The notes under the pieces were generated by a model. That model saw nothing but the letters and a program-made list of their open reading frames with translations, was not told the DNA's origin and did not search any database. A stretch of DNA of 64,000 nucleotides from a virus (Duplodnaviria; Caudoviricetes): IMG/VR virus record IMGVR_UViG_3300047469_000103, positions 64,001 through 128,000 of that record. One strand, written 5' to 3'. Positions 1 through 64,000 of this stretch are shown here, piece by piece. The position numbers and the translations under genes were made by a program. Each line of letters opens with the position of its first letter. Within the stretch, counting starts at the first letter, position 1.

Positions 1-1
1 T

Positions 2-3000
2 TGGTGGTCTTCAAACAACCCCGGCTATGCACCGTCAAAAATGATCGACGGCGTGCTGGATGGTTTGCGCTGGATTGGTGCTGCACTCGATGTAACCGCA
101 TCGCTGCAAAACTTTGCGGGTATTAAATTCACCGGCCTTCAAGATATTGTTGATGTGCAGGTGCATATCGCATCGTGGGGTAAAAGTTTTAAAATTGGTA
201 CATGGGCAAACGGCACTGATCCTGCTGGCGCCTCGTTTACAAAAGCGCAAATTATTCCGCTGAAATCCTACGACTCGACCGTGCATACGGACGACGACGG
301 TCTGGCAATCGGCATTGAAAAATGGTTGCGTTTTTCTGTACCAACGAATCAAATTCCCGGCGTTCTTTTTTATTGCGATGATAACAGCGCTAACCCGCTG
401 TCGAACAACGCAGGGGCAGCCAACTCAAACGAAAGTCTTAACGAAATAAAGATTTTCGGTAAAGTTGTAACTGTTTCGGATGGCATTAACCCGAAGCCGC
501 CTACGTCAGTTCCGACTGTACCGTACACCGCTGCACCGCCCATAGGTTGGACAAAAACCGCGTTTTCTACAGCAGGCAATTTCACGTTTACTCCGGCTGC
601 TGATACGACAATGCTTTTGGCCGTTGCAATGGGTGCTGGTTCGGGCGGTCGCGTATTTACAAACCTCGACGGTTCTCCGACATTAAATAACACTACGCTT
701 TTTGGTGGCGATACAATTCTCACCGGGCCAAATGGTGTTCTGTTAAATGCCGGTGGTGGTAAAGGTCAAGTCGCGGGTTTGGCAAATGCAAAACCTTCGG
801 ATATTTTCGAAAACTGGTGGCGCTACATTGACCACGGCTCGACTGTCGGCACATTAAGTTCTGCGGGAATTGCTACATCAGCAGCAGGCCGTGCCGCTCC
901 ATTTGGCTCTACTGCTCCGCCGTCTTTCACGTTGGCGATTGCACAAACGAACAATCCGTTAACTGCGCTAACCACAAACTTTAACAACAACAACGCGGTT
1001 CCAATTACGCCGTCTGTTTCCACGAATTTTTCGCGAAATGCTTCTTACGGGTGGACAAGTACAAACACTGATCCAAACTCGAAAGCAATCCTGACGTTCA
1101 ACTTCAAAGGTTATATCGGTCAGCGTATTACTTTCAGTGCTTACAAATACAGTACGGAATCGACAACGTTTATTCTGTATTTGAATGGCGTGGCAGTCTA
1201 CAACGTCAACGGTGGCGGCAGCGGCCCTTACGATATGCCGGTAACATTAACGGCGGAAGGCGATCAAGTATTTACGTTTGAATTTACGCGCAGTGCAGGC
1301 TTGCCTTCGGTTCAAGGATTTGTCGGCATTTACCGAATTGCCTTGGACAACATCGGTTACGCTCCGACACTCGGCGGCGCAACTGGTCGCGCACAATCTG
1401 CGTTTCTTCCAGTTCTTCCAGTTTCTTTCACCGTTGGTAAAGGTGGTATTGGTCAACCCGGTGGGCAGAACGTAACGGCTGCGCAAAATGGTACAGGCGG
1501 TTCCGGTGCAGCAGCAGGCGGTAATGGTGGTGACGGTTTTGTTTACTTTTACGAATACAAAGGGAACGTGTTATTCGAAAAACCAAACGAACCTCTTACG
1601 TTCGCGAAAGTAAACGTTTCGACTGCGGAATTGCCGGGTTTGTATCGCTCAGATTATAAAGGGCGAGCGGTGCTTTCTCCGGGGTTCGATACCTTCATTC
1701 ACAATCTGCGACCACGCACGAAAAACGTACTTGTTTTAATGGTCGGCGCTGGTGGTGTGGTTGGTCTTGCTGCTGACCATCCATTTTCACAACAACCGCC
1801 AACAACCGTAAAACACGATATTAATACGTGGATAACCACAAGCGGTCAAAGTGGCGGGCAGTACGCAAACACCGGTAAAAGTTTAGGTGGTGTTTATACT
1901 TCACCTACCGATACTCTGTACGCCAAGAATGGTGATAGCAGCGGCTACAGTTACGACGATACTGCGCTATCTTCGTTTTTCGACGGCTCAGGTAATGGTG
2001 CGCGATCTTATGCGTACAATTACGGTGGTGGTGCTGGCGCGCTAATTCTGTTTTCGCTAAGCGTCGATCCGACCGATGATCGTTCGCTTGAACTGCAAAT
2101 TGCAAACGTATATGGTTCCAACACGCCACAACCCGGTGCTGTGACTATTTTCGAAACCGAAACGGATTTCGGCCCGTATATTTCGCAGCTTGTGGAATCG
2201 CTGCTGATTAAAAACAGCTACGGCGACACGTCCATTACGCAATCGGCACAACAGGTTCTGTTGAAAAACGGTTTGATTGGCAGCAACACTTCGCAAACTA
2301 CGGAAATGTTGTTGGTAAAAGAAAGCGATGTGAACGATCTGCAAGTTTCCTACATGAACGTCGCGTTCCTGTACGAAGCCACCGATCCGAATACCGCAGT
2401 CTCGCAAACCGCCGAACAAGTTCTGCTTAAATCGGGCATAGAAAATACGCTCGTTACGCAAATGCCAGAAATGGTATTTATGAAGTCTGACAAACTTCCG
2501 ATTCGTTTCACGCAAGCAGCAGAAATGCTCTTTGTTGCGGAACTGCCATCGGTGCTTTGGTTGAACTTCGGCACGTTGGAATATCCGGTTAAAAACCAGT
2601 TGTACACTTCCAGCACGGGCCGCGCAACATCGGTAAAACCCGGCGCTTATATTCAGTTGGAAGGGAATTTTGCACCGGGCACCACGATGTTCCGCAATGG
2701 TGTTGATGTTGGTTTGAGTACGCCGATTGCAAACAACGATCAAATCTATGTTTACGGTGGCGTGACGAATTACTATCAGACATTTATTAACGCTTATGTC
2801 TACTACACGACCAACGGGGAAATCACGCGGGAGCAAGCCGGTACGTGGAAAGTATTGCAGCCGATTTTGACTGCGGTTAAACCACGCAGCTATGCGGCTT
2901 ACACAGCGTTTTCTTGGCTGCGACACACGCACGGATTTGCAACGTCGAGTCTGATTCCACAAGCGGTTAAAGCAAATAGCATTTACGGTGCCTTCGTAGA

Positions 3001-4132
3001 TTATCTGGCGCAGAAAGTTAGCTACGCTGCATCGAGTCTGACTTCCGAGTTTGTTAAAGCGGCTGTCTCGACATTCGAAAGCTACACTGAAGCATTGATG
3101 CAAAAGGCGAATAGCCGGATTGCTGAAGTAACACTGGTGCCGGAATTCACGAAAAACAATTCGTTAATTGCTGAAGTCACTGTCGATTGGGAAGCGGTAA
3201 AAACCAAAGACGCTTACGTGACTGTTGGTTATGACGACGCGCCAAAAGCGCACATTGTTTACACCGATGTTGTTGGCTATTCCGAAACAAAAGCAGGCTA
3301 TGGGACTTACATTGTTTCTGATGCGGGTTTCGATTTGATTCAAACGGGTGATGGTTTCTACATCATTCAAGAATCGGATATTGCGAAGGCTGGCTATGCG
3401 GATTACATTATCGAAGAATCAGACATTGCAAAAGCTGGCTACGGAAAAGTCGATCAGATATTCGAACACTTTTATCGCGATCATGCGTATTTCTCCGAAG
3501 TTGTTTACACTGCCATTTCTAGTTCGGGCGCAACGGGTGTATTCCCGATGGGTTGGTTTGGAACCATTGCCTATTCGGTTCTGACTAGCACGAATTATCA
3601 AATCGGTGTGACAATTGGCACGGGCCATTGGTTAATGCCAACGGGTGATGCGTTGTATGCGAAAGCTGGTTTCGGTTTTGCAAATATGCCGCTTCCAGAC
3701 AAAGCAATTGCGCACAGTGAATTGTACGGCGTAGGCGTTGAAAAACATGGCGCTCACGACAACGGGTATTTCAGCACTTACGGAATCACTCATAAAATCG
3801 GTATTGCAACATTCCAAAGCGGTACAGCTTATTCCGGCGTTCATTCGGATACGGCTTCTGCTTCGAATACACCGATTAAAACAATTCACAAATCTTCAAC
3901 CGCTTCTTTGACGCCTTACCGTTATGCGCAATCTGCAAACGGACGTGGGGCAGCATCGCTGTATATGGGTTTCGATACGAAACAAGACGCTCTGGATTTC
4001 ACGCAGAACTTCTACGGCGTAACGACAATTGCCATGTATAACGGTTTTGTTTACAACCTCGAAATAGATAAATCTTTTGTTTGTGAGATTTATTACAACG
4101 GCCCGGTTTCTGGTCTGATTCAAGGTGGTTAA
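2..4132 (+). CDS. Large virion structural protein (tail fibre/baseplate-associated), 5'-partial
   Basis: Frame is open from nt 2 (WWSSNNPGYAPSK) into the 1363-aa ORF. Gly-rich 'GGxGGxGGDG' fibre motifs, beta-rich T/S/N/G composition, internal 18-aa and 15-aa repeats; heads a structural operon. Confidence 0.75.
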   Translation, partial: WWSSNNPGYAPSKMIDGVLDGLRWIGAALDVTASLQNFAGIKFTGLQDIVDVQVHIASWGKSFKIGTWANGTDPAGASFTKAQIIPLKSYDSTVHTDDDGLAIGIEKWLRFSVPTNQIPGVLFYCDDNSANPLSNNAGAANSNESLNEIKIFGKVVTVSDGINPKPPTSVPTVPYTAAPPIGWTKTAFSTAGNFTFTPAADTTMLLAVAMGAGSGGRVFTNLDGSPTLNNTTLFGGDTILTGPNGVLLNAGGGKGQVAGLANAKPSDIFENWWRYIDHGSTVGTLSSAGIATSAAGRAAPFGSTAPPSFTLAIAQTNNPLTALTTNFNNNNAVPITPSVSTNFSRNASYGWTSTNTDPNSKAILTFNFKGYIGQRITFSAYKYSTESTTFILYLNGVAVYNVNGGGSGPYDMPVTLTAEGDQVFTFEFTRSAGLPSVQGFVGIYRIALDNIGYAPTLGGATGRAQSAFLPVLPVSFTVGKGGIGQPGGQNVTAAQNGTGGSGAAAGGNGGDGFVYFYEYKGNVLFEKPNEPLTFAKVNVSTAELPGLYRSDYKGRAVLSPGFDTFIHNLRPRTKNVLVLMVGAGGVVGLAADHPFSQQPPTTVKHDINTWITTSGQSGGQYANTGKSLGGVYTSPTDTLYAKNGDSSGYSYDDTALSSFFDGSGNGARSYAYNYGGGAGALILFSLSVDPTDDRSLELQIANVYGSNTPQPGAVTIFETETDFGPYISQLVESLLIKNSYGDTSITQSAQQVLLKNGLIGSNTSQTTEMLLVKESDVNDLQVSYMNVAFLYEATDPNTAVSQTAEQVLLKSGIENTLVTQMPEMVFMKSDKLPIRFTQAAEMLFVAELPSVLWLNFGTLEYPVKNQLYTSSTGRATSVKPGAYIQLEGNFAPGTTMFRNGVDVGLSTPIANNDQIYVYGGVTNYYQTFINAYVYYTTNGEITREQAGTWKVLQPILTAVKPRSYAAYTAFSWLRHTHGFATSSLIPQAVKANSIYGAFVDYLAQKVSYAASSLTSEFVKAAVSTFESYTEALMQKANSRIAEVTLVPEFTKNNSLIAEVTVDWEAVKTKDAYVTVGYDDAPKAHIVYTDVVGYSETKAGYGTYIVSDAGFDLIQTGDGFYIIQESDIAKAGYADYIIEESDIAKAGYGKVDQIFEHFYRDHAYFSEVVYTAISSSGATGVFPMGWFGTIAYSVLTSTNYQIGVTIGTGHWLMPTGDALYAKAGFGFANMPLPDKAIAHSELYGVGVEKHGAHDNGYFSTYGITHKIGIATFQSGTAYSGVHSDTASASNTPIKTIHKSSTASLTPYRYAQSANGRGAASLYMGFDTKQDALDFTQNFYGVTTIAMYNGFVYNLEIDKSFVCEIYYNGPVSGLIQGG

Positions 4133-4159
4133 TTTAATAGAAACGTTGGAGATTCTCAC

Positions 4160-4585
4160 ATGGCACTTGTACCAATCAAAAAGCTAAGTGAGGTCGGCAA
4201 CCGAGTAAGAAAGAGTTTTCAATTGAAGACTCTTTTACTCGCTCCAAACGCATCTGAATCTTTTGTGATTGATTGCGGCGCGTCCGCAATCGTCCAAAGA
4301 CTCAAGGTCGATAAACCGTGCGTAGTGGAAGTGTTCGGTGTAGAGGATCACAACGCGATTGATGATCCTTCGCCGTACAAGTTTGTCGCCGTCACTGGAC
4401 ACCTAATGGACGATGGTTCCACGACTTTACGGGACGGAACTGTTTTAAAAACGCGGCAATATTCGATTTTCGTTAATCTCGAAACTCCGAATCGTCCGCA
4501 AATGTACGGCAAGATTACCAACACAGGCCCGACTGCCGTTGCAATCACAATTGATTTACTTTACCTGACCGTCGAGGATGTTTAA
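4160..4585 (+). CDS. Putative virion structural protein (beta-sandwich)
   Basis: 141-aa ORF, GGAG RBS, coupled between structural genes. Confidence 0.6.
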   Translation: MALVPIKKLSEVGNRVRKSFQLKTLLLAPNASESFVIDCGASAIVQRLKVDKPCVVEVFGVEDHNAIDDPSPYKFVAVTGHLMDDGSTTLRDGTVLKTRQYSIFVNLETPNRPQMYGKITNTGPTAVAITIDLLYLTVEDV

Positions 4586-4587
4586 CT

Positions 4588-5781
4588 ATGGGTATCGCAA
4601 TTCGTAAAGAGGGATTTATCACGGCAGGCACCGTGTCTCTCGCAATTATCACCGACATGTTGGCGAATGGTTTTAAAGCCATTTATCCAGTTGATGCTGG
4701 TGGCGTTTTTGTTCCGCCAACTGGCCCTGATGCAGAAAAATTCCACGTAACTTTGGAAGCAGGCCCGACTGTCGATCCACTTAACCCGCTGATTCCCGGC
4801 GCAACTCCAAACCAACCTTGGCGCGTGAATTTCACCGTCACCGATAATGCCACTTTGGGTATTTTCGTTGGCAGTTCTGCCGCGCTGAAAAATGACGGTT
4901 CTTTGCCGTACACTTCCGACAACGTAAAAACTACCAACAGCCAAGGCGAAACGATTAACACTCGTTTGGTCGGCGCTCGCGGTATTGTTGGTGCGGACTA
5001 CACCCCGCCACGCGGCGCACAGTCGTCGTCGGTTACTGTCGATAAAGAATTCTTTGTTGATGAAACCAAATTCGCGCCACACTGGAACAATCCAACCGAA
5101 GGTTTTGTTAACCGTCGTAATAAAGTTTGGCTGGATATTCAATCGACCACTCCGAAGGGCAGCAGCAACGTAGCGGCTGAAATCATTCCCGCCTACCCAA
5201 CTGATCCGAAAAAAGACGTATCGAATACCTACCCGCTTTCGTACTACCTCGCAATTACTCCACGCGGTTTCTTCCTGTCCGTTTGGCAGGGTAGCATTAC
5301 CAACATGGGCGGCACGGATTTCTCGTGGGTTCTGGTTCAACGTCCTGTGCAGCGTGATACCGGCGCCGTTGTTATTGACGGTAAAGCTCCGGTTTTCTGC
5401 GTGAACAGCGTAGGTAATCAAATCAACCGTTTCGTAGTTCGTGAAGCTGACGTTTCCGATGCCTCCGCAATTATCCTTGCAACTGAGGATAGCAAAGACG
5501 GCACCGCAATTATCAACGGTAAAAAACAAATCGGTGTTTCTGAAAATAACCAGTACATCGTAAACTATCCGTCGCGCCTGAATACTCCGCGTTACGCATA
5601 CACTTACGAACTGGACATGATCGGTTACGCTTCGGCCACCGTGATTTCTGGTACTACCGAAGTTCCACAAACTCTGTACGGCGAACCAACCGAACGGAAA
5701 TACCTCGGTATGCACTCCAACCTCCCGGCAAACAACGGCATGCGTATTGTTGCGCTGACCAAAGGCGGCGGCATCGCGTAA
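4588..5781 (+). CDS. Virion structural/fibre protein, paralog 1
   Basis: 397 aa; collinear with the next ORF (VTLEA..TVDPLN, QPWRV, ITPRG, QRPV.R.TGA, GKAPVFC, RFVVRE.DV, PSRLNT.RYAYTYELDM). Confidence 0.7.
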   Translation: MGIAIRKEGFITAGTVSLAIITDMLANGFKAIYPVDAGGVFVPPTGPDAEKFHVTLEAGPTVDPLNPLIPGATPNQPWRVNFTVTDNATLGIFVGSSAALKNDGSLPYTSDNVKTTNSQGETINTRLVGARGIVGADYTPPRGAQSSSVTVDKEFFVDETKFAPHWNNPTEGFVNRRNKVWLDIQSTTPKGSSNVAAEIIPAYPTDPKKDVSNTYPLSYYLAITPRGFFLSVWQGSITNMGGTDFSWVLVQRPVQRDTGAVVIDGKAPVFCVNSVGNQINRFVVREADVSDASAIILATEDSKDGTAIINGKKQIGVSENNQYIVNYPSRLNTPRYAYTYELDMIGYASATVISGTTEVPQTLYGEPTERKYLGMHSNLPANNGMRIVALTKGGGIA

Positions 5782-5794
5782 GGGGATTAAAAAA

Positions 5795-6835
5795 ATGGCA
5801 GTTTCTGGTTTTTATGTTCGTCGCAGCGGTTATACCCACGTTGGCGAATTGATGTTGGCTGTAATTGCCGACATGAGCGCGAACGGTTTTGCTGTTCGTT
5901 TTCCAGCCGCATGGGTTCCGCCAGTTGATCCGACTGGCCGTGCGAAATTCAAAGTAACTTTGGAAGCAAGCGAAACCGTTGATCCACTCAACGCCACCGC
6001 TTTGCAAAACAAACAACCTTGGCGCGTACAAATCGAAGTTTTCGACAAGCATACCGCTGGCGTAACTACTGGTTCGCAACAAGCTTTGCGCACTGATGGT
6101 TCCGCGTCGTATTCGATTAACGGCACCAAACTGAAAGGCCCGCAAGGCGCTGTCGGTGGCTACTACACCAAAGGCACTACGCTGGCTGATATCAGTCCTG
6201 ATCCAACCAAACCAGCGGAAGGTTTTATTAACCGAACTTCCCGTGTTGTTTTGGGCGCAATTGATTTGGCTGATTCTTTCCCAATGACTTATTCGCTTTC
6301 GATCACGCCTCGCGGTGTGGCCCTTTGCGTTTGGGAAGACTACGTTTCTGACAGCGGCGCTGCTGCAATTTCGTGGTTTGTTATTCAACGTCCGGTTGAT
6401 CGTACTACCGGCGCAGCAATCATTACCGGTAAAGCTCCGGTATTCTGCCTGAATGGCGTTAACAACGTTATTAACCGTTTTGTTGTGCGTGAGTCTGACG
6501 TACTCAAACCGTCTGACGCCGTTGACGCTACAAAAGACACGGATTACAACAACGCAATTATCAACGGAATTGAACAAGTAGCAATTTCCGAAGGTAATCG
6601 TTACGTTGTGGCTTTCCCTTCGCGTCTGAATACCACACGTTACGCCTATACCTACGAACTCGACATGCTGGGTTACACCAGTGCCGACGTGGTATCGGAA
6701 AACACGGATGTTCCGCTGACTGTTTACAACGAGGGAACTCCGCGTAAATACGTTTCGCTTCTGGCGAACGGTGCGAATAACACCGGCATGCGAATTGTGT
6801 CAATTAAGGAAGGCGGCGGTATTTCGCTGACCTAA
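5795..6835 (+). CDS. Virion structural/fibre protein, paralog 2
   Basis: 346 aa; same motifs as 4588-5781. Confidence 0.7.
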   Translation: MAVSGFYVRRSGYTHVGELMLAVIADMSANGFAVRFPAAWVPPVDPTGRAKFKVTLEASETVDPLNATALQNKQPWRVQIEVFDKHTAGVTTGSQQALRTDGSASYSINGTKLKGPQGAVGGYYTKGTTLADISPDPTKPAEGFINRTSRVVLGAIDLADSFPMTYSLSITPRGVALCVWEDYVSDSGAAAISWFVIQRPVDRTTGAAIITGKAPVFCLNGVNNVINRFVVRESDVLKPSDAVDATKDTDYNNAIINGIEQVAISEGNRYVVAFPSRLNTTRYAYTYELDMLGYTSADVVSENTDVPLTVYNEGTPRKYVSLLANGANNTGMRIVSIKEGGGISLT

Positions 6836-6857
6836 TTGGGAAATCATTTTCCCTGTG

Positions 6858-6887
6858 AAGGGGAGAATTAATTTTCTCCCCTTTTTT
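6858..6887 (+). terminator. Intrinsic terminator
   Basis: AAGGGGAGAA-ttaatt-TTCTCCCCTT hairpin followed by T-run, after the stop at 6835. Confidence 0.8.
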
Positions 6888-6906
6888 GTTTCTGGAGATT
6901 ATTTCT

Positions 6907-7968
6907 ATGTCCTTGCTTCAACACGATGGCTTCGACCACTACGGCACAACCACATTGAACGGCGGCGCTTCTGTTGCGTCCCTGATGTGGGTTTCTGGCG
7001 GTTATGTTTTGCCGACTGCTTCCATGTCGCCTGCTACGGCTTATGGTAAAAATGCTGGTTCTTTGGGCGTCGGTTTGAACGCCAGCACCACTGATCTTAT
7101 TTGGATCAAAAAAGCAATTCGTCCTGAGTCGAATAATACCGGCGCACCTTATACGCCGACAAAGCGTTTGGTTCTCGGTGCAGCAATTCGTTTCCCCCTC
7201 GCGTTGGCTGGTCAAATCAACTTTATGCGCATGGGCGGCATTAACATTAACATCGGCACCGACTGGTTTATTTATGTCGATGGCGTGCAGACTTCGTACC
7301 AGTGTGAATTAAACATCTGGAACTTTGTCGAAATGCGTTTCGATTTGGAAGCCAACAAATTCCAGTTGTACATGACTGAAACTCTGGTCATGGAAAAAGC
7401 CATTACAAACCCAACATTCGACTTCTATGAAGTTCGTGCGCAGGCTGTTTCCGGTTCCGGTTCTGGCGTTCTGGTTAACTGCGACGATTTGTATTTGCTC
7501 GATGGCGCTGGCACTTACAACAACGAACGAATTGGTAAATGCAACACGCTGACTCGTTTCCCAACTGCCGACGACACAAAAGGCATGACGCCGGATACAG
7601 GCACCGCAAACTTCAGCCGGGTAAACCAAGCTGTGCCGGATGGTGACTCTTCCTACGTTTATGCAAACGTTGCGGGCGCTACGGATTTGTACACCAACAC
7701 AACCGCAATTGTTACGGTCGATGACGCTGCAATTCGTGCAATTACAATTGCGCCAAACGTGCGGATGTTGGAACCGGATTCGCTGTCGGTTACTGCCGTC
7801 GTAAAAGTCGGTACTTCGGAAGCTGTTGGTTATCGCATGAAATTGAAAGCGGCAACTTACACTTCGGAAAAACACATCTTTGAAGTGAGTCCGGCGACCA
7901 GCCTTCCGTGGACTCCGACCGAAGCGCAAAACGTGAAATTTGGCCAACGTATTTTGGCTAAACCTTAA
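6907..7968 (+). CDS. Virion protein, ConA/LamG-like N-domain (MSLLQHDGFDHY type)
   Basis: Start moved to ATG 6907 (GGAG upstream). 'DGFDHY', 'WNFVEMRF', 'DDLYLLDG' motifs resemble phage tail-associated lectin-fold proteins. Confidence 0.6.
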   Translation: MSLLQHDGFDHYGTTTLNGGASVASLMWVSGGYVLPTASMSPATAYGKNAGSLGVGLNASTTDLIWIKKAIRPESNNTGAPYTPTKRLVLGAAIRFPLALAGQINFMRMGGININIGTDWFIYVDGVQTSYQCELNIWNFVEMRFDLEANKFQLYMTETLVMEKAITNPTFDFYEVRAQAVSGSGSGVLVNCDDLYLLDGAGTYNNERIGKCNTLTRFPTADDTKGMTPDTGTANFSRVNQAVPDGDSSYVYANVAGATDLYTNTTAIVTVDDAAIRAITIAPNVRMLEPDSLSVTAVVKVGTSEAVGYRMKLKAATYTSEKHIFEVSPATSLPWTPTEAQNVKFGQRILAKP

Positions 7969-7981
7969 AAGGTAGACCAAA

Positions 7982-9295
7982 ATGGCTTTGATTTATGCAG
8001 ATGATTTTGGTGGCATCGGATTGCAGAACGTAGGGGGCGGCGGGATATTCGCCTCCTTTAACACTGATGCAACTACGATGCTTGCCATCCAACGTTTGGT
8101 GAACGGTTACGGTTTTGATTTGCCTGCTTATCAAAACCTTGGCGGCAACTCGTGGATGAATACCGTCAACTACGACTTGAATAAAAAAGCGCTGCTTATC
8201 AACATGTACCAGCAGGCGTCATACACCTTTTCTCCGGGTGCGATTGGTTTGCAGCGCACGTTTAATTACAGTGGCGATACGGTGCGGTTTGGTTTCCTTG
8301 CCGCATTGTCCACGCTGTATATGCCGCGTGGCCCGTTCGTAACATTCGAAGATTTGTACACGGTCGGCGTAGATTTCACGACCGGTAATTACATGCTTAA
8401 TGATGTAGTTACTTCCACACCTGCACAACTCGGAATTGATACGCCGATGTATCACGAAGTCGTTTTCACTCCGACTACGATGGAATTGTGGATCAGTAAA
8501 ACGAAAATCGCAGAAGTTTCTCGGTCGGCTATTCCGGTTCGTAGAATTCGGTTCGGGCAAGCGGGCACTTCTACGCTCAACCTGTTCGGCCTTACTCTTT
8601 ACAACTTAATTGTTGTGGATAATACCGGAACGTTTAAAGGCCCAATCGGTCGCATGGGTGTAAAAACTTATCAGGCGACAGCACAGGGCACGATTCAATC
8701 TGCCAACGTTCCGTCGAACTACACCGCCCTGCAAATAATCAACAAAATTGCAGACGGTAAAGACGTGGAAACCGGCAGTTATATTCTCGGTGTGTTGGCG
8801 TCTCCGAATGGTTACGTGACGAACGCGTTTACATCGACGTACAACGGAAGACTTCCACTAGCCGCATGTGTGAGCATTCAAGCGCGACGAAAAAGTCCGG
8901 CTGCTGATGGTTTGGCTCCATACCCGTACATTAAAATTGGTGCAACAAAAGTTAGCGCTACGCCTCAACCGGTATCGTCTTTGTGGAATGTTTTCTGCAC
9001 AGAAATTCCAATGGTTCCGTCGCAAACATTCACGGCTTTTGAATTCGGTTACGATCAAGATTTCCTCGACGTTGAACGTGTGTTTATTTCTAATCGTGAC
9101 GGCGTTGCAATCTACGGAAATCAGTCTGTCACACCGGCGATTAGCGGGCCTGCTTTCTTGAACAAAGTCCCAACGCTCGGACAGACCAACATTGCCAACA
9201 CAACCGTTAACGCATACGTGACCGACTACTCGAAATCTACGCTGCAAATCGGCCTGACTTCGGTGGAAAATATCACGTATAGACAGGAACAATAA
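7982..9295 (+). CDS. Virion protein, distant paralog of 6907-7968 (MALIYADDF type)
   Basis: 437 aa; similar N-terminus, 'YHEVVF', 'YNLIVVDNTG' and two-domain beta layout. Confidence 0.55.
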   Translation: MALIYADDFGGIGLQNVGGGGIFASFNTDATTMLAIQRLVNGYGFDLPAYQNLGGNSWMNTVNYDLNKKALLINMYQQASYTFSPGAIGLQRTFNYSGDTVRFGFLAALSTLYMPRGPFVTFEDLYTVGVDFTTGNYMLNDVVTSTPAQLGIDTPMYHEVVFTPTTMELWISKTKIAEVSRSAIPVRRIRFGQAGTSTLNLFGLTLYNLIVVDNTGTFKGPIGRMGVKTYQATAQGTIQSANVPSNYTALQIINKIADGKDVETGSYILGVLASPNGYVTNAFTSTYNGRLPLAACVSIQARRKSPAADGLAPYPYIKIGATKVSATPQPVSSLWNVFCTEIPMVPSQTFTAFEFGYDQDFLDVERVFISNRDGVAIYGNQSVTPAISGPAFLNKVPTLGQTNIANTTVNAYVTDYSKSTLQIGLTSVENITYRQEQ

Positions 9296-9297
9296 TT

Positions 9298-10653
9298 ATG
9301 GCTTTTGTGACAGTTGATAACCCTAGCGGGATTCTGCATCACGGCGCGCATATGGGATGGTGCGCTATTTCTGATACGCGACTAGCAATCGCAACCGTTA
9401 CCACTGATTTAAAAGTTTTGGTGCAGGAAATAAACTTTGCAGGCGGTAACGCAAACCTCGGCCTTGCAACATTTGTGGCTGCGATCCCCGGCACGCCAAC
9501 AAACAAAACGATATTTCGCCCGAAAGTTTATAGCATTGGCACCGACGCCATTATGGTTATGGTGCCTACAGCTTTTGCTACTGTGTCAGTGCGTTGCGCT
9601 CTCGGTAATTCTAGAATCGTACCGAACCAAACAGGCTTGGGGCCGATGCCGTCGTTTTACAGCGTGTTTATTATGACGCGAAATGCGGATGGCACGTACA
9701 CAAGTAAATCCACAGCATCTTTGGATTTTACGTCAACGCCCGGTGGGCTTAACAGCTACCATCAATCGTACCCCGGCACGGCGTTCGAACTTGTTTCGGC
9801 AACACCGACACAACTTGTTTTGATGCGACCGATGCAGTTGGTTAACATTGCCAACGAAGGCAATACTTTTCCTTACGTGCAAGAATACACAATTACACTA
9901 GCGAATAACGTTATCCAATCCGCTGTTAAAGCGGAACGGGGAGGTGCGACAGCCCTTGCGTCACGGAACACGACTCCTTACGATATACGTTATAAAAAAT
10001 TGCCAGATAAATCGAAAGTTCTGGTTGTGTCAGGGGGACAGGTTTACGCTGGCCCGATGGCAGACTCACCTGCCATTTATCGTAGAATATCGTATGACTT
10101 GCTCGGTGCGTTTCCGACAATCTCGATTTCTGCACAATACCCGAACGCTATACTGTACATTTCTCCGAACGCGTTTTTGCCAATTGATGCCGTGTCAAAG
10201 CACTTCATTATCGGCGGTAACGTGAACGGCGCAAACACTGCAATCAACACAACGTCGCAACAATCGACAAATTCGATTTTTTATAATCCGCTTGATACTG
10301 CGTGGATTACACCGACGACTTTATGTGTTGCGGGTTGCCCAACGGGACAGGGAATTACCGATACTGTTCTGCAACAAACTGGCCCATTCTTCGATCACGA
10401 TATGAGCGCGTCTGTAAACCAGTCGAACAACTTAGGCCCGTGGCCTTTGTTTTTGTCGATGCGGGAAATCGGCGCAGCCGGTCAATACGTTGGCGTTTTC
10501 GATCCAATTCAGACGCCGTACTATTACAATCCGGGGATGATGTGCGACAACGTTATTCATCGAATTGACGACACGCATTTTGCAATGATTGGCGTATTCA
10601 AAGCGGACATTAACGCCGCGCCTAAAATCGGGGTTATCACGGTGAACGTATGA
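9298..10653 (+). CDS. Putative virion protein, beta-propeller-like
   Basis: 451 aa, beta-rich, coupled within the structural operon. Confidence 0.5.
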   Translation: MAFVTVDNPSGILHHGAHMGWCAISDTRLAIATVTTDLKVLVQEINFAGGNANLGLATFVAAIPGTPTNKTIFRPKVYSIGTDAIMVMVPTAFATVSVRCALGNSRIVPNQTGLGPMPSFYSVFIMTRNADGTYTSKSTASLDFTSTPGGLNSYHQSYPGTAFELVSATPTQLVLMRPMQLVNIANEGNTFPYVQEYTITLANNVIQSAVKAERGGATALASRNTTPYDIRYKKLPDKSKVLVVSGGQVYAGPMADSPAIYRRISYDLLGAFPTISISAQYPNAILYISPNAFLPIDAVSKHFIIGGNVNGANTAINTTSQQSTNSIFYNPLDTAWITPTTLCVAGCPTGQGITDTVLQQTGPFFDHDMSASVNQSNNLGPWPLFLSMREIGAAGQYVGVFDPIQTPYYYNPGMMCDNVIHRIDDTHFAMIGVFKADINAAPKIGVITVNV

Positions 10654-13349
10654 ATCTTTTGAACACGATTGCCCTGCCGAATCAGCATGTCGCGCACGGT
10701 CAAGATTATATTGCGGTTTATGCTGACGGTGTGGTGTCAACGTACCGAAAGAATCGCATTGATAACACAGTTGATTTGCAGCCGGTAACTTATGATGTTG
10801 CCGGTGTGCTGTCTCTTCGCATGAGTCAGAACGGACAAATCATTGCGGTACAAACTGCAACCCAAACAATTCGTTTACAAAATGGCACGCAAACCCCATT
10901 CAACAACATCGGTCGATTTGATATTGCCAACACTGGGCATTTGATTATTGTCGATGCTGTGAATGGTGCAGTGCAGGTAATTACCAACTCGACTACGAAT
11001 CTCGCAACTACCGTCACTGACGACGACCGCGTGGTTTGTGGCCGACAAGGTTACATGGTTTACAACACGGCGCGGACTCTGCTCGGTGCGAAATTCGCTG
11101 ACGTAACTTTTACCAACACACCGGCTGCAAAAGAAATCGTTCATTGCCTGCACGTGAAAGACGATAAATATGCAATCTTTTACAAAGACGGCACCGCAAC
11201 TTATGACGGCATTACGCGTACAGTTGCTGGCCCGAACGCGGGTTTCCGTGAAGCTGGTTCGCATCTGTTGTCTACGGATTACAAACAGGATTTCTACACG
11301 TCGCGATTTAACCCGCTGTCGGATGCGAAATCTTTGCGCACATTTAAATGGCTGTTTCCGCCCCTCGCCTCTGCTGCACAATGGGCTGCCTTGAAATTGA
11401 TGGCTACCGGTAACGCAATTACTACCGGGTTTGATTCGAAAAACGCATTGGCAGTTGTTAACAGCGGTGGTATGACGGTTGTGCCGGATGCTCCTTTCGG
11501 GGGCAACGGTAATTCGTTGAATTTCGATGGCAGCACTTCACTTCTGCAAACTGCTGACAGTGCAAATATTCAATTAGGCGGCGCGGATTTCACAATTGAA
11601 CTCTTTGTTAAAATCGCTTCCGGCGCCACGGGTGTTATTACCGTGCTTAACAAAGGCGGAGGTCTAAACGTTTCGTGGTCTAGTTTTATTCTTCAGGCAA
11701 TTACTGCAACAAAATCGTTTTGTTTTGCTGCGTCTACTTCCAATACGAAATACGAAGTCGGTAGTACGGACGGCGTAGGAGCGTGGGGCAGTTTTGAATA
11801 CGACACGTGGACGCATATTGCAATCACGCGAAAAGTAAACGTGTGGCGCTGTTTCCAAGACGGTAAACTGCAAGCGAAATATAACGTCGCGGGTTCGGTG
11901 TTTGCGAATAGCGGACGCGGACTTTCAATCGGCCACAGTCGGCAGAACGATTTTAATAGTGGCACTGTGTATGGTCGTCTGCAAGGGCGACTGCACGCAC
12001 TGGCAATTCACAATTACGCAAAATACACGTCTAATTTCGTGGTCGATACGATTCCATTGGCGCTTGATACTCGCGTGCCACCGGCCACACTTTCGGCGCT
12101 CACATGGATGCAAATGAGCTTTGCTGGCGGCACAGCTTTAGAAGAAGTGAGCGGCACCGTTATGCCACTTGCTGCAACTGCGTCTATCACAAATAATAAA
12201 CTGGTAAATACCGATGCGACCGTAACTGTAATGGATAAACTGACACCGGTTTATTTCAACGCAGTGGAAGATTTTAGTATCGAAGGCTGGTTTAATTTCA
12301 GCAGCGTCGATCCTGCTTTTGCCGCTACAATTTTGTGTGTCGATGCCAGCAACGGTGATGCAGACAGATCGTTCAACTTGAACGTTTATCCAACGGGAAA
12401 CACAGCAGGTTTTATTCTGTCTGCGAATGGAACCACTGGCGGATATTCGCTTAATGGCACCTATGCTTTCCAAGCAAATACTGACCATCATTTGGCTGCG
12501 TGCCGTGTAGGCGGTGTGCTTACCATTTATCTGGATGGTGTGTCTATTTATGCTGGTGCAAATAACACGGCCAGTTTTAAATCCACACAATTCCTGAATG
12601 TTCGTCGTGGTGCAATCGGTAAGCGCTGGGGATTACGGGTTGTGCGCGGTGCGTCTGCGTACAGTGCAGCGTTTACGCCGCCTGTTTCGTTGCCGCCTTT
12701 GTTGGCAAACAATTACGCGCCTGCTGTGCAATCCGACGTTATTTTTCAAACGTGTTTCCGTGGCAATAGCCTGAATGACGAAGTGACAAGTTCGCCACTC
12801 ACTTTATCGGGCGCGGGTATTACCGCTGCTGAAGGCCGCTTGAAAATATCGCAAACCGGTTCAACGTCGCGCTTCGAAAAATTCATTCCGTATTTCGGTG
12901 CGGGCGATTACACAATCGAAGTTTTGCTGCGCGTAGTCAGCACAGCAGCCAACGAAAACTGCATCATGGGGCAGTACGTTAACCCCGGCCAAAACAATAG
13001 CTGGTTGATGTGGTACAGCGCGGGAATGGGTTTTATTTTCTATTCCAATTCCACGGCTGGCGGATTGGTTGGGTTGACTGCTACAAAAACACTTCCGGTT
13101 AATACCGATGTGCATTTGGTAATCGAAAAGTACAATAACGTGCTGACGATTTACATGGATGGTGTCGCGTGCGGTACGGTTGCAAATACGCAGCCTCTAT
13201 CGGATAACAGTGCAACCATTCCAGTACGAAATTGGTGGGGCGATAACTCCATGAGCAACAACATGTTGATTAAATACATTCGCATTGCAAAACGCGCAAT
13301 GTATCAGGGTGCAGTAACTACCAAAGCCGTGTTGCCGCGCATTGTGTGA
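10650..13349 (+). CDS. Tail fibre/adhesin with three LamG (concanavalin A-like) domains
   Basis: 899 aa; three repeats of 'DFTIE.F/W...W.H.A..R....LTIY.DG' typical of LamG-like domains; ATGA overlap with the upstream gene. Confidence 0.75.
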   Translation: MNLLNTIALPNQHVAHGQDYIAVYADGVVSTYRKNRIDNTVDLQPVTYDVAGVLSLRMSQNGQIIAVQTATQTIRLQNGTQTPFNNIGRFDIANTGHLIIVDAVNGAVQVITNSTTNLATTVTDDDRVVCGRQGYMVYNTARTLLGAKFADVTFTNTPAAKEIVHCLHVKDDKYAIFYKDGTATYDGITRTVAGPNAGFREAGSHLLSTDYKQDFYTSRFNPLSDAKSLRTFKWLFPPLASAAQWAALKLMATGNAITTGFDSKNALAVVNSGGMTVVPDAPFGGNGNSLNFDGSTSLLQTADSANIQLGGADFTIELFVKIASGATGVITVLNKGGGLNVSWSSFILQAITATKSFCFAASTSNTKYEVGSTDGVGAWGSFEYDTWTHIAITRKVNVWRCFQDGKLQAKYNVAGSVFANSGRGLSIGHSRQNDFNSGTVYGRLQGRLHALAIHNYAKYTSNFVVDTIPLALDTRVPPATLSALTWMQMSFAGGTALEEVSGTVMPLAATASITNNKLVNTDATVTVMDKLTPVYFNAVEDFSIEGWFNFSSVDPAFAATILCVDASNGDADRSFNLNVYPTGNTAGFILSANGTTGGYSLNGTYAFQANTDHHLAACRVGGVLTIYLDGVSIYAGANNTASFKSTQFLNVRRGAIGKRWGLRVVRGASAYSAAFTPPVSLPPLLANNYAPAVQSDVIFQTCFRGNSLNDEVTSSPLTLSGAGITAAEGRLKISQTGSTSRFEKFIPYFGAGDYTIEVLLRVVSTAANENCIMGQYVNPGQNNSWLMWYSAGMGFIFYSNSTAGGLVGLTATKTLPVNTDVHLVIEKYNNVLTIYMDGVACGTVANTQPLSDNSATIPVRNWWGDNSMSNNMLIKYIRIAKRAMYQGAVTTKAVLPRIV

Positions 13350-13395
13350 TGGCACCGGGTTTACCAATGATGGCACATTGATATTGCAGGGAATT

Positions 13396-13420
13396 AAGGG
13401 GCGTTCATTCGCCCCTTTTT
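13396..13420 (+). terminator. Intrinsic terminator
   Basis: AAGGGGCG-ttcatt-CGCCCC followed by TTTTT. Confidence 0.8.
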
Positions 13421-13439
13421 CTTTAATGGAGACGGTTAA

Positions 13440-14192
13440 ATGCGAGCGATATTATTTACCATAATTTATATGTATAGCTTGTCAGTTTCGGCTGCCGATT
13501 TGTTCGTTCAATCCCGTGCTGTTACGGATTTGTACGGGGATGTTTACCTGCATAAATTGAATGCGCAAAACGTGATTTATCTGGAAAGACAAGCGAGACA
13601 GGCGGACGTGACTCACTCGGTTGGCGTGTATGCGAAAGCGCACGATTACACCAACATAACTCTGCTTGGACAATACCACTCAATTAACGCCACTCGGCAT
13701 GTCCCAATCCTGACGCAATTCACGTTACCGGAATTCATGAAAGATAAACCGGTTTACGTTTTGTCAGGTAAGACAAAAATGGAAGAAGAAAGAAAAGCGG
13801 TCATTGCGAAGACTGTGAAAATCTCGAAAGAATACGAAGTTACTTCGGATTACAATCTGAGAAAAGCACTTGTCGATTTGCGAGGTCAGCCTGATGGCTT
13901 CGTGATTATCAATGTATTCTCCGTCAAGGATAACTGGGGAGAAAAACGCTCTTATATGTCGATTGAAGAAGTCGTGACGACATACAAAACAGGTCACGTT
14001 GATGTTGGCATATGTTATCCCGGTTTCAAAACCGCTTTAGCAATTGGCCCGACCATTGATGATGTTGATTTAGTTTTAAAAGGTGAGAGTTCAAAAAGCC
14101 TGTGTGCGTCTCTTGAGCGGTTGCGTCGAATGGGTCGTGTCGAACTATACTCGCAGTCGTCAGGGAAATTTTATCGTGTTAAGCCAGACTAA
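13440..14192 (+). CDS. Secreted/periplasmic protein (possible solute-binding-like alpha/beta fold)
   Basis: 250 aa; Sec-type signal MRAILFTIIYMYSLSVSA|AD; GGAG RBS. Confidence 0.55.
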   Translation: MRAILFTIIYMYSLSVSAADLFVQSRAVTDLYGDVYLHKLNAQNVIYLERQARQADVTHSVGVYAKAHDYTNITLLGQYHSINATRHVPILTQFTLPEFMKDKPVYVLSGKTKMEEERKAVIAKTVKISKEYEVTSDYNLRKALVDLRGQPDGFVIINVFSVKDNWGEKRSYMSIEEVVTTYKTGHVDVGICYPGFKTALAIGPTIDDVDLVLKGESSKSLCASLERLRRMGRVELYSQSSGKFYRVKPD

Positions 14193-14457
14193 GATTAGCC
14201 GAGTATTATTACTCATTTTGTTCTTGGGTGTTTGCTACGCGTTTTATATTAGCGGCGCGACTTCCCATGAACCTGATCCCGTTGTACGTGAATCGTATGA
14301 ATGTGTATCAAGGATGTGCAGTGAACTTCCGGGGGCGGGAACCGCTTGCATTATACAAAAACCTAGAATAACAAAAATCGTCGTCAGTGATGAAGACGGG
14401 GCGAAAACTGTACGTTTTACACCAACCAATGATAGGTGCGCCAATGGGAGCGATTGA
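14176..14457 (+). CDS. Bitopic membrane protein with Cys-rich periplasmic domain
   Basis: GTG start at 14176 (AGGG upstream); TM 'VLLLILFLGVCYAFYIS'; four Cys in the C-domain. Confidence 0.5.
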   Translation: MLSQTKISRVLLLILFLGVCYAFYISGATSHEPDPVVRESYECVSRMCSELPGAGTACIIQKPRITKIVVSDEDGAKTVRFTPTNDRCANGSD

Positions 14458-14929
14458 CCTTCTTTACTCAAGTCCGATCCCGGTTATATTGGCAATGGGC
14501 CTTAACGCGTTCTTAATGGCGGGTTATTGGTTCTTCGTCTTTCCGATGATGGACGAGTTAAAGGCGTTGCGAAAGCGCAGCGCAGAATTCGATGCAAACT
14601 ATTTACAAAGTGCTGATGCTATTAAACAAATGAGCCAGATTCTCGAAGAAATTCGCGAAGCTGTTGAACGCCCCGTCAGCAATCAGGATGTTAACGCCGT
14701 CGTGGCGGTCTGCGAAAACATCATGGTGTCTATCAACGATATCCGTGTAAATCTTGGCAAAGATAATCCGCGTGAACGTGCAGAGCTTTTGAATCAAGTC
14801 GATAACATCGAAAGAAATTCCGAACGCATTCTCCGCACAATCTCCGAAGTTAGTGAAAAGCAGAGCCAAGTGACGGGTCTTATTCTCGGGATTAACATGC
14901 AGCGCGGTACGCCGCCGCGAGGCGTTTGA
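14444..14929 (+). CDS. Membrane-anchored coiled-coil protein
   Basis: ATG 14444 (AGGTG upstream); TM 'IPVILAMGLNAFLMAGYWFFVF' followed by heptad-rich helices. Confidence 0.6.
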   Translation: MGAIDLLYSSPIPVILAMGLNAFLMAGYWFFVFPMMDELKALRKRSAEFDANYLQSADAIKQMSQILEEIREAVERPVSNQDVNAVVAVCENIMVSINDIRVNLGKDNPRERAELLNQVDNIERNSERILRTISEVSEKQSQVTGLILGINMQRGTPPRGV

Positions 14930-14936
14930 GGTTCTC

Positions 14937-15728
14937 ATGGCATTCGTTCCTAACAATATTCGATTCCGTGCAGTGAGTGCTTGTTCACTTGAGCATTTCT
15001 ACAGCACAAAAGCATATATCCTCGACGTGGTTTTAATGGAGCGAAACCAGTTCAGCGAGACTGCGCGGGAAACCCTGCTACTGCTGTTCAATTCTTACAG
15101 TAGCTGGGCAACCCGCATCGAATATCTCTTTTTGAATAATCACGTGCTGACTCAAAAGGAGATTGAGGAAACTCTCGCAGAAGACGACAAGGTTCAATCG
15201 GAACATTTGGAAATTTTCGAATTGTACACCGATTTGTTCACGCCCCAGTTTATTGAAGCGTGGTACACCGTGAATGTCCATACGCGCAATGCGTTCCGGG
15301 CAATCATCCGCAGCACCGAAGGCCAATCGCACTTAGAAGCGTATCCGATCATAATGGCTGCCCTGAGTGCAAGTCTTCAAAATTGCATGTACGAATTGTA
15401 TGAAATTGATTGCTTGTTTGGTGGTGATTTTGTCCAAGACCAATGCTCCACCAATCGAAGCAATAGCAACCGTATGCTTTTGTATGTAGATAACTTCGCG
15501 CTCGATTATTATTTCCGCTCGGGAATTTTCATGTGCGAAGAACGGATTAAATACTACAACACAATTGCATGCCGTCGTCTTCCTACCCTCGTGAAAAATT
15601 ATTCCACCAGCAACGTTTCTTATTCTGGTGTGATCGAAGGGGATGAACCGCTGGCTACCCTTCTGAAGAGGTGTGCCGAACACGTCGATATTATTGATAT
15701 TGTTTTGCCCACTCCAGCTACTTGTTAA
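14937..15728 (+). CDS. Hypothetical protein (alpha-helical, cytoplasmic)
   Basis: 263-aa ORF with GAGG RBS. Confidence 0.6.
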   Translation: MAFVPNNIRFRAVSACSLEHFYSTKAYILDVVLMERNQFSETARETLLLLFNSYSSWATRIEYLFLNNHVLTQKEIEETLAEDDKVQSEHLEIFELYTDLFTPQFIEAWYTVNVHTRNAFRAIIRSTEGQSHLEAYPIIMAALSASLQNCMYELYEIDCLFGGDFVQDQCSTNRSNSNRMLLYVDNFALDYYFRSGIFMCEERIKYYNTIACRRLPTLVKNYSTSNVSYSGVIEGDEPLATLLKRCAEHVDIIDIVLPTPATC

Positions 15729-15743
15729 AAGAGGATTTTCAGC

Positions 15744-18464
15744 ATGGCAGAAGTAAACGGCAACCTGTTGGTAAAAGGCCAACATTTGAATTTGAAACCA
15801 GAATCTCTGAGCGCTGATCCGCTCGTAGGTTCGTTGGGCACTGACGCCCGCCTGTGGTTTAACAACACTGAAAAAGCACTGAAACTTTTCGACGGCGATG
15901 CAATTATCGCTTTGGGTGCTGGCGGTGGTGAGGGTGGCGTTTCTGCTGGTGATGTAACTACCGCGATTAATACCGCGTTGGCAAACTATTACACCGAAGC
16001 AGAAACCGCCACTGCAATTGCTGATGCAGTCGCACCACTCGCAACAACTGCAAACGTAAACACTGCAATTGCAACCGCAGTTGATAACGCTTTGGCTGGT
16101 CTGGATTTCCAAGCCGATGTTCTCGGTTTTGATACCGACTTTGCTGGCGTTGCCGGTCGTTATATTTTCCTGACTGGTGCAGGCTGGACTAACACTGCTG
16201 CCGGTGCTGCTGGTGACATTGTTGAAGTAAGCGCGGGCGGTTTAATGACTGCACTTGTTTACGATGTTTCCGCAAAAGGGCCGGGCGCTCTGACGTGGAA
16301 TCGTGATACAGGTTCGTGGCTGCGTTGGGATGGCACAAGCTGGGCAGAATTCGGCGGCCTTTCCGGTTTTACCGCTGGTAATGGTTTGTCGCAAAGTGGC
16401 GATACTGTTTCCGTAAAACTCGACGGTGCTTCTTTGACTGTCGGTGTAAACGGTTTGAAAGTTGGCGATCTTTCCGCAACTTACGTTACGCCTGCTGCAC
16501 TGGGTACAACTGTTGACGATGCTGTTGCAGCCGCCGTTCCTGCTGCTGTTGCTGACGTTGTTACTTCTTCGGGTCTGGTAAATACTACAGGTCTGAATAA
16601 CGCAATCGACAACGCTTTGACTGGATTGGATTTCCAAGCGGATGTAATCGCAATGGAAACCAGTTTTAACTCTGCGTTCCCCGGTCGTTATATTTACACC
16701 GACGGTTTTACACTGACTGGCGGCGCTGCACTCGGCGTAGAAAATGGCGACATTGTTGATGTAAACGCTGGCGGTGCAATTACTGCAATCGCTTACGATG
16801 TTTCTGTCGCTGGCCCCGGTGCGTTGGCTTGGAACCGCGCAGGTGCTGCGTGGATGCGTTGGGACGGAATTGACTGGGCTGTTTTCGGCGGTCTGACTGG
16901 CGTAACTGCTGGTGACGGTATCGAAAAAGACGGCGATATTGTCAGCGTAAAAGCCGGTAACTCTTCGATCATTGTTGACGTTGCTGGCGTAAAAGTTGGT
17001 GATCTTTCTGCCACTTACGTTACTGTTGCTTCGCTCGGTTCGCAAATTGATACCGCTGTCGGTGATGCACTCACGACCGAATTGGCTCCGTATGCAAAAA
17101 CTGCGGATGTTGCTACCGATTTGGCAACTGCGCTGACTCCGTATGCAAAAAGTGCAGATGTTACTTCGGAAATTGCTACTGCCGTAACTGGTCTGGCAAC
17201 AACTGCAAACGTAAATACTGCAATTGATGCAGCTTTGGCCGGTCTGGATTTCCAAGCCGACGTTTTGGGTCGCGAAGCTGATTTCGCTGGCGTTGCCGGT
17301 CGCTACATTATCACCGATGGTTTTTCTGGCCTGACTGCCGTTGCAAGTAATACCAACGACATTATAACCGTTGATGCTACTGGTTTGGAAATTTCGGTTG
17401 ATTACGACGTTTCTGCACAAGGGCCGGGCGCGTTGGTTTGGAGCCGTGCCGCTGCAATGTGGCTGCGTTGGAACGGTACAAACTGGGCTGAATTCGGTGG
17501 CCTGTCTGGCGTTACTGCCGGTAATGGTATCGAAACAAATGGTGCAGAAGTTTCGGTAAAAGCTGGTAACTCTTCGATTATCGTCGATGGCACTGGTGTA
17601 AAAGTTGGTGATTTGTCGGCCACTTATGTGACTCCGGCTGCCCTGACTACCGCGTTGGATACTGCGCTTACCGGCGACATTTCCGATTTGGTAGAAACTG
17701 CAATTACCGACAATTTGGTTCCGTACAAAACCGCTGCACTGACAACTGTAGAAATCACAAACGCAATTGATGGCGCTCTCGCTGGTTTGGATTTCCAAGC
17801 TGACGTGCGCGGTCTGGATACCAACTACGGTGCAGGAAATCCGGGTCGTTATATCGCTACTCCCGGTACTGCCGGTTTGTCTAACGGTGCTGGCGCTGCT
17901 GTAAACGACATTGTTCTCATTGACGGTGCTGGTAACATTACCGAAATTGTTTACGATGTTTCTGCACAAGGCGCAGGCGCACTCGTTTGGAATACAGCGA
18001 CTTCCACGTGGTTGCGTTGGGACGGTTCGACTTGGGCCGAGTTCGGTGGTCTGCAAGGTTTCACTGCTGGTAACGGTATTGAAAAAACCGGTGATGTTGT
18101 CAGCGTAAAAGCTGCGAACGCCACAATTCTTGTGGATGCCAACGGTGTGCAAGTTGGTGATCTTTCCGCAACCTACGCAACACAGGGCGATTTGACTGCT
18201 GTTGCTGGCGTGGTTAACGACGTACAGGCGCAAGTCGGTGCATCGTTCTACGGTTTCAGTTCCGGTGCAACTTCTGCAACAACTCACACCGTTACGCACA
18301 ACCTGAATTATCAGTGGCCGATTGTGCAAGTGATTGATCCTGTCACCAACAAAGTTATCACTCCCGACAGCATCGAATTCACCAGCGCAAACGAATTGGT
18401 AATTACCCTTGCTGAAGCAGCTACTCTGCGCGCCTCGGTTAGCTGGTTGAATACCACTGCGTAA
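15744..18464 (+). CDS. Repeat-containing fibre/decoration protein (four ~180-200-aa repeats)
   Basis: 906 aa; four copies of 'ALxGLDFQADV...GRYI...YDVS..GPGAL.W...RWDG..WAEFGGL.G.TAG.G...KVGDLSATY'; C-terminal 'HTVTHNLNYQWPIVQV' small beta-domain typical of phage fibres. Confidence 0.75.
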   Translation: MAEVNGNLLVKGQHLNLKPESLSADPLVGSLGTDARLWFNNTEKALKLFDGDAIIALGAGGGEGGVSAGDVTTAINTALANYYTEAETATAIADAVAPLATTANVNTAIATAVDNALAGLDFQADVLGFDTDFAGVAGRYIFLTGAGWTNTAAGAAGDIVEVSAGGLMTALVYDVSAKGPGALTWNRDTGSWLRWDGTSWAEFGGLSGFTAGNGLSQSGDTVSVKLDGASLTVGVNGLKVGDLSATYVTPAALGTTVDDAVAAAVPAAVADVVTSSGLVNTTGLNNAIDNALTGLDFQADVIAMETSFNSAFPGRYIYTDGFTLTGGAALGVENGDIVDVNAGGAITAIAYDVSVAGPGALAWNRAGAAWMRWDGIDWAVFGGLTGVTAGDGIEKDGDIVSVKAGNSSIIVDVAGVKVGDLSATYVTVASLGSQIDTAVGDALTTELAPYAKTADVATDLATALTPYAKSADVTSEIATAVTGLATTANVNTAIDAALAGLDFQADVLGREADFAGVAGRYIITDGFSGLTAVASNTNDIITVDATGLEISVDYDVSAQGPGALVWSRAAAMWLRWNGTNWAEFGGLSGVTAGNGIETNGAEVSVKAGNSSIIVDGTGVKVGDLSATYVTPAALTTALDTALTGDISDLVETAITDNLVPYKTAALTTVEITNAIDGALAGLDFQADVRGLDTNYGAGNPGRYIATPGTAGLSNGAGAAVNDIVLIDGAGNITEIVYDVSAQGAGALVWNTATSTWLRWDGSTWAEFGGLQGFTAGNGIEKTGDVVSVKAANATILVDANGVQVGDLSATYATQGDLTAVAGVVNDVQAQVGASFYGFSSGATSATTHTVTHNLNYQWPIVQVIDPVTNKVITPDSIEFTSANELVITLAEAATLRASVSWLNTTA
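16089..18180 (+). repeat. Four diverged intragenic tandem repeats (period ~525-620 nt)
   Basis: Each unit has the core 'GGATTTCCAAGC' in a conserved 'LDFQAD' motif; units start near 16089, 16614, 17232 and 17774. Confidence 0.85.
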
Positions 18465-18483
18465 TATCACGCAATAAAAGGAC

Positions 18484-18507
18484 GGGGGCCATGTGCCCCC
18501 TTTCTTT
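18484..18507 (+). terminator. Probable intrinsic terminator
   Basis: GGGGGC-catgt-GCCCCC followed by TTTCTTT, after the stop at 18464. Confidence 0.6.
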
Positions 18508-18526
18508 GGTTTAAAATGGGGGATTT

Positions 18527-18688
18527 ATGCTTGTACTAATTGATGCAAAACCAGTTACAGACAAAAAGACTGTACGGAAAATGCAACGCCTCACCAAACG
18601 CAAAATCATGAATCGTCAAGACAGCATCGACGACGAAGATGCAAAGGTAGGCCCGAACCGTGGCAATGAAGCCGTGTTCAACAAGTGA
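18527..18688 (+). CDS. Small basic hypothetical protein (53 aa, below the ORF-track cutoff)
   Basis: GGGGGA RBS; MLVLIDAKPVTDKKTVRKMQRLTKRKIMNRQDSIDDEDAKVGPNRGNEAVFNK*; fills the gap before the lysis genes. Confidence 0.55.
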   Translation: MLVLIDAKPVTDKKTVRKMQRLTKRKIMNRQDSIDDEDAKVGPNRGNEAVFNK

Positions 18689-18695
18689 GATAAAC

Positions 18696-18965
18696 GTGGA
18701 AACAATTAAAAAGTGGGGCATGTGGATTGTTGGCGCGTGCGTTTTTCTTCTGAGTATCATTGCGGTACTCGGGCGCCAGAAAGAAGAGCCGAAAGCTGAT
18801 TCCGGTAATGCAAAAGTTACTGAGCAAGAAGTGGAAAAGGCCAAAGAACAACACGACGAAATTGTCGAGTCACAAAAGGCAGCCGTCGATAAAGTCAACA
18901 CACCTATTCCGCCGAGCAACGCTGCGGACATTGACGCAGCAATCGAGGAATGGAAAAACACGTGA
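18696..18965 (+). CDS. Putative inner-membrane spanin (Rz-like)
   Basis: GTG start; N-terminal TM 'WGMWIVGACVFLLSIIAVLG' then a charged helical/coiled-coil domain; adjacent to holin-like and lipoprotein genes. Confidence 0.5.
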   Translation: METIKKWGMWIVGACVFLLSIIAVLGRQKEEPKADSGNAKVTEQEVEKAKEQHDEIVESQKAAVDKVNTPIPPSNAADIDAAIEEWKNT

Positions 18966-18973
18966 GATAAGTC

Positions 18974-19471
18974 ATGGAATTTTTCGTTAAAGCGATTGAG
19001 AAAGTAATCGAAGTACCACTCGAAGACGCGTTCGGGTTTTTCTTTTGCACCCTTTGCGGTGTGATCGTAAGTTGGATTTTCAAGTGCCGTCGTGAAGGCA
19101 TCAAACTGTCGTCGTACTGGATGGAAAACATCGGAAGTTCGCTGGGTGTTTTCGGTGCGGCTTTCGCAACTTTCATTATCACAATCATTACCGAACCGGG
19201 CGTGGGGAAAATCACCTATCTCGCAATTGGTATGGCTGCGGATTCCATGTTGAATAAACCGCCGTTGCCTGCTGCGATAAAGGTTGCGCTCGACAAAATC
19301 GAGGCGGTACAAAATGCGTCTGATCTTGCTAATCCTGATCCTACTGCTGCCAGCGTGCGCGCAACAAATGAGCAATCAGCCGCCTGCGCCCATGCAGTTG
19401 AACAAATTGGAAAAAACTACACTGTCGGCGTCCCTACCGGACAAACCAATTCCGAAAGCGGTAACGGTTGA
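18974..19471 (+). CDS. Putative holin (2-3 TM)
   Basis: 165 aa; hydrophobic segments AFGFFFCTLCGVIVSWIF, IGSSLGVFGAAFATFIITII and ITYLAIGMAA; lysis-cassette context. Confidence 0.5.
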   Translation: MEFFVKAIEKVIEVPLEDAFGFFFCTLCGVIVSWIFKCRREGIKLSSYWMENIGSSLGVFGAAFATFIITIITEPGVGKITYLAIGMAADSMLNKPPLPAAIKVALDKIEAVQNASDLANPDPTAASVRATNEQSAACAHAVEQIGKNYTVGVPTGQTNSESGNG

Positions 19472-19760
19472 CGGTGAAAAGATGGCCGCGTTTTCGTTGT
19501 CAGAAATGAATCAATTAAACGATTACGCGAAGCAGGCGAAGGCCAACACGGAAGGCTTGAACCTGCTTGTTGTTGCGCATAACCAGACAATTGCACAAAA
19601 TAATTTGATGGTAGATATTGCGAAACAACAGGAAGCGCGAGCAAATGACAACTACGCGCTTTATGTGAGGGAATTCAACGCCCACGAACAGGATAAAACT
19701 TGGTGGGCTGTTGAAAAGATATTTTGGCAAGCGCTAGCCATCATCGGCATGGCGCTCTAG
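19314..19760 (+). CDS. Putative lipoprotein spanin (o-spanin or unimolecular-like)
   Basis: GAGG RBS; MRLILLILILLLPA|C lipoprotein-like signal, coiled-coil body and hydrophobic C-terminus; overlaps the holin 3' end by 158 nt. Confidence 0.55.
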   Translation: MRLILLILILLLPACAQQMSNQPPAPMQLNKLEKTTLSASLPDKPIPKAVTVDGEKMAAFSLSEMNQLNDYAKQAKANTEGLNLLVVAHNQTIAQNNLMVDIAKQQEARANDNYALYVREFNAHEQDKTWWAVEKIFWQALAIIGMAL

Positions 19761-19769
19761 GGGGATGTG

Positions 19770-20213
19770 ATGCGAATTAGCAATAGTTTTACCGATGCAG
19801 ATGTGAGCTTCGATCTGATCGCGATCAAAAACAAAATCAATAACACTGCACCGCGTTCGGCTCTGCTGAACGCTGAAGTGTTGGCGGAAAACATTCTTGA
19901 ACCGCTGAAAGAAAAGTTCGATTTTCGTGTAGTCAGTTGGTATCGCAGCGCCGTGCTTGAGCGCGAGTATTGCAAAGGTTCTTTTCACGAATGGACGCGC
20001 GCACAAGGCGTAGCATTCAACGACCGTAACTGGTACGAATACCTCAAGGAAAAGCAACACGTTCTCGGTTGTGCCGTGGCGATTGTAGGTTCCGATAATT
20101 CCGCAATTTTCGAATGGTTGCAAACGCAGACCTTCGACATTTTGCAGATGCGTGACGGATACATTCATGTGTCCTACGTCAAAGATGCAAACCGCATGCT
20201 CGTACTGAGCTAA
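19770..20213 (+). CDS. Peptidase M15-like protein (endolysin-like, degenerate zinc site)
   Basis: 'L.ENILEPLK', 'SWYRS', 'QHVLGCAVAI' and 'YIHVSY' match the M15A 'SGYRS...SQH..G.AAD...IHVS' pattern, with Asp replaced by Ala. Confidence 0.65.
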   Translation: MRISNSFTDADVSFDLIAIKNKINNTAPRSALLNAEVLAENILEPLKEKFDFRVVSWYRSAVLEREYCKGSFHEWTRAQGVAFNDRNWYEYLKEKQHVLGCAVAIVGSDNSAIFEWLQTQTFDILQMRDGYIHVSYVKDANRMLVLS

Positions 20214-20222
20214 TTCCGAAGC

Positions 20223-20263
20223 AAAAAAAGCCCCGTTTCCGTAATTGGATTCGGGGCTTTTTT
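20223..20263. terminator. Bidirectional intrinsic terminator at the strand convergence
   Basis: AAAAAAGCCCCG...CGGGGCTTTTTT between convergent gene blocks. Confidence 0.9.
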
Positions 20264-20267
20264 CGTT

Positions 20268-20543
20268 TCAGTCGTCGGAATCTAAATCCTCTTCGACTGG
20301 TGGAGCATCGTCGGTTTCAAACCAAGTTTTCTTGCCGGTGAACCAGCAATTCATTGGTACGTGTACGCGACAAAACAAGTGGCCGGAAAATTCGCTGAAT
20401 GGTCGGCTTCCCATTTCGCCCATGTAGCCGACGAATTGCAAATCACCGTAAACTTCTACCAGCGTTGGACGCGCTTTACTGTCGGGCAAGTTGATGAAAA
20501 AGAATCCATCACGTTTTACCTTATCGAAAGGGATTACATTCAT
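20268..20543 (-). CDS. Hypothetical protein, YW-family paralog
   Basis: Start MNVIPFDK at an ATGA overlap; shares its pattern with the 21462-23478 ORFs. Confidence 0.6.
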   Translation of the reverse strand: MNVIPFDKVKRDGFFFINLPDSKARPTLVEVYGDLQFVGYMGEMGSRPFSEFSGHLFCRVHVPMNCWFTGKKTWFETDDAPPVEEDLDSDD

Positions 20544-21124
20544 GACCACTTCGCCGTCAGTTCTGTGTCCAATTCTTTCCAGTCCATTCCACGCGCTTGC
20601 AGAACAGATTGAATATTGTCGTTGCAACCTTTGTCCTGATTGCACGCCAGCATAACGTATTTCGAATTACCGGCGACGATGCTTTCAAAAACATTCAGCG
20701 CCAAAGTATCTTCGACAATGCGACCATTCACATTCATGAATTGATCGACTTTTGGCATCTTGCTATCCGTCATGACCGGGCGCAGAATCGCACGCATAAC
20801 GTGTTGCATGATTTTGTCCATGTTCCCGGCCATCATCAAATCAACATCCGGCCCGTAGATAAACGACGGGTAGAAATTAACTGGCAATGTGGAATCAATT
20901 TTGGTGATGTGTGGCGCGATGTTTACGAATTCGTTATTCGACTGGTACACACCGTTAATGCCTTCGAACGCGTTGCCTAAGTTGCCATGCACGCGAGCGA
21001 ATTTCTCGCCGTTGCAAATGTGCGTATACCGGATTTTACTGTCCACGGTATACGACGGAAACAATTGCAACATTCCGTCTTCTAACACGCGATTCATTTG
21101 TGATTCAGAGAGCAGCAACGCCAT
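20540..21124 (-). CDS. Hypothetical protein
   Basis: 194-aa ORF, coupled. Confidence 0.65.
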   Translation of the reverse strand: MALLLSESQMNRVLEDGMLQLFPSYTVDSKIRYTHICNGEKFARVHGNLGNAFEGINGVYQSNNEFVNIAPHITKIDSTLPVNFYPSFIYGPDVDLMMAGNMDKIMQHVMRAILRPVMTDSKMPKVDQFMNVNGRIVEDTLALNVFESIVAGNSKYVMLACNQDKGCNDNIQSVLQARGMDWKELDTELTAKWS

Positions 21125-21359
21125 TGGTAAGCCTCACACTGAAACGTTCCAACCCTAAACTATCAGCGAAGCATTTTGCTGTATCAAGCTGACGGGTTGT
21201 GTATGGATAATTATCGAGCCGACGCAGGAAGTACACAGTTCCATTCTCGTGCATAAGCTCAATGGTATATTCGTTGTCGTCTTTTGATTGACGCACCGCT
21301 GTCATGCTAAGCAGATTTTTCCGAAGCTTTTGCGCTTCTTGTTTTGTAATCGAAAGCAT
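21105..21359 (-). CDS. Hypothetical protein
   Basis: Start MLSITKQ; 84 aa. Confidence 0.55.
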   Translation of the reverse strand: MLSITKQEAQKLRKNLLSMTAVRQSKDDNEYTIELMHENGTVYFLRRLDNYPYTTRQLDTAKCFADSLGLERFSVRLTNGVAAL

Positions 21360-21422
21360 TTTGTAACATCCGTTTATGTGCGCCCGCCATCGACACACGC
21401 AGGTCTGAAACCCATGATTGAT

Positions 21423-21452
21423 AAAAGAGTGTGCAGGATTACACACTCTCTT
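21423..21452 (-). terminator. Probable intrinsic terminator (- strand)
   Basis: Minus strand reads AGAGTGTG-taatcctg-CACACTCT-TTT, after the stop at 21462. Confidence 0.55.
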
Positions 21453-21461
21453 AAATTAGCA

Positions 21462-21767
21462 CTAACGAGAGTATGGGTGCCGTGATCGGGCCTCAGACTT
21501 TTTCTTTTTGATAACGTTTCGAACCACAGCCTTATCGCCGGGGAAGAAATCAATTGCAGTCGGCTCTTCAATTTCCATGAACAGAAAATCTTTCATTTGA
21601 TTGATCGGTCGAACCTGATCGGTGCCAAGAAATTGCACGTGAATCATCGGCATTTCCCCAGCCGGTAAATACGTGCGAATTTGTGTCGGCTCTGTCGGAG
21701 TATCCTTTTCGATAATCCAGTAAGATGTGTTCGGGCTTGTTTCCATCCACGACTTCGGCGTCTTCAT
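21462..21767 (-). CDS. Hypothetical protein, YW-family paralog
   Basis: 101 aa; 'TSYWII...FLG...FLFMEIEEP'. Confidence 0.6.
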   Translation of the reverse strand: MKTPKSWMETSPNTSYWIIEKDTPTEPTQIRTYLPAGEMPMIHVQFLGTDQVRPINQMKDFLFMEIEEPTAIDFFPGDKAVVRNVIKKKKSEARSRHPYSR

Positions 21768-21793
21768 GGAAAGTCCTTTTTGGTCAGTAGGGT

Positions 21794-22087
21794 TTATTCT
21801 TCTTCGTCACGCGCTTGCAGCAACTCAGGGAATTGCTTTTCTTCTGCGTGGTCTTTCCACACTTGAATATCAATGTGTGGGATTTCGATAAACATGCAGT
21901 CGTCGAACAGTTCGGCGCTATCGCCGTGTTCGTTTTCTTCCAACTGGATTTGCATTTCGCCCGGTCGGCTGTTGTACAGATACGTCTTGCAAACGCGGTG
22001 CTGATCGACAGGAAGAATGACCAAACTTTTCGGGAAAATCCAATAGTGTTTATCGGCTTCCAGTTCGTGCGCTTCTAGAATTTTCAT
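21794..22087 (-). CDS. Hypothetical protein, YW-family paralog
   Basis: GAGGTG RBS; 'ELEADKHYWIF...MFIEIP'. Confidence 0.65.
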   Translation of the reverse strand: MKILEAHELEADKHYWIFPKSLVILPVDQHRVCKTYLYNSRPGEMQIQLEENEHGDSAELFDDCMFIEIPHIDIQVWKDHAEEKQFPELLQARDEEE

Positions 22088-22094
22088 GTTCACC

Positions 22095-22382
22095 TCAGAA
22101 GTGAAGTTTCGATGGTGTGTCGTCAAAATCCGGTGCAGGTTCGATCCAACGTTTCGCTTTAATCAAATCGTATTGCATCGTTTCAGGCTTGACGATTTCG
22201 TACATGGAATAATCCGTCAAGCCGTCAATCTCACGAAAGATCGTCATGCGCCCGTCGATATTACGCAGCACCAAACGATCCCCGCGTAAAACACATTCAA
22301 CCAATTGCATGCCGGTGCCATCATTGCGAAAAAGCCAATAATGTTTATCCCGTTCTGCATCGGTAGGCATTAACAAAATCAT
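22095..22382 (-). CDS. Hypothetical protein, YW-family paralog
   Basis: 95 aa; 'AERDKHYWLF...LVEC...MYEIVKP'. Confidence 0.65.
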   Translation of the reverse strand: MILLMPTDAERDKHYWLFRNDGTGMQLVECVLRGDRLVLRNIDGRMTIFREIDGLTDYSMYEIVKPETMQYDLIKAKRWIEPAPDFDDTPSKLHF

Positions 22383-23050
22383 TCGTCGTCACCACGTCCG
22401 TAACGAGGCAGCATAATTCCGTCCTCTACATCAGCGCCCATGATGAATTTGTAAAACGCAGCAGACGGCGGCACACCGAGGCGAATGTAATGGGCGAGTC
22501 CGTCAGGCCATTTCCAGCCCTTGTATTCGAATTCGGAACAACCCAAATTTTCATTCGTCAAACGGCAGTAACTGTAACCGCGATACTTGACTTCTTTTGC
22601 AAGGTCTTCAGTGTCCACGAGTTTTTCGATGAATGCTTGCACGTTGAAACCCGCAATTTCCATCGGCACCGGCCACGGACAATCAGCGTCTTGCATGTTC
22701 GAATAATGCCGAACGTTTGCACCGGGCAATTCGTCTTTCGGCGGAATCACTTCGAAGCGGCGCCAGTAGCCTTCGATACGAAACGGGAACTTACTGTGTT
22801 GATTTACAGTATGGAATTTATGGAACGCGGCGTGTGCAATCTGATCCAGAATTCCACGACTGATTTTCGGTGCGTCGTCAATGCGGATGAAAATTTGCGT
22901 TTGATATTCGCTTGTGGACTGGTCGTTACTGTTGCCCGTAAACATCAGGGTAGTGCCGCTGATTTCCACCATGCACGGCTCTGCATCATTCACATCGCTG
23001 TACATCCAGTAATAGCCGTTAGTCAAACGATCCCACGTGAAAACGTTCAT
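22379..23050 (-). CDS. Hypothetical protein (YW-family N-domain fused to a conserved C-domain)
   Basis: 223 aa; 'NGYYWMY..PCMVEI'; C-domain 'YRGYSYCRL..ENLGCSEF...W.WP.GL.HYI'. Confidence 0.65.
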   Translation of the reverse strand: MNVFTWDRLTNGYYWMYSDVNDAEPCMVEISGTTLMFTGNSNDQSTSEYQTQIFIRIDDAPKISRGILDQIAHAAFHKFHTVNQHSKFPFRIEGYWRRFEVIPPKDELPGANVRHYSNMQDADCPWPVPMEIAGFNVQAFIEKLVDTEDLAKEVKYRGYSYCRLTNENLGCSEFEYKGWKWPDGLAHYIRLGVPPSAAFYKFIMGADVEDGIMLPRYGRGDDE

Positions 23051-23052
23051 GA

Positions 23053-23478
23053 TTATTCCTCGAAGTAGAGCAAGTCTTTTGGCACACGCGGCGCTTCGGC
23101 AACCGGGTAAAAGACGTGAGTATTTTCACGGAAACGAATTAACTCAGGATCGTTCATGGCGATGCACGTGTAAATCGTTTCGTCTTTGGTGTTGCGCACG
23201 ACAATTTCAATAATGTCGCGCTCCGTGGCGTCCGCCCGGTCAATCATCCAGTACATAATGCCGACTTCCAGATTGCGCCAGTCAGTAATAAATTCTGGTT
23301 CTTTCGGTTCTGGAAAATCAGCCCAGTATGGATACGCCTGCGGAATACTGGTAACGTGATCTACACTAACCGCCGTCCAATGCTTTTTGTTGATTTCGTA
23401 AGCCAAGACATTATGAACTGCCTTGTCACGCTCAGGCGGATTAACGCGGGTGGTGTATACTTCCAATTCCAACTTCAT
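23053..23478 (-). CDS. Hypothetical protein (C-terminal YW-family domain)
   Basis: 141 aa; 'DWRNLEVGIMYWMI...IIEI...FYPV'. Confidence 0.6.
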   Translation of the reverse strand: MKLELEVYTTRVNPPERDKAVHNVLAYEINKKHWTAVSVDHVTSIPQAYPYWADFPEPKEPEFITDWRNLEVGIMYWMIDRADATERDIIEIVVRNTKDETIYTCIAMNDPELIRFRENTHVFYPVAEAPRVPKDLLYFEE

Positions 23479-23804
23479 AGCTGGCCCTTAATAAGTTTCA
23501 TGACCGTTAGGCCGTGGCACTGTTTCGGAAAGCAATGACAAAGTAATCGAATTGATTCCCCTGCACTGTAGCGTTTCCGTAGCGCGTGAATTCGTTTAGC
23601 GAAGGGGCCGTTTTTCAACATTCGCGCCTTCGCCAGTTTCTCGTATTTCGCACAGACTTCCGCACGTGTGCCGTCTTTCCCAATATGATATTTGTTTCCA
23701 AAAATCGTATCGCGATTAATCAGCACATCGACATAGCCAAGCATCGGGCCGTCACTAACGCGGCCTAACGTGACCGAACCTGTGCGTGCAAACATGCCCG
23801 CCAT
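23475..23804 (-). CDS. DUF4326-family protein
   Basis: 'INRDTIFGNKYHIGKDGTRAEVCAKY...LLCHCFPKQCHG' matches the 'R.S.WGNP..IG.DGTR.EV..KY...L.C.C.P..CHG' pattern. Confidence 0.75.
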   Translation of the reverse strand: MAGMFARTGSVTLGRVSDGPMLGYVDVLINRDTIFGNKYHIGKDGTRAEVCAKYEKLAKARMLKNGPFAKRIHALRKRYSAGESIRLLCHCFPKQCHGLTVMKLIKGQL

Positions 23805-24493
23805 TATGCTGTGAAAAATTCAACAAATGTACGGCGTTCGGTTTCAAACATGTTTTCATAGAACGGCAGTGTCGGCATTGGCTCTGCGTGTTTGTAGATT
23901 GCCAGCCTGCGCACAAATGTGGTGGTCAAACGATTCTGCATCAACGCTTGCAACACTTCGTCTTCGGAAATCAGCTTGTTATTAACGACTTCGAAAACGT
24001 AAATGTCTTTCGCAACTTTCCAGTCACCGAACCAGTTTTCCAGATTGTCTACCCATCCGCTTTCATGCGTACCGAAAGTAATGCCGACTTGCTGGCGATT
24101 ATTCGTTTCGATATCTGCCAGAATGATTTGCGTACCCGGCAGACGAATGTGTATGTGAGGCAACTGGTCATCGCTCACCGGGAAATATTCAACCGGCATG
24201 CGGATTTTTTCTTTGATGTAGGCCATCACGCTAGTGAGTTTGTCTTCCGCTGCTTCGTATTCAATCAGCGACAAAACATGCGCTTCTTTTACGCGCTCGA
24301 AATAGGCGTCGAAGGTTTCGATTTCGTCAGGGAATGTGAAGGCGCCGGGAGTGCCGATGTACAGCGCGTTATCCGGGTAAAGTTGTACGTTCATTTCACG
24401 CTTATCAAACGCAATCGTGTTGTCTTTCGGGCAAACTTCAGATTTCGTTTGCATCAGATTTTCGACGTTAACGATAAACTCTTCGCGATTCAT
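23804..24493 (-). CDS. Hypothetical protein
   Basis: Start MNREEF at an ATGA overlap; 229 aa. Confidence 0.65.
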   Translation of the reverse strand: MNREEFIVNVENLMQTKSEVCPKDNTIAFDKREMNVQLYPDNALYIGTPGAFTFPDEIETFDAYFERVKEAHVLSLIEYEAAEDKLTSVMAYIKEKIRMPVEYFPVSDDQLPHIHIRLPGTQIILADIETNNRQQVGITFGTHESGWVDNLENWFGDWKVAKDIYVFEVVNNKLISEDEVLQALMQNRLTTTFVRRLAIYKHAEPMPTLPFYENMFETERRTFVEFFTA

Positions 24494-25164
24494 GCTGGTT
24501 CTCCACACGGGAATTTCGGACTGTACACGTGACCACGTTTCGGATGGCGTTCGGTTCCGTCGCTAATAAAATAGGCGCCGGGTGTACGGAAAATTTCAAT
24601 ACCGTGACGGGAACCATCGCGCATAATTCGCACAATATCTTTCATTTCACCTTCTGGTAAATCAGCCAGTCGGGTGATGGTTTTCGTGCCGCGTTCCGGG
24701 TGCGCAAACTGCACACCAGTACGGCGAATTTCAAACAGGCGCGGGCCACCGTTGTACAGGTAGCATTCGATAACCGGATTCGGCATATCGAGCAATTCAA
24801 CGTATTGCACGTAGGCTTCACGAACCTGTTCAATCATGAATTTGTGCGTGCGCAAAATCTCGCACGTCTTTTTGTGCCAAAGGATTTGGCGACGAATCAT
24901 AAACGCTAGCGTGTCATATACCCGGCTGTAGTCACCACTAATGGGCCACAGTTCCATCTTTGCACCGGGCGCATTATATTTCACTGTGCGAATTACACCG
25001 GCTTTTTCCGGGGCGTAAATCCCATCATCCAGCATCAGCACCAGCGAACCGCGTGCGTTTACAATGTACTCGCTTCCGAGGTGTTCTTCTCCGTGAGTGT
25101 TTTCACGGAATTGCGAAGCGCCCATCATCTGCAAGCATACGACTTTGAAATGATCTTGATTCAT
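24490..25164 (-). CDS. Hypothetical protein
   Basis: 224 aa, AAGGA RBS. Confidence 0.65.
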   Translation of the reverse strand: MNQDHFKVVCLQMMGASQFRENTHGEEHLGSEYIVNARGSLVLMLDDGIYAPEKAGVIRTVKYNAPGAKMELWPISGDYSRVYDTLAFMIRRQILWHKKTCEILRTHKFMIEQVREAYVQYVELLDMPNPVIECYLYNGGPRLFEIRRTGVQFAHPERGTKTITRLADLPEGEMKDIVRIMRDGSRHGIEIFRTPGAYFISDGTERHPKRGHVYSPKFPCGEPA

Positions 25165-25186
25165 GCCAAATCCTTTGTGTAGGTCT

Positions 25187-25720
25187 TTACTTTTTCTTTT
25201 TCACAATCGAGCCGATAGTCGATTTCTTCAACTTCGGCAATTCTTTAATTGCGTCCAACAACTTGTGATGCTCGCGGCTCAGCTTGTCACGAGCTTCCGG
25301 CAGCGTAAACCATTTACGTTTGCGCAGCTTCTTTTCGTCCCAATGATCCAGCGCAACATGGAACTGCATCGCGTACATCTTTACGATTTGTTTCATGCCG
25401 TCTTTCTTGTATTCAAACGTACCGATTTTCTTTGTAACGGTGCCGGTGATACCTGCCTCTTCGAAGCATTCTTTTGCCGCGTTAGCGCGTGCGTCCAAAT
25501 GCTTTTCCTGCCCGCCTTTGGTGAAACCCCACCATGCGCCTTTCTTCAGTTTTTTCACCAACAGAACTTGTCGCACGCCGTCAACGTCGCGGTATGGAAT
25601 ACAGCCAGACTGCAAGCGTACTTCTTTCGGCTTTTCTTTCTTCGATTTAGCAACAGCAATTTCAATATCCACGGAAACCTCAACAGTATGTGAGTGTGGG
25701 AAAGGCGCTTCCCACTCCAT
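25187..25720 (-). CDS. Nudix hydrolase (DIPP/Ap4A-hydrolase-like)
   Basis: 'SGCIPYR...VLLV...WGFTKGGQEKHLDARANAAKECFEEAGI' Nudix box; 'R.R.W'. Confidence 0.85.
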   Translation of the reverse strand: MEWEAPFPHSHTVEVSVDIEIAVAKSKKEKPKEVRLQSGCIPYRDVDGVRQVLLVKKLKKGAWWGFTKGGQEKHLDARANAAKECFEEAGITGTVTKKIGTFEYKKDGMKQIVKMYAMQFHVALDHWDEKKLRKRKWFTLPEARDKLSREHHKLLDAIKELPKLKKSTIGSIVKKKK

Positions 25721-25745
25721 TTTAAATTACCACTCACATACATAT

Positions 25746-26564
25746 TTACAGTTCTACGATCAGCACCTTATGCGTAACGTTTTCATTCATGAACGGGAAC
25801 AGTTGCGCCGCAAGGTCGGTGCCGTCTTCAACAGCCGTTGTTTTAAGCACAATTTCCGAATGTTGTACGCTGATTGCATTGCGCATGCGGCCAAAGAAAC
25901 GAGCGCCGTATTTTGCAGGAATAACCAACTGCATTTTGCTTTCGTCCATCACACCGTACACGCCGTTTTCGTCGTCGAGGTCACGCAAGAACCACGAGGC
26001 CAAAACGTCTTCGAATTGCTCTGGCGTTTTAACCATTCGCTCTTCGTAACGCATTGCTTCCATGTGCGGGAAAACCGATATCGCGCCCATTGCTGCAATG
26101 TGAAACTTTTTACGCGGTTCTTTTATCGGGCCGCAGTGCATGCAACTGAAACGGAAACCCGCAACCATGTTCGCGTCAACCTGTTCGGCATCCTTGATAT
26201 AGAAACGCAGGATGTGTTGGGTTTCGTCGATTTCGATTGTCGAGGTAAACGGTGCGTACTGGAAATACGCTTTGAACTTTTCCACTTCTTCGGCAGTGCG
26301 TGCGTGGAAGGATTGCATGTCCGCGTGCAGCCGATTTGCATGGATCATTACTTCTGCAAATTCCGGTTCTTCGTCTGCGCGATATTCGTCGATGTACGAA
26401 TCAATCCAGAAATAAGTTTCGCCAAACGTCAGCAGCAAACCATTCCACTCGTAAAACAATGCGTCGGGGCTTGGCCCTCTGCGCATCAGGCCGTCGTTTG
26501 GATCGCATGGAGTAGCGCCCATCAGTGCCAGAACTTCTAACGCTTTACTCAATGCTTCACTCAT
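25746..26564 (-). CDS. Hypothetical protein
   Basis: Start MSEALSK overlapping the upstream stop; 272 aa. Confidence 0.65.
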   Translation of the reverse strand: MSEALSKALEVLALMGATPCDPNDGLMRRGPSPDALFYEWNGLLLTFGETYFWIDSYIDEYRADEEPEFAEVMIHANRLHADMQSFHARTAEEVEKFKAYFQYAPFTSTIEIDETQHILRFYIKDAEQVDANMVAGFRFSCMHCGPIKEPRKKFHIAAMGAISVFPHMEAMRYEERMVKTPEQFEDVLASWFLRDLDDENGVYGVMDESKMQLVIPAKYGARFFGRMRNAISVQHSEIVLKTTAVEDGTDLAAQLFPFMNENVTHKVLIVEL

Positions 26565-27453
26565 TGGAAATATCCAGTTTAGGGCGAGCTTTTTTCGCTT
26601 CGTATTCACGCGATGGTTTCTTTTCACGCGGTTTGAAAAACGGCAGCCGGTCGATGAATTTAATTGTCGAAAGCGTCACCTCGTAACTGTCGTCAGGAAT
26701 CAACGCATTCACAAGCTGACTATCCGATTTCCGATGTGTCATTACTTCGATAGTTTCGAGTTTATCCACGCCGTAGGTGAACATCCAATGCAACCACTGG
26801 CCCGGTTCGCCTAGCGTGCTGATTTGGTCATTACCCTGTGCAGGCATTTTCGGATCGAATGCTTTTTCTGCCCACGCAGCAACGTCGTTACCGTTTTCTA
26901 CCCATGCGAAAAATTCGTCTTCTTCGTCTTCAACATCGTCGTAAAGCAAATGATCGCCAGCCATGCGAACATAAAACTTATTGTGTTCGGCATCATATTG
27001 CAGACGGAACAGAACGTGTTCCCAACCGCGAAGCGTGAATGTCACCGTGCGATTCTGCGTTTTCGATGGCTTGTATTCCACTGGCACGCGGCGTTCGTCA
27101 CAGTACGCTTTGATTTCTTCACAGAGACGATTACGACGGGTTAAAAGCTTGTCGTTTTTCTCTGCTTCTTTCGCCGCGATATTGCGAATGTCGATTTCAG
27201 TTGTAGCAGAAGCCGGGATGTTTAGGATTTGCCGCGCAGCAAATTGATTACGCAGATTGACCGTGTACATTTTGCCGCTATCACCCTGCTTGGCAACAGC
27301 GCCACGCAGCGGACGATGTGGCAAATGATTCGCGGGAAGAAAACGCACGATAACGCCATTCAGACTGAAGGAACGGCTATCGCCATTATCGGTGAAACCA
27401 AACGTCAACAATTGCATCGACAGAACGTCGCGAAACTCTTGATTAATTCGCAC
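26557..27453 (-). CDS. Hypothetical protein
   Basis: GTG start with GGAG RBS; 298 aa. Confidence 0.65.
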   Translation of the reverse strand: MRINQEFRDVLSMQLLTFGFTDNGDSRSFSLNGVIVRFLPANHLPHRPLRGAVAKQGDSGKMYTVNLRNQFAARQILNIPASATTEIDIRNIAAKEAEKNDKLLTRRNRLCEEIKAYCDERRVPVEYKPSKTQNRTVTFTLRGWEHVLFRLQYDAEHNKFYVRMAGDHLLYDDVEDEEDEFFAWVENGNDVAAWAEKAFDPKMPAQGNDQISTLGEPGQWLHWMFTYGVDKLETIEVMTHRKSDSQLVNALIPDDSYEVTLSTIKFIDRLPFFKPREKKPSREYEAKKARPKLDISNE

Positions 27454-27775
27454 GTTGGAATTTCTCCGTAATGGTGTAGGACATGCCGCGTTCGCAGCGC
27501 GCAAAAGCTTCTTCGTCTTTCTTGCCACGGGATTTAATGCCGAGCGATTCAGACTCGCCGTGACAGCGCACAATCAATTCGCCGCTGCCGCCTTTGTCGA
27601 GGTTGCAAAAACCTGCACCAACACATTCGATAAAACGGTGATCGGATTCCATCAGCGCACGCCAGCCACATTCCTTCATTTCTTTGTGGATCAGCACATA
27701 CGGAAACATGATTGGCAATTCGTGAGTGTTGCCGTGTTCGTCTTCCGATTTCAAAACAACGTATTTCATCAACAT
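27443..27775 (-). CDS. Hypothetical protein, 'MKYV...AGF...C.G.SESL..SR' family
   Basis: AGGA RBS; paralog of 28104-28415 and 32241-32471. Confidence 0.65.
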   Translation of the reverse strand: MLMKYVVLKSEDEHGNTHELPIMFPYVLIHKEMKECGWRALMESDHRFIECVGAGFCNLDKGGSGELIVRCHGESESLGIKSRGKKDEEAFARCERGMSYTITEKFQRAN

Positions 27776-27776
27776 G

Positions 27777-28103
27777 TTATTGTCCTGTTGTGTCGGTGAA
27801 AATAACCGCGCTGTCGATATTCTTGATCCAGACTTCAGCCAAGCGAATATGTTCGCCTTGATCGTCCCGATGCGACAGGTACTCGCGGTATTGACGCAGA
27901 CGCCGCTCAGCACGCATTTTCAAATAGGCGCGGGCTTCAGCTTCGGTGTCAAAACAAACGGTGGTGTAATCTTCGTCATCGTCATCGTCGGAATCAACTT
28001 CGAAGTTTTCCCACACCGTAGAAAATACTTGTGGGTAATATTTGCCACCCGCCAGCATGAGGCGATACGGCAGAATGTTTTCGTTAAAATCAGACGCGTT
28101 CAT
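27777..28103 (-). CDS. Hypothetical protein
   Basis: 108 aa with an acidic patch. Confidence 0.6.
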   Translation of the reverse strand: MNASDFNENILPYRLMLAGGKYYPQVFSTVWENFEVDSDDDDDEDYTTVCFDTEAEARAYLKMRAERRLRQYREYLSHRDDQGEHIRLAEVWIKNIDSAVIFTDTTGQ

Positions 28104-28415
28104 TTATACGCTTCCTTTGAGTGTGCTGTAGAAATATTGGTTAGAACGCTTGATGATTTCTTCGTCAATTGCGCCCCGGCTATCCAGCTTCAGCGATTCC
28201 GAACGCCCGTGGCAATACGGCTTCCCGTCGAGGCCAATGTCTACAAAACCAGCCGAAACAATTTCGTCCATTTGTATGTGCGTATGGCGACGGAACCGGG
28301 CGAAGTCTGCATGAACAATAATGCCGGGGAACAGGAAAGCGATAGCATGGCGTTCATCCGTCACGCTACCATTCTCGCGTTTATCACCTTCAAAAATAAC
28401 GTACTTGAATTGCAC
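28104..28415 (-). CDS. Hypothetical protein, 'MKYV...SAGF' family
   Basis: GTG start, GGAGG RBS; 'FPGIIVHADF...IVSAGF...CHGRSESLKLDSRG..DEEII'. Confidence 0.7.
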   Translation of the reverse strand: MQFKYVIFEGDKRENGSVTDERHAIAFLFPGIIVHADFARFRRHTHIQMDEIVSAGFVDIGLDGKPYCHGRSESLKLDSRGAIDEEIIKRSNQYFYSTLKGSV

Positions 28416-28417
28416 GC

Positions 28418-29773
28418 TTAATCCTCCAGCGGGCCGTCGTGGTAGCCGACAATTTTCATGTGTTCGTAAGTGCTGGTCACAAGGTACGAATCCCACTGAA
28501 TGCGGTCGTCGAAACCATACGATTCGCTGGTGATATTTGCAGCGATCATTTCGCGGTCGATTTCTTCCGGGTCGAGCAAATCGTAACGCTTCAGAATTTC
28601 CCGTGCATGTGCAGCGACAGCTTCTTTCGTCGCGTCAATTGTCACTACAGTTTCCAGTGCTTTCGACAGGCTACCGCGTTGCTCACGGAATTTCATTTTG
28701 CGCGGTGCTTTTGAGAGTTCGCGCTTCGGATAAGTGACGATCATATCCACGAGTTTTTCAATGTGCCCGACCACATTCCCGTCCAGCGGAACCAGATGGA
28801 AATTGCCGCTGCTACCGCTTTGGCTATCCGGGCTTTTCACGAACCAGATGATTTCGTTTTCGTAGAAAGCAATCGAGAAATAATTGTCTGTCTCGGGATT
28901 AACCGCAGGCCAGAAAATACCCGGCACGCCTTCGTGATCCAGCATCGGACGCGCCGCACGAATTTCGTCAATGCGTGGACTGAGTTTCATCAGGCTCAGG
29001 AAAGTTTCGGCGGTTGACAGGTACGCTTTAACTGGTGCGTCTTCACCGTTACCGCCCCAATCAAATTCCAGTTTGTCGTATTCGCCAAAAGCGATTTCAA
29101 CCAAACCGAAACGGGTTTCGTAAGCAGTGAAAATTGCGCGTTCTTTTGCATGCTCTTCGTTCAACACGGCCACCTGTTCGTCGGTGTATTGCGGATCGAG
29201 GCATTCTGCGTCACCGGCTTCCCACTCAGAAGTTTCGTCTTCCATGCTGCCTTGCGGTTCGCCGGTTTCTTTTTCGAATTCTTCAATCTGCGCTTTGGTC
29301 GGATGCGGTACGCCAGCAATAACCATGAAACCACAGCACGGACAATGGTACATGCCGATTGGCGCACCGGTTAACATTTCTGGATGTTCGTAGCATTCGC
29401 CTTCGACGTTCATGTAAATGCGATAAACAAATAACCGCATTTTGTCGTCGCCCAGCGTGCGCATGCTGACGTGATATTTCTCAGGATCGAGATTCAGTTC
29501 ATGAGTCCACGCGCCGATTACTTTCATGCAATCGTCAGCGGTAGCATCACCATTCAATTTGAAAACACACATCAGGGTCGATGGTGCGAAGTCGTCGCCC
29601 TGTACAAAGAAAAACGAACCTTTGTCGTAACGGCACGGAACCAGATTCGCCGGACAGAACATTCGGTCAAGCGTAACGTCCACCGAAGAGCCGTTGAATT
29701 CTGGAAACTTCACGTCGAGAAATTCATCGCGGAAAGTGCCGGGAAAAAGCAGTGTGATTTCTTTGCTGTTCAT
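28418..29773 (-). CDS. Multi-domain hypothetical protein with Zn-ribbon motif
   Basis: 451 aa; 'GAPIGMYHCPCCGFMVIAGVPHP'; separate C-terminal module 'KFREQRGSL...YGFDDRIQWDSYLV'. Confidence 0.7.
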   Translation of the reverse strand: MNSKEITLLFPGTFRDEFLDVKFPEFNGSSVDVTLDRMFCPANLVPCRYDKGSFFFVQGDDFAPSTLMCVFKLNGDATADDCMKVIGAWTHELNLDPEKYHVSMRTLGDDKMRLFVYRIYMNVEGECYEHPEMLTGAPIGMYHCPCCGFMVIAGVPHPTKAQIEEFEKETGEPQGSMEDETSEWEAGDAECLDPQYTDEQVAVLNEEHAKERAIFTAYETRFGLVEIAFGEYDKLEFDWGGNGEDAPVKAYLSTAETFLSLMKLSPRIDEIRAARPMLDHEGVPGIFWPAVNPETDNYFSIAFYENEIIWFVKSPDSQSGSSGNFHLVPLDGNVVGHIEKLVDMIVTYPKRELSKAPRKMKFREQRGSLSKALETVVTIDATKEAVAAHAREILKRYDLLDPEEIDREMIAANITSESYGFDDRIQWDSYLVTSTYEHMKIVGYHDGPLED

Positions 29774-29782
29774 GCTTGTCAC

Positions 29783-30133
29783 CTACAGAGGGATTACACG
29801 AAAAAGGAAATTGCATGCGCGGATTACCAGCGCTGCGCAAATGGAATCTAAAACGAGTTGGTACGGCTCGCATGGATCGTCGTAAATATCCGGCAACGAA
29901 TAATCGCCGTCGTAGTTCGGTTCCAAATACAGCAAGCCTTCCATGCGATTGCGCGGGCTATCCGTCACACATTCATCAGGACGCACGCCGTACAGATTCA
30001 TCAACTGGCGCGCACCGATGTAATGAACCTGACCATCGAATTTGCTAATTACTTCACCCGGACAAATCAGGAAATGTTTTCCGTGATCGGACAGGTACAC
30101 GCAATCTTTACCGAGTGTGGTTTTGTAGTTCAC
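29783..30133 (-). CDS. Hypothetical protein
   Basis: GTGA overlap; 'LICPG.V.S..DGQ.HYI.A.QL..LYGV...EC' motif. Confidence 0.65.
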
Positions 30134-30726
30134 AGCGGCTTCAATTCCTTGATGTTCACTTGCGTGTTTTTGTAGCCTTCGTTGCCCTTCAGTCCACGCG
30201 TCAATTCGGCATAAACTTCGCCGTCGTTTTGCACAGTGTAGCGAACCAGAATCCACGCCATTTCACTGAAGCGCACCGGGTCGCCTACGTGTGGGACAAA
30301 CGTCTGCACCTGAAAGAATTCGGTAGGCTTCATTTCAGCCGCCAGACTTTCGAACTGTGCAATCAACGTAGAGAAATCGGTTTTGTTTTCCAACAGCGCC
30401 TCAATTTCTTTTTTCAGCTTCTCGCCGTCAACGCTGTCTTCCAGTTCAACCGCACTCATGAACCACTGACCAGAACGCAAAAGCTTTTTCAGCATTGTTT
30501 CCAGTTCTTTGCAGCGCTGTGCAGCTTTCACGCCATCCACCAGCGTGTTCATGCTTGGAGCATGCCCGGTTTCTTTGTGAGCGGCCAAGCACATTTCGAT
30601 CCACGCTACCATCTGACTGTTCATGCTGCGATGTTGCGTATCAGCAATTTCCTTCACATGATCGCGCATGCCTTCCAGAAGGCGGATAACGAATTTGTCG
30701 GCGGTGCGGCTGCTGTAGGTTTTCAT
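30130..30726 (-). CDS. amrZ: AmrZ/Arc-family ribbon-helix-helix transcription factor with extended C-terminus
   Basis: N-terminus [35 protein letters not shown] closely matches Pseudomonas Amr[36 protein letters not shown] (recalled sequence). This is a phage homolog, not the host gene. Confidence 0.85.
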
Positions 30727-30770
30727 AAACATCCTAAATATAAATAGTGAATCGCGCAGGAAAGCGGAAC

Positions 30771-31343
30771 TTACTTGCAGAGGTCTTTGTAGCTGACGAT
30801 GGCTGTGTTCTTGCCGCCGTCCATAAAGAAAGTGTAGCTGTCTGCCTTCGGTAAAAACTTACGGAATTTCTCGCCATTCGCAACGAATTCTTTCCGCGTC
30901 TCTTTACCGGTTTCTGTCAGCAGAACTGTCATGGCGTTGCCGTCGATATCGAGTCGGGTTTCTTCGTCGATTTCACTGGCTGGTGTCATGTAGATTTTGT
31001 AACCGAGAACAGTCATGTAACGGTAGCTGTAATTCCGCGTACCGGTCATGGTGCGCTCGCCAACTTTGAAAACACAATTCGAAGTATGCGAACCGTATTT
31101 GTCGTAATCGGTGATGTAATCTTTCCAGAAGAAGTATCCGTACAGTGCAACCATACCCAACAACGAACCGACGACAGCAACTGCAATCGCCCAAAACTGA
31201 ATCCGTTTAGCGAGACGCCGACGTTTCTCAAATTTAGCTGAATCTTCACGATCATTTTTCAAAATCGTTTCCAACTCAGCGTCCAACACTTCGTTAAGTG
31301 CGTGGTCGAGTTCTGCGGCGTTTGGCTGTTGTGGCAAAGTCAT
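30771..31343 (-). CDS. Bitopic membrane protein
   Basis: 190 aa; TM '[24 protein letters not shown]'. Confidence 0.7.
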
Positions 31344-31352
31344 GATAATCCC

Positions 31353-31850
31353 TTATTTGTATTTGGCTTGGAAGTAAGCAATTTTCTCGGCATGTTTTTC
31401 AGCGAGCGCTTCGTCTTTGGTGCTGACGATATCTTGCGAGAAAAACACAGTTTCTGTGCAGATGAATGTTTGCCGGTGTGGCTTGCCGTCTGAGAACAAA
31501 AGTTTCAGACAGAGCCGTGTGTAATTAACCAGCATTTTGTAATCCGAAACCACGTACACGTTCGCATCGGTGTGCGGAATGTGATCGAGTAGAATGCACT
31601 TGCTTGTGCCTTCCACGTAGAAGAGTGGGCGCGGCTGCTCAGTAAAAAGATTCTGAGTCAGCCAACGCTGTTTCAAAACCATTATCTTGTTGCGAATTTT
31701 CGAAATGTATTCGACCAATTCCTTATCGCGATCCAGCCCCGCACCTTTGTAGATGCGTTCAAGCGTTTCGTGTGTCTTATACATACGGCCCTGCTGTCTT
31801 GCTAACAGGTCGTGAAGTTCCGGTGCCGTCAACTTAGCTAATGGTTTCAT
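31353..31850 (-). CDS. Hypothetical protein
   Basis: 165 aa, AGGGA RBS. Confidence 0.65.
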   Translation of the reverse strand: MKPLAKLTAPELHDLLARQQGRMYKTHETLERIYKGAGLDRDKELVEYISKIRNKIMVLKQRWLTQNLFTEQPRPLFYVEGTSKCILLDHIPHTDANVYVVSDYKMLVNYTRLCLKLLFSDGKPHRQTFICTETVFFSQDIVSTKDEALAEKHAEKIAYFQAKYK

Positions 31851-31855
31851 TGTCC

Positions 31856-32227
31856 CTAAACCTTGCGCCCTAATGTGGTCGTATCTGTGTCGTCAGTAAT
31901 GTACTGATACCCGCCCTTATTGTAGAGCGGTGCAACACGGTTCTTTTTCTTTTGAATTTCAACCTGTGCAGCGGCTTCGCGTTCTTCATAACCTTCGATT
32001 GGGAAAGTGTCCCAACCTTCCACCTTTTCGGGAACGGTGGTAAGGCTGGGGAAGTCAGGCGGTGATGGCGGCACAAAAGAAACGCTCAGACTTTTCTCTG
32101 ATTTCTTTTTGACTTTTGTTACGCTGCCATCGGGATTGCGTCCAAGCTCTTTTGCAAGCTTGGCAATGCGCGCCTGTTCGCGTATTTTATCTTGCTTCTT
32201 TTGCTGCTGTTGCTTACGCGTAAGCAT
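31856..32227 (-). CDS. Basic hypothetical protein with C-terminal 'VAPLYNKGGYQYI' motif
   Basis: GGAGG RBS; the motif resembles a widespread large-phage hypothetical family. Confidence 0.65.
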   Translation of the reverse strand: MLTRKQQQQKKQDKIREQARIAKLAKELGRNPDGSVTKVKKKSEKSLSVSFVPPSPPDFPSLTTVPEKVEGWDTFPIEGYEEREAAAQVEIQKKKNRVAPLYNKGGYQYITDDTDTTTLGRKV

Positions 32228-32240
32228 ACAGCGCCTCCCT

Positions 32241-32471
32241 TCAGTCGATATGGTCACTCATGCGCAGAATGATTTCGTCTGCCATTCCACGACTGCCATA
32301 TTCTTTGCCGTCGATGGTTTGTGTACCTTGGCACGTGATGAACATCGACTGCACTTTGGCAACGCCCGCACTGACGATTTTACCCGGCAGTGTCAGCATG
32401 TCAAAATCCAGATCGTCGCCAACAATAACCGGTACTTCTTTGTCGCCCACTTTCAGAATAACGTATTTCAT
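32241..32471 (-). CDS. Hypothetical protein, diverged 'MKYV...SAG' family
   Basis: 76 aa; 'MKYVIL...IVSAG...CQG...SRG..DEIIL'. Confidence 0.6.
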   Translation of the reverse strand: MKYVILKVGDKEVPVIVGDDLDFDMLTLPGKIVSAGVAKVQSMFITCQGTQTIDGKEYGSRGMADEIILRMSDHID

Positions 32472-32478
32472 AATTACC

Positions 32479-32721
32479 TCAGTGCTGTGTGTGACTTGCC
32501 CATTCTAACAAATCGGTCATTTCATCATAACCAATTTGCGCCGAGTTATGCGTTATGACAAAAGCGGAGTCTGTAAGCTCTGCAACGATTTCAAAAGTTC
32601 CGGGTAGCTCTCGCGGAATCGCGACAACATAGAATCCGCCGTGCTTTTTGATATCGGTTGCGCGCACTGTGATATTGTCGAAAGCTTCCCGTTGCCGGGA
32701 CGCGTATATCTTTGTAACCAT
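32479..32721 (-). CDS. Hypothetical protein
   Basis: 80 aa. Confidence 0.55.
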   Translation of the reverse strand: MVTKIYASRQREAFDNITVRATDIKKHGGFYVVAIPRELPGTFEIVAELTDSAFVITHNSAQIGYDEMTDLLEWASHTQH

Positions 32722-32783
32722 AGCAATTCTCTTTCTACTCGTGTAGCCATCGTTATCCCCACGCCAATTGGCGGTGTTACAAA

Positions 32784-33227
32784 TTAAGAATAGCGGATGT
32801 ATTGACGCGGTTGTGGATTACCTTCAACCACTTTGAAACGGTCGGAATTTTTATTGATCCAGTTGGAGAACGGCGTGCCCCAGCCGCGCATCTGGTCTTC
32901 AGTGACCATAACCACTTTTGCGTTTGGCAGCGTTTCGATTACGTCGAACATCGTGAACGGTTTGTCCAAAGGCATTGCGAACGCCAGCGGATAAACTTCT
33001 TGAATTGCGACTTTTTCTTCGACTGGAACTACAACCGTTTTGCCGCCGCCGACACTGCCGGTATCTTTCACAGCTTGCAGGGTTGCACGTACTGCGTTTT
33101 CTTTGCTGTCGTGATGCAGTTCGATCAGGTCGGTCAGCGCATCGTCAAATTGCAGACCGGTTTCTTCGCCGTGCTTCAAAACAATTTGCAGATGTTTGTT
33201 ATTCAGGTCTACGAAAACTTTTGTCAT
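32784..33227 (-). CDS. Hypothetical protein (possible ribbon/winged-helix DNA-binding)
   Basis: 147 aa, GGAG RBS. Confidence 0.6.
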   Translation of the reverse strand: MTKVFVDLNNKHLQIVLKHGEETGLQFDDALTDLIELHHDSKENAVRATLQAVKDTGSVGGGKTVVVPVEEKVAIQEVYPLAFAMPLDKPFTMFDVIETLPNAKVVMVTEDQMRGWGTPFSNWINKNSDRFKVVEGNPQPRQYIRYS

Positions 33228-33275
33228 TTTCTATTGCTCCGAGTTACAGGGAATCCCAAAGGGACATTAGGCGGT

Positions 33276-33485
33276 TTACTTCGTCGGCGTGTCCACGTGT
33301 TCCCAATCCACTTTTAGGAGCCGCACTTTTAATAGGCGTGCGAGCTTCCGGCTTTCGGTTGGGTTGAACTGGCGCGCTCTGAGTCTGCTTTTGCATGTTA
33401 AAATCTGCGTCTCTTCAATTGCATAAATGTAAGTGCCGTTTGCTAGCACTGCCACGTATTTACAGTTTTCGTCGATGGTGTCCAT
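33276..33485 (-). CDS. Hypothetical protein
   Basis: GGAGG RBS; 69 aa. Confidence 0.55.
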   Translation of the reverse strand: MDTIDENCKYVAVLANGTYIYAIEETQILTCKSRLRARQFNPTESRKLARLLKVRLLKVDWEHVDTPTK

Positions 33486-33502
33486 GTGCCCTCCGAAGAG
33501 GC

Positions 33503-34150
33503 TTAGACCACAGTTGCGAACGATGCCATGCGTGCTTCTAACGTCTTTGCCCAAATGCGTTTAGCTGGTTCGGTGAACATCGTTTGGCTGTTAAGGAAAT
33601 CAACCTGTGCCTTTGCGAACTCGGGCGCGGTCATATTCATTTGCAATTCACCACGCAAGTCGTGCGCCAGCGTTTGGATGTGAAACGGTTCGATACTTTC
33701 CATCAAATCCGCATCGCGCAAAACTTCTTGCAGGATGCCGACCGGTTCAATCACGAACGGGTATTCCGTGCATTCGATCATCTTGGCAATGTCTTGAATG
33801 GCGGTACGCGTGAAGTAATCGAGAACAGGCGGTGCGATGAACAGATGCGCAATTGCGATTTTGATATTCGTGCGATCAGGACGTTTGCCGGTGTGGCCGA
33901 AGTCATGGAACAACGCGGCACAAATCAGCATTGCCAAATCACGCTGCAAACGCCAGCCGTTAGCGATCAACAATTCAACGCAGCGCAGCGCAGTACGAAC
34001 GCAGTGCGGCGGGTTGTGATACAGGTTGCCGTGTTCGTCGCCTTCCAGCAAAACGTACTCGTAAATTTCACGCATTTTCAACTGGTCGATAATTTCTTCG
34101 AACAGCGCCATGCGATAATCTGCGACGACTTGTAATTCCAGATTGCTCAT
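33503..34150 (-). CDS. HD-domain phosphohydrolase
   Basis: 'YHNPPHC', 'AALFHDFGH' and 'LRDADL' give the H...HD...D signature. Confidence 0.85.
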   Translation of the reverse strand: MSNLELQVVADYRMALFEEIIDQLKMREIYEYVLLEGDEHGNLYHNPPHCVRTALRCVELLIANGWRLQRDLAMLICAALFHDFGHTGKRPDRTNIKIAIAHLFIAPPVLDYFTRTAIQDIAKMIECTEYPFVIEPVGILQEVLRDADLMESIEPFHIQTLAHDLRGELQMNMTAPEFAKAQVDFLNSQTMFTEPAKRIWAKTLEARMASFATVV

Positions 34151-34609
34151 TTAGTTCACTCCAATGAATTGCATGTGTGCAATAACCAACTGACTAGCAG
34201 CGGCGCCAAGCAGCCAACCCAAACCCATCAGGCCGAATGTCCATTTAGTCGAACCGAATTCACGACGCGCCAATTTCCAGCGATTTGCTTGGGTCATCAA
34301 AATGCCGTCTTCGACTGGTGGCAAATAACTGGTCTTTTCGAAATGTTGCAAAACCGGAATGAGACTTTTCACTTGTGCCTGAGTCAAGTGCATGCGCGTG
34401 TTCATCATGACTTCCACACCTTCTGGAAATTCATACGGCGCCCAACCTTTGCCGGGGATCAAATGACGCGGATTCGATTCTTCAAAGCCCAGCCAGATAG
34501 CGCCGGGAAACGCCATGCTGCTTTCCTGAATGGAACACTCATTGTTGTAGTGATCCTCGAAAATAACTTTCACAAAACCGCGTTGTGTTTTGTCTGCTTC
34601 CAAATTCAT
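34151..34609 (-). CDS. Conserved phage hypothetical protein with C-terminal TM
   Basis: 'RGF...F.D.Y...CSIQESS.A...IWLG...TRMHLT' motif. Confidence 0.65.
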   Translation of the reverse strand: MNLEADKTQRGFVKVIFEDHYNNECSIQESSMAFPGAIWLGFEESNPRHLIPGKGWAPYEFPEGVEVMMNTRMHLTQAQVKSLIPVLQHFEKTSYLPPVEDGILMTQANRWKLARREFGSTKWTFGLMGLGWLLGAAASQLVIAHMQFIGVN

Positions 34610-34785
34610 TTCATACCCTCAAGTTTGGCACGCCCCGGATACATGAAATACATCATGCCCATTTGCATAAACGACGTGAGTGCGTGGCCCCAACGCGCTG
34701 TGAGCAATTCCGAAAGCATCACAACAAACAATCCCCAAAACGTCGCGGAGTAAATGTGAAACCACGTGACGTTAGGCCATCGCAT
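34606..34785 (-). CDS. Small membrane protein (2 TM)
   Basis: Start MRWPNVTW; 59 aa, hydrophobic; ATGA overlap downstream. Confidence 0.5.
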   Translation of the reverse strand: MRWPNVTWFHIYSATFWGLFVVMLSELLTARWGHALTSFMQMGMMYFMYPGRAKLEGMK

Positions 34786-35413
34786 TTGATGCGACCTCGA
34801 CGATATGCGCCAGCCTTGCCCGCAACGCTTCTTGCTCTTCAGGACTGACTTCAACCGGTGCCATATCCGCAGCCATTTTCTGCGCGTCTTCTTTCGCTTC
34901 TTCGCGCTCGTGATAATCGCGTGCCGATTTGATGAATTCTTTTTTCCAGTTCGCAAACACTTCCGAGCGGGAACCGACTTCGTTTACGATGCGTAGGCCG
35001 GGGCCAATCATGCGCTTCAGTTTGCGTTTCACCGTGGCGATATCTTTGGAACTGTTCCAGTATTTTCCGCGCACAGTGCCTTGCAGATGTTCGTCTTCTA
35101 CAACCAACAGGTAATCGTAGAACGCGACGAAACGCTGGCCTTTCGCAACGCGCTGATATTCCATGTAGGTCGTCACGTCGAAATCGAAATAATCAGCCAG
35201 TTCGTATTCGTCAGGCGAACTGTAGCAGTAGCCGTTCTTCGACATGAACGACACTTCGTTGATTTCAACTTTCTTGATTACCAGTGTCGCTTTGGCACCA
35301 CGAAACAGTTTGCGAAATTCCGGCATAATCTGAATGAGGTTGCGTTTGTAGCCGTACATATCCCAACCCGGATACTGGTCGGAAAACTCACAAATCTTTT
35401 CAATGCCCGCCAT
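34772..35413 (-). CDS. Conserved phage hypothetical protein
   Basis: 213 aa; 'MAGIEKICEFS..Y.GW.MY.YKRNLIQ'. Confidence 0.7.
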   Translation of the reverse strand: MAGIEKICEFSDQYPGWDMYGYKRNLIQIMPEFRKLFRGAKATLVIKKVEINEVSFMSKNGYCYSSPDEYELADYFDFDVTTYMEYQRVAKGQRFVAFYDYLLVVEDEHLQGTVRGKYWNSSKDIATVKRKLKRMIGPGLRIVNEVGSRSEVFANWKKEFIKSARDYHEREEAKEDAQKMAADMAPVEVSPEEQEALRARLAHIVEVASNAMA

Positions 35414-35849
35414 TTGCTCTTACCTTAACAATTCTTTTGATTTCGCCAGCCAACAAAAAACCAGCAATGATGATAACTACCAGCAGACCAATGACGCCGA
35501 ACAACCCGTAGAAAAAACCTATCGACGTGTGTTCACGTTTGTCGATGCTGTACGGCCACAAAACCTCAATTGGTTTATTTCCGTCACGTTCGAATTGACG
35601 ATACAAACTATCGCCAATGCTGTCACTGAAATGCAACCCGGTTTCTCTGTCGATGAAATAACCGTATGTGTTGTAGTAGTGACTCGACTTGTGTTGCGTG
35701 TGTTGCGCTTCGGTGTCAATCATCCGCGCATATCGCATAACTTTTTCGTTGCGGTGCTGGCCTTCCATCACCATCCACACGCAACCCCACGCAGCGAGTT
35801 TCAGCGCTACGATAATCAGCAGCGAATAAATAATTCGTTTGCGTGTCAT
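35400..35849 (-). CDS. Membrane protein (2 TM, periplasmic beta domain)
   Basis: Start MTRKRII at an ATGA overlap; N- and C-terminal TMs. Confidence 0.65.
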   Translation of the reverse strand: MTRKRIIYSLLIIVALKLAAWGCVWMVMEGQHRNEKVMRYARMIDTEAQHTQHKSSHYYNTYGYFIDRETGLHFSDSIGDSLYRQFERDGNKPIEVLWPYSIDKREHTSIGFFYGLFGVIGLLVVIIIAGFLLAGEIKRIVKVRANGGH

Positions 35850-36073
35850 TTGCGCCCGCTCGTGTCTACCTTGCGATGCTTCCACAGAGCGCCGGTGTAT
35901 TCCAATTGCTTCGCGACTTCTTTGCGCGATCCTTTGTAGCCTTTGACGATTGTGTTCACGGCTTCGACATGCGATTTCGTTTTGCGAAGTTTCGTGTATT
36001 CGTCGAGCCAGTATTCACCCGGACGATTGCGCGTCATCTGTTCGTGCGGCGCAGTTTTCAAAATGTAATTCAT
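35846..36073 (-). CDS. Hypothetical protein
   Basis: 75 aa, coupled on both sides. Confidence 0.55.
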   Translation of the reverse strand: MNYILKTAPHEQMTRNRPGEYWLDEYTKLRKTKSHVEAVNTIVKGYKGSRKEVAKQLEYTGALWKHRKVDTSGRK

Positions 36074-36417
36074 GCGGTTGCTCGCAGGTCGTCTTCCATT
36101 TCAGCGCCGCGCTTAAAAAGCACGATGTATTCTTTCTGCGATTGAATGTCGCGCAGCTTCATACGACGGGTCGTGGTGCCGGTGCGTGGCTTGTACGAGG
36201 TTTCAACACTCATGAGTTTCAGCCACTCGAAATCGTTACGCAATTTCGAATCAATTTCTTTTGCCAGTGCATTCGAATACGACTGGCGCTCAGTGTAGCC
36301 AAGCATCTTGAAAAACGAATTCGTGCCGATGATGTACGTGTTTGGAATGTTGCAAGAATCCACGTTCATCAGATGGACAACGTTGCCAGTGCGTTCGATC
36401 TTGTGCAGGGCTTTCAT
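36070..36417 (-). CDS. Hypothetical protein
   Basis: 115 aa, coupled. Confidence 0.6.
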   Translation of the reverse strand: MKALHKIERTGNVVHLMNVDSCNIPNTYIIGTNSFFKMLGYTERQSYSNALAKEIDSKLRNDFEWLKLMSVETSYKPRTGTTTRRMKLRDIQSQKEYIVLFKRGAEMEDDLRATA

Positions 36418-36418
36418 T

Positions 36419-37282
36419 TTATTTGTACTCCGAACCGATAATGTCGAGTTGTTTACGCAGTGCCTTGCGGCGTTTCTTGTGCTGCTTCAAAAGCTCTTTA
36501 CAGATTGCTTCGTGTTTCTTGCCCGCCTCGTGCAGACGCTTATAGCCGAAGTGCAGCGAAACATATTCGCGACCTTCTGGCGTTTCGAACTGCACCATTG
36601 TATGGACGTATTCCGCCATAGCCAATTCTGTGCGCGTCTTGCCGCAGCGATGGCCGAAGCCTTCAGGAATACTGTCGATTGTCAGCAGCGGATTGATTTG
36701 CATCTTTTCCGCGTTTTTCATCAGTTCCTTAAAACGCGTAGGCCAATCAATCGTTGCTTCGAAATCATATTCCACACGAATGTCATCGTCAGCGTGTCCA
36801 ACGATTCCGTCGCCCTTACCTAATCCGCGTGGCAGGTCGAAAAACATCGGTGTAGGCATAGACAACATTCGGTCAATTGCTTGCCGCTGGTGATCGTACA
36901 TTTTATACGGAAAATTCGGTGTTGAAATTCCAAGTACGTGCGGAATCGAACTAGGGAAACCTTGTGTGAGCGCCTTGCCATGTACCACGTCGAAATAACC
37001 GGGCGGATAATCGAATGACATTTCGTCGTCGTGTCCGTGCTTCAACAGGAAATCTTCACGCGTTTGTTCGCGCATCTTTTTCCACTGCTCGCGCTGTTCG
37101 TCAGTCTGCGTCAGGTCTTCGTGTTTACCATCGGCGCCAATCAAACCGATGTAATCAATAAAGCGTGGTTCTGGAATTCCCGCTTCCCGCCGCAGACGTG
37201 ACTGTTCTTGTCCCTTCAAGTATTCCGCAGAGATATCAGCAACGCGGGAAGAAAAGTCGGACGATTTATTGCTGTCAGTCAT
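36419..37282 (-). CDS. Hypothetical protein with terminase/helicase-like motif fragments
   Basis: 287 aa; 'HQRQAI...PRGLGK' and 'RCGKT' fragments without a full ATPase domain. Confidence 0.6.
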   Translation of the reverse strand: MTDSNKSSDFSSRVADISAEYLKGQEQSRLRREAGIPEPRFIDYIGLIGADGKHEDLTQTDEQREQWKKMREQTREDFLLKHGHDDEMSFDYPPGYFDVVHGKALTQGFPSSIPHVLGISTPNFPYKMYDHQRQAIDRMLSMPTPMFFDLPRGLGKGDGIVGHADDDIRVEYDFEATIDWPTRFKELMKNAEKMQINPLLTIDSIPEGFGHRCGKTRTELAMAEYVHTMVQFETPEGREYVSLHFGYKRLHEAGKKHEAICKELLKQHKKRRKALRKQLDIIGSEYK

Positions 37283-37452
37283 TTCGTTTTATCCTGAACA
37301 ATTTTGCCAGCCTTCTGAATGAGTGCTGCGCGTTTCTTTACGGGAATCGCCTCATACTCTTCATTCAAGGCTTTCACGATTTGTTTAGCATTGCGCCCGC
37401 TCTTCATGTACTGAATGAGTCGGCAGGCAACGTCTTCGGCGGTAACGGTCAT
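37279..37452 (-). CDS. Small helical hypothetical protein (57 aa, missed by the ORF track)
   Basis: MTVTAEDVACRLIQYMKSGRNAKQIVKALNEEYEAIPVKKRAALIQKAGKIVQDKTK*; ATGA overlap with 37282; fills the gap exactly. Confidence 0.6.
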   Translation of the reverse strand: MTVTAEDVACRLIQYMKSGRNAKQIVKALNEEYEAIPVKKRAALIQKAGKIVQDKTK

Positions 37453-37456
37453 AACG

Positions 37457-37843
37457 TTAAACCTTGTAGTAGTCGCGCAGCTTCGCGATACCTTTGCGGA
37501 AAGTGTCGGTGTACATTTCCACGCGGTTCGGGCGTTCCAGCACGTCGAAACACATTTTGAATTCGTCGGTCGGAACTTGCGCCAGCTTCACAACGGTGTA
37601 CGGCAGTTCGCCGGGAACCAGACGCGAAGTGATTTCTTTTTCCACTGCGCGAATTGCGATTTCGATAACTTCAGAAACCGAATCGCTGGTGTGCGCGTTG
37701 CCGTTGAAATTGAAATGGTTCAAACCGTTTTCTTGTGTCAGGAAATCGGCTGGCTGGCCCGCGCCGTTTTTGTTCTGGTGCGGAGTGCCGATGAACAGGG
37801 TATCAACGATATCGAAAAAACCAGATGCAAAATGGTTGCTCAT
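37457..37843 (-). CDS. Hypothetical protein
   Basis: Start MSNHFASG at a TAATG overlap; 128 aa. Confidence 0.6.
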   Translation of the reverse strand: MSNHFASGFFDIVDTLFIGTPHQNKNGAGQPADFLTQENGLNHFNFNGNAHTSDSVSEVIEIAIRAVEKEITSRLVPGELPYTVVKLAQVPTDEFKMCFDVLERPNRVEMYTDTFRKGIAKLRDYYKV

Positions 37844-38361
37844 TATTTTACCTTCTTTTTCAGTTCTGTGAGTTTGTGGTCGCGGCACGCTTTCCAAGGA
37901 TCAACGCCGCGCATGCTGTCGCGAAACTTCGTCAGCAGAATTCCGTATTGATCTGCGCCTTTTCCGTTTTTACCGGTGGCCCAAAATTCATCCCATTCGC
38001 CTTTGTGCGAAAGCCGCGCTCTACCGGTTGCCAACAACGCAGCCAGACGATGCGGGTTTTGCATATACGATTCACGAATGGAAATTTCGTGGTTCTTCAA
38101 ACGTTCGGTGTCGTAGGCATCAACCGGAATGCCGCCTGCTTTCTTCGAACCGAAGTGTTTCATTTTGTACGGATCGAATGCCAGCAGAATCTTGTTGCGC
38201 AGGTCGTCACTTTTCTTACTCAGCTTTCGGAACTGGTAGAATTGTTCCTGACATTTCCACATGCGGCCTTTGTAGTAAAACGGCGCGGGCCACATGGCGC
38301 TAAAGATTTCGTTTTCATACGAGTTGAACTCGATTACCTTCTGCTTTTCCTTCGCCATCAA
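37843..38361 (-). CDS. NADAR (YbiA-like) family protein
   Basis: 'FSAMWP..F...G..W...EQFYQF.K', 'K.FG', 'QNP..L..LLATG...L', 'DEFW.TG..GKG.DQ.G.LL...R'. Confidence 0.85.
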   Translation of the reverse strand: MMAKEKQKVIEFNSYENEIFSAMWPAPFYYKGRMWKCQEQFYQFRKLSKKSDDLRNKILLAFDPYKMKHFGSKKAGGIPVDAYDTERLKNHEISIRESYMQNPHRLAALLATGRARLSHKGEWDEFWATGKNGKGADQYGILLTKFRDSMRGVDPWKACRDHKLTELKKKVK

Positions 38362-38621
38362 AAAGTCCTGTTGTGGATTTTGTTGTAGGTCTTCACCAGC
38401 ACGAACGCGCCGCTAGTCCATAGTGAATAATCAGTTACCCACTTTTCCAGTTCTGCGATTGCAGCGGCTTCGGAACGGAAACCGTTGAAACCGTTCAAGT
38501 CGGCTTTGTCATAATGCGGGCCTTGCTGTTCCGGCTCAACCAAACGTCCGTCATCCTCAAGCACGCGCCACCAGTAGGTAATTGCCAATACTGGATTTTC
38601 TTCAGGCATCTGTGCCGACAT
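38358..38621 (-). CDS. Hypothetical protein
   Basis: 87 aa; start could be 38609. Confidence 0.6.
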   Translation of the reverse strand: MSAQMPEENPVLAITYWWRVLEDDGRLVEPEQQGPHYDKADLNGFNGFRSEAAAIAELEKWVTDYSLWTSGAFVLVKTYNKIHNRTF

Positions 38622-39252
38622 AAACGTATTCCTTATTTTTCAAATCAACGCTGACGTGAATTTCTTTTTCTGCCATCTTGTCGATAGCCGCCAACAGTTT
38701 CGGACTCAATTGCAGTCTGCGAATTTCCGGTTCTTTTGTTGTGTCACCATCCGGCCAGACTTTGCACAATTGCGTATTACTGACAACGCCACGCGGGTAC
38801 GAACACGGTTGCGGTTCTGCTGCTGACGTGCGCCCGGTTTCCACGCGTTTAATGCGGCCTACCGATTGTTGAAAGTCAGCAGGTGAAAAACCATTAGCCG
38901 GGAAATGGAACGACTTCGGACGCGGTTTGTACACGCCGAACTTTATCGAATCTTTCGGCAGATTATCCATCGAAGGAATACTGCTGCGGAACGTTTGGCG
39001 AACCGTTTTGCAATGCAGCATCGGCATGCGCCTTTGCAGACGTTTTCGCGACCAATCCCATTTATCGACCAGCCACGAATCCATCGGGTCATCGTGGTTT
39101 GAATACGTGCCGTCAGCATAAAACGTGAGCGATTGAATTTTGCTGTTCACGTAGCATTCACATTCTGCATAAGTTGCAAAACGTTTCGAGCGAATCACGT
39201 GAACGGGTCGAATGAAAACGTGAACCATTTGTCCGGCTTTTGGCAATTTCAT
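38602..39252 (-). CDS. Hypothetical protein
   Basis: 216 aa. Confidence 0.55.
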   Translation of the reverse strand: MKLPKAGQMVHVFIRPVHVIRSKRFATYAECECYVNSKIQSLTFYADGTYSNHDDPMDSWLVDKWDWSRKRLQRRMPMLHCKTVRQTFRSSIPSMDNLPKDSIKFGVYKPRPKSFHFPANGFSPADFQQSVGRIKRVETGRTSAAEPQPCSYPRGVVSNTQLCKVWPDGDTTKEPEIRRLQLSPKLLAAIDKMAEKEIHVSVDLKNKEYVYVGTDA

Positions 39253-39903
39253 TTAGTCACCGTAACTGTCATTGCTGCTGTTGCTTGAGGCCGGTTCCGA
39301 AGGCGATTCACGCGATGGTTCCGGTTCCGACCGGGAAGGCGTGTAGCAGCTTTCCACAGGCGTTTCACGGTGACTTGCTGTACTGGCTACACATTCGGAA
39401 AACGAACGCGCATTTTCTTCACGGTCGCCGCCTGCTTCAACTGCACCCATACGCGGAATGCTTTTGAGAGATTCCACAAAATCATCGTCGGCTTGATTTC
39501 CCGCGAACGCAGACGACATTCCAATTGCAGAAGCCACCATTACCAAATCGTCTACGGTGCGATCTTGCGGCGTTGCAGGTTGCGAATATTGCGTTGCGAA
39601 ACGATGGTCACGTGCCGTTTGCAATTCGGTGCGTTGGCGTGCGCGGTTGCTATCAATTTCAGCAGGCGATTTACCGCGATGGCCTTTGTAGGGCATTGCC
39701 ATTTCTTTTGGCATACCTTCTACGCGTGGCCGTACTGGCTTTTCAACGAACCCCGGAAGACTCGGTTTAATTCGGTTGATATGGCCCAGCGCAACGTCGA
39801 GTGTATGCTCGCCCGGTGTCGGTTTGGTTTCTTCCACAACCGGATCAACTTTTACGGCTTTCGGTTTGATGCGAAACAGCCATTTGAAAAATGCTTTAAT
39901 CAC
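39253..39903 (-). CDS. Hypothetical protein with Ser/acidic low-complexity tail
   Basis: 216 aa; ends SRSEPEPSRESPSEPASSNSSNDSYGD; GTGA overlap. Confidence 0.65.
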   Translation of the reverse strand: MIKAFFKWLFRIKPKAVKVDPVVEETKPTPGEHTLDVALGHINRIKPSLPGFVEKPVRPRVEGMPKEMAMPYKGHRGKSPAEIDSNRARQRTELQTARDHRFATQYSQPATPQDRTVDDLVMVASAIGMSSAFAGNQADDDFVESLKSIPRMGAVEAGGDREENARSFSECVASTASHRETPVESCYTPSRSEPEPSRESPSEPASSNSSNDSYGD

Positions 39904-40364
39904 CGCTCTTTCCTCAACAGGTCTTCTTCGATTTGGTCACGCAGAGTCTGCATATATTCCGGCGAAGTGAGACGCGCAACAGACGCCTTCAATTCTTCGT
40001 TATCTTCACGCAGCTTTCGGTTTGCGGTTTTCTGCGAGTCGGTGATAGCGCGCATGTTGCTGACGCTTTGCAGCAGACTTTTAATTAGCAGAATGTACGG
40101 GCCGAGAACTTTCGAATTCTTGAATTTCTTCGCTTCTTTTTCGAAGTCTTCAAGCGGCAACATTTCGATTTCGCCATCCAGCGGTTTAACGTGTGTGCGT
40201 CGATGCGACTTCACAGCGTTACGCCCGAACGCGTCAACGATTGGCTTGGCTGATTCGCCGGTCGTTGCGTCTACAATTTGATTACCGTGATCTTGCAGCA
40301 CCGACGATTGGATATTGCCGTTGCCGTCGATGGAAATAACCGTGTCTTGCGGTTCGTTGCTCAT
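39900..40364 (-). CDS. Coiled-coil hypothetical protein
   Basis: 154 aa. Confidence 0.65.
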   Translation of the reverse strand: MSNEPQDTVISIDGNGNIQSSVLQDHGNQIVDATTGESAKPIVDAFGRNAVKSHRRTHVKPLDGEIEMLPLEDFEKEAKKFKNSKVLGPYILLIKSLLQSVSNMRAITDSQKTANRKLREDNEELKASVARLTSPEYMQTLRDQIEEDLLRKER

Positions 40365-40385
40365 TTAATTGTACCCTTCTAACGA

Positions 40386-40405
40386 GGCGCCCGGTTAAGG
40401 ACGCC
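40386..40405 (-). other. Intergenic RNA hairpin with UUAACC loop (copy A)
   Basis: Minus strand GGCGUCC-UUAACC-GGGCGCC; homologous to 47056-47075. Confidence 0.6.
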
Positions 40406-40414
40406 CCGCACAAA

Positions 40415-41233
40415 TTAATCGGAGGTGTAACGGCGATGTTCCAGCAAGTCACTCGACAAAGGAACGTCGGCAGTGCTGACCAGATGGAACGCAAAAATCT
40501 TCGACCAGTTTTCGAATGTTACGTGCGGATACGCATCGCTCAATTCGTTCAACGGCACAGCCGGAATAAAGTCGAGTGCGGCTTCGCGATTGCCGATGGT
40601 TACGCCTTCGCGCAATTTCAAACGCATTGCCACACCGAGGTGCAGACGACCAACGTTGTCGCTGTTGTCGAAAATCAAACCTTCGAAGTGCAGCGATGCC
40701 AAATTGGCAAAGTCTTGCACGGTTGCAATCAAACGCTCTTCTGGCGTGCCTTCGTTTTCGAACGCTTGGAACTTCACGCCGTCAACAAAGAACGTCATTT
40801 CTTCGAACGCTTCACGGTAAACGTTTTCGATGATGCTGGCTTCCATATTGATTACGGAACCACGCTCACCGCTTTCCAGAATGTACGTGCAGATATCCAC
40901 GAAATCCATATGACCGCCGGGGCACAGCGAACCACGGCCCTGCAAATCGGATTCACCGTTACCCTCACGCGAACGCAGATATGGGTTAACGATGTTTTGG
41001 CCTTCGTGATTTTCCACAATGAAATAATTCAACCATTGTGCAACGTCGCGATTACCTTTGTACGACTCACCCCAGTGAACCGCTTCGTCGAGGTTCTGAC
41101 GCTGGCGAATTACGATGCCTTCCTGAATGGTGTGCAGGAATTCAGCGAAGTCAACACGATTGAAACCTTGTTGAATGCCAGTGCGTTGCAGAACGTCGCG
41201 TGCGATGCCGAGAATGAATTCAGGGTATTTCAT
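40415..41233 (-). CDS. Nudix-fold phosphoesterase (COG4112/YmaB-like)
   Basis: 'PY.R...GE..L.G..SL..GGH.D', 'REA.EE' and 'GLIFD.S.NVGRLHLGV'. Confidence 0.75.
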   Translation of the reverse strand: MKYPEFILGIARDVLQRTGIQQGFNRVDFAEFLHTIQEGIVIRQRQNLDEAVHWGESYKGNRDVAQWLNYFIVENHEGQNIVNPYLRSREGNGESDLQGRGSLCPGGHMDFVDICTYILESGERGSVINMEASIIENVYREAFEEMTFFVDGVKFQAFENEGTPEERLIATVQDFANLASLHFEGLIFDNSDNVGRLHLGVAMRLKLREGVTIGNREAALDFIPAVPLNELSDAYPHVTFENWSKIFAFHLVSTADVPLSSDLLEHRRYTSD

Positions 41234-41285
41234 TTTGTTGCTCCGTAAATAGGCGCTATTGCCTAACACCTATTTACAGTTTTCT

Positions 41286-41732
41286 TTAGCACGGACGTAG
41301 GCGTTTGCGGATGGTGCCCGTGCGCAAGCGGAAATCGTCTTCTTCCAAAAACCGGATAAGGTCGGAGTTATTAACGATTCGCATACGAGGGCCATCTTTC
41401 AAATCCAGCGCCGTGCAGCTTGGCATGTCGATGTAAACCCAAACGACTTTGCCTGCATGCCGCTCTTTGATTTGTGCAATTATTTCGTCAGCGTCGAAAC
41501 GTTGGAAAATGCTGTAGACCATCAACGTTTGATTGGCGAACTTTAACTTCACCGTTTCTTCGCCGTAGGAATGAACAAGACGCGCAACCACGTTTTCCAG
41601 CGACAGTTCGTCATTCAGAAAAATCTGAACAAAGTTTGAACCGCCTGCATCATTCATAAGAGTGCGCAGCGTTGCGTCTGTTGCACCAGCACCGGGTTTT
41701 GCAATCAACATCAAATCAGGATCAAACAGCAT
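41286..41732 (-). CDS. Degenerate DnaB/RecA-like P-loop domain protein
   Basis: 'LIAKPGAGAT' (Walker A with K>A), 'FL..ELS.E.VV.RL' and 'VWVYID' (Walker B-like). Confidence 0.5.
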   Translation of the reverse strand: MLFDPDLMLIAKPGAGATDATLRTLMNDAGGSNFVQIFLNDELSLENVVARLVHSYGEETVKLKFANQTLMVYSIFQRFDADEIIAQIKERHAGKVVWVYIDMPSCTALDLKDGPRMRIVNNSDLIRFLEEDDFRLRTGTIRKRLRPC

Positions 41733-42159
41733 TTTGGTCTACCTTGATTATTGAATCAACGAACACCGTCACGGTATCGACGTTGCGCATGATGTAACGG
41801 ATGGTGTCGCTTTTCAGTTTGAACGGCAGACCGAACGGGGCGCCTGAATATTCATCGCTGCTCGGAATCTCGTGGTGAATGAAATGACCGGGCATGTAGA
41901 AAACCACATGCACACGGTCGAAGCCGTCATTGTGTTCACGGAAATAATTAATCTTTTCCGAAACCGAACCAACACCAATACAGGTGACGGCCCAGTGGTG
42001 AATGTTGAATGCCTTCAGCGGCCACGGCGCATGGTCTTCGTGACGCACGCAATAAATCATCGCCTCTTTCCGTGCGTAACGTTCTTTGTGGAATTTCTCC
42101 ATAATGAACTTCGCGCTTTCTTCGTCGCTGTTATCGACAACGTTGAATGAACGGATCAT
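41722..42159 (-). CDS. Hypothetical alpha/beta protein
   Basis: 145 aa, coupled. Confidence 0.6.
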   Translation of the reverse strand: MIRSFNVVDNSDEESAKFIMEKFHKERYARKEAMIYCVRHEDHAPWPLKAFNIHHWAVTCIGVGSVSEKINYFREHNDGFDRVHVVFYMPGHFIHHEIPSSDEYSGAPFGLPFKLKSDTIRYIMRNVDTVTVFVDSIIKVDQNAV

Positions 42160-42950
42160 GGCTTGAACCCCTCTCCCAAATCCACGCCTTTCAACGCATC
42201 ACGCAGACCGTCGAGAATTGGCGTTTTCGATTTCTCGCCTTTTTCTTTGGCTGCCATTTCCAGTGCGATACGCGTCGGCAGTGTGGAAGCCCCGGCGTGC
42301 GTTGGTACGCTGATAATCGCAAAGTCACCCGGACGCAAACCTTTCTCCAACGCGCTATTCAGTTCCGGCAATCCCGTTTTCAGTTTGCCGTATTTCAAAA
42401 ACAATTCGTTGTACATTTCTGCATACGAATTTGTGAACTCGCGATCAGGATAAACGAATTGCAGATTTTTCAACTGGTCTTGCACTTCTTCCAGAACATC
42501 GTCGATTGCGTCTTGATGCGCACCGGCACGTTTCAAGTCGTCGATATGCAGAAGCGTTTGCGCTTTGTAGTGGCCGAACAGTTCCGGGTCGTCACCTTTA
42601 CGGTCAGGCAACGCGATACGCTGTGTGACCGCCTGAGAGCGCATAGGAACGACGGAAACGAAATCAATTGCCGCCGATGCACCGCCGCCGTAACCGGCCC
42701 GCCGCAGGGCATCCAGTTCGTCGTAGCCTTGAGCCAAGTCGAGGCAGCTTTGTCGCCAGAAAATCCAGTAGGAACGCTTGACTTCGATTTTGACGCAGCC
42801 TTCGTCCATGAGTTGCATCATGATTTTCAGGTCGTTGTAAACGCGCACCGGATCAAGCTTTTCGTTTTCTGCCGTGATGCTCTGTTGACCGAGAAGCGTA
42901 GCGGCAGTTTCCAGCAATTCACGATACTGTTCTTTCGTCTTTGCAGTCAT
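42156..42950 (-). CDS. Hypothetical protein ending in a DnaB-like ATPase fragment
   Basis: C-terminus 'TGLPELNSALEKGLRPGDFAIISVPTHAGAST..RIA'. Confidence 0.6.
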   Translation of the reverse strand: MTAKTKEQYRELLETAATLLGQQSITAENEKLDPVRVYNDLKIMMQLMDEGCVKIEVKRSYWIFWRQSCLDLAQGYDELDALRRAGYGGGASAAIDFVSVVPMRSQAVTQRIALPDRKGDDPELFGHYKAQTLLHIDDLKRAGAHQDAIDDVLEEVQDQLKNLQFVYPDREFTNSYAEMYNELFLKYGKLKTGLPELNSALEKGLRPGDFAIISVPTHAGASTLPTRIALEMAAKEKGEKSKTPILDGLRDALKGVDLGEGFKP

Positions 42951-43690
42951 TCGAAAATCCCCATCATGACGTTTTTCTCACCGCGCGAAATTTGCACCAC
43001 GTAATAAACTACATCGTCTTTCACGCAGGGCAGTTGCACACCGTACATTTTCAGAAGCGCCGGGTCAGCGGCAACGTAGGAGCGAACAGTTTTCAACAAC
43101 GCAAAGCAGAAGGCATCCGAGCGCTCCAGATAATTGATCGGGGCGTAACTCTGTTCCGGGTCGTGCGGTTTGAACCGTTCCGCAAAGTATTTATTGAACT
43201 CAGTAAGCTTCGGCAACCACTGGCGTTTCTCACCACAGAACTTTTCACGTGTGCCGCTTTCTTGGTGAATTTCACGGCGGCGCATTTCGTCACTGTTCAC
43301 GCAGTCGAATTGGTAATAGGCGTAAATGCTCAGATACCCGGAACGCCACTCGTGCTGGTCTGGAACAAAGCAGGCGTTTTCCCCGAGTGCGAAAATAACT
43401 TCCGGCACATCGAAGCCTTCCACGCCTTTCCGCCAGCGTCGAATTTCTTTCGTGACCATCAGGAAATCTTTCAGGTGGCCGAGATTCGTTTCGGTGAATT
43501 TGTACCGACCGAATGTGTGGTTCGGAATAAAGTCGTAATGGACGACCGCGTTACCGGCGATTACGAAACCGGTTTTGTTAATGCGTAGTGACAGGCCGTC
43601 GAACGCGTATTCCATGCCGTGCTTTGTTTCGCACGACAGGAAAGACAATTCAGGATCAGCCAGCAATTCAATAAACTGTTCGCGTACCAT
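42947..43690 (-). CDS. Hypothetical protein
   Basis: 247 aa. Confidence 0.65.
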   Translation of the reverse strand: MVREQFIELLADPELSFLSCETKHGMEYAFDGLSLRINKTGFVIAGNAVVHYDFIPNHTFGRYKFTETNLGHLKDFLMVTKEIRRWRKGVEGFDVPEVIFALGENACFVPDQHEWRSGYLSIYAYYQFDCVNSDEMRRREIHQESGTREKFCGEKRQWLPKLTEFNKYFAERFKPHDPEQSYAPINYLERSDAFCFALLKTVRSYVAADPALLKMYGVQLPCVKDDVVYYVVQISRGEKNVMMGIFE

Positions 43691-43692
43691 TT

Positions 43693-44442
43693 TTATTCCC
43701 CCGCAGCCACTGCCACGCCTTTGTTTTCAGTCAGCACATATACGCTGTACGCGCCGTCAATGTTCGGTGGCAATGGGTGTTCACTTTTGACGGTGTAATG
43801 TTGCACCGCTGGCACCAGCATGAGACGACCGCACGCCAATTGATCGCCGTACAAATGCACCATTTCGTTCTCGCTAAAAATGCTGCCGATTGGCGATTCG
43901 TCTTGGCCTTCTTGAAACTTGAAATGGTTCTTACGGATTTTGTCGCTGGATTGGAAATCCCAATTGTCCAGCACGTAGGAATGACGGGTAACGAAAATGT
44001 ACAGCGCCGTTTCGTTCGGGCGTTCCACTTCGTTGTAAATCAGCACGCTCATTTCTTCCGCGCAGTTTTCAGGCTGTGCAATTTTCTCATATCCGTTCGG
44101 GATACTCGACGTGATGATAAACCACGCTGGCAACTGGTACAGCTTGCGCACGTGATCCTGATAATGCGCAATGCACAGCGCACGTTTAATGCTGTGCATC
44201 ATTGCTTCCAGCTTTTCTTTTTCAGTGTGCGTTACGCAGCGATACCACGTAGGCACCACGTAATCTTGATGGCCGTCTTTCGACAGTTCTTCAATGGAAA
44301 AAGATTTCGCGTTGAACGTGAAGCGCACACCTTCGATTGTGTAAATCGCTTTCTTCGCGTGTTGAATGTGTTCGCAGGTCAGGCCACGAGTGCGGACATA
44401 ATCCTGCACAAAGATTTCGGCGGTTACAGTGTCGTCACGCAT
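43693..44442 (-). CDS. Hypothetical protein
   Basis: 249 aa; TAATG overlap. Confidence 0.65.
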   Translation of the reverse strand: MRDDTVTAEIFVQDYVRTRGLTCEHIQHAKKAIYTIEGVRFTFNAKSFSIEELSKDGHQDYVVPTWYRCVTHTEKEKLEAMMHSIKRALCIAHYQDHVRKLYQLPAWFIITSSIPNGYEKIAQPENCAEEMSVLIYNEVERPNETALYIFVTRHSYVLDNWDFQSSDKIRKNHFKFQEGQDESPIGSIFSENEMVHLYGDQLACGRLMLVPAVQHYTVKSEHPLPPNIDGAYSVYVLTENKGVAVAAGE

Positions 44443-45542
44443 TATTCAAATCTCCCGATTACTTTCTCGCAATTATCAATGAATTTTGGAAGGCCGGTGT
44501 AGCCGTGGCAGCGTATCAGATATTCAGTGTTGAATGCGATCCACGCCATTTCTGCATACGCACCGAAAACCCCGTCGTGCAGCGACAGATTAAATTCGAT
44601 GCCGTCGCCATTTGTGATGCGGAATACTTTCGTTTCGCTTGGCGCAGTCTTGACGCACTGGCGTTCGATTTGCACGTTGGTCAAACCTTGAACCATCAAC
44701 GCCATTTTGGATTGCAGATTGGAGTGCGGAATTGCATCGTTTTCTTTTTCTTCGCGCACTTCTTTCTGGTGCAATTCTGCTTCCAGCGCTTCCAGCAACA
44801 ACGGTAGTGCCGTGGATTCTTTGCGAGCGGTTTTCGAATTACCCATCGCCATCCATTTAACACGAACGTGCTGGTCACTAATTGCGATTCGCGAATCACC
44901 AATCATGAAAATCGTCAGGCCGTCGTTATCCTCGACAGTCAGCGAATCAATTTCCAGCAGATTTACATCCGCGAAGTTTTGCACGTAGGCAGTTGCACGC
45001 GCACGCAATCCGACCGGCTCTTTGTAATCGACAATCATGTGATTCCATTTATTCACAAGCTTGGAGAAAACATCGCGACGGAAACCGTGACGACATGCGT
45101 TAATCGCTTCGCAAATGTCTTCTGCGTATTGGTGAATTCGATCCGGTTGGAAGCCGTAAATCTCTTCCAGTTGTGGGCGCGATTCTGGCCGAGGTTTAAC
45201 CAACATAACGCCGCTGGCAATCGACAGGCCGCGCAGCTTACCCGCTACAAAGTCCTGTAGTGGCTTCAGACGCGTTCCAATGTGGATAAACGCCTTGGCT
45301 TCAGCGAAACCGTTAGAACCGTCTGTAGTGCCGTGGAAGCGCTCAGCGAGCCACAGCGCCAATTGGTGGCTGACAAACTTCTGATCGTACTGCGCAACGC
45401 TACCAACTTCGGCAGGTTCAATCGTGCCGTACTGGTGTTCACTCACACGCCCGAACTGATCGACCAAACGATAACGAAACGATGGCGCGTTATCAGCAGG
45501 CATGCCGATTGTGATTTTGTAGAATTCATCAAAGCGTGTCAT
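44442..45542 (-). CDS. Hypothetical protein
   Basis: 366 aa; ATGA overlap. Confidence 0.65.
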   Translation of the reverse strand: MTRFDEFYKITIGMPADNAPSFRYRLVDQFGRVSEHQYGTIEPAEVGSVAQYDQKFVSHQLALWLAERFHGTTDGSNGFAEAKAFIHIGTRLKPLQDFVAGKLRGLSIASGVMLVKPRPESRPQLEEIYGFQPDRIHQYAEDICEAINACRHGFRRDVFSKLVNKWNHMIVDYKEPVGLRARATAYVQNFADVNLLEIDSLTVEDNDGLTIFMIGDSRIAISDQHVRVKWMAMGNSKTARKESTALPLLLEALEAELHQKEVREEKENDAIPHSNLQSKMALMVQGLTNVQIERQCVKTAPSETKVFRITNGDGIEFNLSLHDGVFGAYAEMAWIAFNTEYLIRCHGYTGLPKFIDNCEKVIGRFE

Positions 45543-45940
45543 GAATTTTTATCCCGATGGTCTTGTTTAAGTTTCGTGCGAAGTTCTGTCGCTTCGACTA
45601 ACTTGCGTTCCCAATTTTTCTCATAGGTGTTGTCGTTTCCGATATGCACCATTTGAGGTTTCCCGGTTGCGGGATTGCAGACGGCGAAACGATGCTTTGT
45701 CTGCCGTCCGTCTTTGACTTTGTAATAAGTGATGCCGACGATATTTAAACTCTTCTTGTTGCTGCGTACATGCGTTTCGTCTTTGCGCATGTGGACGGCA
45801 TTTTCTAATTCTCGTTCTGCTGCGGCATACGATAAGTCAGAACCGCCGTAGTCCTTGTCGTAGAATTTGCGGCGGGTTACTTCGACTGTGCTGGGTATGT
45901 ACCAGCCCGTTTGGCTCAGGTTACGCTTTATTTTCTTCAT
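45539..45940 (-). CDS. AP2-like DNA-binding protein
   Basis: 'GWY...KFY...YGG...S..AA' then 'N...GITY.K...F.V...G.....IG...YE....A...R', resembling tandem phage AP2 domains. Confidence 0.5.
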   Translation of the reverse strand: MKKIKRNLSQTGWYIPSTVEVTRRKFYDKDYGGSDLSYAAAERELENAVHMRKDETHVRSNKKSLNIVGITYYKVKDGRQTKHRFAVCNPATGKPQMVHIGNDNTYEKNWERKLVEATELRTKLKQDHRDKNS

Positions 45941-46566
45941 GACTTGGCATAATAAATTCTCGTCTCAGAAGCTGGAATAACAGCACGGTTGAAATCGCCA
46001 CTGTCCACGATGATTAATCCGTGGGCGATAACGTCTTGATGAAAGCATGTGGCGTCTGTTTTATTTTCAAAACGCACCACATAGGAATTTTCAGAAACCG
46101 GTGCGAGAAAATACGTGGTCGCACTCAGTTTCAAAAGGTTGCGGCGCATATCAAGGCTAACCGCTGGCGTTTGTGTTTCTGCGTAGGCGAACCGGCGCGA
46201 TTCGGGAACGTGGTCTACGTCTACGTTGAACATCTGTAGAATCTCGCCGCGCTTCTTCTGGCTGATTACAGACGTACCGCGTACCCATTTGCCCACAGTG
46301 TCATGCGATGCAATAGGCGACAGGTCTACGCCTTTTTGCAGCAGTTCCAGAATGTGAAAAGCGTACAGCGCCAAACGCCATTCATCTTGGAACGATTTTA
46401 AATTGCTGATCGCTTTTACTTCAGCCTGTGTCGGGAGAAACAGACCGGTCGCGTATGCGTTCAAAGTCGCTTCAGCTTGTACGGCAGTCCAACCCATTGC
46501 CGCTGCCAAACTATCAACGATCAAACGATTGCGCGCCATTGCACCAATCGAAGAATAAAACATCAT
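45937..46566 (-). CDS. Tandem XRE-like HTH protein
   Basis: 'SLAAAMGW...LNAYATG..LPT' and 'HDTVGKWVRG...IS......I...FNV'. Confidence 0.5.
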   Translation of the reverse strand: MMFYSSIGAMARNRLIVDSLAAAMGWTAVQAEATLNAYATGLFLPTQAEVKAISNLKSFQDEWRLALYAFHILELLQKGVDLSPIASHDTVGKWVRGTSVISQKKRGEILQMFNVDVDHVPESRRFAYAETQTPAVSLDMRRNLLKLSATTYFLAPVSENSYVVRFENKTDATCFHQDVIAHGLIIVDSGDFNRAVIPASETRIYYAKS

Positions 46567-46590
46567 AGCAATTCCTTGTAAGGGCGATTT

Positions 46591-47040
46591 TTAAACCAGC
46601 TTGAATGAGTCACGAATATTTTTCGTGAACTGTTCTTCCATCCATGCCGTGTCTTGGATGTTGCGGAAAATCCAAACGTAGTTGCCGTTGGCCGTTCGGT
46701 AATCCTCAATCGAAGTCGGGCGACATTTTCCAGCAAGCAGCGTAGAGAAATTTATTATTTCCTCGACGTGTGCAGCCATTTGGAATTCGTCGCGTTCTTC
46801 TTCTGCTAGCGGAATATTCGTGCGGTTGAATACCACAACGAAAGTCAGGTCGTTAATCGTGTACGAATCGTCAGCCATGCGAAACAGGAAAGGGTGTAGT
46901 TCGCCTTCCTCCACATGCTTGCCGATTAAATCAATCCGGCCATTATAATAATTCCCGGCCTGATCCATGTTGTGGCCGATTAGCTGAAAGAAATCTTTAT
47001 GCTCCAGAATATGCGGCGACATTGCTGCGACGTAAATCAT
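46591..47040 (-). CDS. Hypothetical protein
   Basis: 149 aa, GGAGG RBS. Confidence 0.65.
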   Translation of the reverse strand: MIYVAAMSPHILEHKDFFQLIGHNMDQAGNYYNGRIDLIGKHVEEGELHPFLFRMADDSYTINDLTFVVVFNRTNIPLAEEERDEFQMAAHVEEIINFSTLLAGKCRPTSIEDYRTANGNYVWIFRNIQDTAWMEEQFTKNIRDSFKLV

Positions 47041-47055
47041 AAAGCCTCCAACAAC

Positions 47056-47075
47056 GGGCGCCGGTTAAGACGCCC
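47056..47075 (-). other. Intergenic RNA hairpin with UUAACC loop (copy B)
   Basis: Minus strand GGGCGUC-UUAACC-GGCGCCC. Confidence 0.6.
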
Positions 47076-47082
47076 ACTGCAA

Positions 47083-48564
47083 TTAGATGTAGAATTTCAG
47101 CAGAATGCGATGGTCGTCGGCGTCTTCGTCGTCGTCTTCGCGGAAATACTGATTATTCAAATCCAGCGTAAATACGCCGTTGTCATCGGACACACGCACA
47201 CCCGATTGGAACAGCGCTTTACGCAAATCAGGATTCAGGCCGTCGCGGAAAGATTGCGCAGATGAACCGCTCGCCACGTACACAGCAGGGAACGCTTCGT
47301 CGGTGCTGGCGAGCATTGCCGAGAATTCATAATCCATGATTTCGAATGTCAGCAAATCGAATTGGTCTTTCGCCGTGCTGTCGAGTTTCGAATAATGCAG
47401 ACCACGCAGACGCGTACCGAAAGTGCGCAGGAATTGCGAATTGGTCATTGGTGTTTTGTCGCGAGTCACTGCGGCGTAAACATGTTCCAAATCGAAAAAC
47501 GAATCCACGCAATTCGGCGCGTTGCTGTCGGTCGCTACGCCTTTGTTGTCAGCCAGCAATTGATCGCCGGGACGGAAACCGCAACCGCTCAGAATGTCGT
47601 CGAAACGTGCGCCGGACATTGTGTTGAAGAAGTCCAGAATTTTGTCTGCGCTTTCTGCGTAATCGTGCGTGTCTGCCGTCAATTCACAACGACCGCCACT
47701 GCTGCGCGTTTCCGCAACGGTGATGGTGTCGATATTCACGCGAGCGGTGAACACTTCGCACGCCAAAACAAATGTCGGTTCCTGATCGTCGCCTTCTGCC
47801 GTAATGGTGAATGTCAGCGGCCACAATTCCATCATCACCCGCGCACCGATGGAATGCACAACGTCGTGATAATACTCGTGCGCTGCGCCATCAATCATGT
47901 CGCAAATTTCTTCGTGCTGAATTGCCAGCGTAGAAACGCGTTCCAGTTGCGATTTGTTGAATGGGCAACTGTTGTCGTCGAATGGCGATTTCTTTTTGCC
48001 GGGAATGCGGCGACGGTCAATGTCTTCGTCGTCTGTTTCACGTTCGACTTTTCGCACGACGGGTTTTGTCGCTTTAATAGGAACCGCCACCACTTTACCG
48101 CCAGCGCCTTTCATCAGTCGTGTTTTCGGTGCATCGCGTTCGGCAGCTTCACGTTTTGCTGGTGCCCGATAAACGTTGTTCAAAACGCGTGGATCGAAAT
48201 TAAAATAGGTTTCGAATTTCTCGGCCATGTCACCACTGATCGTAGCCTTTTCATTCAGCCAACGAGTCACCGTGCGTTTATCGACGATGCCGTACAATTC
48301 GTCCATCTGTTCATCGGACAAACGCGCACGGATGTTGTACGCGACCACAGCACGCTCATAATTGAAATGCACGTTGCCGTTTTCACCGTCGAAAGCTTTT
48401 TCCATCTTTACCAGCATGTCTTTAGTCAGCAACGTGAGGTTGCCGACACTGACGTATTCTTTGTACAGGTCAGCTTCGTGGCCTTTGAATCCGGCTTCAT
48501 TGCAGAATTCATTAAGATCGTCAAAATGCAAATCCAGTTCTTGCCACAGATTTTGAAACGACAT
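47083..48564 (-). CDS. Multi-domain protein with XRE-family HTH
   Basis: 493 aa; 'LSDEQMDELYGIVDKRTVTRWLNEKATISGDMAEKFETYF'; AAGGAG RBS. Confidence 0.65.
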   Translation of the reverse strand: MSFQNLWQELDLHFDDLNEFCNEAGFKGHEADLYKEYVSVGNLTLLTKDMLVKMEKAFDGENGNVHFNYERAVVAYNIRARLSDEQMDELYGIVDKRTVTRWLNEKATISGDMAEKFETYFNFDPRVLNNVYRAPAKREAAERDAPKTRLMKGAGGKVVAVPIKATKPVVRKVERETDDEDIDRRRIPGKKKSPFDDNSCPFNKSQLERVSTLAIQHEEICDMIDGAAHEYYHDVVHSIGARVMMELWPLTFTITAEGDDQEPTFVLACEVFTARVNIDTITVAETRSSGGRCELTADTHDYAESADKILDFFNTMSGARFDDILSGCGFRPGDQLLADNKGVATDSNAPNCVDSFFDLEHVYAAVTRDKTPMTNSQFLRTFGTRLRGLHYSKLDSTAKDQFDLLTFEIMDYEFSAMLASTDEAFPAVYVASGSSAQSFRDGLNPDLRKALFQSGVRVSDDNGVFTLDLNNQYFREDDDEDADDHRILLKFYI

Positions 48565-48576
48565 TTTTACAACTCC

Positions 48577-49392
48577 TTACAGGGATTTATCGGCAAGCTC
48601 TTTAGCAGCCAAGTCAGCGAAACGAGGATCAATTTCACACAGGTGACGCAGCACGCGTTTAGGGAAATCCAAAATGGAAACTTCCCCGGTGTACAATTCT
48701 TTGTCAGTGCGGCGACCGGAATTCATGTCGTGGAAATAAAGCATTTCACCAACAGTCATTTCGTAGTGGCGCACAATTCCGAAATTCGGCAGCGCTTCAC
48801 GAACGGTTTGCCAAAGGTCATCGTCACAGCGGCCATGTTCACACGCGTCGAAATCATCATCGTTCTTTACGATCTTCGTCATACGTGCGCGGCCATACTG
48901 CTCAACAGCGCGATTAAAGCAGTGAGCGCGGAATTCACGCAGCGCCCAATATTTCACAGTTGCAGGCCACTCGCCGGTTTCGTCTGCAATGATTTGAATT
49001 TGCTCAGGCGTCGGCAATCGACCGGCGTTATGCTTGAACAATTTCTCACGCAGCTTAGGCAGCGGCATTTCCTGCAAATTGGAACGGTACATTTTCACGA
49101 ACGCGGTAAACGGTGCGCCCGATTCAGCAGGTTCAACGTATTCGTTAATCGTCGCAACGTAAGAACGGTTGCTGTTGAATTTCTTGCCGCTAATCATCCA
49201 CACGCGGCCCAAACCTTTTTCGATAACTTCCAGCAGTGCCCACACGTTCGGGCATTTTTGGTTGAACAGCATATTTGCTTCGTCACGGCTAAGCGCGAAA
49301 ACATGCGCTTCCATTTTCTTGACGACGTTTTCAGTCTTCAAGGTGAACACGTATTGGTAATGACGCATTGTCGCGGTAGTGTGCAAAGCCAT
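48577..49392 (-). CDS. Hypothetical protein with homeodomain-like HTH
   Basis: 271 aa; residues 114-149 LREKLFKHNAGRLPTPEQIQIIADETGEWPATVKYW. Confidence 0.55.
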   Translation of the reverse strand: MALHTTATMRHYQYVFTLKTENVVKKMEAHVFALSRDEANMLFNQKCPNVWALLEVIEKGLGRVWMISGKKFNSNRSYVATINEYVEPAESGAPFTAFVKMYRSNLQEMPLPKLREKLFKHNAGRLPTPEQIQIIADETGEWPATVKYWALREFRAHCFNRAVEQYGRARMTKIVKNDDDFDACEHGRCDDDLWQTVREALPNFGIVRHYEMTVGEMLYFHDMNSGRRTDKELYTGEVSILDFPKRVLRHLCEIDPRFADLAAKELADKSL

Positions 49393-49421
49393 TTGGATTT
49401 CCTAGTGAGGTCGTTTTAACG

Positions 49422-49682
49422 CTAATTGGATTCTGCAATGCGCAGAGTATTCAGAACGGTGTCACCGAAGCCTTTATAGCTACGGTCGGTTTCGCACAGC
49501 ACATCGTAGGCTTTCGAATGCACGGCAACCGTTACCGGTTCAATGCAGTGATGGCCGACATGTACGAAAACTTTAATTGTCCTACGGTCAAACCGTTCGC
49601 GAGACAACCGAACGGAATAGCCAAGAAAGATAAAGAGTGCAGAAAGAAGCAGGGAACGAATAATCATTGCGCCACCATCCAT
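49422..49682 (-). CDS. Small membrane-anchored protein
   Basis: N-terminal hydrophobic 'IIRSLLLSALFIFLGYSV'. Confidence 0.5.
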   Translation of the reverse strand: MDGGAMIIRSLLLSALFIFLGYSVRLSRERFDRRTIKVFVHVGHHCIEPVTVAVHSKAYDVLCETDRSYKGFGDTVLNTLRIAESN

Positions 49683-49930
49683 AGAAAGATAAGAGCGAAG
49701 AGAACCACGTTTCCGCGTTCTATTTTCGAAGTGAGGGAATCTGTATTCCTACCAACGAACGCGAAACCGATTAGACAAGCGATCAAACCAACGCCGCCAA
49801 TCAACAGGCTGTGCGATTTGAACGCCAAGTAAAACCATAACAGCAACGACAGGACAACAACGATTAGCGAATGAGGCCGTTTAATCGTTGCGGTGCTGGC
49901 CGGTAATGCGGTGCGTTTCATTGTACCCAT
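49664..49930 (-). CDS. Small membrane protein (3 TM)
   Basis: 88 aa, three hydrophobic stretches; AAGGA RBS. Confidence 0.6.
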   Translation of the reverse strand: MGTMKRTALPASTATIKRPHSLIVVVLSLLLWFYLAFKSHSLLIGGVGLIACLIGFAFVGRNTDSLTSKIERGNVVLFALIFLWMVAQ

Positions 49931-49990
49931 GACGAAACTTCCTTTGATCCGTGAGCGTTAGAATTGCAGGCAGCCGGGGGCCGAAGACGC

Positions 49991-50019
49991 ATCATCGCAT
50001 CCCCGGCCCGTGGTGTCAA
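49991..50019 (-). promoter_or_regulatory. Candidate sigma70-type promoter
   Basis: TTGACA (50019-50014), 17-nt spacer, GATGAT (49996-49991) in a ~100-nt intergenic gap. Confidence 0.45.
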
Positions 50020-50038
50020 CCCTAGCGCCCCTTCAAGA

Positions 50039-50497
50039 TCAAGGGGTTACGACAGCATCCAGCAACGGAGCTTTAAGGGCTTTCCGTGCGGCAACCAACG
50101 CATGGGCCAGCACATCGCGTTGAACTGGCGTAAGCAATTCCGCCAGATTCGAATCAATGGGAAACCATTCACGCTTGCGCAATTGGAACTCTTCCCAATC
50201 CACATACGAAAGGAACGAACCGAGGAAATAAATTTCCCGCTGAATGCGTGGCGCGTTGCCTTCGTATTCCGGGTAATGTGCATCCGCATCGAAAATCTTT
50301 TCGCCCACGGTTACAGCGATACCCGCTTCCTCTTTCATTTCCTTGACGGCATTTTCTTCTGGCGTCAAACCTTCTTCCAGACCGCCTTTAGGGAAAACCC
50401 ATTTGCCCGGCAATTTCAGAGAAGTGACCAAAAATACTTTGGACACGTCTTCGTTGAACATTACGATGCCGGAAGTGGTGCGAGTGGCTTGGCTCAT
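50039..50497 (-). CDS. Nudix hydrolase
   Basis: 'KWVFPKGGLEEGLTPEENAVKEMKEEAGI' Nudix box; 'RKREW'. Confidence 0.9.
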   Translation of the reverse strand: MSQATRTTSGIVMFNEDVSKVFLVTSLKLPGKWVFPKGGLEEGLTPEENAVKEMKEEAGIAVTVGEKIFDADAHYPEYEGNAPRIQREIYFLGSFLSYVDWEEFQLRKREWFPIDSNLAELLTPVQRDVLAHALVAARKALKAPLLDAVVTP

Positions 50498-51294
50498 TTT
50501 TTAGTCTCTGTATTGATTACTTGGAATTCGCAGGAGAATGCGTAAAGTGGTGCGCCCATACTTCCGTCCACGATTAGCATGTCAACGTATTTGCCGTTAA
50601 CGTCGCGGGGCGGAAATGTACGCAAGACAATAAACTCATTGCCTTTGTCGTCTTCGAGGAACGTGCCCTCTTCCAACGTATTTTCATAAGAGCGCAATTG
50701 CTCGAAATTCTTTCGCAGCATCATGCGTGTTGCGCTTTTCGTTTGTTCCGGGTCGATGATGAAATGCGTGCCGTGCCACTGCCGTTTGCATCCGGGGATT
50801 TTGTAGAAAATCAACCCTTCGGCATTCTGTTGCAGGTCGTGAGCTTTCACTACAGAACGAACGCCGTTACGCATTAGCACCGACAGCCATTTAACCGCTT
50901 CCAGTTTGGAGTAGTGGTTAATCCGGCGCACGTCGCGAATATCCAGTTCACCGTAATTCGCCACGTAGATTTCGTTCGGCGCAATGCTGGTAATCAGTTC
51001 ACCGTAATCGTGAGGCAGAATGGAAAAACCGACGACGTTGAATTCAGTTTCGTTTTGATTCGGAACCGGTTTGTTGTAACCGGGGCGCACGCCAGTAATG
51101 ACCATGTGAATATCGTCGATCTTGGCGTGACCGTCGCCCTTGCGCATGCAGATAATTTGCTGCTGCTTCAACAACAGAGATTTAATCTGCTCCATTGTCG
51201 GTTGCATGATCGTTGTTACGATGCTCGGTTTGTTCGTAAAAGGATTCGTGCCGTTGCTGCTACTGGCACTAATGATGCGCATAGTCTCGCTCAT
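50494..51294 (-). CDS. Hypothetical protein
   Basis: 266 aa, coupled. Confidence 0.65.
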   Translation of the reverse strand: MSETMRIISASSSNGTNPFTNKPSIVTTIMQPTMEQIKSLLLKQQQIICMRKGDGHAKIDDIHMVITGVRPGYNKPVPNQNETEFNVVGFSILPHDYGELITSIAPNEIYVANYGELDIRDVRRINHYSKLEAVKWLSVLMRNGVRSVVKAHDLQQNAEGLIFYKIPGCKRQWHGTHFIIDPEQTKSATRMMLRKNFEQLRSYENTLEEGTFLEDDKGNEFIVLRTFPPRDVNGKYVDMLIVDGSMGAPLYAFSCEFQVINTETKK

Positions 51295-51617
51295 TTTGTG
51301 TCATCCTTTTTCGATGTGCTGTTGTTGATAAACGTGTCCGCTGCTTTCGCGAATGCAGTATCCAGAATGAGGCTGTTAATCAGCGCCGACGTTGCTGGAT
51401 TGCTCATAAGCATTTTTTCGTTTTCTTCGTCGGTGAATTCGTCCCAACCTTTGCCGGTGCGAATTTCCATCGCTTCGATCATGTGGCCGTTAACCTTTAC
51501 ATGGTCGGCCAACGCGGTGCGGTAATCCTGTTCGGTTTCGTCGTGAAAAGCTTTACGGAATTTGTGAATGACGGAAGCGTCTTCTAACGACTTCATATCA
51601 GGAAATGATTGTGGCAT
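51291..51617 (-). CDS. Hypothetical protein
   Basis: 108 aa; GGAG RBS in a duplicated leader. Confidence 0.65.
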   Translation of the reverse strand: MPQSFPDMKSLEDASVIHKFRKAFHDETEQDYRTALADHVKVNGHMIEAMEIRTGKGWDEFTDEENEKMLMSNPATSALINSLILDTAFAKAADTFINNSTSKKDDTK

Positions 51618-51674
51618 TTTGTTGCTCCATAAATATTCCGCTTAGAATGTGCGGAGGGGGTTTGTTGCGGGTTG

Positions 51675-52451
51675 TTATGCGTGCCAAACGTCAGCGTCGA
51701 AATTCTGCGCCAACAGATGGCGAACATGCTCAGCCATCCAGACGTTTAAATCGTTATTGTGGAATTCAAAAACTACGTTCAAGCCACGTTCGTATTTGTA
51801 ATTCGCTGGTGTCTGGAAATCGTCAGGTACAGAGAACGTCAGTTTGTGTTCGTAGTCCATCAGCCACTGCGACGGCGCCAGTGCGAACAGGCGAATGTGT
51901 TTACCGGCGTTAAAGATTTTCTCGAAAGCACTGATCGCAATTTCGTTGAAAATTTGCTGACGAACTTTCGCCTCTTCAATTGGGGCGAGATATTCGGCAA
52001 TTGCCAGTCTGTTGTTCTTGTGCCAGCGTTTCATGCTGACGATCATGGAAGCAACTGCGGTCAATTCATACGGACGCTTTTGATACGGCCCGATACCTGC
52101 GGGTAAAAGTGCCACGTCTCTTTGCGGCCCCCAAATTCCCAAATAGGAAATTCCAGCATCGTGCAGAACGTCCCGTTGGTTATCGGTGGCACGGTTCCAC
52201 GTAAAACGATCCATCAGGTGACGGACTGCGTAAATGGTTTGCATGTGGCCGATATTTCGCGTCGTTTGAATTTCGTTGAACGAATCAATAATGCTACGCG
52301 CTTCCCGGTCGGCTTCTCCGCACTTGCTGTCGAAGTTGTAAACCCCATCGACGAAAACTTTCATGCGGTCGGTTGTGTCTGCGAGAGCTTCGTCACGGTC
52401 AAAATAAATCACCGGTTTCGGAAACTCAAGAATCAGATTGGCGTCTCTCAT
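51675..52451 (-). CDS. Hypothetical protein
   Basis: 258 aa. Confidence 0.65.
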   Translation of the reverse strand: MRDANLILEFPKPVIYFDRDEALADTTDRMKVFVDGVYNFDSKCGEADREARSIIDSFNEIQTTRNIGHMQTIYAVRHLMDRFTWNRATDNQRDVLHDAGISYLGIWGPQRDVALLPAGIGPYQKRPYELTAVASMIVSMKRWHKNNRLAIAEYLAPIEEAKVRQQIFNEIAISAFEKIFNAGKHIRLFALAPSQWLMDYEHKLTFSVPDDFQTPANYKYERGLNVVFEFHNNDLNVWMAEHVRHLLAQNFDADVWHA

Positions 52452-52828
52452 ATCAGGTTATGCTCTTCTAGCACGCGTATGATTTCTGCGTGTGCTGCCG
52501 TTTGAATTCGCTTGGCACGGCGACTCTTTTTCTCGATGCGCGCCAACTCAAGTTTTTTCTTCATCATGCGATCATGCAAAAGCATTCCGGCAACCCATCC
52601 AGCCCCGGCACCGAACGCACCTAAAAGCATGATGTATGGGTTTTCGCTTTTCGCTGCCTGAATGCTCATGGTCAACGTAACGAGCATTTCCAAAGCACTC
52701 ATAACAGTGCCACCGGTAAACGCCATGCGCTTGTGATTTCCTGCAACGGATTTATTCTGAAACCCGCGAAGAAGCGTCGTCGTGAACAGGACTGCTGCGG
52801 TGCCCAGCACCAATATTAGTTCGTGCAT
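52448..52828 (-). CDS. Membrane protein (3 TM)
   Basis: 126 aa; 'LLRGFQNK.V' motif and three hydrophobic helices. Confidence 0.7.
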   Translation of the reverse strand: MHELILVLGTAAVLFTTTLLRGFQNKSVAGNHKRMAFTGGTVMSALEMLVTLTMSIQAAKSENPYIMLLGAFGAGAGWVAGMLLHDRMMKKKLELARIEKKSRRAKRIQTAAHAEIIRVLEEHNLI

Positions 52829-52958
52829 TTAATTCCCCCACTAGGCGATCAAGATTTGCCTTGCTGTCGATTTTTGTTTCGGGTGTAAAGTGAGCGATAA
52901 TCGACAGCGTGGCAATCATGAATAATGCACAGACCATGCTACGATTCCAGCTACGCAT
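52752..52958 (-). CDS. Possible small membrane protein
   Basis: One TM; overlaps its neighbours; doubtful. Confidence 0.3.
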   Translation of the reverse strand: MRSWNRSMVCALFMIATLSIIAHFTPETKIDSKANLDRLVGELNARTNIGAGHRSSPVHDDASSRVSE

Positions 52959-53535
52959 CTTTAAAGCTTACGCTTATGTAATTGAACTGCGTCGGCCCGG
53001 TGAAAGTCATGTCGAGAATAACCGCAATAATTTCACGGTACGCTTGCTTCAGCCACATGTCGTAATCGGTGTACGAACTTTCCAATTCGTTCATCAAATA
53101 ACTACACGCGTTCGACATGAATTCCAGCATCGTGCGAGCTACGTTGTTCGGGTCTTCTTTGGTCGTGACGGTGAACGTGACGTGTTGCATTCCGTCGTAG
53201 AGATAATTCTGTTTTACAGTATTGAACGCGTAGGAGAAAAGACGACCGATTCTTTTCATGTTCGTCGCATGCGCGCTGCGTTCGTCAATGTCCAGCACAC
53301 CCAAATGCTGTTCCTGTGTGGCGCGATGCGTCATCTGCATAATCGCCCCGAATAATTCGAAGCGGAAAAAGTTTGCGACTGCGCCGTCAGGATCGGGCGT
53401 TGGCATATCACGGAAAGCACGCTGCGGGTCTTTGTACTGATTGGCAAGTTCACGCACGAAACAGTTGAAATCAATCGTGACCTTTTTCACACGCGAACAT
53501 GCCGGGCCTTTGAGAATTTCATTTAGCGAAGTCAT
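52951..53535 (-). CDS. Hypothetical protein
   Basis: 194 aa. Confidence 0.65.
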   Translation of the reverse strand: MTSLNEILKGPACSRVKKVTIDFNCFVRELANQYKDPQRAFRDMPTPDPDGAVANFFRFELFGAIMQMTHRATQEQHLGVLDIDERSAHATNMKRIGRLFSYAFNTVKQNYLYDGMQHVTFTVTTKEDPNNVARTMLEFMSNACSYLMNELESSYTDYDMWLKQAYREIIAVILDMTFTGPTQFNYISVSFKDA

Positions 53536-53807
53536 TGCGCGACCATCCCTTTGTGCTTAACCAGCATGGTATCGGGAATGCACTGGAACTGACGATAGCC
53601 GTCAATGATCCAGCACGTCGCGTTCATTTCGTCGTCGTGGAAACGTTCGATTCGACTGTTCGAAGTTTTACCGATTTGCACGGCGATAACTTTTTCACTG
53701 GTGGGCGTAGTGTTTCGCATGGCATTGGTAGCAGCGGATTCGCCTGTGTTGAAGTCGCCGCAACCGGCCAGCAATGCAAAAGCAATCAAAACAATTTTAG
53801 TTTTCAT
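53532..53807 (-). CDS. Small lipoprotein
   Basis: MKTKIVLIAFALLAG|C canonical lipobox; 'RFHDDE.NATCW...QCIP'. Confidence 0.75.
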   Translation of the reverse strand: MKTKIVLIAFALLAGCGDFNTGESAATNAMRNTTPTSEKVIAVQIGKTSNSRIERFHDDEMNATCWIIDGYRQFQCIPDTMLVKHKGMVAQ

Positions 53808-54252
53808 CTTTGACTTCCTGTGCTTTTTCAAGAATACCTTTTTCGATAGCGTCCATGTAGGCGTCAACACTATCTGCGAACGAATGCGCTTCGGCCTGTG
53901 ACGTAAACGTGGTGGCAAAGGCCAATCCCCATTCACGCGTGGAGTCGATGCTAATTGATTTCGGGATCAGACGGACATAGTGAAAACCCATGTCGAAAAA
54001 TACCCAAGTCCATTTGCTGTTCGGTCGGCTGCTTTCGTATTTCGGCGTACCCGGAACACGCGAATTGTCACCTTCCAATCCAAGCTGCTTTTTCTGACGA
54101 TCACCCATTTCAGTAAGGGCAATTCGGTACTCAGTTATTTCGGTCGCGCAAACGATTCTGTTGCAACACTCGCTGATAAAATGCGGGACTGTATAATTCT
54201 GCAATTTCTGGTTGCAGTACGGGCAGTGGAACTCGGCTGGCTGTGCGAACAT
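53797..54252 (-). CDS. Zn-finger hypothetical protein
   Basis: 'CPYC...ECC' N-terminus; 151 aa. Confidence 0.55.
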   Translation of the reverse strand: MFAQPAEFHCPYCNQKLQNYTVPHFISECCNRIVCATEITEYRIALTEMGDRQKKQLGLEGDNSRVPGTPKYESSRPNSKWTWVFFDMGFHYVRLIPKSISIDSTREWGLAFATTFTSQAEAHSFADSVDAYMDAIEKGILEKAQEVKDEN

Positions 54253-54382
54253 TATTTTCTCTCACTGTCAGATTATTGCCTGCGCCGCAATTCCAGCAGC
54301 GCAGTTCAACATTAGAGGTGGTGTAAAGCATGAGCATTTCCGGGGAACAACTCAGGCGTCTATTACATTGCTTGCAGTTCAA
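54131..54382 (-). CDS. Zn-ribbon protein
   Basis: 'CKQC...CWNC'; ATGA overlap at its start; 3' part overlaps the next ORF. Confidence 0.5.
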   Translation of the reverse strand: MNCKQCNRRLSCSPEMLMLYTTSNVELRCWNCGAGNNLTVRENNVRTASRVPLPVLQPEIAELYSPAFYQRVLQQNRLRDRNN

Positions 54383-54738
54383 TCTTTCACACGGAACCTT
54401 AGCTCGAAAATCCAGAATTTCCGTACAGTGTATTTAGGTGGCGGCGGCAAAGCTTTTTCGGGAGGGATTTCAATTCCAGATTCCACGACAGCCTTATTGA
54501 AACGGGCCAGCGCATCTGTGCCAAATCCAGCAATGGCATTTTCGAGAAGTTCGATTTTTTCTTTGTGTTGTAGAAGTGCAGTCGTACATTCTGCGAAGCT
54601 GTTCAACCGCGTGCGTCCGCGACAACCACGAGGCAACTGGCCCTGCAATTCGCACAGGCGCAAATACAACGTGTGTTCCCTTGAGGCCGCTGCTTCTACG
54701 AACTTGCGTGCATCCGCCAAACTGGCCGCTTCTTTCAT
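54379..54738 (-). CDS. Hypothetical protein
   Basis: 119 aa, coupled. Confidence 0.55.
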   Translation of the reverse strand: MKEAASLADARKFVEAAASREHTLYLRLCELQGQLPRGCRGRTRLNSFAECTTALLQHKEKIELLENAIAGFGTDALARFNKAVVESGIEIPPEKALPPPPKYTVRKFWIFELRFRVKD

Positions 54739-55235
54739 TGTGCAATCCCATTCTTTTCGAGTGCATCAACGACCAGCGTATGCAGGCCCGGTTCACTTTG
54801 CAGGAAATCTAAACCTTTGTGAGTGAAGAACATCCGCTCGTGGTCGGTCGGCTGCACACTGGCGTTCGTGTGCAAAACAAACACGATGTAAACTTTTCCG
54901 TTTTCACGCATCAATTTACCGCAGGGGATGAAATCCACAAACGGCAGTTCTTCGCGAATTGGAATTTCCAACAACAATCGGAATTTGTGTGCGTCATCAA
55001 CTTTGATGTGGTGTTGCTTCAACAGGTGCGAGTAGCTGAACCAATGTTGCCCGGCTGGTTTGCGACGGAACGAAAAGCTTTTGAAAACAGCATCCGCATT
55101 TGTCACGCCTTCCAGTAGCAAGAAAGGCTCGGTTGCGTCACGGTCGTGAATGTTTTGACGGTAATCCAAACCCGCAATGTGCAGACCGCTTTCGAGCCTT
55201 GTTACTTGGACAATGATTGCGCCAGAAATTTCCAT
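54735..55235 (-). CDS. Hypothetical protein
   Basis: 166 aa. Confidence 0.6.
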   Translation of the reverse strand: MEISGAIIVQVTRLESGLHIAGLDYRQNIHDRDATEPFLLLEGVTNADAVFKSFSFRRKPAGQHWFSYSHLLKQHHIKVDDAHKFRLLLEIPIREELPFVDFIPCGKLMRENGKVYIVFVLHTNASVQPTDHERMFFTHKGLDFLQSEPGLHTLVVDALEKNGIAQ

Positions 55236-55249
55236 TTTTATTTACTCGA

Positions 55250-55570
55250 TTACTTGATGATGTATTTGGCCGCGATGGAGTGGGCCGTTTTGAGGGTGTC
55301 GGTGAAATCAAAACTCGGTTGCTGCTTGCGCTCTGAGTCACGCGCCATTTCAATTTCTTGCAGCATGTGCTGTATCTCTTTGTCCAGTTCCTTGACGTTC
55401 TTCATTCCCTCTTCAACAGACCAGAAATTGTAATACCAATCTCCCGTTGCGCCGAGGCGATCCGCATATCCGCCAATCTCTGCGCGGAGATTACAAAGCC
55501 CTTCCAGATGGAAACGCATGGATGTGCAAATATCATTTAATTCCGTGAGTGCTTCTTCCTTGGTTTTCAA
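55250..55570 (-). CDS. Coiled-coil hypothetical protein
   Basis: 106 aa. Confidence 0.6.
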   Translation of the reverse strand: MKTKEEALTELNDICTSMRFHLEGLCNLRAEIGGYADRLGATGDWYYNFWSVEEGMKNVKELDKEIQHMLQEIEMARDSERKQQPSFDFTDTLKTAHSIAAKYIIK

Positions 55571-55875
55571 TCCGTTTCTTCCTCTTCTTCTTCTTCGTCT
55601 GACGGCAGGTCAAACTCTTCTGCAAACTCTTCCAGAATAGACATGGCCCGACGTTCCTTCGCATCATACAAACGTGCGTCCGTATCGCGAATTGCTGCGA
55701 CGGTTTTCTGTGCATGCGAAAGGCATGTGACCAGCGACGGTTCGTCTTCCAGCGACGTAGGGTAGAAGCGTTTGATTTTCTTCCTTGAGTCCAGCGCCTG
55801 CAATTCGTCTTCACGCTCTTTCAGCTTGAGCGCTAGATGGGTGCAGATAAATACAGCGCGAGAAATAACACTCAT
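55567..55875 (-). CDS. Coiled-coil protein with acidic tail
   Basis: Start MSVISRAV (AGGA RBS); ends EEEEEEETD. Confidence 0.55.
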   Translation of the reverse strand: MSVISRAVFICTHLALKLKEREDELQALDSRKKIKRFYPTSLEDEPSLVTCLSHAQKTVAAIRDTDARLYDAKERRAMSILEEFAEEFDLPSDEEEEEEETD

Positions 55876-55879
55876 GTTT

Positions 55880-56350
55880 TCATTGTCCTGCATCGTAAGC
55901 GTAAATCTTGAAATGATCGGTGCCATCGAAATAACGCGCTTCACCTTTATCGGTTTTACGCAGACCGACTTTGCATACGATCACTTCACCAGTCGCAAAG
56001 AAAATCCAATGCGGTGTGCCTTTGTTGTCCACGTAGTAACCGGCTGCGTGAACCATTTCATCAAAACGACGACGCCACTGTTCGATGCTTTCGTTTTTGG
56101 TGCGTGCGTATTTCTTGTCGTTTTCTGCTTTTACCCAACGATCATCAGGTTCGATTTTCAACGCCGGGTGATTGCTCATGGAATCGTTTTTCACAACGTC
56201 CCAAATGGCGGTTTCATGATCCGAATGATTGTAGCTATAAACCAGCGAAATATCTTCTGCGCGCCACTTATCAACGAACGTCACAAGCTCGTGCATGGAC
56301 AGGCCACCGGCCCGGTCGTGACCAACGCAAAGCTGATCTAAAGATTTCAT
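55880..56350 (-). CDS. Hypothetical protein
   Basis: 156 aa, GGAG RBS. Confidence 0.65.
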   Translation of the reverse strand: MKSLDQLCVGHDRAGGLSMHELVTFVDKWRAEDISLVYSYNHSDHETAIWDVVKNDSMSNHPALKIEPDDRWVKAENDKKYARTKNESIEQWRRRFDEMVHAAGYYVDNKGTPHWIFFATGEVIVCKVGLRKTDKGEARYFDGTDHFKIYAYDAGQ

Positions 56351-56508
56351 TTTTTAATGCTCCCAAGGATTTTCGAAATACTGTTCGGCCAACCTTTCGT
56401 TCCCCGCGCACACATAACGCCCTGTTTACATTTCGGGCATTTGTTGCCTGCATCGGTTTTATAATCGTGGTGTCCGCAGTAGTCGCATTTACAGTTGGTA
56501 AGTCCCAT
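56347..56508 (-). CDS. Small Zn-ribbon protein (53 aa, missed by the ORF track)
   Basis: MGLTNCKCDYCGHHDYKTDAGNKCPKCKQGVMCARGTKGWPNSISKILGSIKK*; AGGGG RBS; ATGA overlap with 56350. Confidence 0.7.
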   Translation of the reverse strand: MGLTNCKCDYCGHHDYKTDAGNKCPKCKQGVMCARGTKGWPNSISKILGSIKK

Positions 56509-56514
56509 TTACAG

Positions 56515-57027
56515 TTAATCCCCTATGCGTGTGAAAACCGTTTGCTCCGACGAACCGGTCTGCCCGAAACCTGCACGCCCTTCAGTAAACACGCACGTCA
56601 TCAGCGACGGAATCTGATCGTAAATACCCGGCAGATATTTGTCGAAATGTACGCAGTGCAAAATGCGCAACTTTTCGTAAGCCTGTTTGCTCGGGCCAGT
56701 CAGACGCAGTTTGAAATTGCGCACGGCTGAATCCACTTCGCAAATATCAATCCAACCTTGCGTGAACATCTTCTCGACTTTATCGACGAGGTTCGTCAGT
56801 TGCTGCACCGACCAAACATCATCGGTATTCAACGGCTCGGGAAAGATAATCTGATCCGTAATGCGATGGCGTTTCATCGTTTTGATTTCACGCACACCCG
56901 GACGCCCCGGAACGCTCTGCGCTTTCATTGCACCGAACAACTGCGACAGTGCGTCCATTTGCTCAGCGGTGAAAGTTGATTGTTGTTCCGGTTTCTTTTT
57001 CCACAATGTAAGGCCGAGAACTTTCAT
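56515..57027 (-). CDS. Hypothetical protein
   Basis: 170 aa; 'QGWIDICEV...Y..LR.LHCV.F'. Confidence 0.65.
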   Translation of the reverse strand: MKVLGLTLWKKKPEQQSTFTAEQMDALSQLFGAMKAQSVPGRPGVREIKTMKRHRITDQIIFPEPLNTDDVWSVQQLTNLVDKVEKMFTQGWIDICEVDSAVRNFKLRLTGPSKQAYEKLRILHCVHFDKYLPGIYDQIPSLMTCVFTEGRAGFGQTGSSEQTVFTRIGD

Positions 57028-57341
57028 ATTTTCTTCCCGTCGTGGATAAACACATTGGCGATGAATTTCGACAGTTGTTTATGTGCCCACTCGTTTGCCA
57101 TAGCGCGAACATCCACGCTGTAATCGTTTGGCGATTCGAAGCAGGTTTCAGCCAGTGCCGTTTCCGAGTGTTCGAACAGTTTGATTTTTACCACTACCGA
57201 ATTTGTCGCGCCGTCGAAGCGTCCGTCAACGAAAAGAAATCCGTTCGACAATCGGTAATCGTCATCGAGGCCGCGTTCCCAGTAAGGCGTGAAATTCTCT
57301 TTCAGTTCTCGGGCGGCTCGTTGTTCGCGGCGTTCCGTCAT
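57024..57341 (-). CDS. Hypothetical protein
   Basis: 105 aa. Confidence 0.6.
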   Translation of the reverse strand: MTERREQRAARELKENFTPYWERGLDDDYRLSNGFLFVDGRFDGATNSVVVKIKLFEHSETALAETCFESPNDYSVDVRAMANEWAHKQLSKFIANVFIHDGKKI

Positions 57342-57344
57342 TTC

Positions 57345-57560
57345 TCAATCTCCAGTGTGAACTTCAAACAGGTCTTTCAGTTTGGAAAAATCACATTTAC
57401 ACACGCCCTCAATTGCTTCCTTGATTTCCACTGCGCCGTGACCTTTGGCTTCGAGGATTTCAGTGATTGCAATTTTCAAACGTGTGCGTTCATTCAAGGC
57501 GCGCCATGCGCCCTGATCCAACATGTGTTTCATGCCTTTGTTAAACGACTCGATGCTCAT
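57345..57560 (-). CDS. Hypothetical protein
   Basis: Start MSIESFNK preferred; 71 aa. Confidence 0.5.
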   Translation of the reverse strand: MSIESFNKGMKHMLDQGAWRALNERTRLKIAITEILEAKGHGAVEIKEAIEGVCKCDFSKLKDLFEVHTGD

Positions 57561-57810
57561 TTGTTTTTCCGCCTGACCAGAAAACACCGCATCCGCATGT
57601 CGCACAGCCCATGTACCAGATGCGATATTTTGGATCGCTATTCCACGTTTCGACAAACTTGCCTGTGTGGCCTTTTACGCACGTGTACGTTTGCGCCGAC
57701 TGCCGTGGCTCTTTCTTAACTGTTTGCATATCGAATAGCCCGTAACCAGTATCGGCAGGAAGTTCATGAACAACATGAACAGAATAAATAACTTCATCAT
57801 TCGGGGTCAA
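57541..57810 (-). CDS. Possible Zn-ribbon protein
   Basis: 'CVKGH...CATCGC'; TTG start uncertain. Confidence 0.45.
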   Translation of the reverse strand: MTPNDEVIYSVHVVHELPADTGYGLFDMQTVKKEPRQSAQTYTCVKGHTGKFVETWNSDPKYRIWYMGCATCGCGVFWSGGKTNEHRVV

Positions 57811-58075
57811 ATTCCTCCACAGCGCTTTCGCTGACTACCAACAAAATGTCGAGGCCGAGATTGGCTGCGAACATCACCATGCGCGCCAGTGGCACACTAC
57901 CCTTTCCGCTAATGACGTTGTACAGATCAATTTTGGAAATGTCGTATTTGTTTTGAATGGCGATGTTGTCGAGTTTGCCTTTCCCGGTCAGCGAAGCAAG
58001 CTTGGCATTAATCGCGTCACGCAACTGCGCCTGCATTTCTTGTACGGCAACTTTACCCTTTACGAAATCAACCAC
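57797..58075 (-). CDS. XRE-family HTH protein
   Basis: GTG start (AAGGGG RBS); 'IQNKYDISKIDLYNVISGKGSVPLARMVMFAANLGLDI'. Confidence 0.65.
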   Translation of the reverse strand: MVDFVKGKVAVQEMQAQLRDAINAKLASLTGKGKLDNIAIQNKYDISKIDLYNVISGKGSVPLARMVMFAANLGLDILLVVSESAVEEFDPE

Positions 58076-58430
58076 TTTTAACCCCTTCACGCTGCAAGAT
58101 AGATAAGAAGCTCTGACGAACCGTTTGGATCGTCTCCGAGTTATTATCATTTACAGTTTTCAGGAATGTATGTAGCTCTTCCATCAACGTTGCAGACGCA
58201 ATCGAAATGTCACGCAAGCGAATGCCTTGGGTCAGAATAACTTCAGCCGGGATCGTCTGATACTGCGTGTTGCGAACCATGCCTTCCGGTGCGTTGTCGT
58301 AAGGCACAACCATTACGCACGGGTCTTGATAAATCTTCGAATATTGCTGGTGCAATTCCGAAACCCGATTCAGCAGATAACGCAGATGATCGGCGCGTTC
58401 TTGCACGTTCATTTCTTCTAGCTTTTTCAT
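58068..58430 (-). CDS. Hypothetical protein
   Basis: 120 aa. Confidence 0.55.
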   Translation of the reverse strand: MKKLEEMNVQERADHLRYLLNRVSELHQQYSKIYQDPCVMVVPYDNAPEGMVRNTQYQTIPAEVILTQGIRLRDISIASATLMEELHTFLKTVNDNNSETIQTVRQSFLSILQREGVKSG

Positions 58431-59449
58431 TCCATTGGGCTTCCGCTAGCTTTCCAGAAATGCGCGGCTGCCGTTTGTGCTTCTTCGACACTCGACACAC
58501 GGAAACGGAACAGCACGCCAGCAAGGAGCGCTTGACCGGCATACGCGTTGTTAATGTTCAACCGCACTTCATACAACCAACGCGGAACGCTACCATCACG
58601 CGGATAGTTTTCGATGCCGAACAGATCGAAGAAATGCAGATTGATTTTGTACGCACGCTCTTCGCCTTCGTACATCCATTTCTGCATCATGCCGCCCAAT
58701 TCGTTTTCCATAGGCTTCGGCGTATTTGGGAACTGGTAGAAATTGAAACCGGCTTTCGAAAACTGTTCGTACAGCGGTTCGTTTTGCAGGGACTCAAGTT
58801 GTTCCTGAGTCGGAGGATTAATGCCCATGTTTTTCTCCAGTGCCGGAATGACCAAACCAATGCGCCCAGCGAAGGGAACAATTTCGGATTCAATTTCACG
58901 CAGCGCGTCAGTGTAGGAAACGCCAGCGCGTTGTTTGATTGGCAAATACTCGCCCGTGTCGGGGTGCCGTTCGTAAACAGCTTCCGCGTTCAATTCCCAC
59001 GTCAACGGAATCGCGGAGCTATTCAGGGATTTGTGATCGCGCTCGAAACAAACCACGAAATGATCGTCGGAAATTTCCGGCAGTTCGCGAATGCGATTGT
59101 TCATTTCGATACACTGGTGCGGCGTCAGTTTCATCGTGCTTTGCGCATCGGTGTAAGGCCGACGTTTACTGAATACCAGAAAGAACCGACGTGCTTTACC
59201 CACTTCGATTTGGAACGGCGCAATCTGATTGAAAATGTTGCACAGTGCTTCCTGAATATTCAGGGCCAGACCATGCGTTTCAATCACGTCGATCAACGCG
59301 TTAATTTTCGCAGTGTTATCCGCCGCGAATTTGATTGCGTCCGGCTTCAGTTCAAAACGGATTTGCCAGTATTGTTTTTCCACACGCAGATGCAGACAGA
59401 AGCGACCACGAGAATCGCGACTGCTGCACAGTGCATATTTACGTTTCAT
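58427..59449 (-). CDS. Hypothetical protein
   Basis: 340 aa. Confidence 0.65.
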   Translation of the reverse strand: MKRKYALCSSRDSRGRFCLHLRVEKQYWQIRFELKPDAIKFAADNTAKINALIDVIETHGLALNIQEALCNIFNQIAPFQIEVGKARRFFLVFSKRRPYTDAQSTMKLTPHQCIEMNNRIRELPEISDDHFVVCFERDHKSLNSSAIPLTWELNAEAVYERHPDTGEYLPIKQRAGVSYTDALREIESEIVPFAGRIGLVIPALEKNMGINPPTQEQLESLQNEPLYEQFSKAGFNFYQFPNTPKPMENELGGMMQKWMYEGEERAYKINLHFFDLFGIENYPRDGSVPRWLYEVRLNINNAYAGQALLAGVLFRFRVSSVEEAQTAAAHFWKASGSPME

Positions 59450-59999
59450 CGGAGTTCACCAGTGTGTGCAATTCCCCGGCTGCTTTCAGGCGACGGATTT
59501 CACTCAGGGATTTATTGTATTTTGCGGCCAGTTCTTTCACCGTGCCTTCTGGCGCCGGTTTGTGCTGCGAGTTGAAATTGGCCCGCACTTCAGCTTCACG
59601 CTTTTTCACTTCGCGTTGCATACGGTCGCGACGTTTGAACATCGGCTCATTGGCAACGTCGCCTTCGTGCAAAAACGATTCGGCCATTTTCGCAATTTCG
59701 CCCATCGACATGGTTTCGAAAAGCTTGCCGACCAGTGCAAGGCGCGCACGGGTTTTCAAATCGTCGAGGGACAAAGTGATACCCGGTGCAAACAGCGCCA
59801 GTTGATCTTCCGGGTTATTCAAATCGGGATATTTCTCTTCGTTCAACGACCAGTAAATCGCCATACGAATTTCAGCGTCACCGTGACCGGCTGCAACTTC
59901 ACGAGCGAATTGATTTCGGCCTTCGTGAATATCGAAATACAGCGCTACGCCAACGCGGGTGCGTTCTTCTACCGAGTAATCGCGTTCCATACCGCTCAT
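59439..59999 (-). CDS. Hypothetical protein with C-terminal HTH-like motif
   Basis: 'TVKELAAKYNKSLSEIRRLKAAG'. Confidence 0.65.
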   Translation of the reverse strand: MSGMERDYSVEERTRVGVALYFDIHEGRNQFAREVAAGHGDAEIRMAIYWSLNEEKYPDLNNPEDQLALFAPGITLSLDDLKTRARLALVGKLFETMSMGEIAKMAESFLHEGDVANEPMFKRRDRMQREVKKREAEVRANFNSQHKPAPEGTVKELAAKYNKSLSEIRRLKAAGELHTLVNSDET

Positions 60000-60850
60000 T
60001 GTGCTTTTTCCTTTTCCAATTCTTTCATGAAGCCACGCATTTCAGGCATGTCGCTGCAACCTTCGCCATCCAATTCAACCGCGTGGTCATCCGACAAATT
60101 GTTGTGTTCGTAAACCATGTAAAACAATTCGCGAATTGCGTCAGTTGGCGTGTCGGCAATCGGCGCTTTAACTTCCGTGGTGTCGGACATGTTCTCGTTG
60201 TAGTGGAACAGGAAAGTGCCCGCAACCTGATATTTGTAATCGTGCAGGTTGGAGAAATCAACCGACACAACCAATTCTTTTTCGAACATGGCTTGCAGAA
60301 CTTCTTTCGCCAGTTCCGCACCGACGTTCGGCAACATTGCAGGCATGCCGTAGAAACGCGTCACGTTCAGATTGAGTCGAATTTTCATATTCGATTCGTA
60401 TTCTTCAACTTCCAGTTCTGCTGTCAGCTTACCGAGACGGATTTTGTGCTGGCGCTTGATGCTGGTCAGCGAGTCCGACAGTTTGTTCAACGCTTCGGAA
60501 ATGCCACCGAGAAGACTGGAAGGCGATGCGAAACGAATCAGGTCGTCAGCAACGTGGCCCACGGTCAAACGGTTAAGCTCACGTGCGCTCAAATCCAGTG
60601 TTGCCAATTCCGTATTATCAACATCGACAAATTCGGAAATTGTGAATTCCATCGGCGTGCCGATTTCAGGTTCTTTCGGCGCTGGTGGTACAACTGGTTT
60701 ACGACGACGTGGGCCGCGTACTGGCTTGCCGTCGTTATTCGCGGTTGCAGCTTCTTCAATCAAACGTTTTTGTACCAAACCTTTTTTACCGGCTTTCTTC
60801 GGCTCAGCTTTTTTCACGGCTGGTTTCTTTGCGTCTTTCTTAGCGGTCAT
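59996..60850 (-). CDS. Lys-rich protein with alpha-CTD-like motif
   Basis: 284 aa; histone-like N-terminus KKDAKKPAVKKAEPKK; 'LDLSARELNRL....ADDL'. Confidence 0.6.
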   Translation of the reverse strand: MTAKKDAKKPAVKKAEPKKAGKKGLVQKRLIEEAATANNDGKPVRGPRRRKPVVPPAPKEPEIGTPMEFTISEFVDVDNTELATLDLSARELNRLTVGHVADDLIRFASPSSLLGGISEALNKLSDSLTSIKRQHKIRLGKLTAELEVEEYESNMKIRLNLNVTRFYGMPAMLPNVGAELAKEVLQAMFEKELVVSVDFSNLHDYKYQVAGTFLFHYNENMSDTTEVKAPIADTPTDAIRELFYMVYEHNNLSDDHAVELDGEGCSDMPEMRGFMKELEKEKAQ

Positions 60851-61200
60851 GGTGCAGCCTTATCTTTCAGATGATTATTCAATGCGAAGAACGTAAGCTT
60901 GCGCGCCCGATGTTTGGCAGCGTCTTCGATAGCCTGTTCCAGCATGATGTTGAAATGGTGTTCTACGCGTTGTTCCAGTTTGGCAATCAACGTGTTTTCG
61001 TCAAACAACTTTTCGATAATGCTTTCGACCTTTTCGCGAATTTGCGCACGGCCCAAACCTTCCTTGATGCCGTAGCGCGGCACGGCAAAGAATGAGCCGA
61101 GTTGTTCTTTCACTTGAGCGGTTCGGGTTTTGTCCGCAAGCTCTTGGGCCTGCTTCAAAACTTCCGAATCATTCAGCGTAATTTTCAGAACCGTTTCCAT
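60847..61200 (-). CDS. Helical hypothetical protein
   Basis: Start METVLK at a TAATG overlap; 117 aa. Confidence 0.6.
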   Translation of the reverse strand: METVLKITLNDSEVLKQAQELADKTRTAQVKEQLGSFFAVPRYGIKEGLGRAQIREKVESIIEKLFDENTLIAKLEQRVEHHFNIMLEQAIEDAAKHRARKLTFFALNNHLKDKAAP

Positions 61201-61682
61201 TACCAATTGTCCTTGAAGGACGAAATCAGTGTTTCGAAAAGCAGCGGGGCCAAACCTTGCTGCGTTGGGTAATTCGACCGGTGCAAATTGTGCAGGCACT
61301 CAGGGCCGTGACCAGTGCCGTCACCGATTTTGAATTCGTAATGCGAGGTGTTCGGAATGATCGTAACCCAAATAACCCGATTTTCGCGACCGGCATTATT
61401 GCTGCGCCAAATCATGGAAATTGGAGTGAGTGCCGTTCCGCTGACTGGATCGTGTGCGTAAAACATCGGCGCCGTGAAACCGTATTGCATGACGTTGACC
61501 ATAAGCGAATCCATCGCTTCGCACGATTCACGCGTCGGCGCAGCATCGCCGTAGTCTGCGTAAATTCCGTTGTGCCATGCCTTGTGCATGTCGTTGTAGA
61601 AATCGTAATACTGGCGCTGCACAAAGCGCGCTTTTTGTGTGAAGTCGATTTGCTGTGAAGGATCGCGTTCGCCGTAGCTCAT
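61200..61682 (-). CDS. Hypothetical protein
   Basis: 160 aa, GGAG RBS. Confidence 0.65.
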   Translation of the reverse strand: MSYGERDPSQQIDFTQKARFVQRQYYDFYNDMHKAWHNGIYADYGDAAPTRESCEAMDSLMVNVMQYGFTAPMFYAHDPVSGTALTPISMIWRSNNAGRENRVIWVTIIPNTSHYEFKIGDGTGHGPECLHNLHRSNYPTQQGLAPLLFETLISSFKDNW

Positions 61683-61683
61683 T

Positions 61684-61980
61684 TTATTTCTCCGAAGTCC
61701 AGTGGCCGCATTTGCGCATTGCTTCGCCCCACTCGTGATTGTGATAGCCAGACGAATTCAGGCACGAATCAAAAGCATCGCACAATTCATCAAACGTTTC
61801 GATTTCCCGCTCTTCGTCGTAGCGCATTCTCAAATGCAGCGTACCGCCTTTGGTAGCACGGGCGTGGATATGACTTTTTGCGCCAGTCTTCAGGTCGTAG
61901 TCCAGACCTTTTTCGTCGTAACTGATTTCAATGGTCACGCCGAGTCTAAGCAGTTCCGCAACAATCGGGTGCAGTTCCAT
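61684..61980 (-). CDS. Hypothetical protein
   Basis: 98 aa, GGAGG RBS. Confidence 0.7.
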   Translation of the reverse strand: MELHPIVAELLRLGVTIEISYDEKGLDYDLKTGAKSHIHARATKGGTLHLRMRYDEEREIETFDELCDAFDSCLNSSGYHNHEWGEAMRKCGHWTSEK

Positions 61981-61991
61981 ACATCCTCCGT

Positions 61992-62420
61992 TTACAGTTT
62001 GTTGTCGTGCATTGTGACGTGCAATTTAATGTCACGCTGCAACGCGGCTTCACGTTCGCGCCGGATACGCCCGCAGGCATTCATCAGGATTTGTTCAATC
62101 TGCGCGTCACAGGCCGAATGGAAATTCATATTTGTCGTTTTGTCTTTCGGATCAATCAACACGCCGAACCGATTTATGCGGCCCTTGATGATGCGGTCTT
62201 TCAGATGGATACGTGCGCGAATATTTTCAGGCAGAATGTGCCCGTTCGAAACTGCCAGACGGAATGCGTCGTAAGCCAGTTCGTTTACCAGATGGATCGA
62301 AGCGTCGGTGCAGTCATAATACTGCTTCGGTAATTCCACCGACTCCGCGTCGGACAGCGCGTTCACAGCGTACTCCGAGACTTCCGGGCATTCCGGCGTG
62401 TGCAGATGAATTGTAATCAT
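61992..62420 (-). CDS. DUF3696-like stand-alone protein
   Basis: 'NE..YDAFRLAV..G.I..E.I...I...G.L..P...F...Q...L' resembles the C-terminal DUF3696 module of AAA/OLD-type proteins. Confidence 0.45.
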   Translation of the reverse strand: MITIHLHTPECPEVSEYAVNALSDAESVELPKQYYDCTDASIHLVNELAYDAFRLAVSNGHILPENIRARIHLKDRIIKGRINRFGVLIDPKDKTTNMNFHSACDAQIEQILMNACGRIRREREAALQRDIKLHVTMHDNKL

Positions 62421-62688
62421 TATCCAATTCCGTATTTATGTATTTGAACGCGTCGTCGATATAGTGGAAAACTTGTCGCGCTCCGGCGATTCCGTGATTC
62501 AACAATTCGACTCGATACAGCCGATAACGAGGCCGCAACCACGTGCCGTAGAAAACGGTTTCCGTAATTAGCACGCCTCGACTATTTTTGTCAGGGCCAA
62601 TCAGTAATTCGTGCAGACAATCTTTGCCACGCCAATATGTGCGCAGCGCTGCAACAGCCGGTTCGTCGTCAACGTATAGAACCGTCAT
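62314..62688 (-). CDS. Hypothetical protein (start and 3' overlap uncertain)
   Basis: Fills 62421-62720; overlaps the downstream gene by about 107 nt. Confidence 0.4.
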   Translation of the reverse strand: MTVLYVDDEPAVAALRTYWRGKDCLHELLIGPDKNSRGVLITETVFYGTWLRPRYRLYRVELLNHGIAGARQVFHYIDDAFKYINTELDNDYNSSAHAGMPGSLGVRCERAVRRGVGGITEAVL

Positions 62689-62720
62689 TTCTTTGTAGAA
62701 AAGTGAAAAGTATTTGAACG

Positions 62721-63047
62721 TCAGCAGCCAGCGAATGATGGGCCAATGGGTTTTCTTTGCCTGTTCAAAATCACTTGTAGGTCGCAAAGCAAATCCTCCA
62801 CGTCGCCATAGAATTTGTACAACCGAGTATTCAGGTTGCGCAAGCAATAGCGCGTTTCTTTCGGGCGCAGAAATCCACCCTTTTGAATTTCAAAAAGCTC
62901 GTAGTGAATCCCACGAACATTTTCAATTGGGTCGAACGTGAACCGGTGTTCACACGCTCCGATTCCATCGCGCCATGTGCGGTGTTTGATTTGGTATCCT
63001 ACCAGCGTATCTTGCAACTTCGATTTAATGCGAGAAAAACGGAACAT
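62721..63047 (-). CDS. Hypothetical protein
   Basis: 108 aa. Confidence 0.55.
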   Translation of the reverse strand: MFRFSRIKSKLQDTLVGYQIKHRTWRDGIGACEHRFTFDPIENVRGIHYELFEIQKGGFLRPKETRYCLRNLNTRLYKFYGDVEDLLCDLQVILNRQRKPIGPSFAGC

Positions 63048-63064
63048 GTGAAAATCCTTTTCAG

Positions 63065-63304
63065 TTAGACCAGTCCAGCCATTTGCGCGACGATTGCGCG
63101 ATACAGCGCACGGTGCGGATTCAACGACAACGCTTGCGCCTGCATGGTTGCCACGCCTTCGTCAGCGTAGTGCATTGCGTGTGCGCCTTTGCGTGTAGTC
63201 TCCACGCCGCCGATGCGAATCACCGCAACGTATTCACCAGTTTGTTCGTGACGAATTAAAAACAAATGTACTTCACGTTCTTCAGCCATAATAATCTGCA
63301 CCAC
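63065..63304 (-). CDS. Hypothetical protein
   Basis: 79 aa. Confidence 0.55.
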   Translation of the reverse strand: MVQIIMAEEREVHLFLIRHEQTGEYVAVIRIGGVETTRKGAHAMHYADEGVATMQAQALSLNPHRALYRAIVAQMAGLV

Positions 63305-63542
63305 GTTTGGTTGAACAATCCATAACAGCCGTGAAACCGGGTATCAGAAAACCAACACGCAATTCGCGAATGTCACCGCCGAGTTCACCGATACCGACAA
63401 TTTGCTTTTCTGCAATTTCAGGTTCTTGAAACTGCATGGCGTGTTGCCAATGCTCAGTGCCGAGAAGTTCACCCGGACGAATTACAGACAGCATTAGCGC
63501 GTCGTTAATTCGAATCACGTAGACCGCTCTAGGCTCACTCAT
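63282..63542 (-). CDS. Hypothetical protein
   Basis: Start MSEPRAVY at an ATGA overlap. Confidence 0.55.
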   Translation of the reverse strand: MSEPRAVYVIRINDALMLSVIRPGELLGTEHWQHAMQFQEPEIAEKQIVGIGELGGDIRELRVGFLIPGFTAVMDCSTKRGADYYG

Positions 63543-63739
63543 ACGAAATTGCTCAACCGGACAGGGAACCATTCACCATCGCCAACTTTCATTTCCACCA
63601 GTGGCGGCGCTTTGGCGAATTCACATTGCTTGTGTGCGTCACGGCATGCGTCTGCAATGCTCATGAATTCACACGCTGCGCTGCTGCCCGGTGGCGTTAC
63701 GCGGGCTTTAACTTCTACGCCTTGATCTTCGGTGTTCAT
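63539..63739 (-). CDS. Hypothetical protein
   Basis: 66 aa, coupled on both sides. Confidence 0.55.
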   Translation of the reverse strand: MNTEDQGVEVKARVTPPGSSAACEFMSIADACRDAHKQCEFAKAPPLVEMKVGDGEWFPVRLSNFV

Positions 63740-63981
63740 GCTTGCGTAATCCCTTCAAAACAGCCGTGACGTTTCATGGACTCGATAAACGCTTTGTGTG
63801 GCATCAGGAAGCGCATAAAACAATGCGTACCTTTGAAATCTTCCACCGGCGTGAATCGGTCTTCTTCCTTTTCCGAATCGAACGTCGTCCGCGAATAATA
63901 ATGCGGGTTCCATGCGTCGGTGATTTCTTTCATGCACTGATCGAAATATGCGTGATCTTTTTCGTTGCCCTGATACAGCAC
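63736..63981 (-). CDS. Hypothetical protein (start near the window edge)
   Basis: 81 aa, GTG start. Confidence 0.5.
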   Translation of the reverse strand: MLYQGNEKDHAYFDQCMKEITDAWNPHYYSRTTFDSEKEEDRFTPVEDFKGTHCFMRFLMPHKAFIESMKRHGCFEGITQA

Positions 63982-64000
63982 GAAAGAGAAATCGACATAC

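Follow-up and report, generated by a model that had tools for sequence, protein, structure and literature searches.

A candidate AmrZ-like regulator with an inserted helical module and a C-terminal barrel in an uncultured jumbo phage

The window (the whole 64-kb stretch of phage DNA that was analysed) encodes on its minus strand a protein in which a ribbon-helix-helix (RHH) head, carrying all of the DNA-contact residues of AmrZ, is followed by an inserted helical module and a beta barrel. On balance, we lean towards a phage-borne AmrZ homologue that would reset the host AmrZ regulon during infection. The protein would be an RHH transcription factor with the same DNA-reading surface as AmrZ, a global regulator of Pseudomonas, and would, as a dimer of dimers, recognise AmrZ-type operators, in which two GGC half-sites are separated by 5 bp of A/T-rich linker. 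When the jumbo phage infects a Pseudomonas-like host, the protein would sit on the host promoters that AmrZ targets, namely those of motility, exopolysaccharide and c-di-GMP genes, of amrZ itself and, in some hosts, of CRISPR-Cas, and the regulon would thereby be reset to the phage's advantage. The tetramerisation domain of AmrZ is swapped for the helical module, with probable self-association, and for an SH3/Tudor-like barrel that other phage AmrZ-like proteins also have.

Phage-borne AmrZ copies are a documented route to the rewiring of host motility, biofilm and CRISPR-Cas expression, and the class now extends to a clade of uncultured jumbo phages. Here the AmrZ-type reading head is combined with a barrel apparently common to it and the phage protein Gp53, and with a small module, as yet uncharacterised, that is encoded on many metagenomic phage-like contigs. 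The advance is incremental; it indicates which domains to dissect in such regulators and flags a new small domain family.

Phage context, host and gene

To judge from its sequence, the window belongs to a jumbo myophage that has not been cultured and whose relatives include the Pseudomonas phages HRDY3, Lu11 and PaBG. Its large genes encode tail-sheath and virion proteins, and the best matches of these genes were in HRDY3 (313 kb, 59% identity), Lu11 (51%) and PaBG (41%), followed by Erwinia and Yersinia jumbo phages. The G+C content of the window is approximately 0.49, and no tRNA genes were found in it. Two adjacent plus-strand genes (4588-5781 and 5795-6835) were both matched end-to-end to the same tail-sheath family, PHROG 12249 (E 4e-119 and 2e-114, respectively), suggesting that the sheath gene was duplicated in tandem.

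Cellular homologues of the AmrZ-like protein were sought in about 186,000 species genomes using its two most conserved peptide patterns, and 577 cellular loci were confirmed. The best 80 of the 577 were all chromosomal AmrZ of about 108 aa and all from Pseudomonadaceae (Pseudomonas, Halopseudomonas, Azotobacter, Thiopseudomonas, Denitrificimonas, and Serpens). Among the phage records with a homologue by tblastn, 24 of 26 were Pseudomonas phages, including PaBG and phi3. The phage context and the host family were obtained directly from these searches, and the two counts, together with the relationship to HRDY3, Lu11 and PaBG, make a Pseudomonas-like host likely, in agreement with what had been proposed from the sequence-only reading.

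The open frame (30130..30732, minus strand) comprises 200 codons from an in-frame ATG at 30732, and residue numbers of the AmrZ-like protein are counted from that ATG throughout. The start is likely the ATG at 30726, because AGGA (30735-30732, read from the sequence) lies 5 nt before it and because the homologues open with MKKTYSSR or MRKTYSSR; the 198-aa gene called earlier, with coordinates 30130-30726 (Table 1), is therefore preferred to the longer frame. On a second contig the gene callers placed the same gene, and the protein is also encoded on a contig of approximately 300 kb.

Table 1. Features of the AmrZ-like locus and of the surrounding accessory block (positions in the window)
Feature	Position	Strand	Remarks
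AmrZ-like three-domain protein gene	30130..30726	-	198 aa; stop TGA at 30130-30132
AmrZ/Arc-matching N-terminal segment	30568..30723	-	PDB match AmrZ; Pfam Arc; Foldseek top matches 3qoq chains
Inserted helical module, residues 61-135	30328..30552	-	about 75 aa, of which about 45 aa form a conserved core
SH3/Tudor-like beta barrel, residues 145-200	30133..30300	-	AF2 pLDDT about 88 at 150-200
116-aa downstream gene, function unknown	29783..30133	-	GTG start overlaps AmrZ-like stop (GTGA); PHROG 7644
190-aa upstream gene, one hydrophobic segment	30771..31343	-	ends 38 nt before the 30732 ATG, 44 nt before 30726
Nudix	25187-25720	-	Pfam E 2.5e-9
HD-domain protein	33503-34150	-	Pfam, near threshold
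NADAR	37843-38361	-	Pfam E 6e-13

The AmrZ-like gene is predicted to lie within a long operon made up of small minus-strand genes. The overlap of its stop codon with the start of the downstream gene implies translational coupling of the latter, and since no promoter-like or terminator-like site was found on the coding (minus) strand in the gap to the 190-aa gene, these two genes are placed in one operon. The neighbouring genes matched no informative family in Pfam or PHROG. Gene order is the same around the AmrZ-like gene on two related contigs (L083 and L085), and synteny of the gene is kept across related jumbo-phage contigs (175-320 kb). By Pfam, NADAR, Nudix and HD proteins are encoded among the small accessory genes of the surrounding minus-strand block, and these are candidate nucleotide or ADP-ribose counter-defence genes. 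A sigma-70-type promoter candidate (TTGACA-16-TAAAAT, 11/12 consensus; window 32377-32404, minus strand) was noted inside a 76-aa gene of the same operon, about 1.6 kb upstream of the AmrZ-like gene; its hexamers recur at the equivalent place in L083 (position 1996) and are absent in L085. The site could be a sign that host RNAP transcribes the block around the AmrZ-like gene, and does so early.

The AmrZ-type head and its phylogeny

In a phmmer search against all PDB sequences, the sole match was AmrZ (3qoq_A, E 9e-13); P22 Arc and Mnt, both in the PDB, were unmatched at E <= 1. Query residues 4-50 were aligned without gaps to 3qoq chain residues 12-58 with 28/47 identities (60%). The earlier count of about 27 matches in the N-terminal 42 aa is reproduced closely, since 26 were counted from the 30726 start in the 3qoq_A alignment. 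The Pfam Arc family (PF03869) was matched at residues 8-48 with 46.5 bits, above the curated cutoff of 20.4. By Foldseek, AmrZ chains were the top matches (TM by target 0.68-0.73). The AF2 monomer has RHH helices at 22-33 and 37-55 and no N-terminal strand, as expected because the partner chain is absent from a monomer model.

In the AmrZ-DNA complex, the bases of the GGC half-site are recognised by K18, V20 and R22, S13 and R14 (the latter required at algD) enter the major groove, and the N-terminal loop is held by Y11 and E25; the backbone is contacted by R28 and the helix-2 N-terminus, N43 positions R22, and the dimers contact each other on DNA through H38(CO)-R40 and H39-E51 (Pryor 2012, PMC3325190). 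The contact set Y11, S13, R14, K18, V20, R22, E25, R28 and N43 corresponds to Y6, S8, R9, K13, V15, R17, E20, R23 and N38 of the window protein, all of which are present. The equivalents of K18, V20, R22 and of S13-R14 pointed out in the sequence-only reading are thus K13, V15, R17 and S8-R9, and the roles ascribed to them in AmrZ agree with Pryor 2012. The dimer-dimer residues H39, E51 and R40 correspond to H34, E46 and R35, each with a conservation of at least 90%.

Among the 12 full-length family members, the contact equivalents are nearly all invariant or at least 90% conserved. The invariant columns of the family (S8, R9, A11, D12, K13, F14, V15, R17, R23, R35, S36, M37, N38, and S39) are nearly all AmrZ DNA-contact or DNA-positioning residues. 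The residues that differ from AmrZ are I16, on the side of the strand that faces the core, and L19, in the turn between strand and helix. The homology and the conserved contact residues were obtained directly from these alignments, and a DNA specificity like that of AmrZ would follow from them. In comparison with chromosomal AmrZ (AlgZ, 3QOQ), the N-terminal arm, the beta strand, the start of helix 1 and the N-terminus of helix 2 are nearly identical, and the half-site-reading and dimer-dimer residues are the same. The window protein differs from AmrZ in being phage-encoded, in lacking the tetramerisation domain, in falling outside the host clade and in the second half of helix 2. The similarity to AmrZ stops at residue 50, and the C-terminal tetramerisation domain of AmrZ (residues 67-108) has no counterpart.

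A maximum-likelihood tree was built from the 48-residue RHH core (48 columns) with 43 distinct host sequences; its deeper branching order is unreliable. The 43 host RHH sequences formed one group (95/89 support) that excluded the AmrZ-like phage protein, with Noxifer-type phage proteins adjoining, and the AmrZ-like protein was grouped with five other proteins of about 200 aa in a phage-only clade. The helix-2 signature is NSQ..W.E.C in the phage proteins versus NSEIIARLEQSL in the hosts, or, for phage and metagenomic proteins together, RSMNSQI..W.E.C versus RSMNSEIIARLEQSL; in the second half of this helix, W44, M47 and C48 stand in place of R, Q and S. The DNA-facing half of the RHH domain is frozen, and in the distal half of helix 2 the phage proteins have a sequence of their own. 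Both the phage-only clade and its own helix-2 signature argue against recent copying of the gene from a host, and the targets of the phage protein may have drifted. The resemblance to AmrZ noticed in the sequence-only reading is confirmed; as to the clustering with generic prophage Arc repressors that was to refute that reading, the protein lies outside host AmrZ, in a phage-only AmrZ-like RHH clade, and it is unlike P22 Arc and Mnt at the threshold given above.

P22 Arc and Mnt belong to the same Pfam family and fold class, and Mnt, too, adds a C-terminal helical tetramerisation domain to its RHH head (cited in Pryor 2012, PMC3325190). The PDB search detected no pairwise similarity between them and the window protein, and their beta-strand residues differ from those of the window protein, so that their operators differ.

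The helical module and the C-terminal barrel

The part behind the RHH head had been read as a coiled coil plus a small beta domain, which is roughly right, the coiled coil being putative. In the AF2 model, calculated from a 12-sequence alignment, helices (61-86, 103-115, and 120-133) are followed by a beta barrel. For the middle module the AF2 pLDDT is 83.8. The core motif of the module is L..LL.KL..sG.W[FY].SA[IL]E[LF]D...[VI]DGEEL..EI..LL, in which G88 and E96 are invariant in a 60-sequence alignment. A profile of residues 61-200 was searched against 1.84 billion representative proteins and gave 138 matches, including about a dozen full-length relatives; more than 100 of the 138 were small proteins of 50-160 aa that matched profile positions 8-62 only. 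The module-only small metagenomic proteins (P0041-P0166) sit on short phage-like contigs.

The module matched no Pfam or PHROG family, and a cluster look-up of the module-only proteins returned no informative names. A Foldseek search of the PDB with the module gave nothing below E 4, a VIA-wide search gave generic helical hairpins (Z <= 5.8, under the tool's stated helical noise level), and an ESM Atlas features search gave no usable match. When HRDY3, PaBG, Noxifer, SM1 and phi3 were searched with tblastn and the profile, the module was found in the HRDY3 orthologue only, a 205-aa protein annotated 'Arc-like DNA binding domain protein'. Four relatives (P0012, P0013, P0057, and P0078) consist of the RHH head plus the barrel without the module, which therefore looks like a portable insertion. 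Some family members (L088 4001-4618, P0012 and P0013), two of the four just named among them, carry an N-terminal extension of about 65 aa matching IF2_N (PF04760); such extended members without the module suggest that accessory domains have been shuffled around a constant RHH plus barrel.

This domain architecture was obtained directly, and the module is probably an oligomerisation or partner-binding element. Since a helical hairpin that can stand alone in a 56-aa protein needs something to associate with if it is to fold, we infer that the module provides self-association and so stands in for the C-terminal domains through which AmrZ and Mnt tetramerise; the oligomeric state of the protein would follow from this. 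As an inserted module with its own family of small proteins, it looks undescribed.

The barrel has the motif F.P.vG.PV...W.l..Y...dg.v.A.l......V....L.P. and was matched by fold to Tudor (6hq9, TM by target 0.73-0.75), KOW and eIF5A-N domains, all with weak E-values, and, again with weak E-values, to many small phage proteins of unknown function. These fold searches suggest a class (SH3/Tudor/KOW) only, and not a function. By hhalign, the barrel profile was aligned to the C-terminus of SM1 gp115 (probability 90.9%, E 1.1e-6, 56 columns) and weakly to PaBG gp184 (probability 27%). The sharing of this barrel between the AmrZ-like protein and SM1 gp115, an apparent orthologue of Gp53, looks undescribed. 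It is conceivable, and we think unlikely, that the module is a new portable interaction domain and the barrel docks a partner such as RNA polymerase, so that a new activity would be tethered to AmrZ operators.

Probable targets and alternative explanations

Fourteen AmrZ homologues have been described on Pseudomonas lytic or temperate phages and plasmids; PaBG and phi3 are among the carriers, five of the six tested homologues from mobile genetic elements (MGEs) complement an amrZ mutant, and three (from PaBG, phi3, and JBD68) repress type I-F CRISPR-Cas (Borges et al., bioRxiv 10.1101/673095). Like these, the window protein is phage-borne and has an RHH with all AmrZ DNA-contact residues, and PaBG, itself a jumbo phage, falls broadly in the group to which the window belongs. 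Judged by carriage on a phage or plasmid of Pseudomonas together with conserved contacts, the window protein belongs with them, its host genus being taken from its relatives. The MGE homologues are 81-138 aa long, whereas the window protein has 198-200 aa with the extra helical module, and the PaBG protein shares 58% identity with it over 38 residues only.

A second precedent is Gp53 (126 aa), an RHH protein made early by the 94-kb P. aeruginosa phage PhiPA1019 (Li et al. 2026, PMC13650114). It binds the fleQ, pslA, amrZ and ftsZ promoters and blocks cell division, its DNA binding needs R15, R21, M35 and N36, and it is reported to be functionally non-equivalent to AmrZ despite common targets (PMC13650114). 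SM1 gp115, from a 93-kb phage, also has 126 aa, with R15, R21, M35 and N36 at those exact positions, and is probably the Gp53 orthologue, as judged from length, genome size and residue numbering and not from the Gp53 sequence. In Gp53/SM1 gp115 as in the window protein, an AmrZ-like RHH is followed by a C-terminal SH3-like barrel, and R15, R21, M35 and N36 of Gp53 correspond to R17, R23, M37 and N38. They differ in that the RHH identity is only about 37%, Gp53 has no middle module and comes from a siphophage rather than a jumbo phage, and the N-terminal arm reads FDTRNAEK in SM1 gp115 versus YSSRTADK in the window protein. Because the mechanism is published for relatives, it becomes more probable here and most of its novelty is gone; the hijack of the host regulon claimed in the sequence-only reading appears plausible and has precedent, and is not new.

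The synteny among the 175-320-kb contigs and the phage-only clade leave room for a phage-directed role, and classical phage RHH proteins act on phage promoters. The protein might accordingly act chiefly on phage genes, as a temporal-switch repressor like P22 Arc and Mnt, with AmrZ-like contacts retained only by shared ancestry; we regard this as somewhat unlikely. Operator searches speak against it, although so short a motif gives an enrichment test little power. GGC-N5-GCC was found at chance level in the window (14 versus 11.8 ± 2.9 expected, the scan covering the 64-kb part of an approximately 300-kb contig) and in the whole HRDY3 genome (113 versus 116.5 ± 9.8 expected). With an A/T-rich linker, the motif was again at chance level in the window, and 17 sites versus 16.9 expected were counted in HRDY3. 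No second Arc-domain gene was found in the 64-kb window.

The phage site that had been proposed at 13347-13380 is not supported either: it is a single 9-bp direct repeat, two TGATGGCAC copies 21 bp apart (13347/13368), located between a stop codon and a terminator, unique, and without a counterpart in HRDY3, and by our own estimate chance alone would give about four 9-mer pairs of this kind in a 64-kb sequence. A sigma-54 reading of the TGATGGCAC site was rejected, as the GG to GC spacing is 12 nt and not 10. Neither a promoter-like site nor an operator was found before the AmrZ-like gene, which makes autoregulation of its own promoter unlikely; with no enriched operators and no promoter gap, a phage operator set is not evident. 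Related phage homologues, moreover, act on host promoters in published tests (PMC13650114; bioRxiv 10.1101/673095). For the resetting of the AmrZ regulon, host rather than phage promoters are therefore favoured as the main target, since the operator tests, of low power, were null and the relatives behave in this way.

A different over-representation was observed in the whole HRDY3 genome (L097-L112), where GGC-N4-GCC occurred 197 times versus 116 ± 9 in shuffles, a strong excess, and GGC-N6-GCC was mildly over-represented (148 versus 117), unlike N5. This pattern may be a coding-sequence effect.

RHH folds form intertwined dimers, and with an RHH domain 60% identical to that of AmrZ, the phage protein might poison host AmrZ as a dominant negative, inactivating it in mixed dimers or tetramers without competition for DNA. 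This is very unlikely: the protein has no counterpart of the tetramerisation domain, the second half of helix 2 is phage-specific (W44/M47/C48), and its DNA-contact residues are strictly conserved, which argues that DNA binding itself is under selection. Regulation through occupied AmrZ-type operators is preferred to such poisoning.

Least credible of all is that the protein is the DNA-binding half of a partition system (a ParG/omega-like centromere binder) or of a toxin-antitoxin pair with the 116-aa protein as partner, for which a weak Pfam ParD_like match (E 0.015, below cutoff), the 'partition protein ATPase' label of PHROGs 2685 and 795 and the overlap of the 116-aa gene with the stop codon might be cited, but the 116-aa protein matched no Pfam family and no toxin or ParA family, its gene is replaced by unrelated genes at the orthologous HRDY3 and L086 loci, and the PHROG label rests on phi3 gp09. 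The latter (L094 1195-1440) is an 81-aa AmrZ-like RHH protein that bears the name 'partition protein ATPase' in RefSeq as well as in both PHROGs, evidently a propagated mis-annotation.
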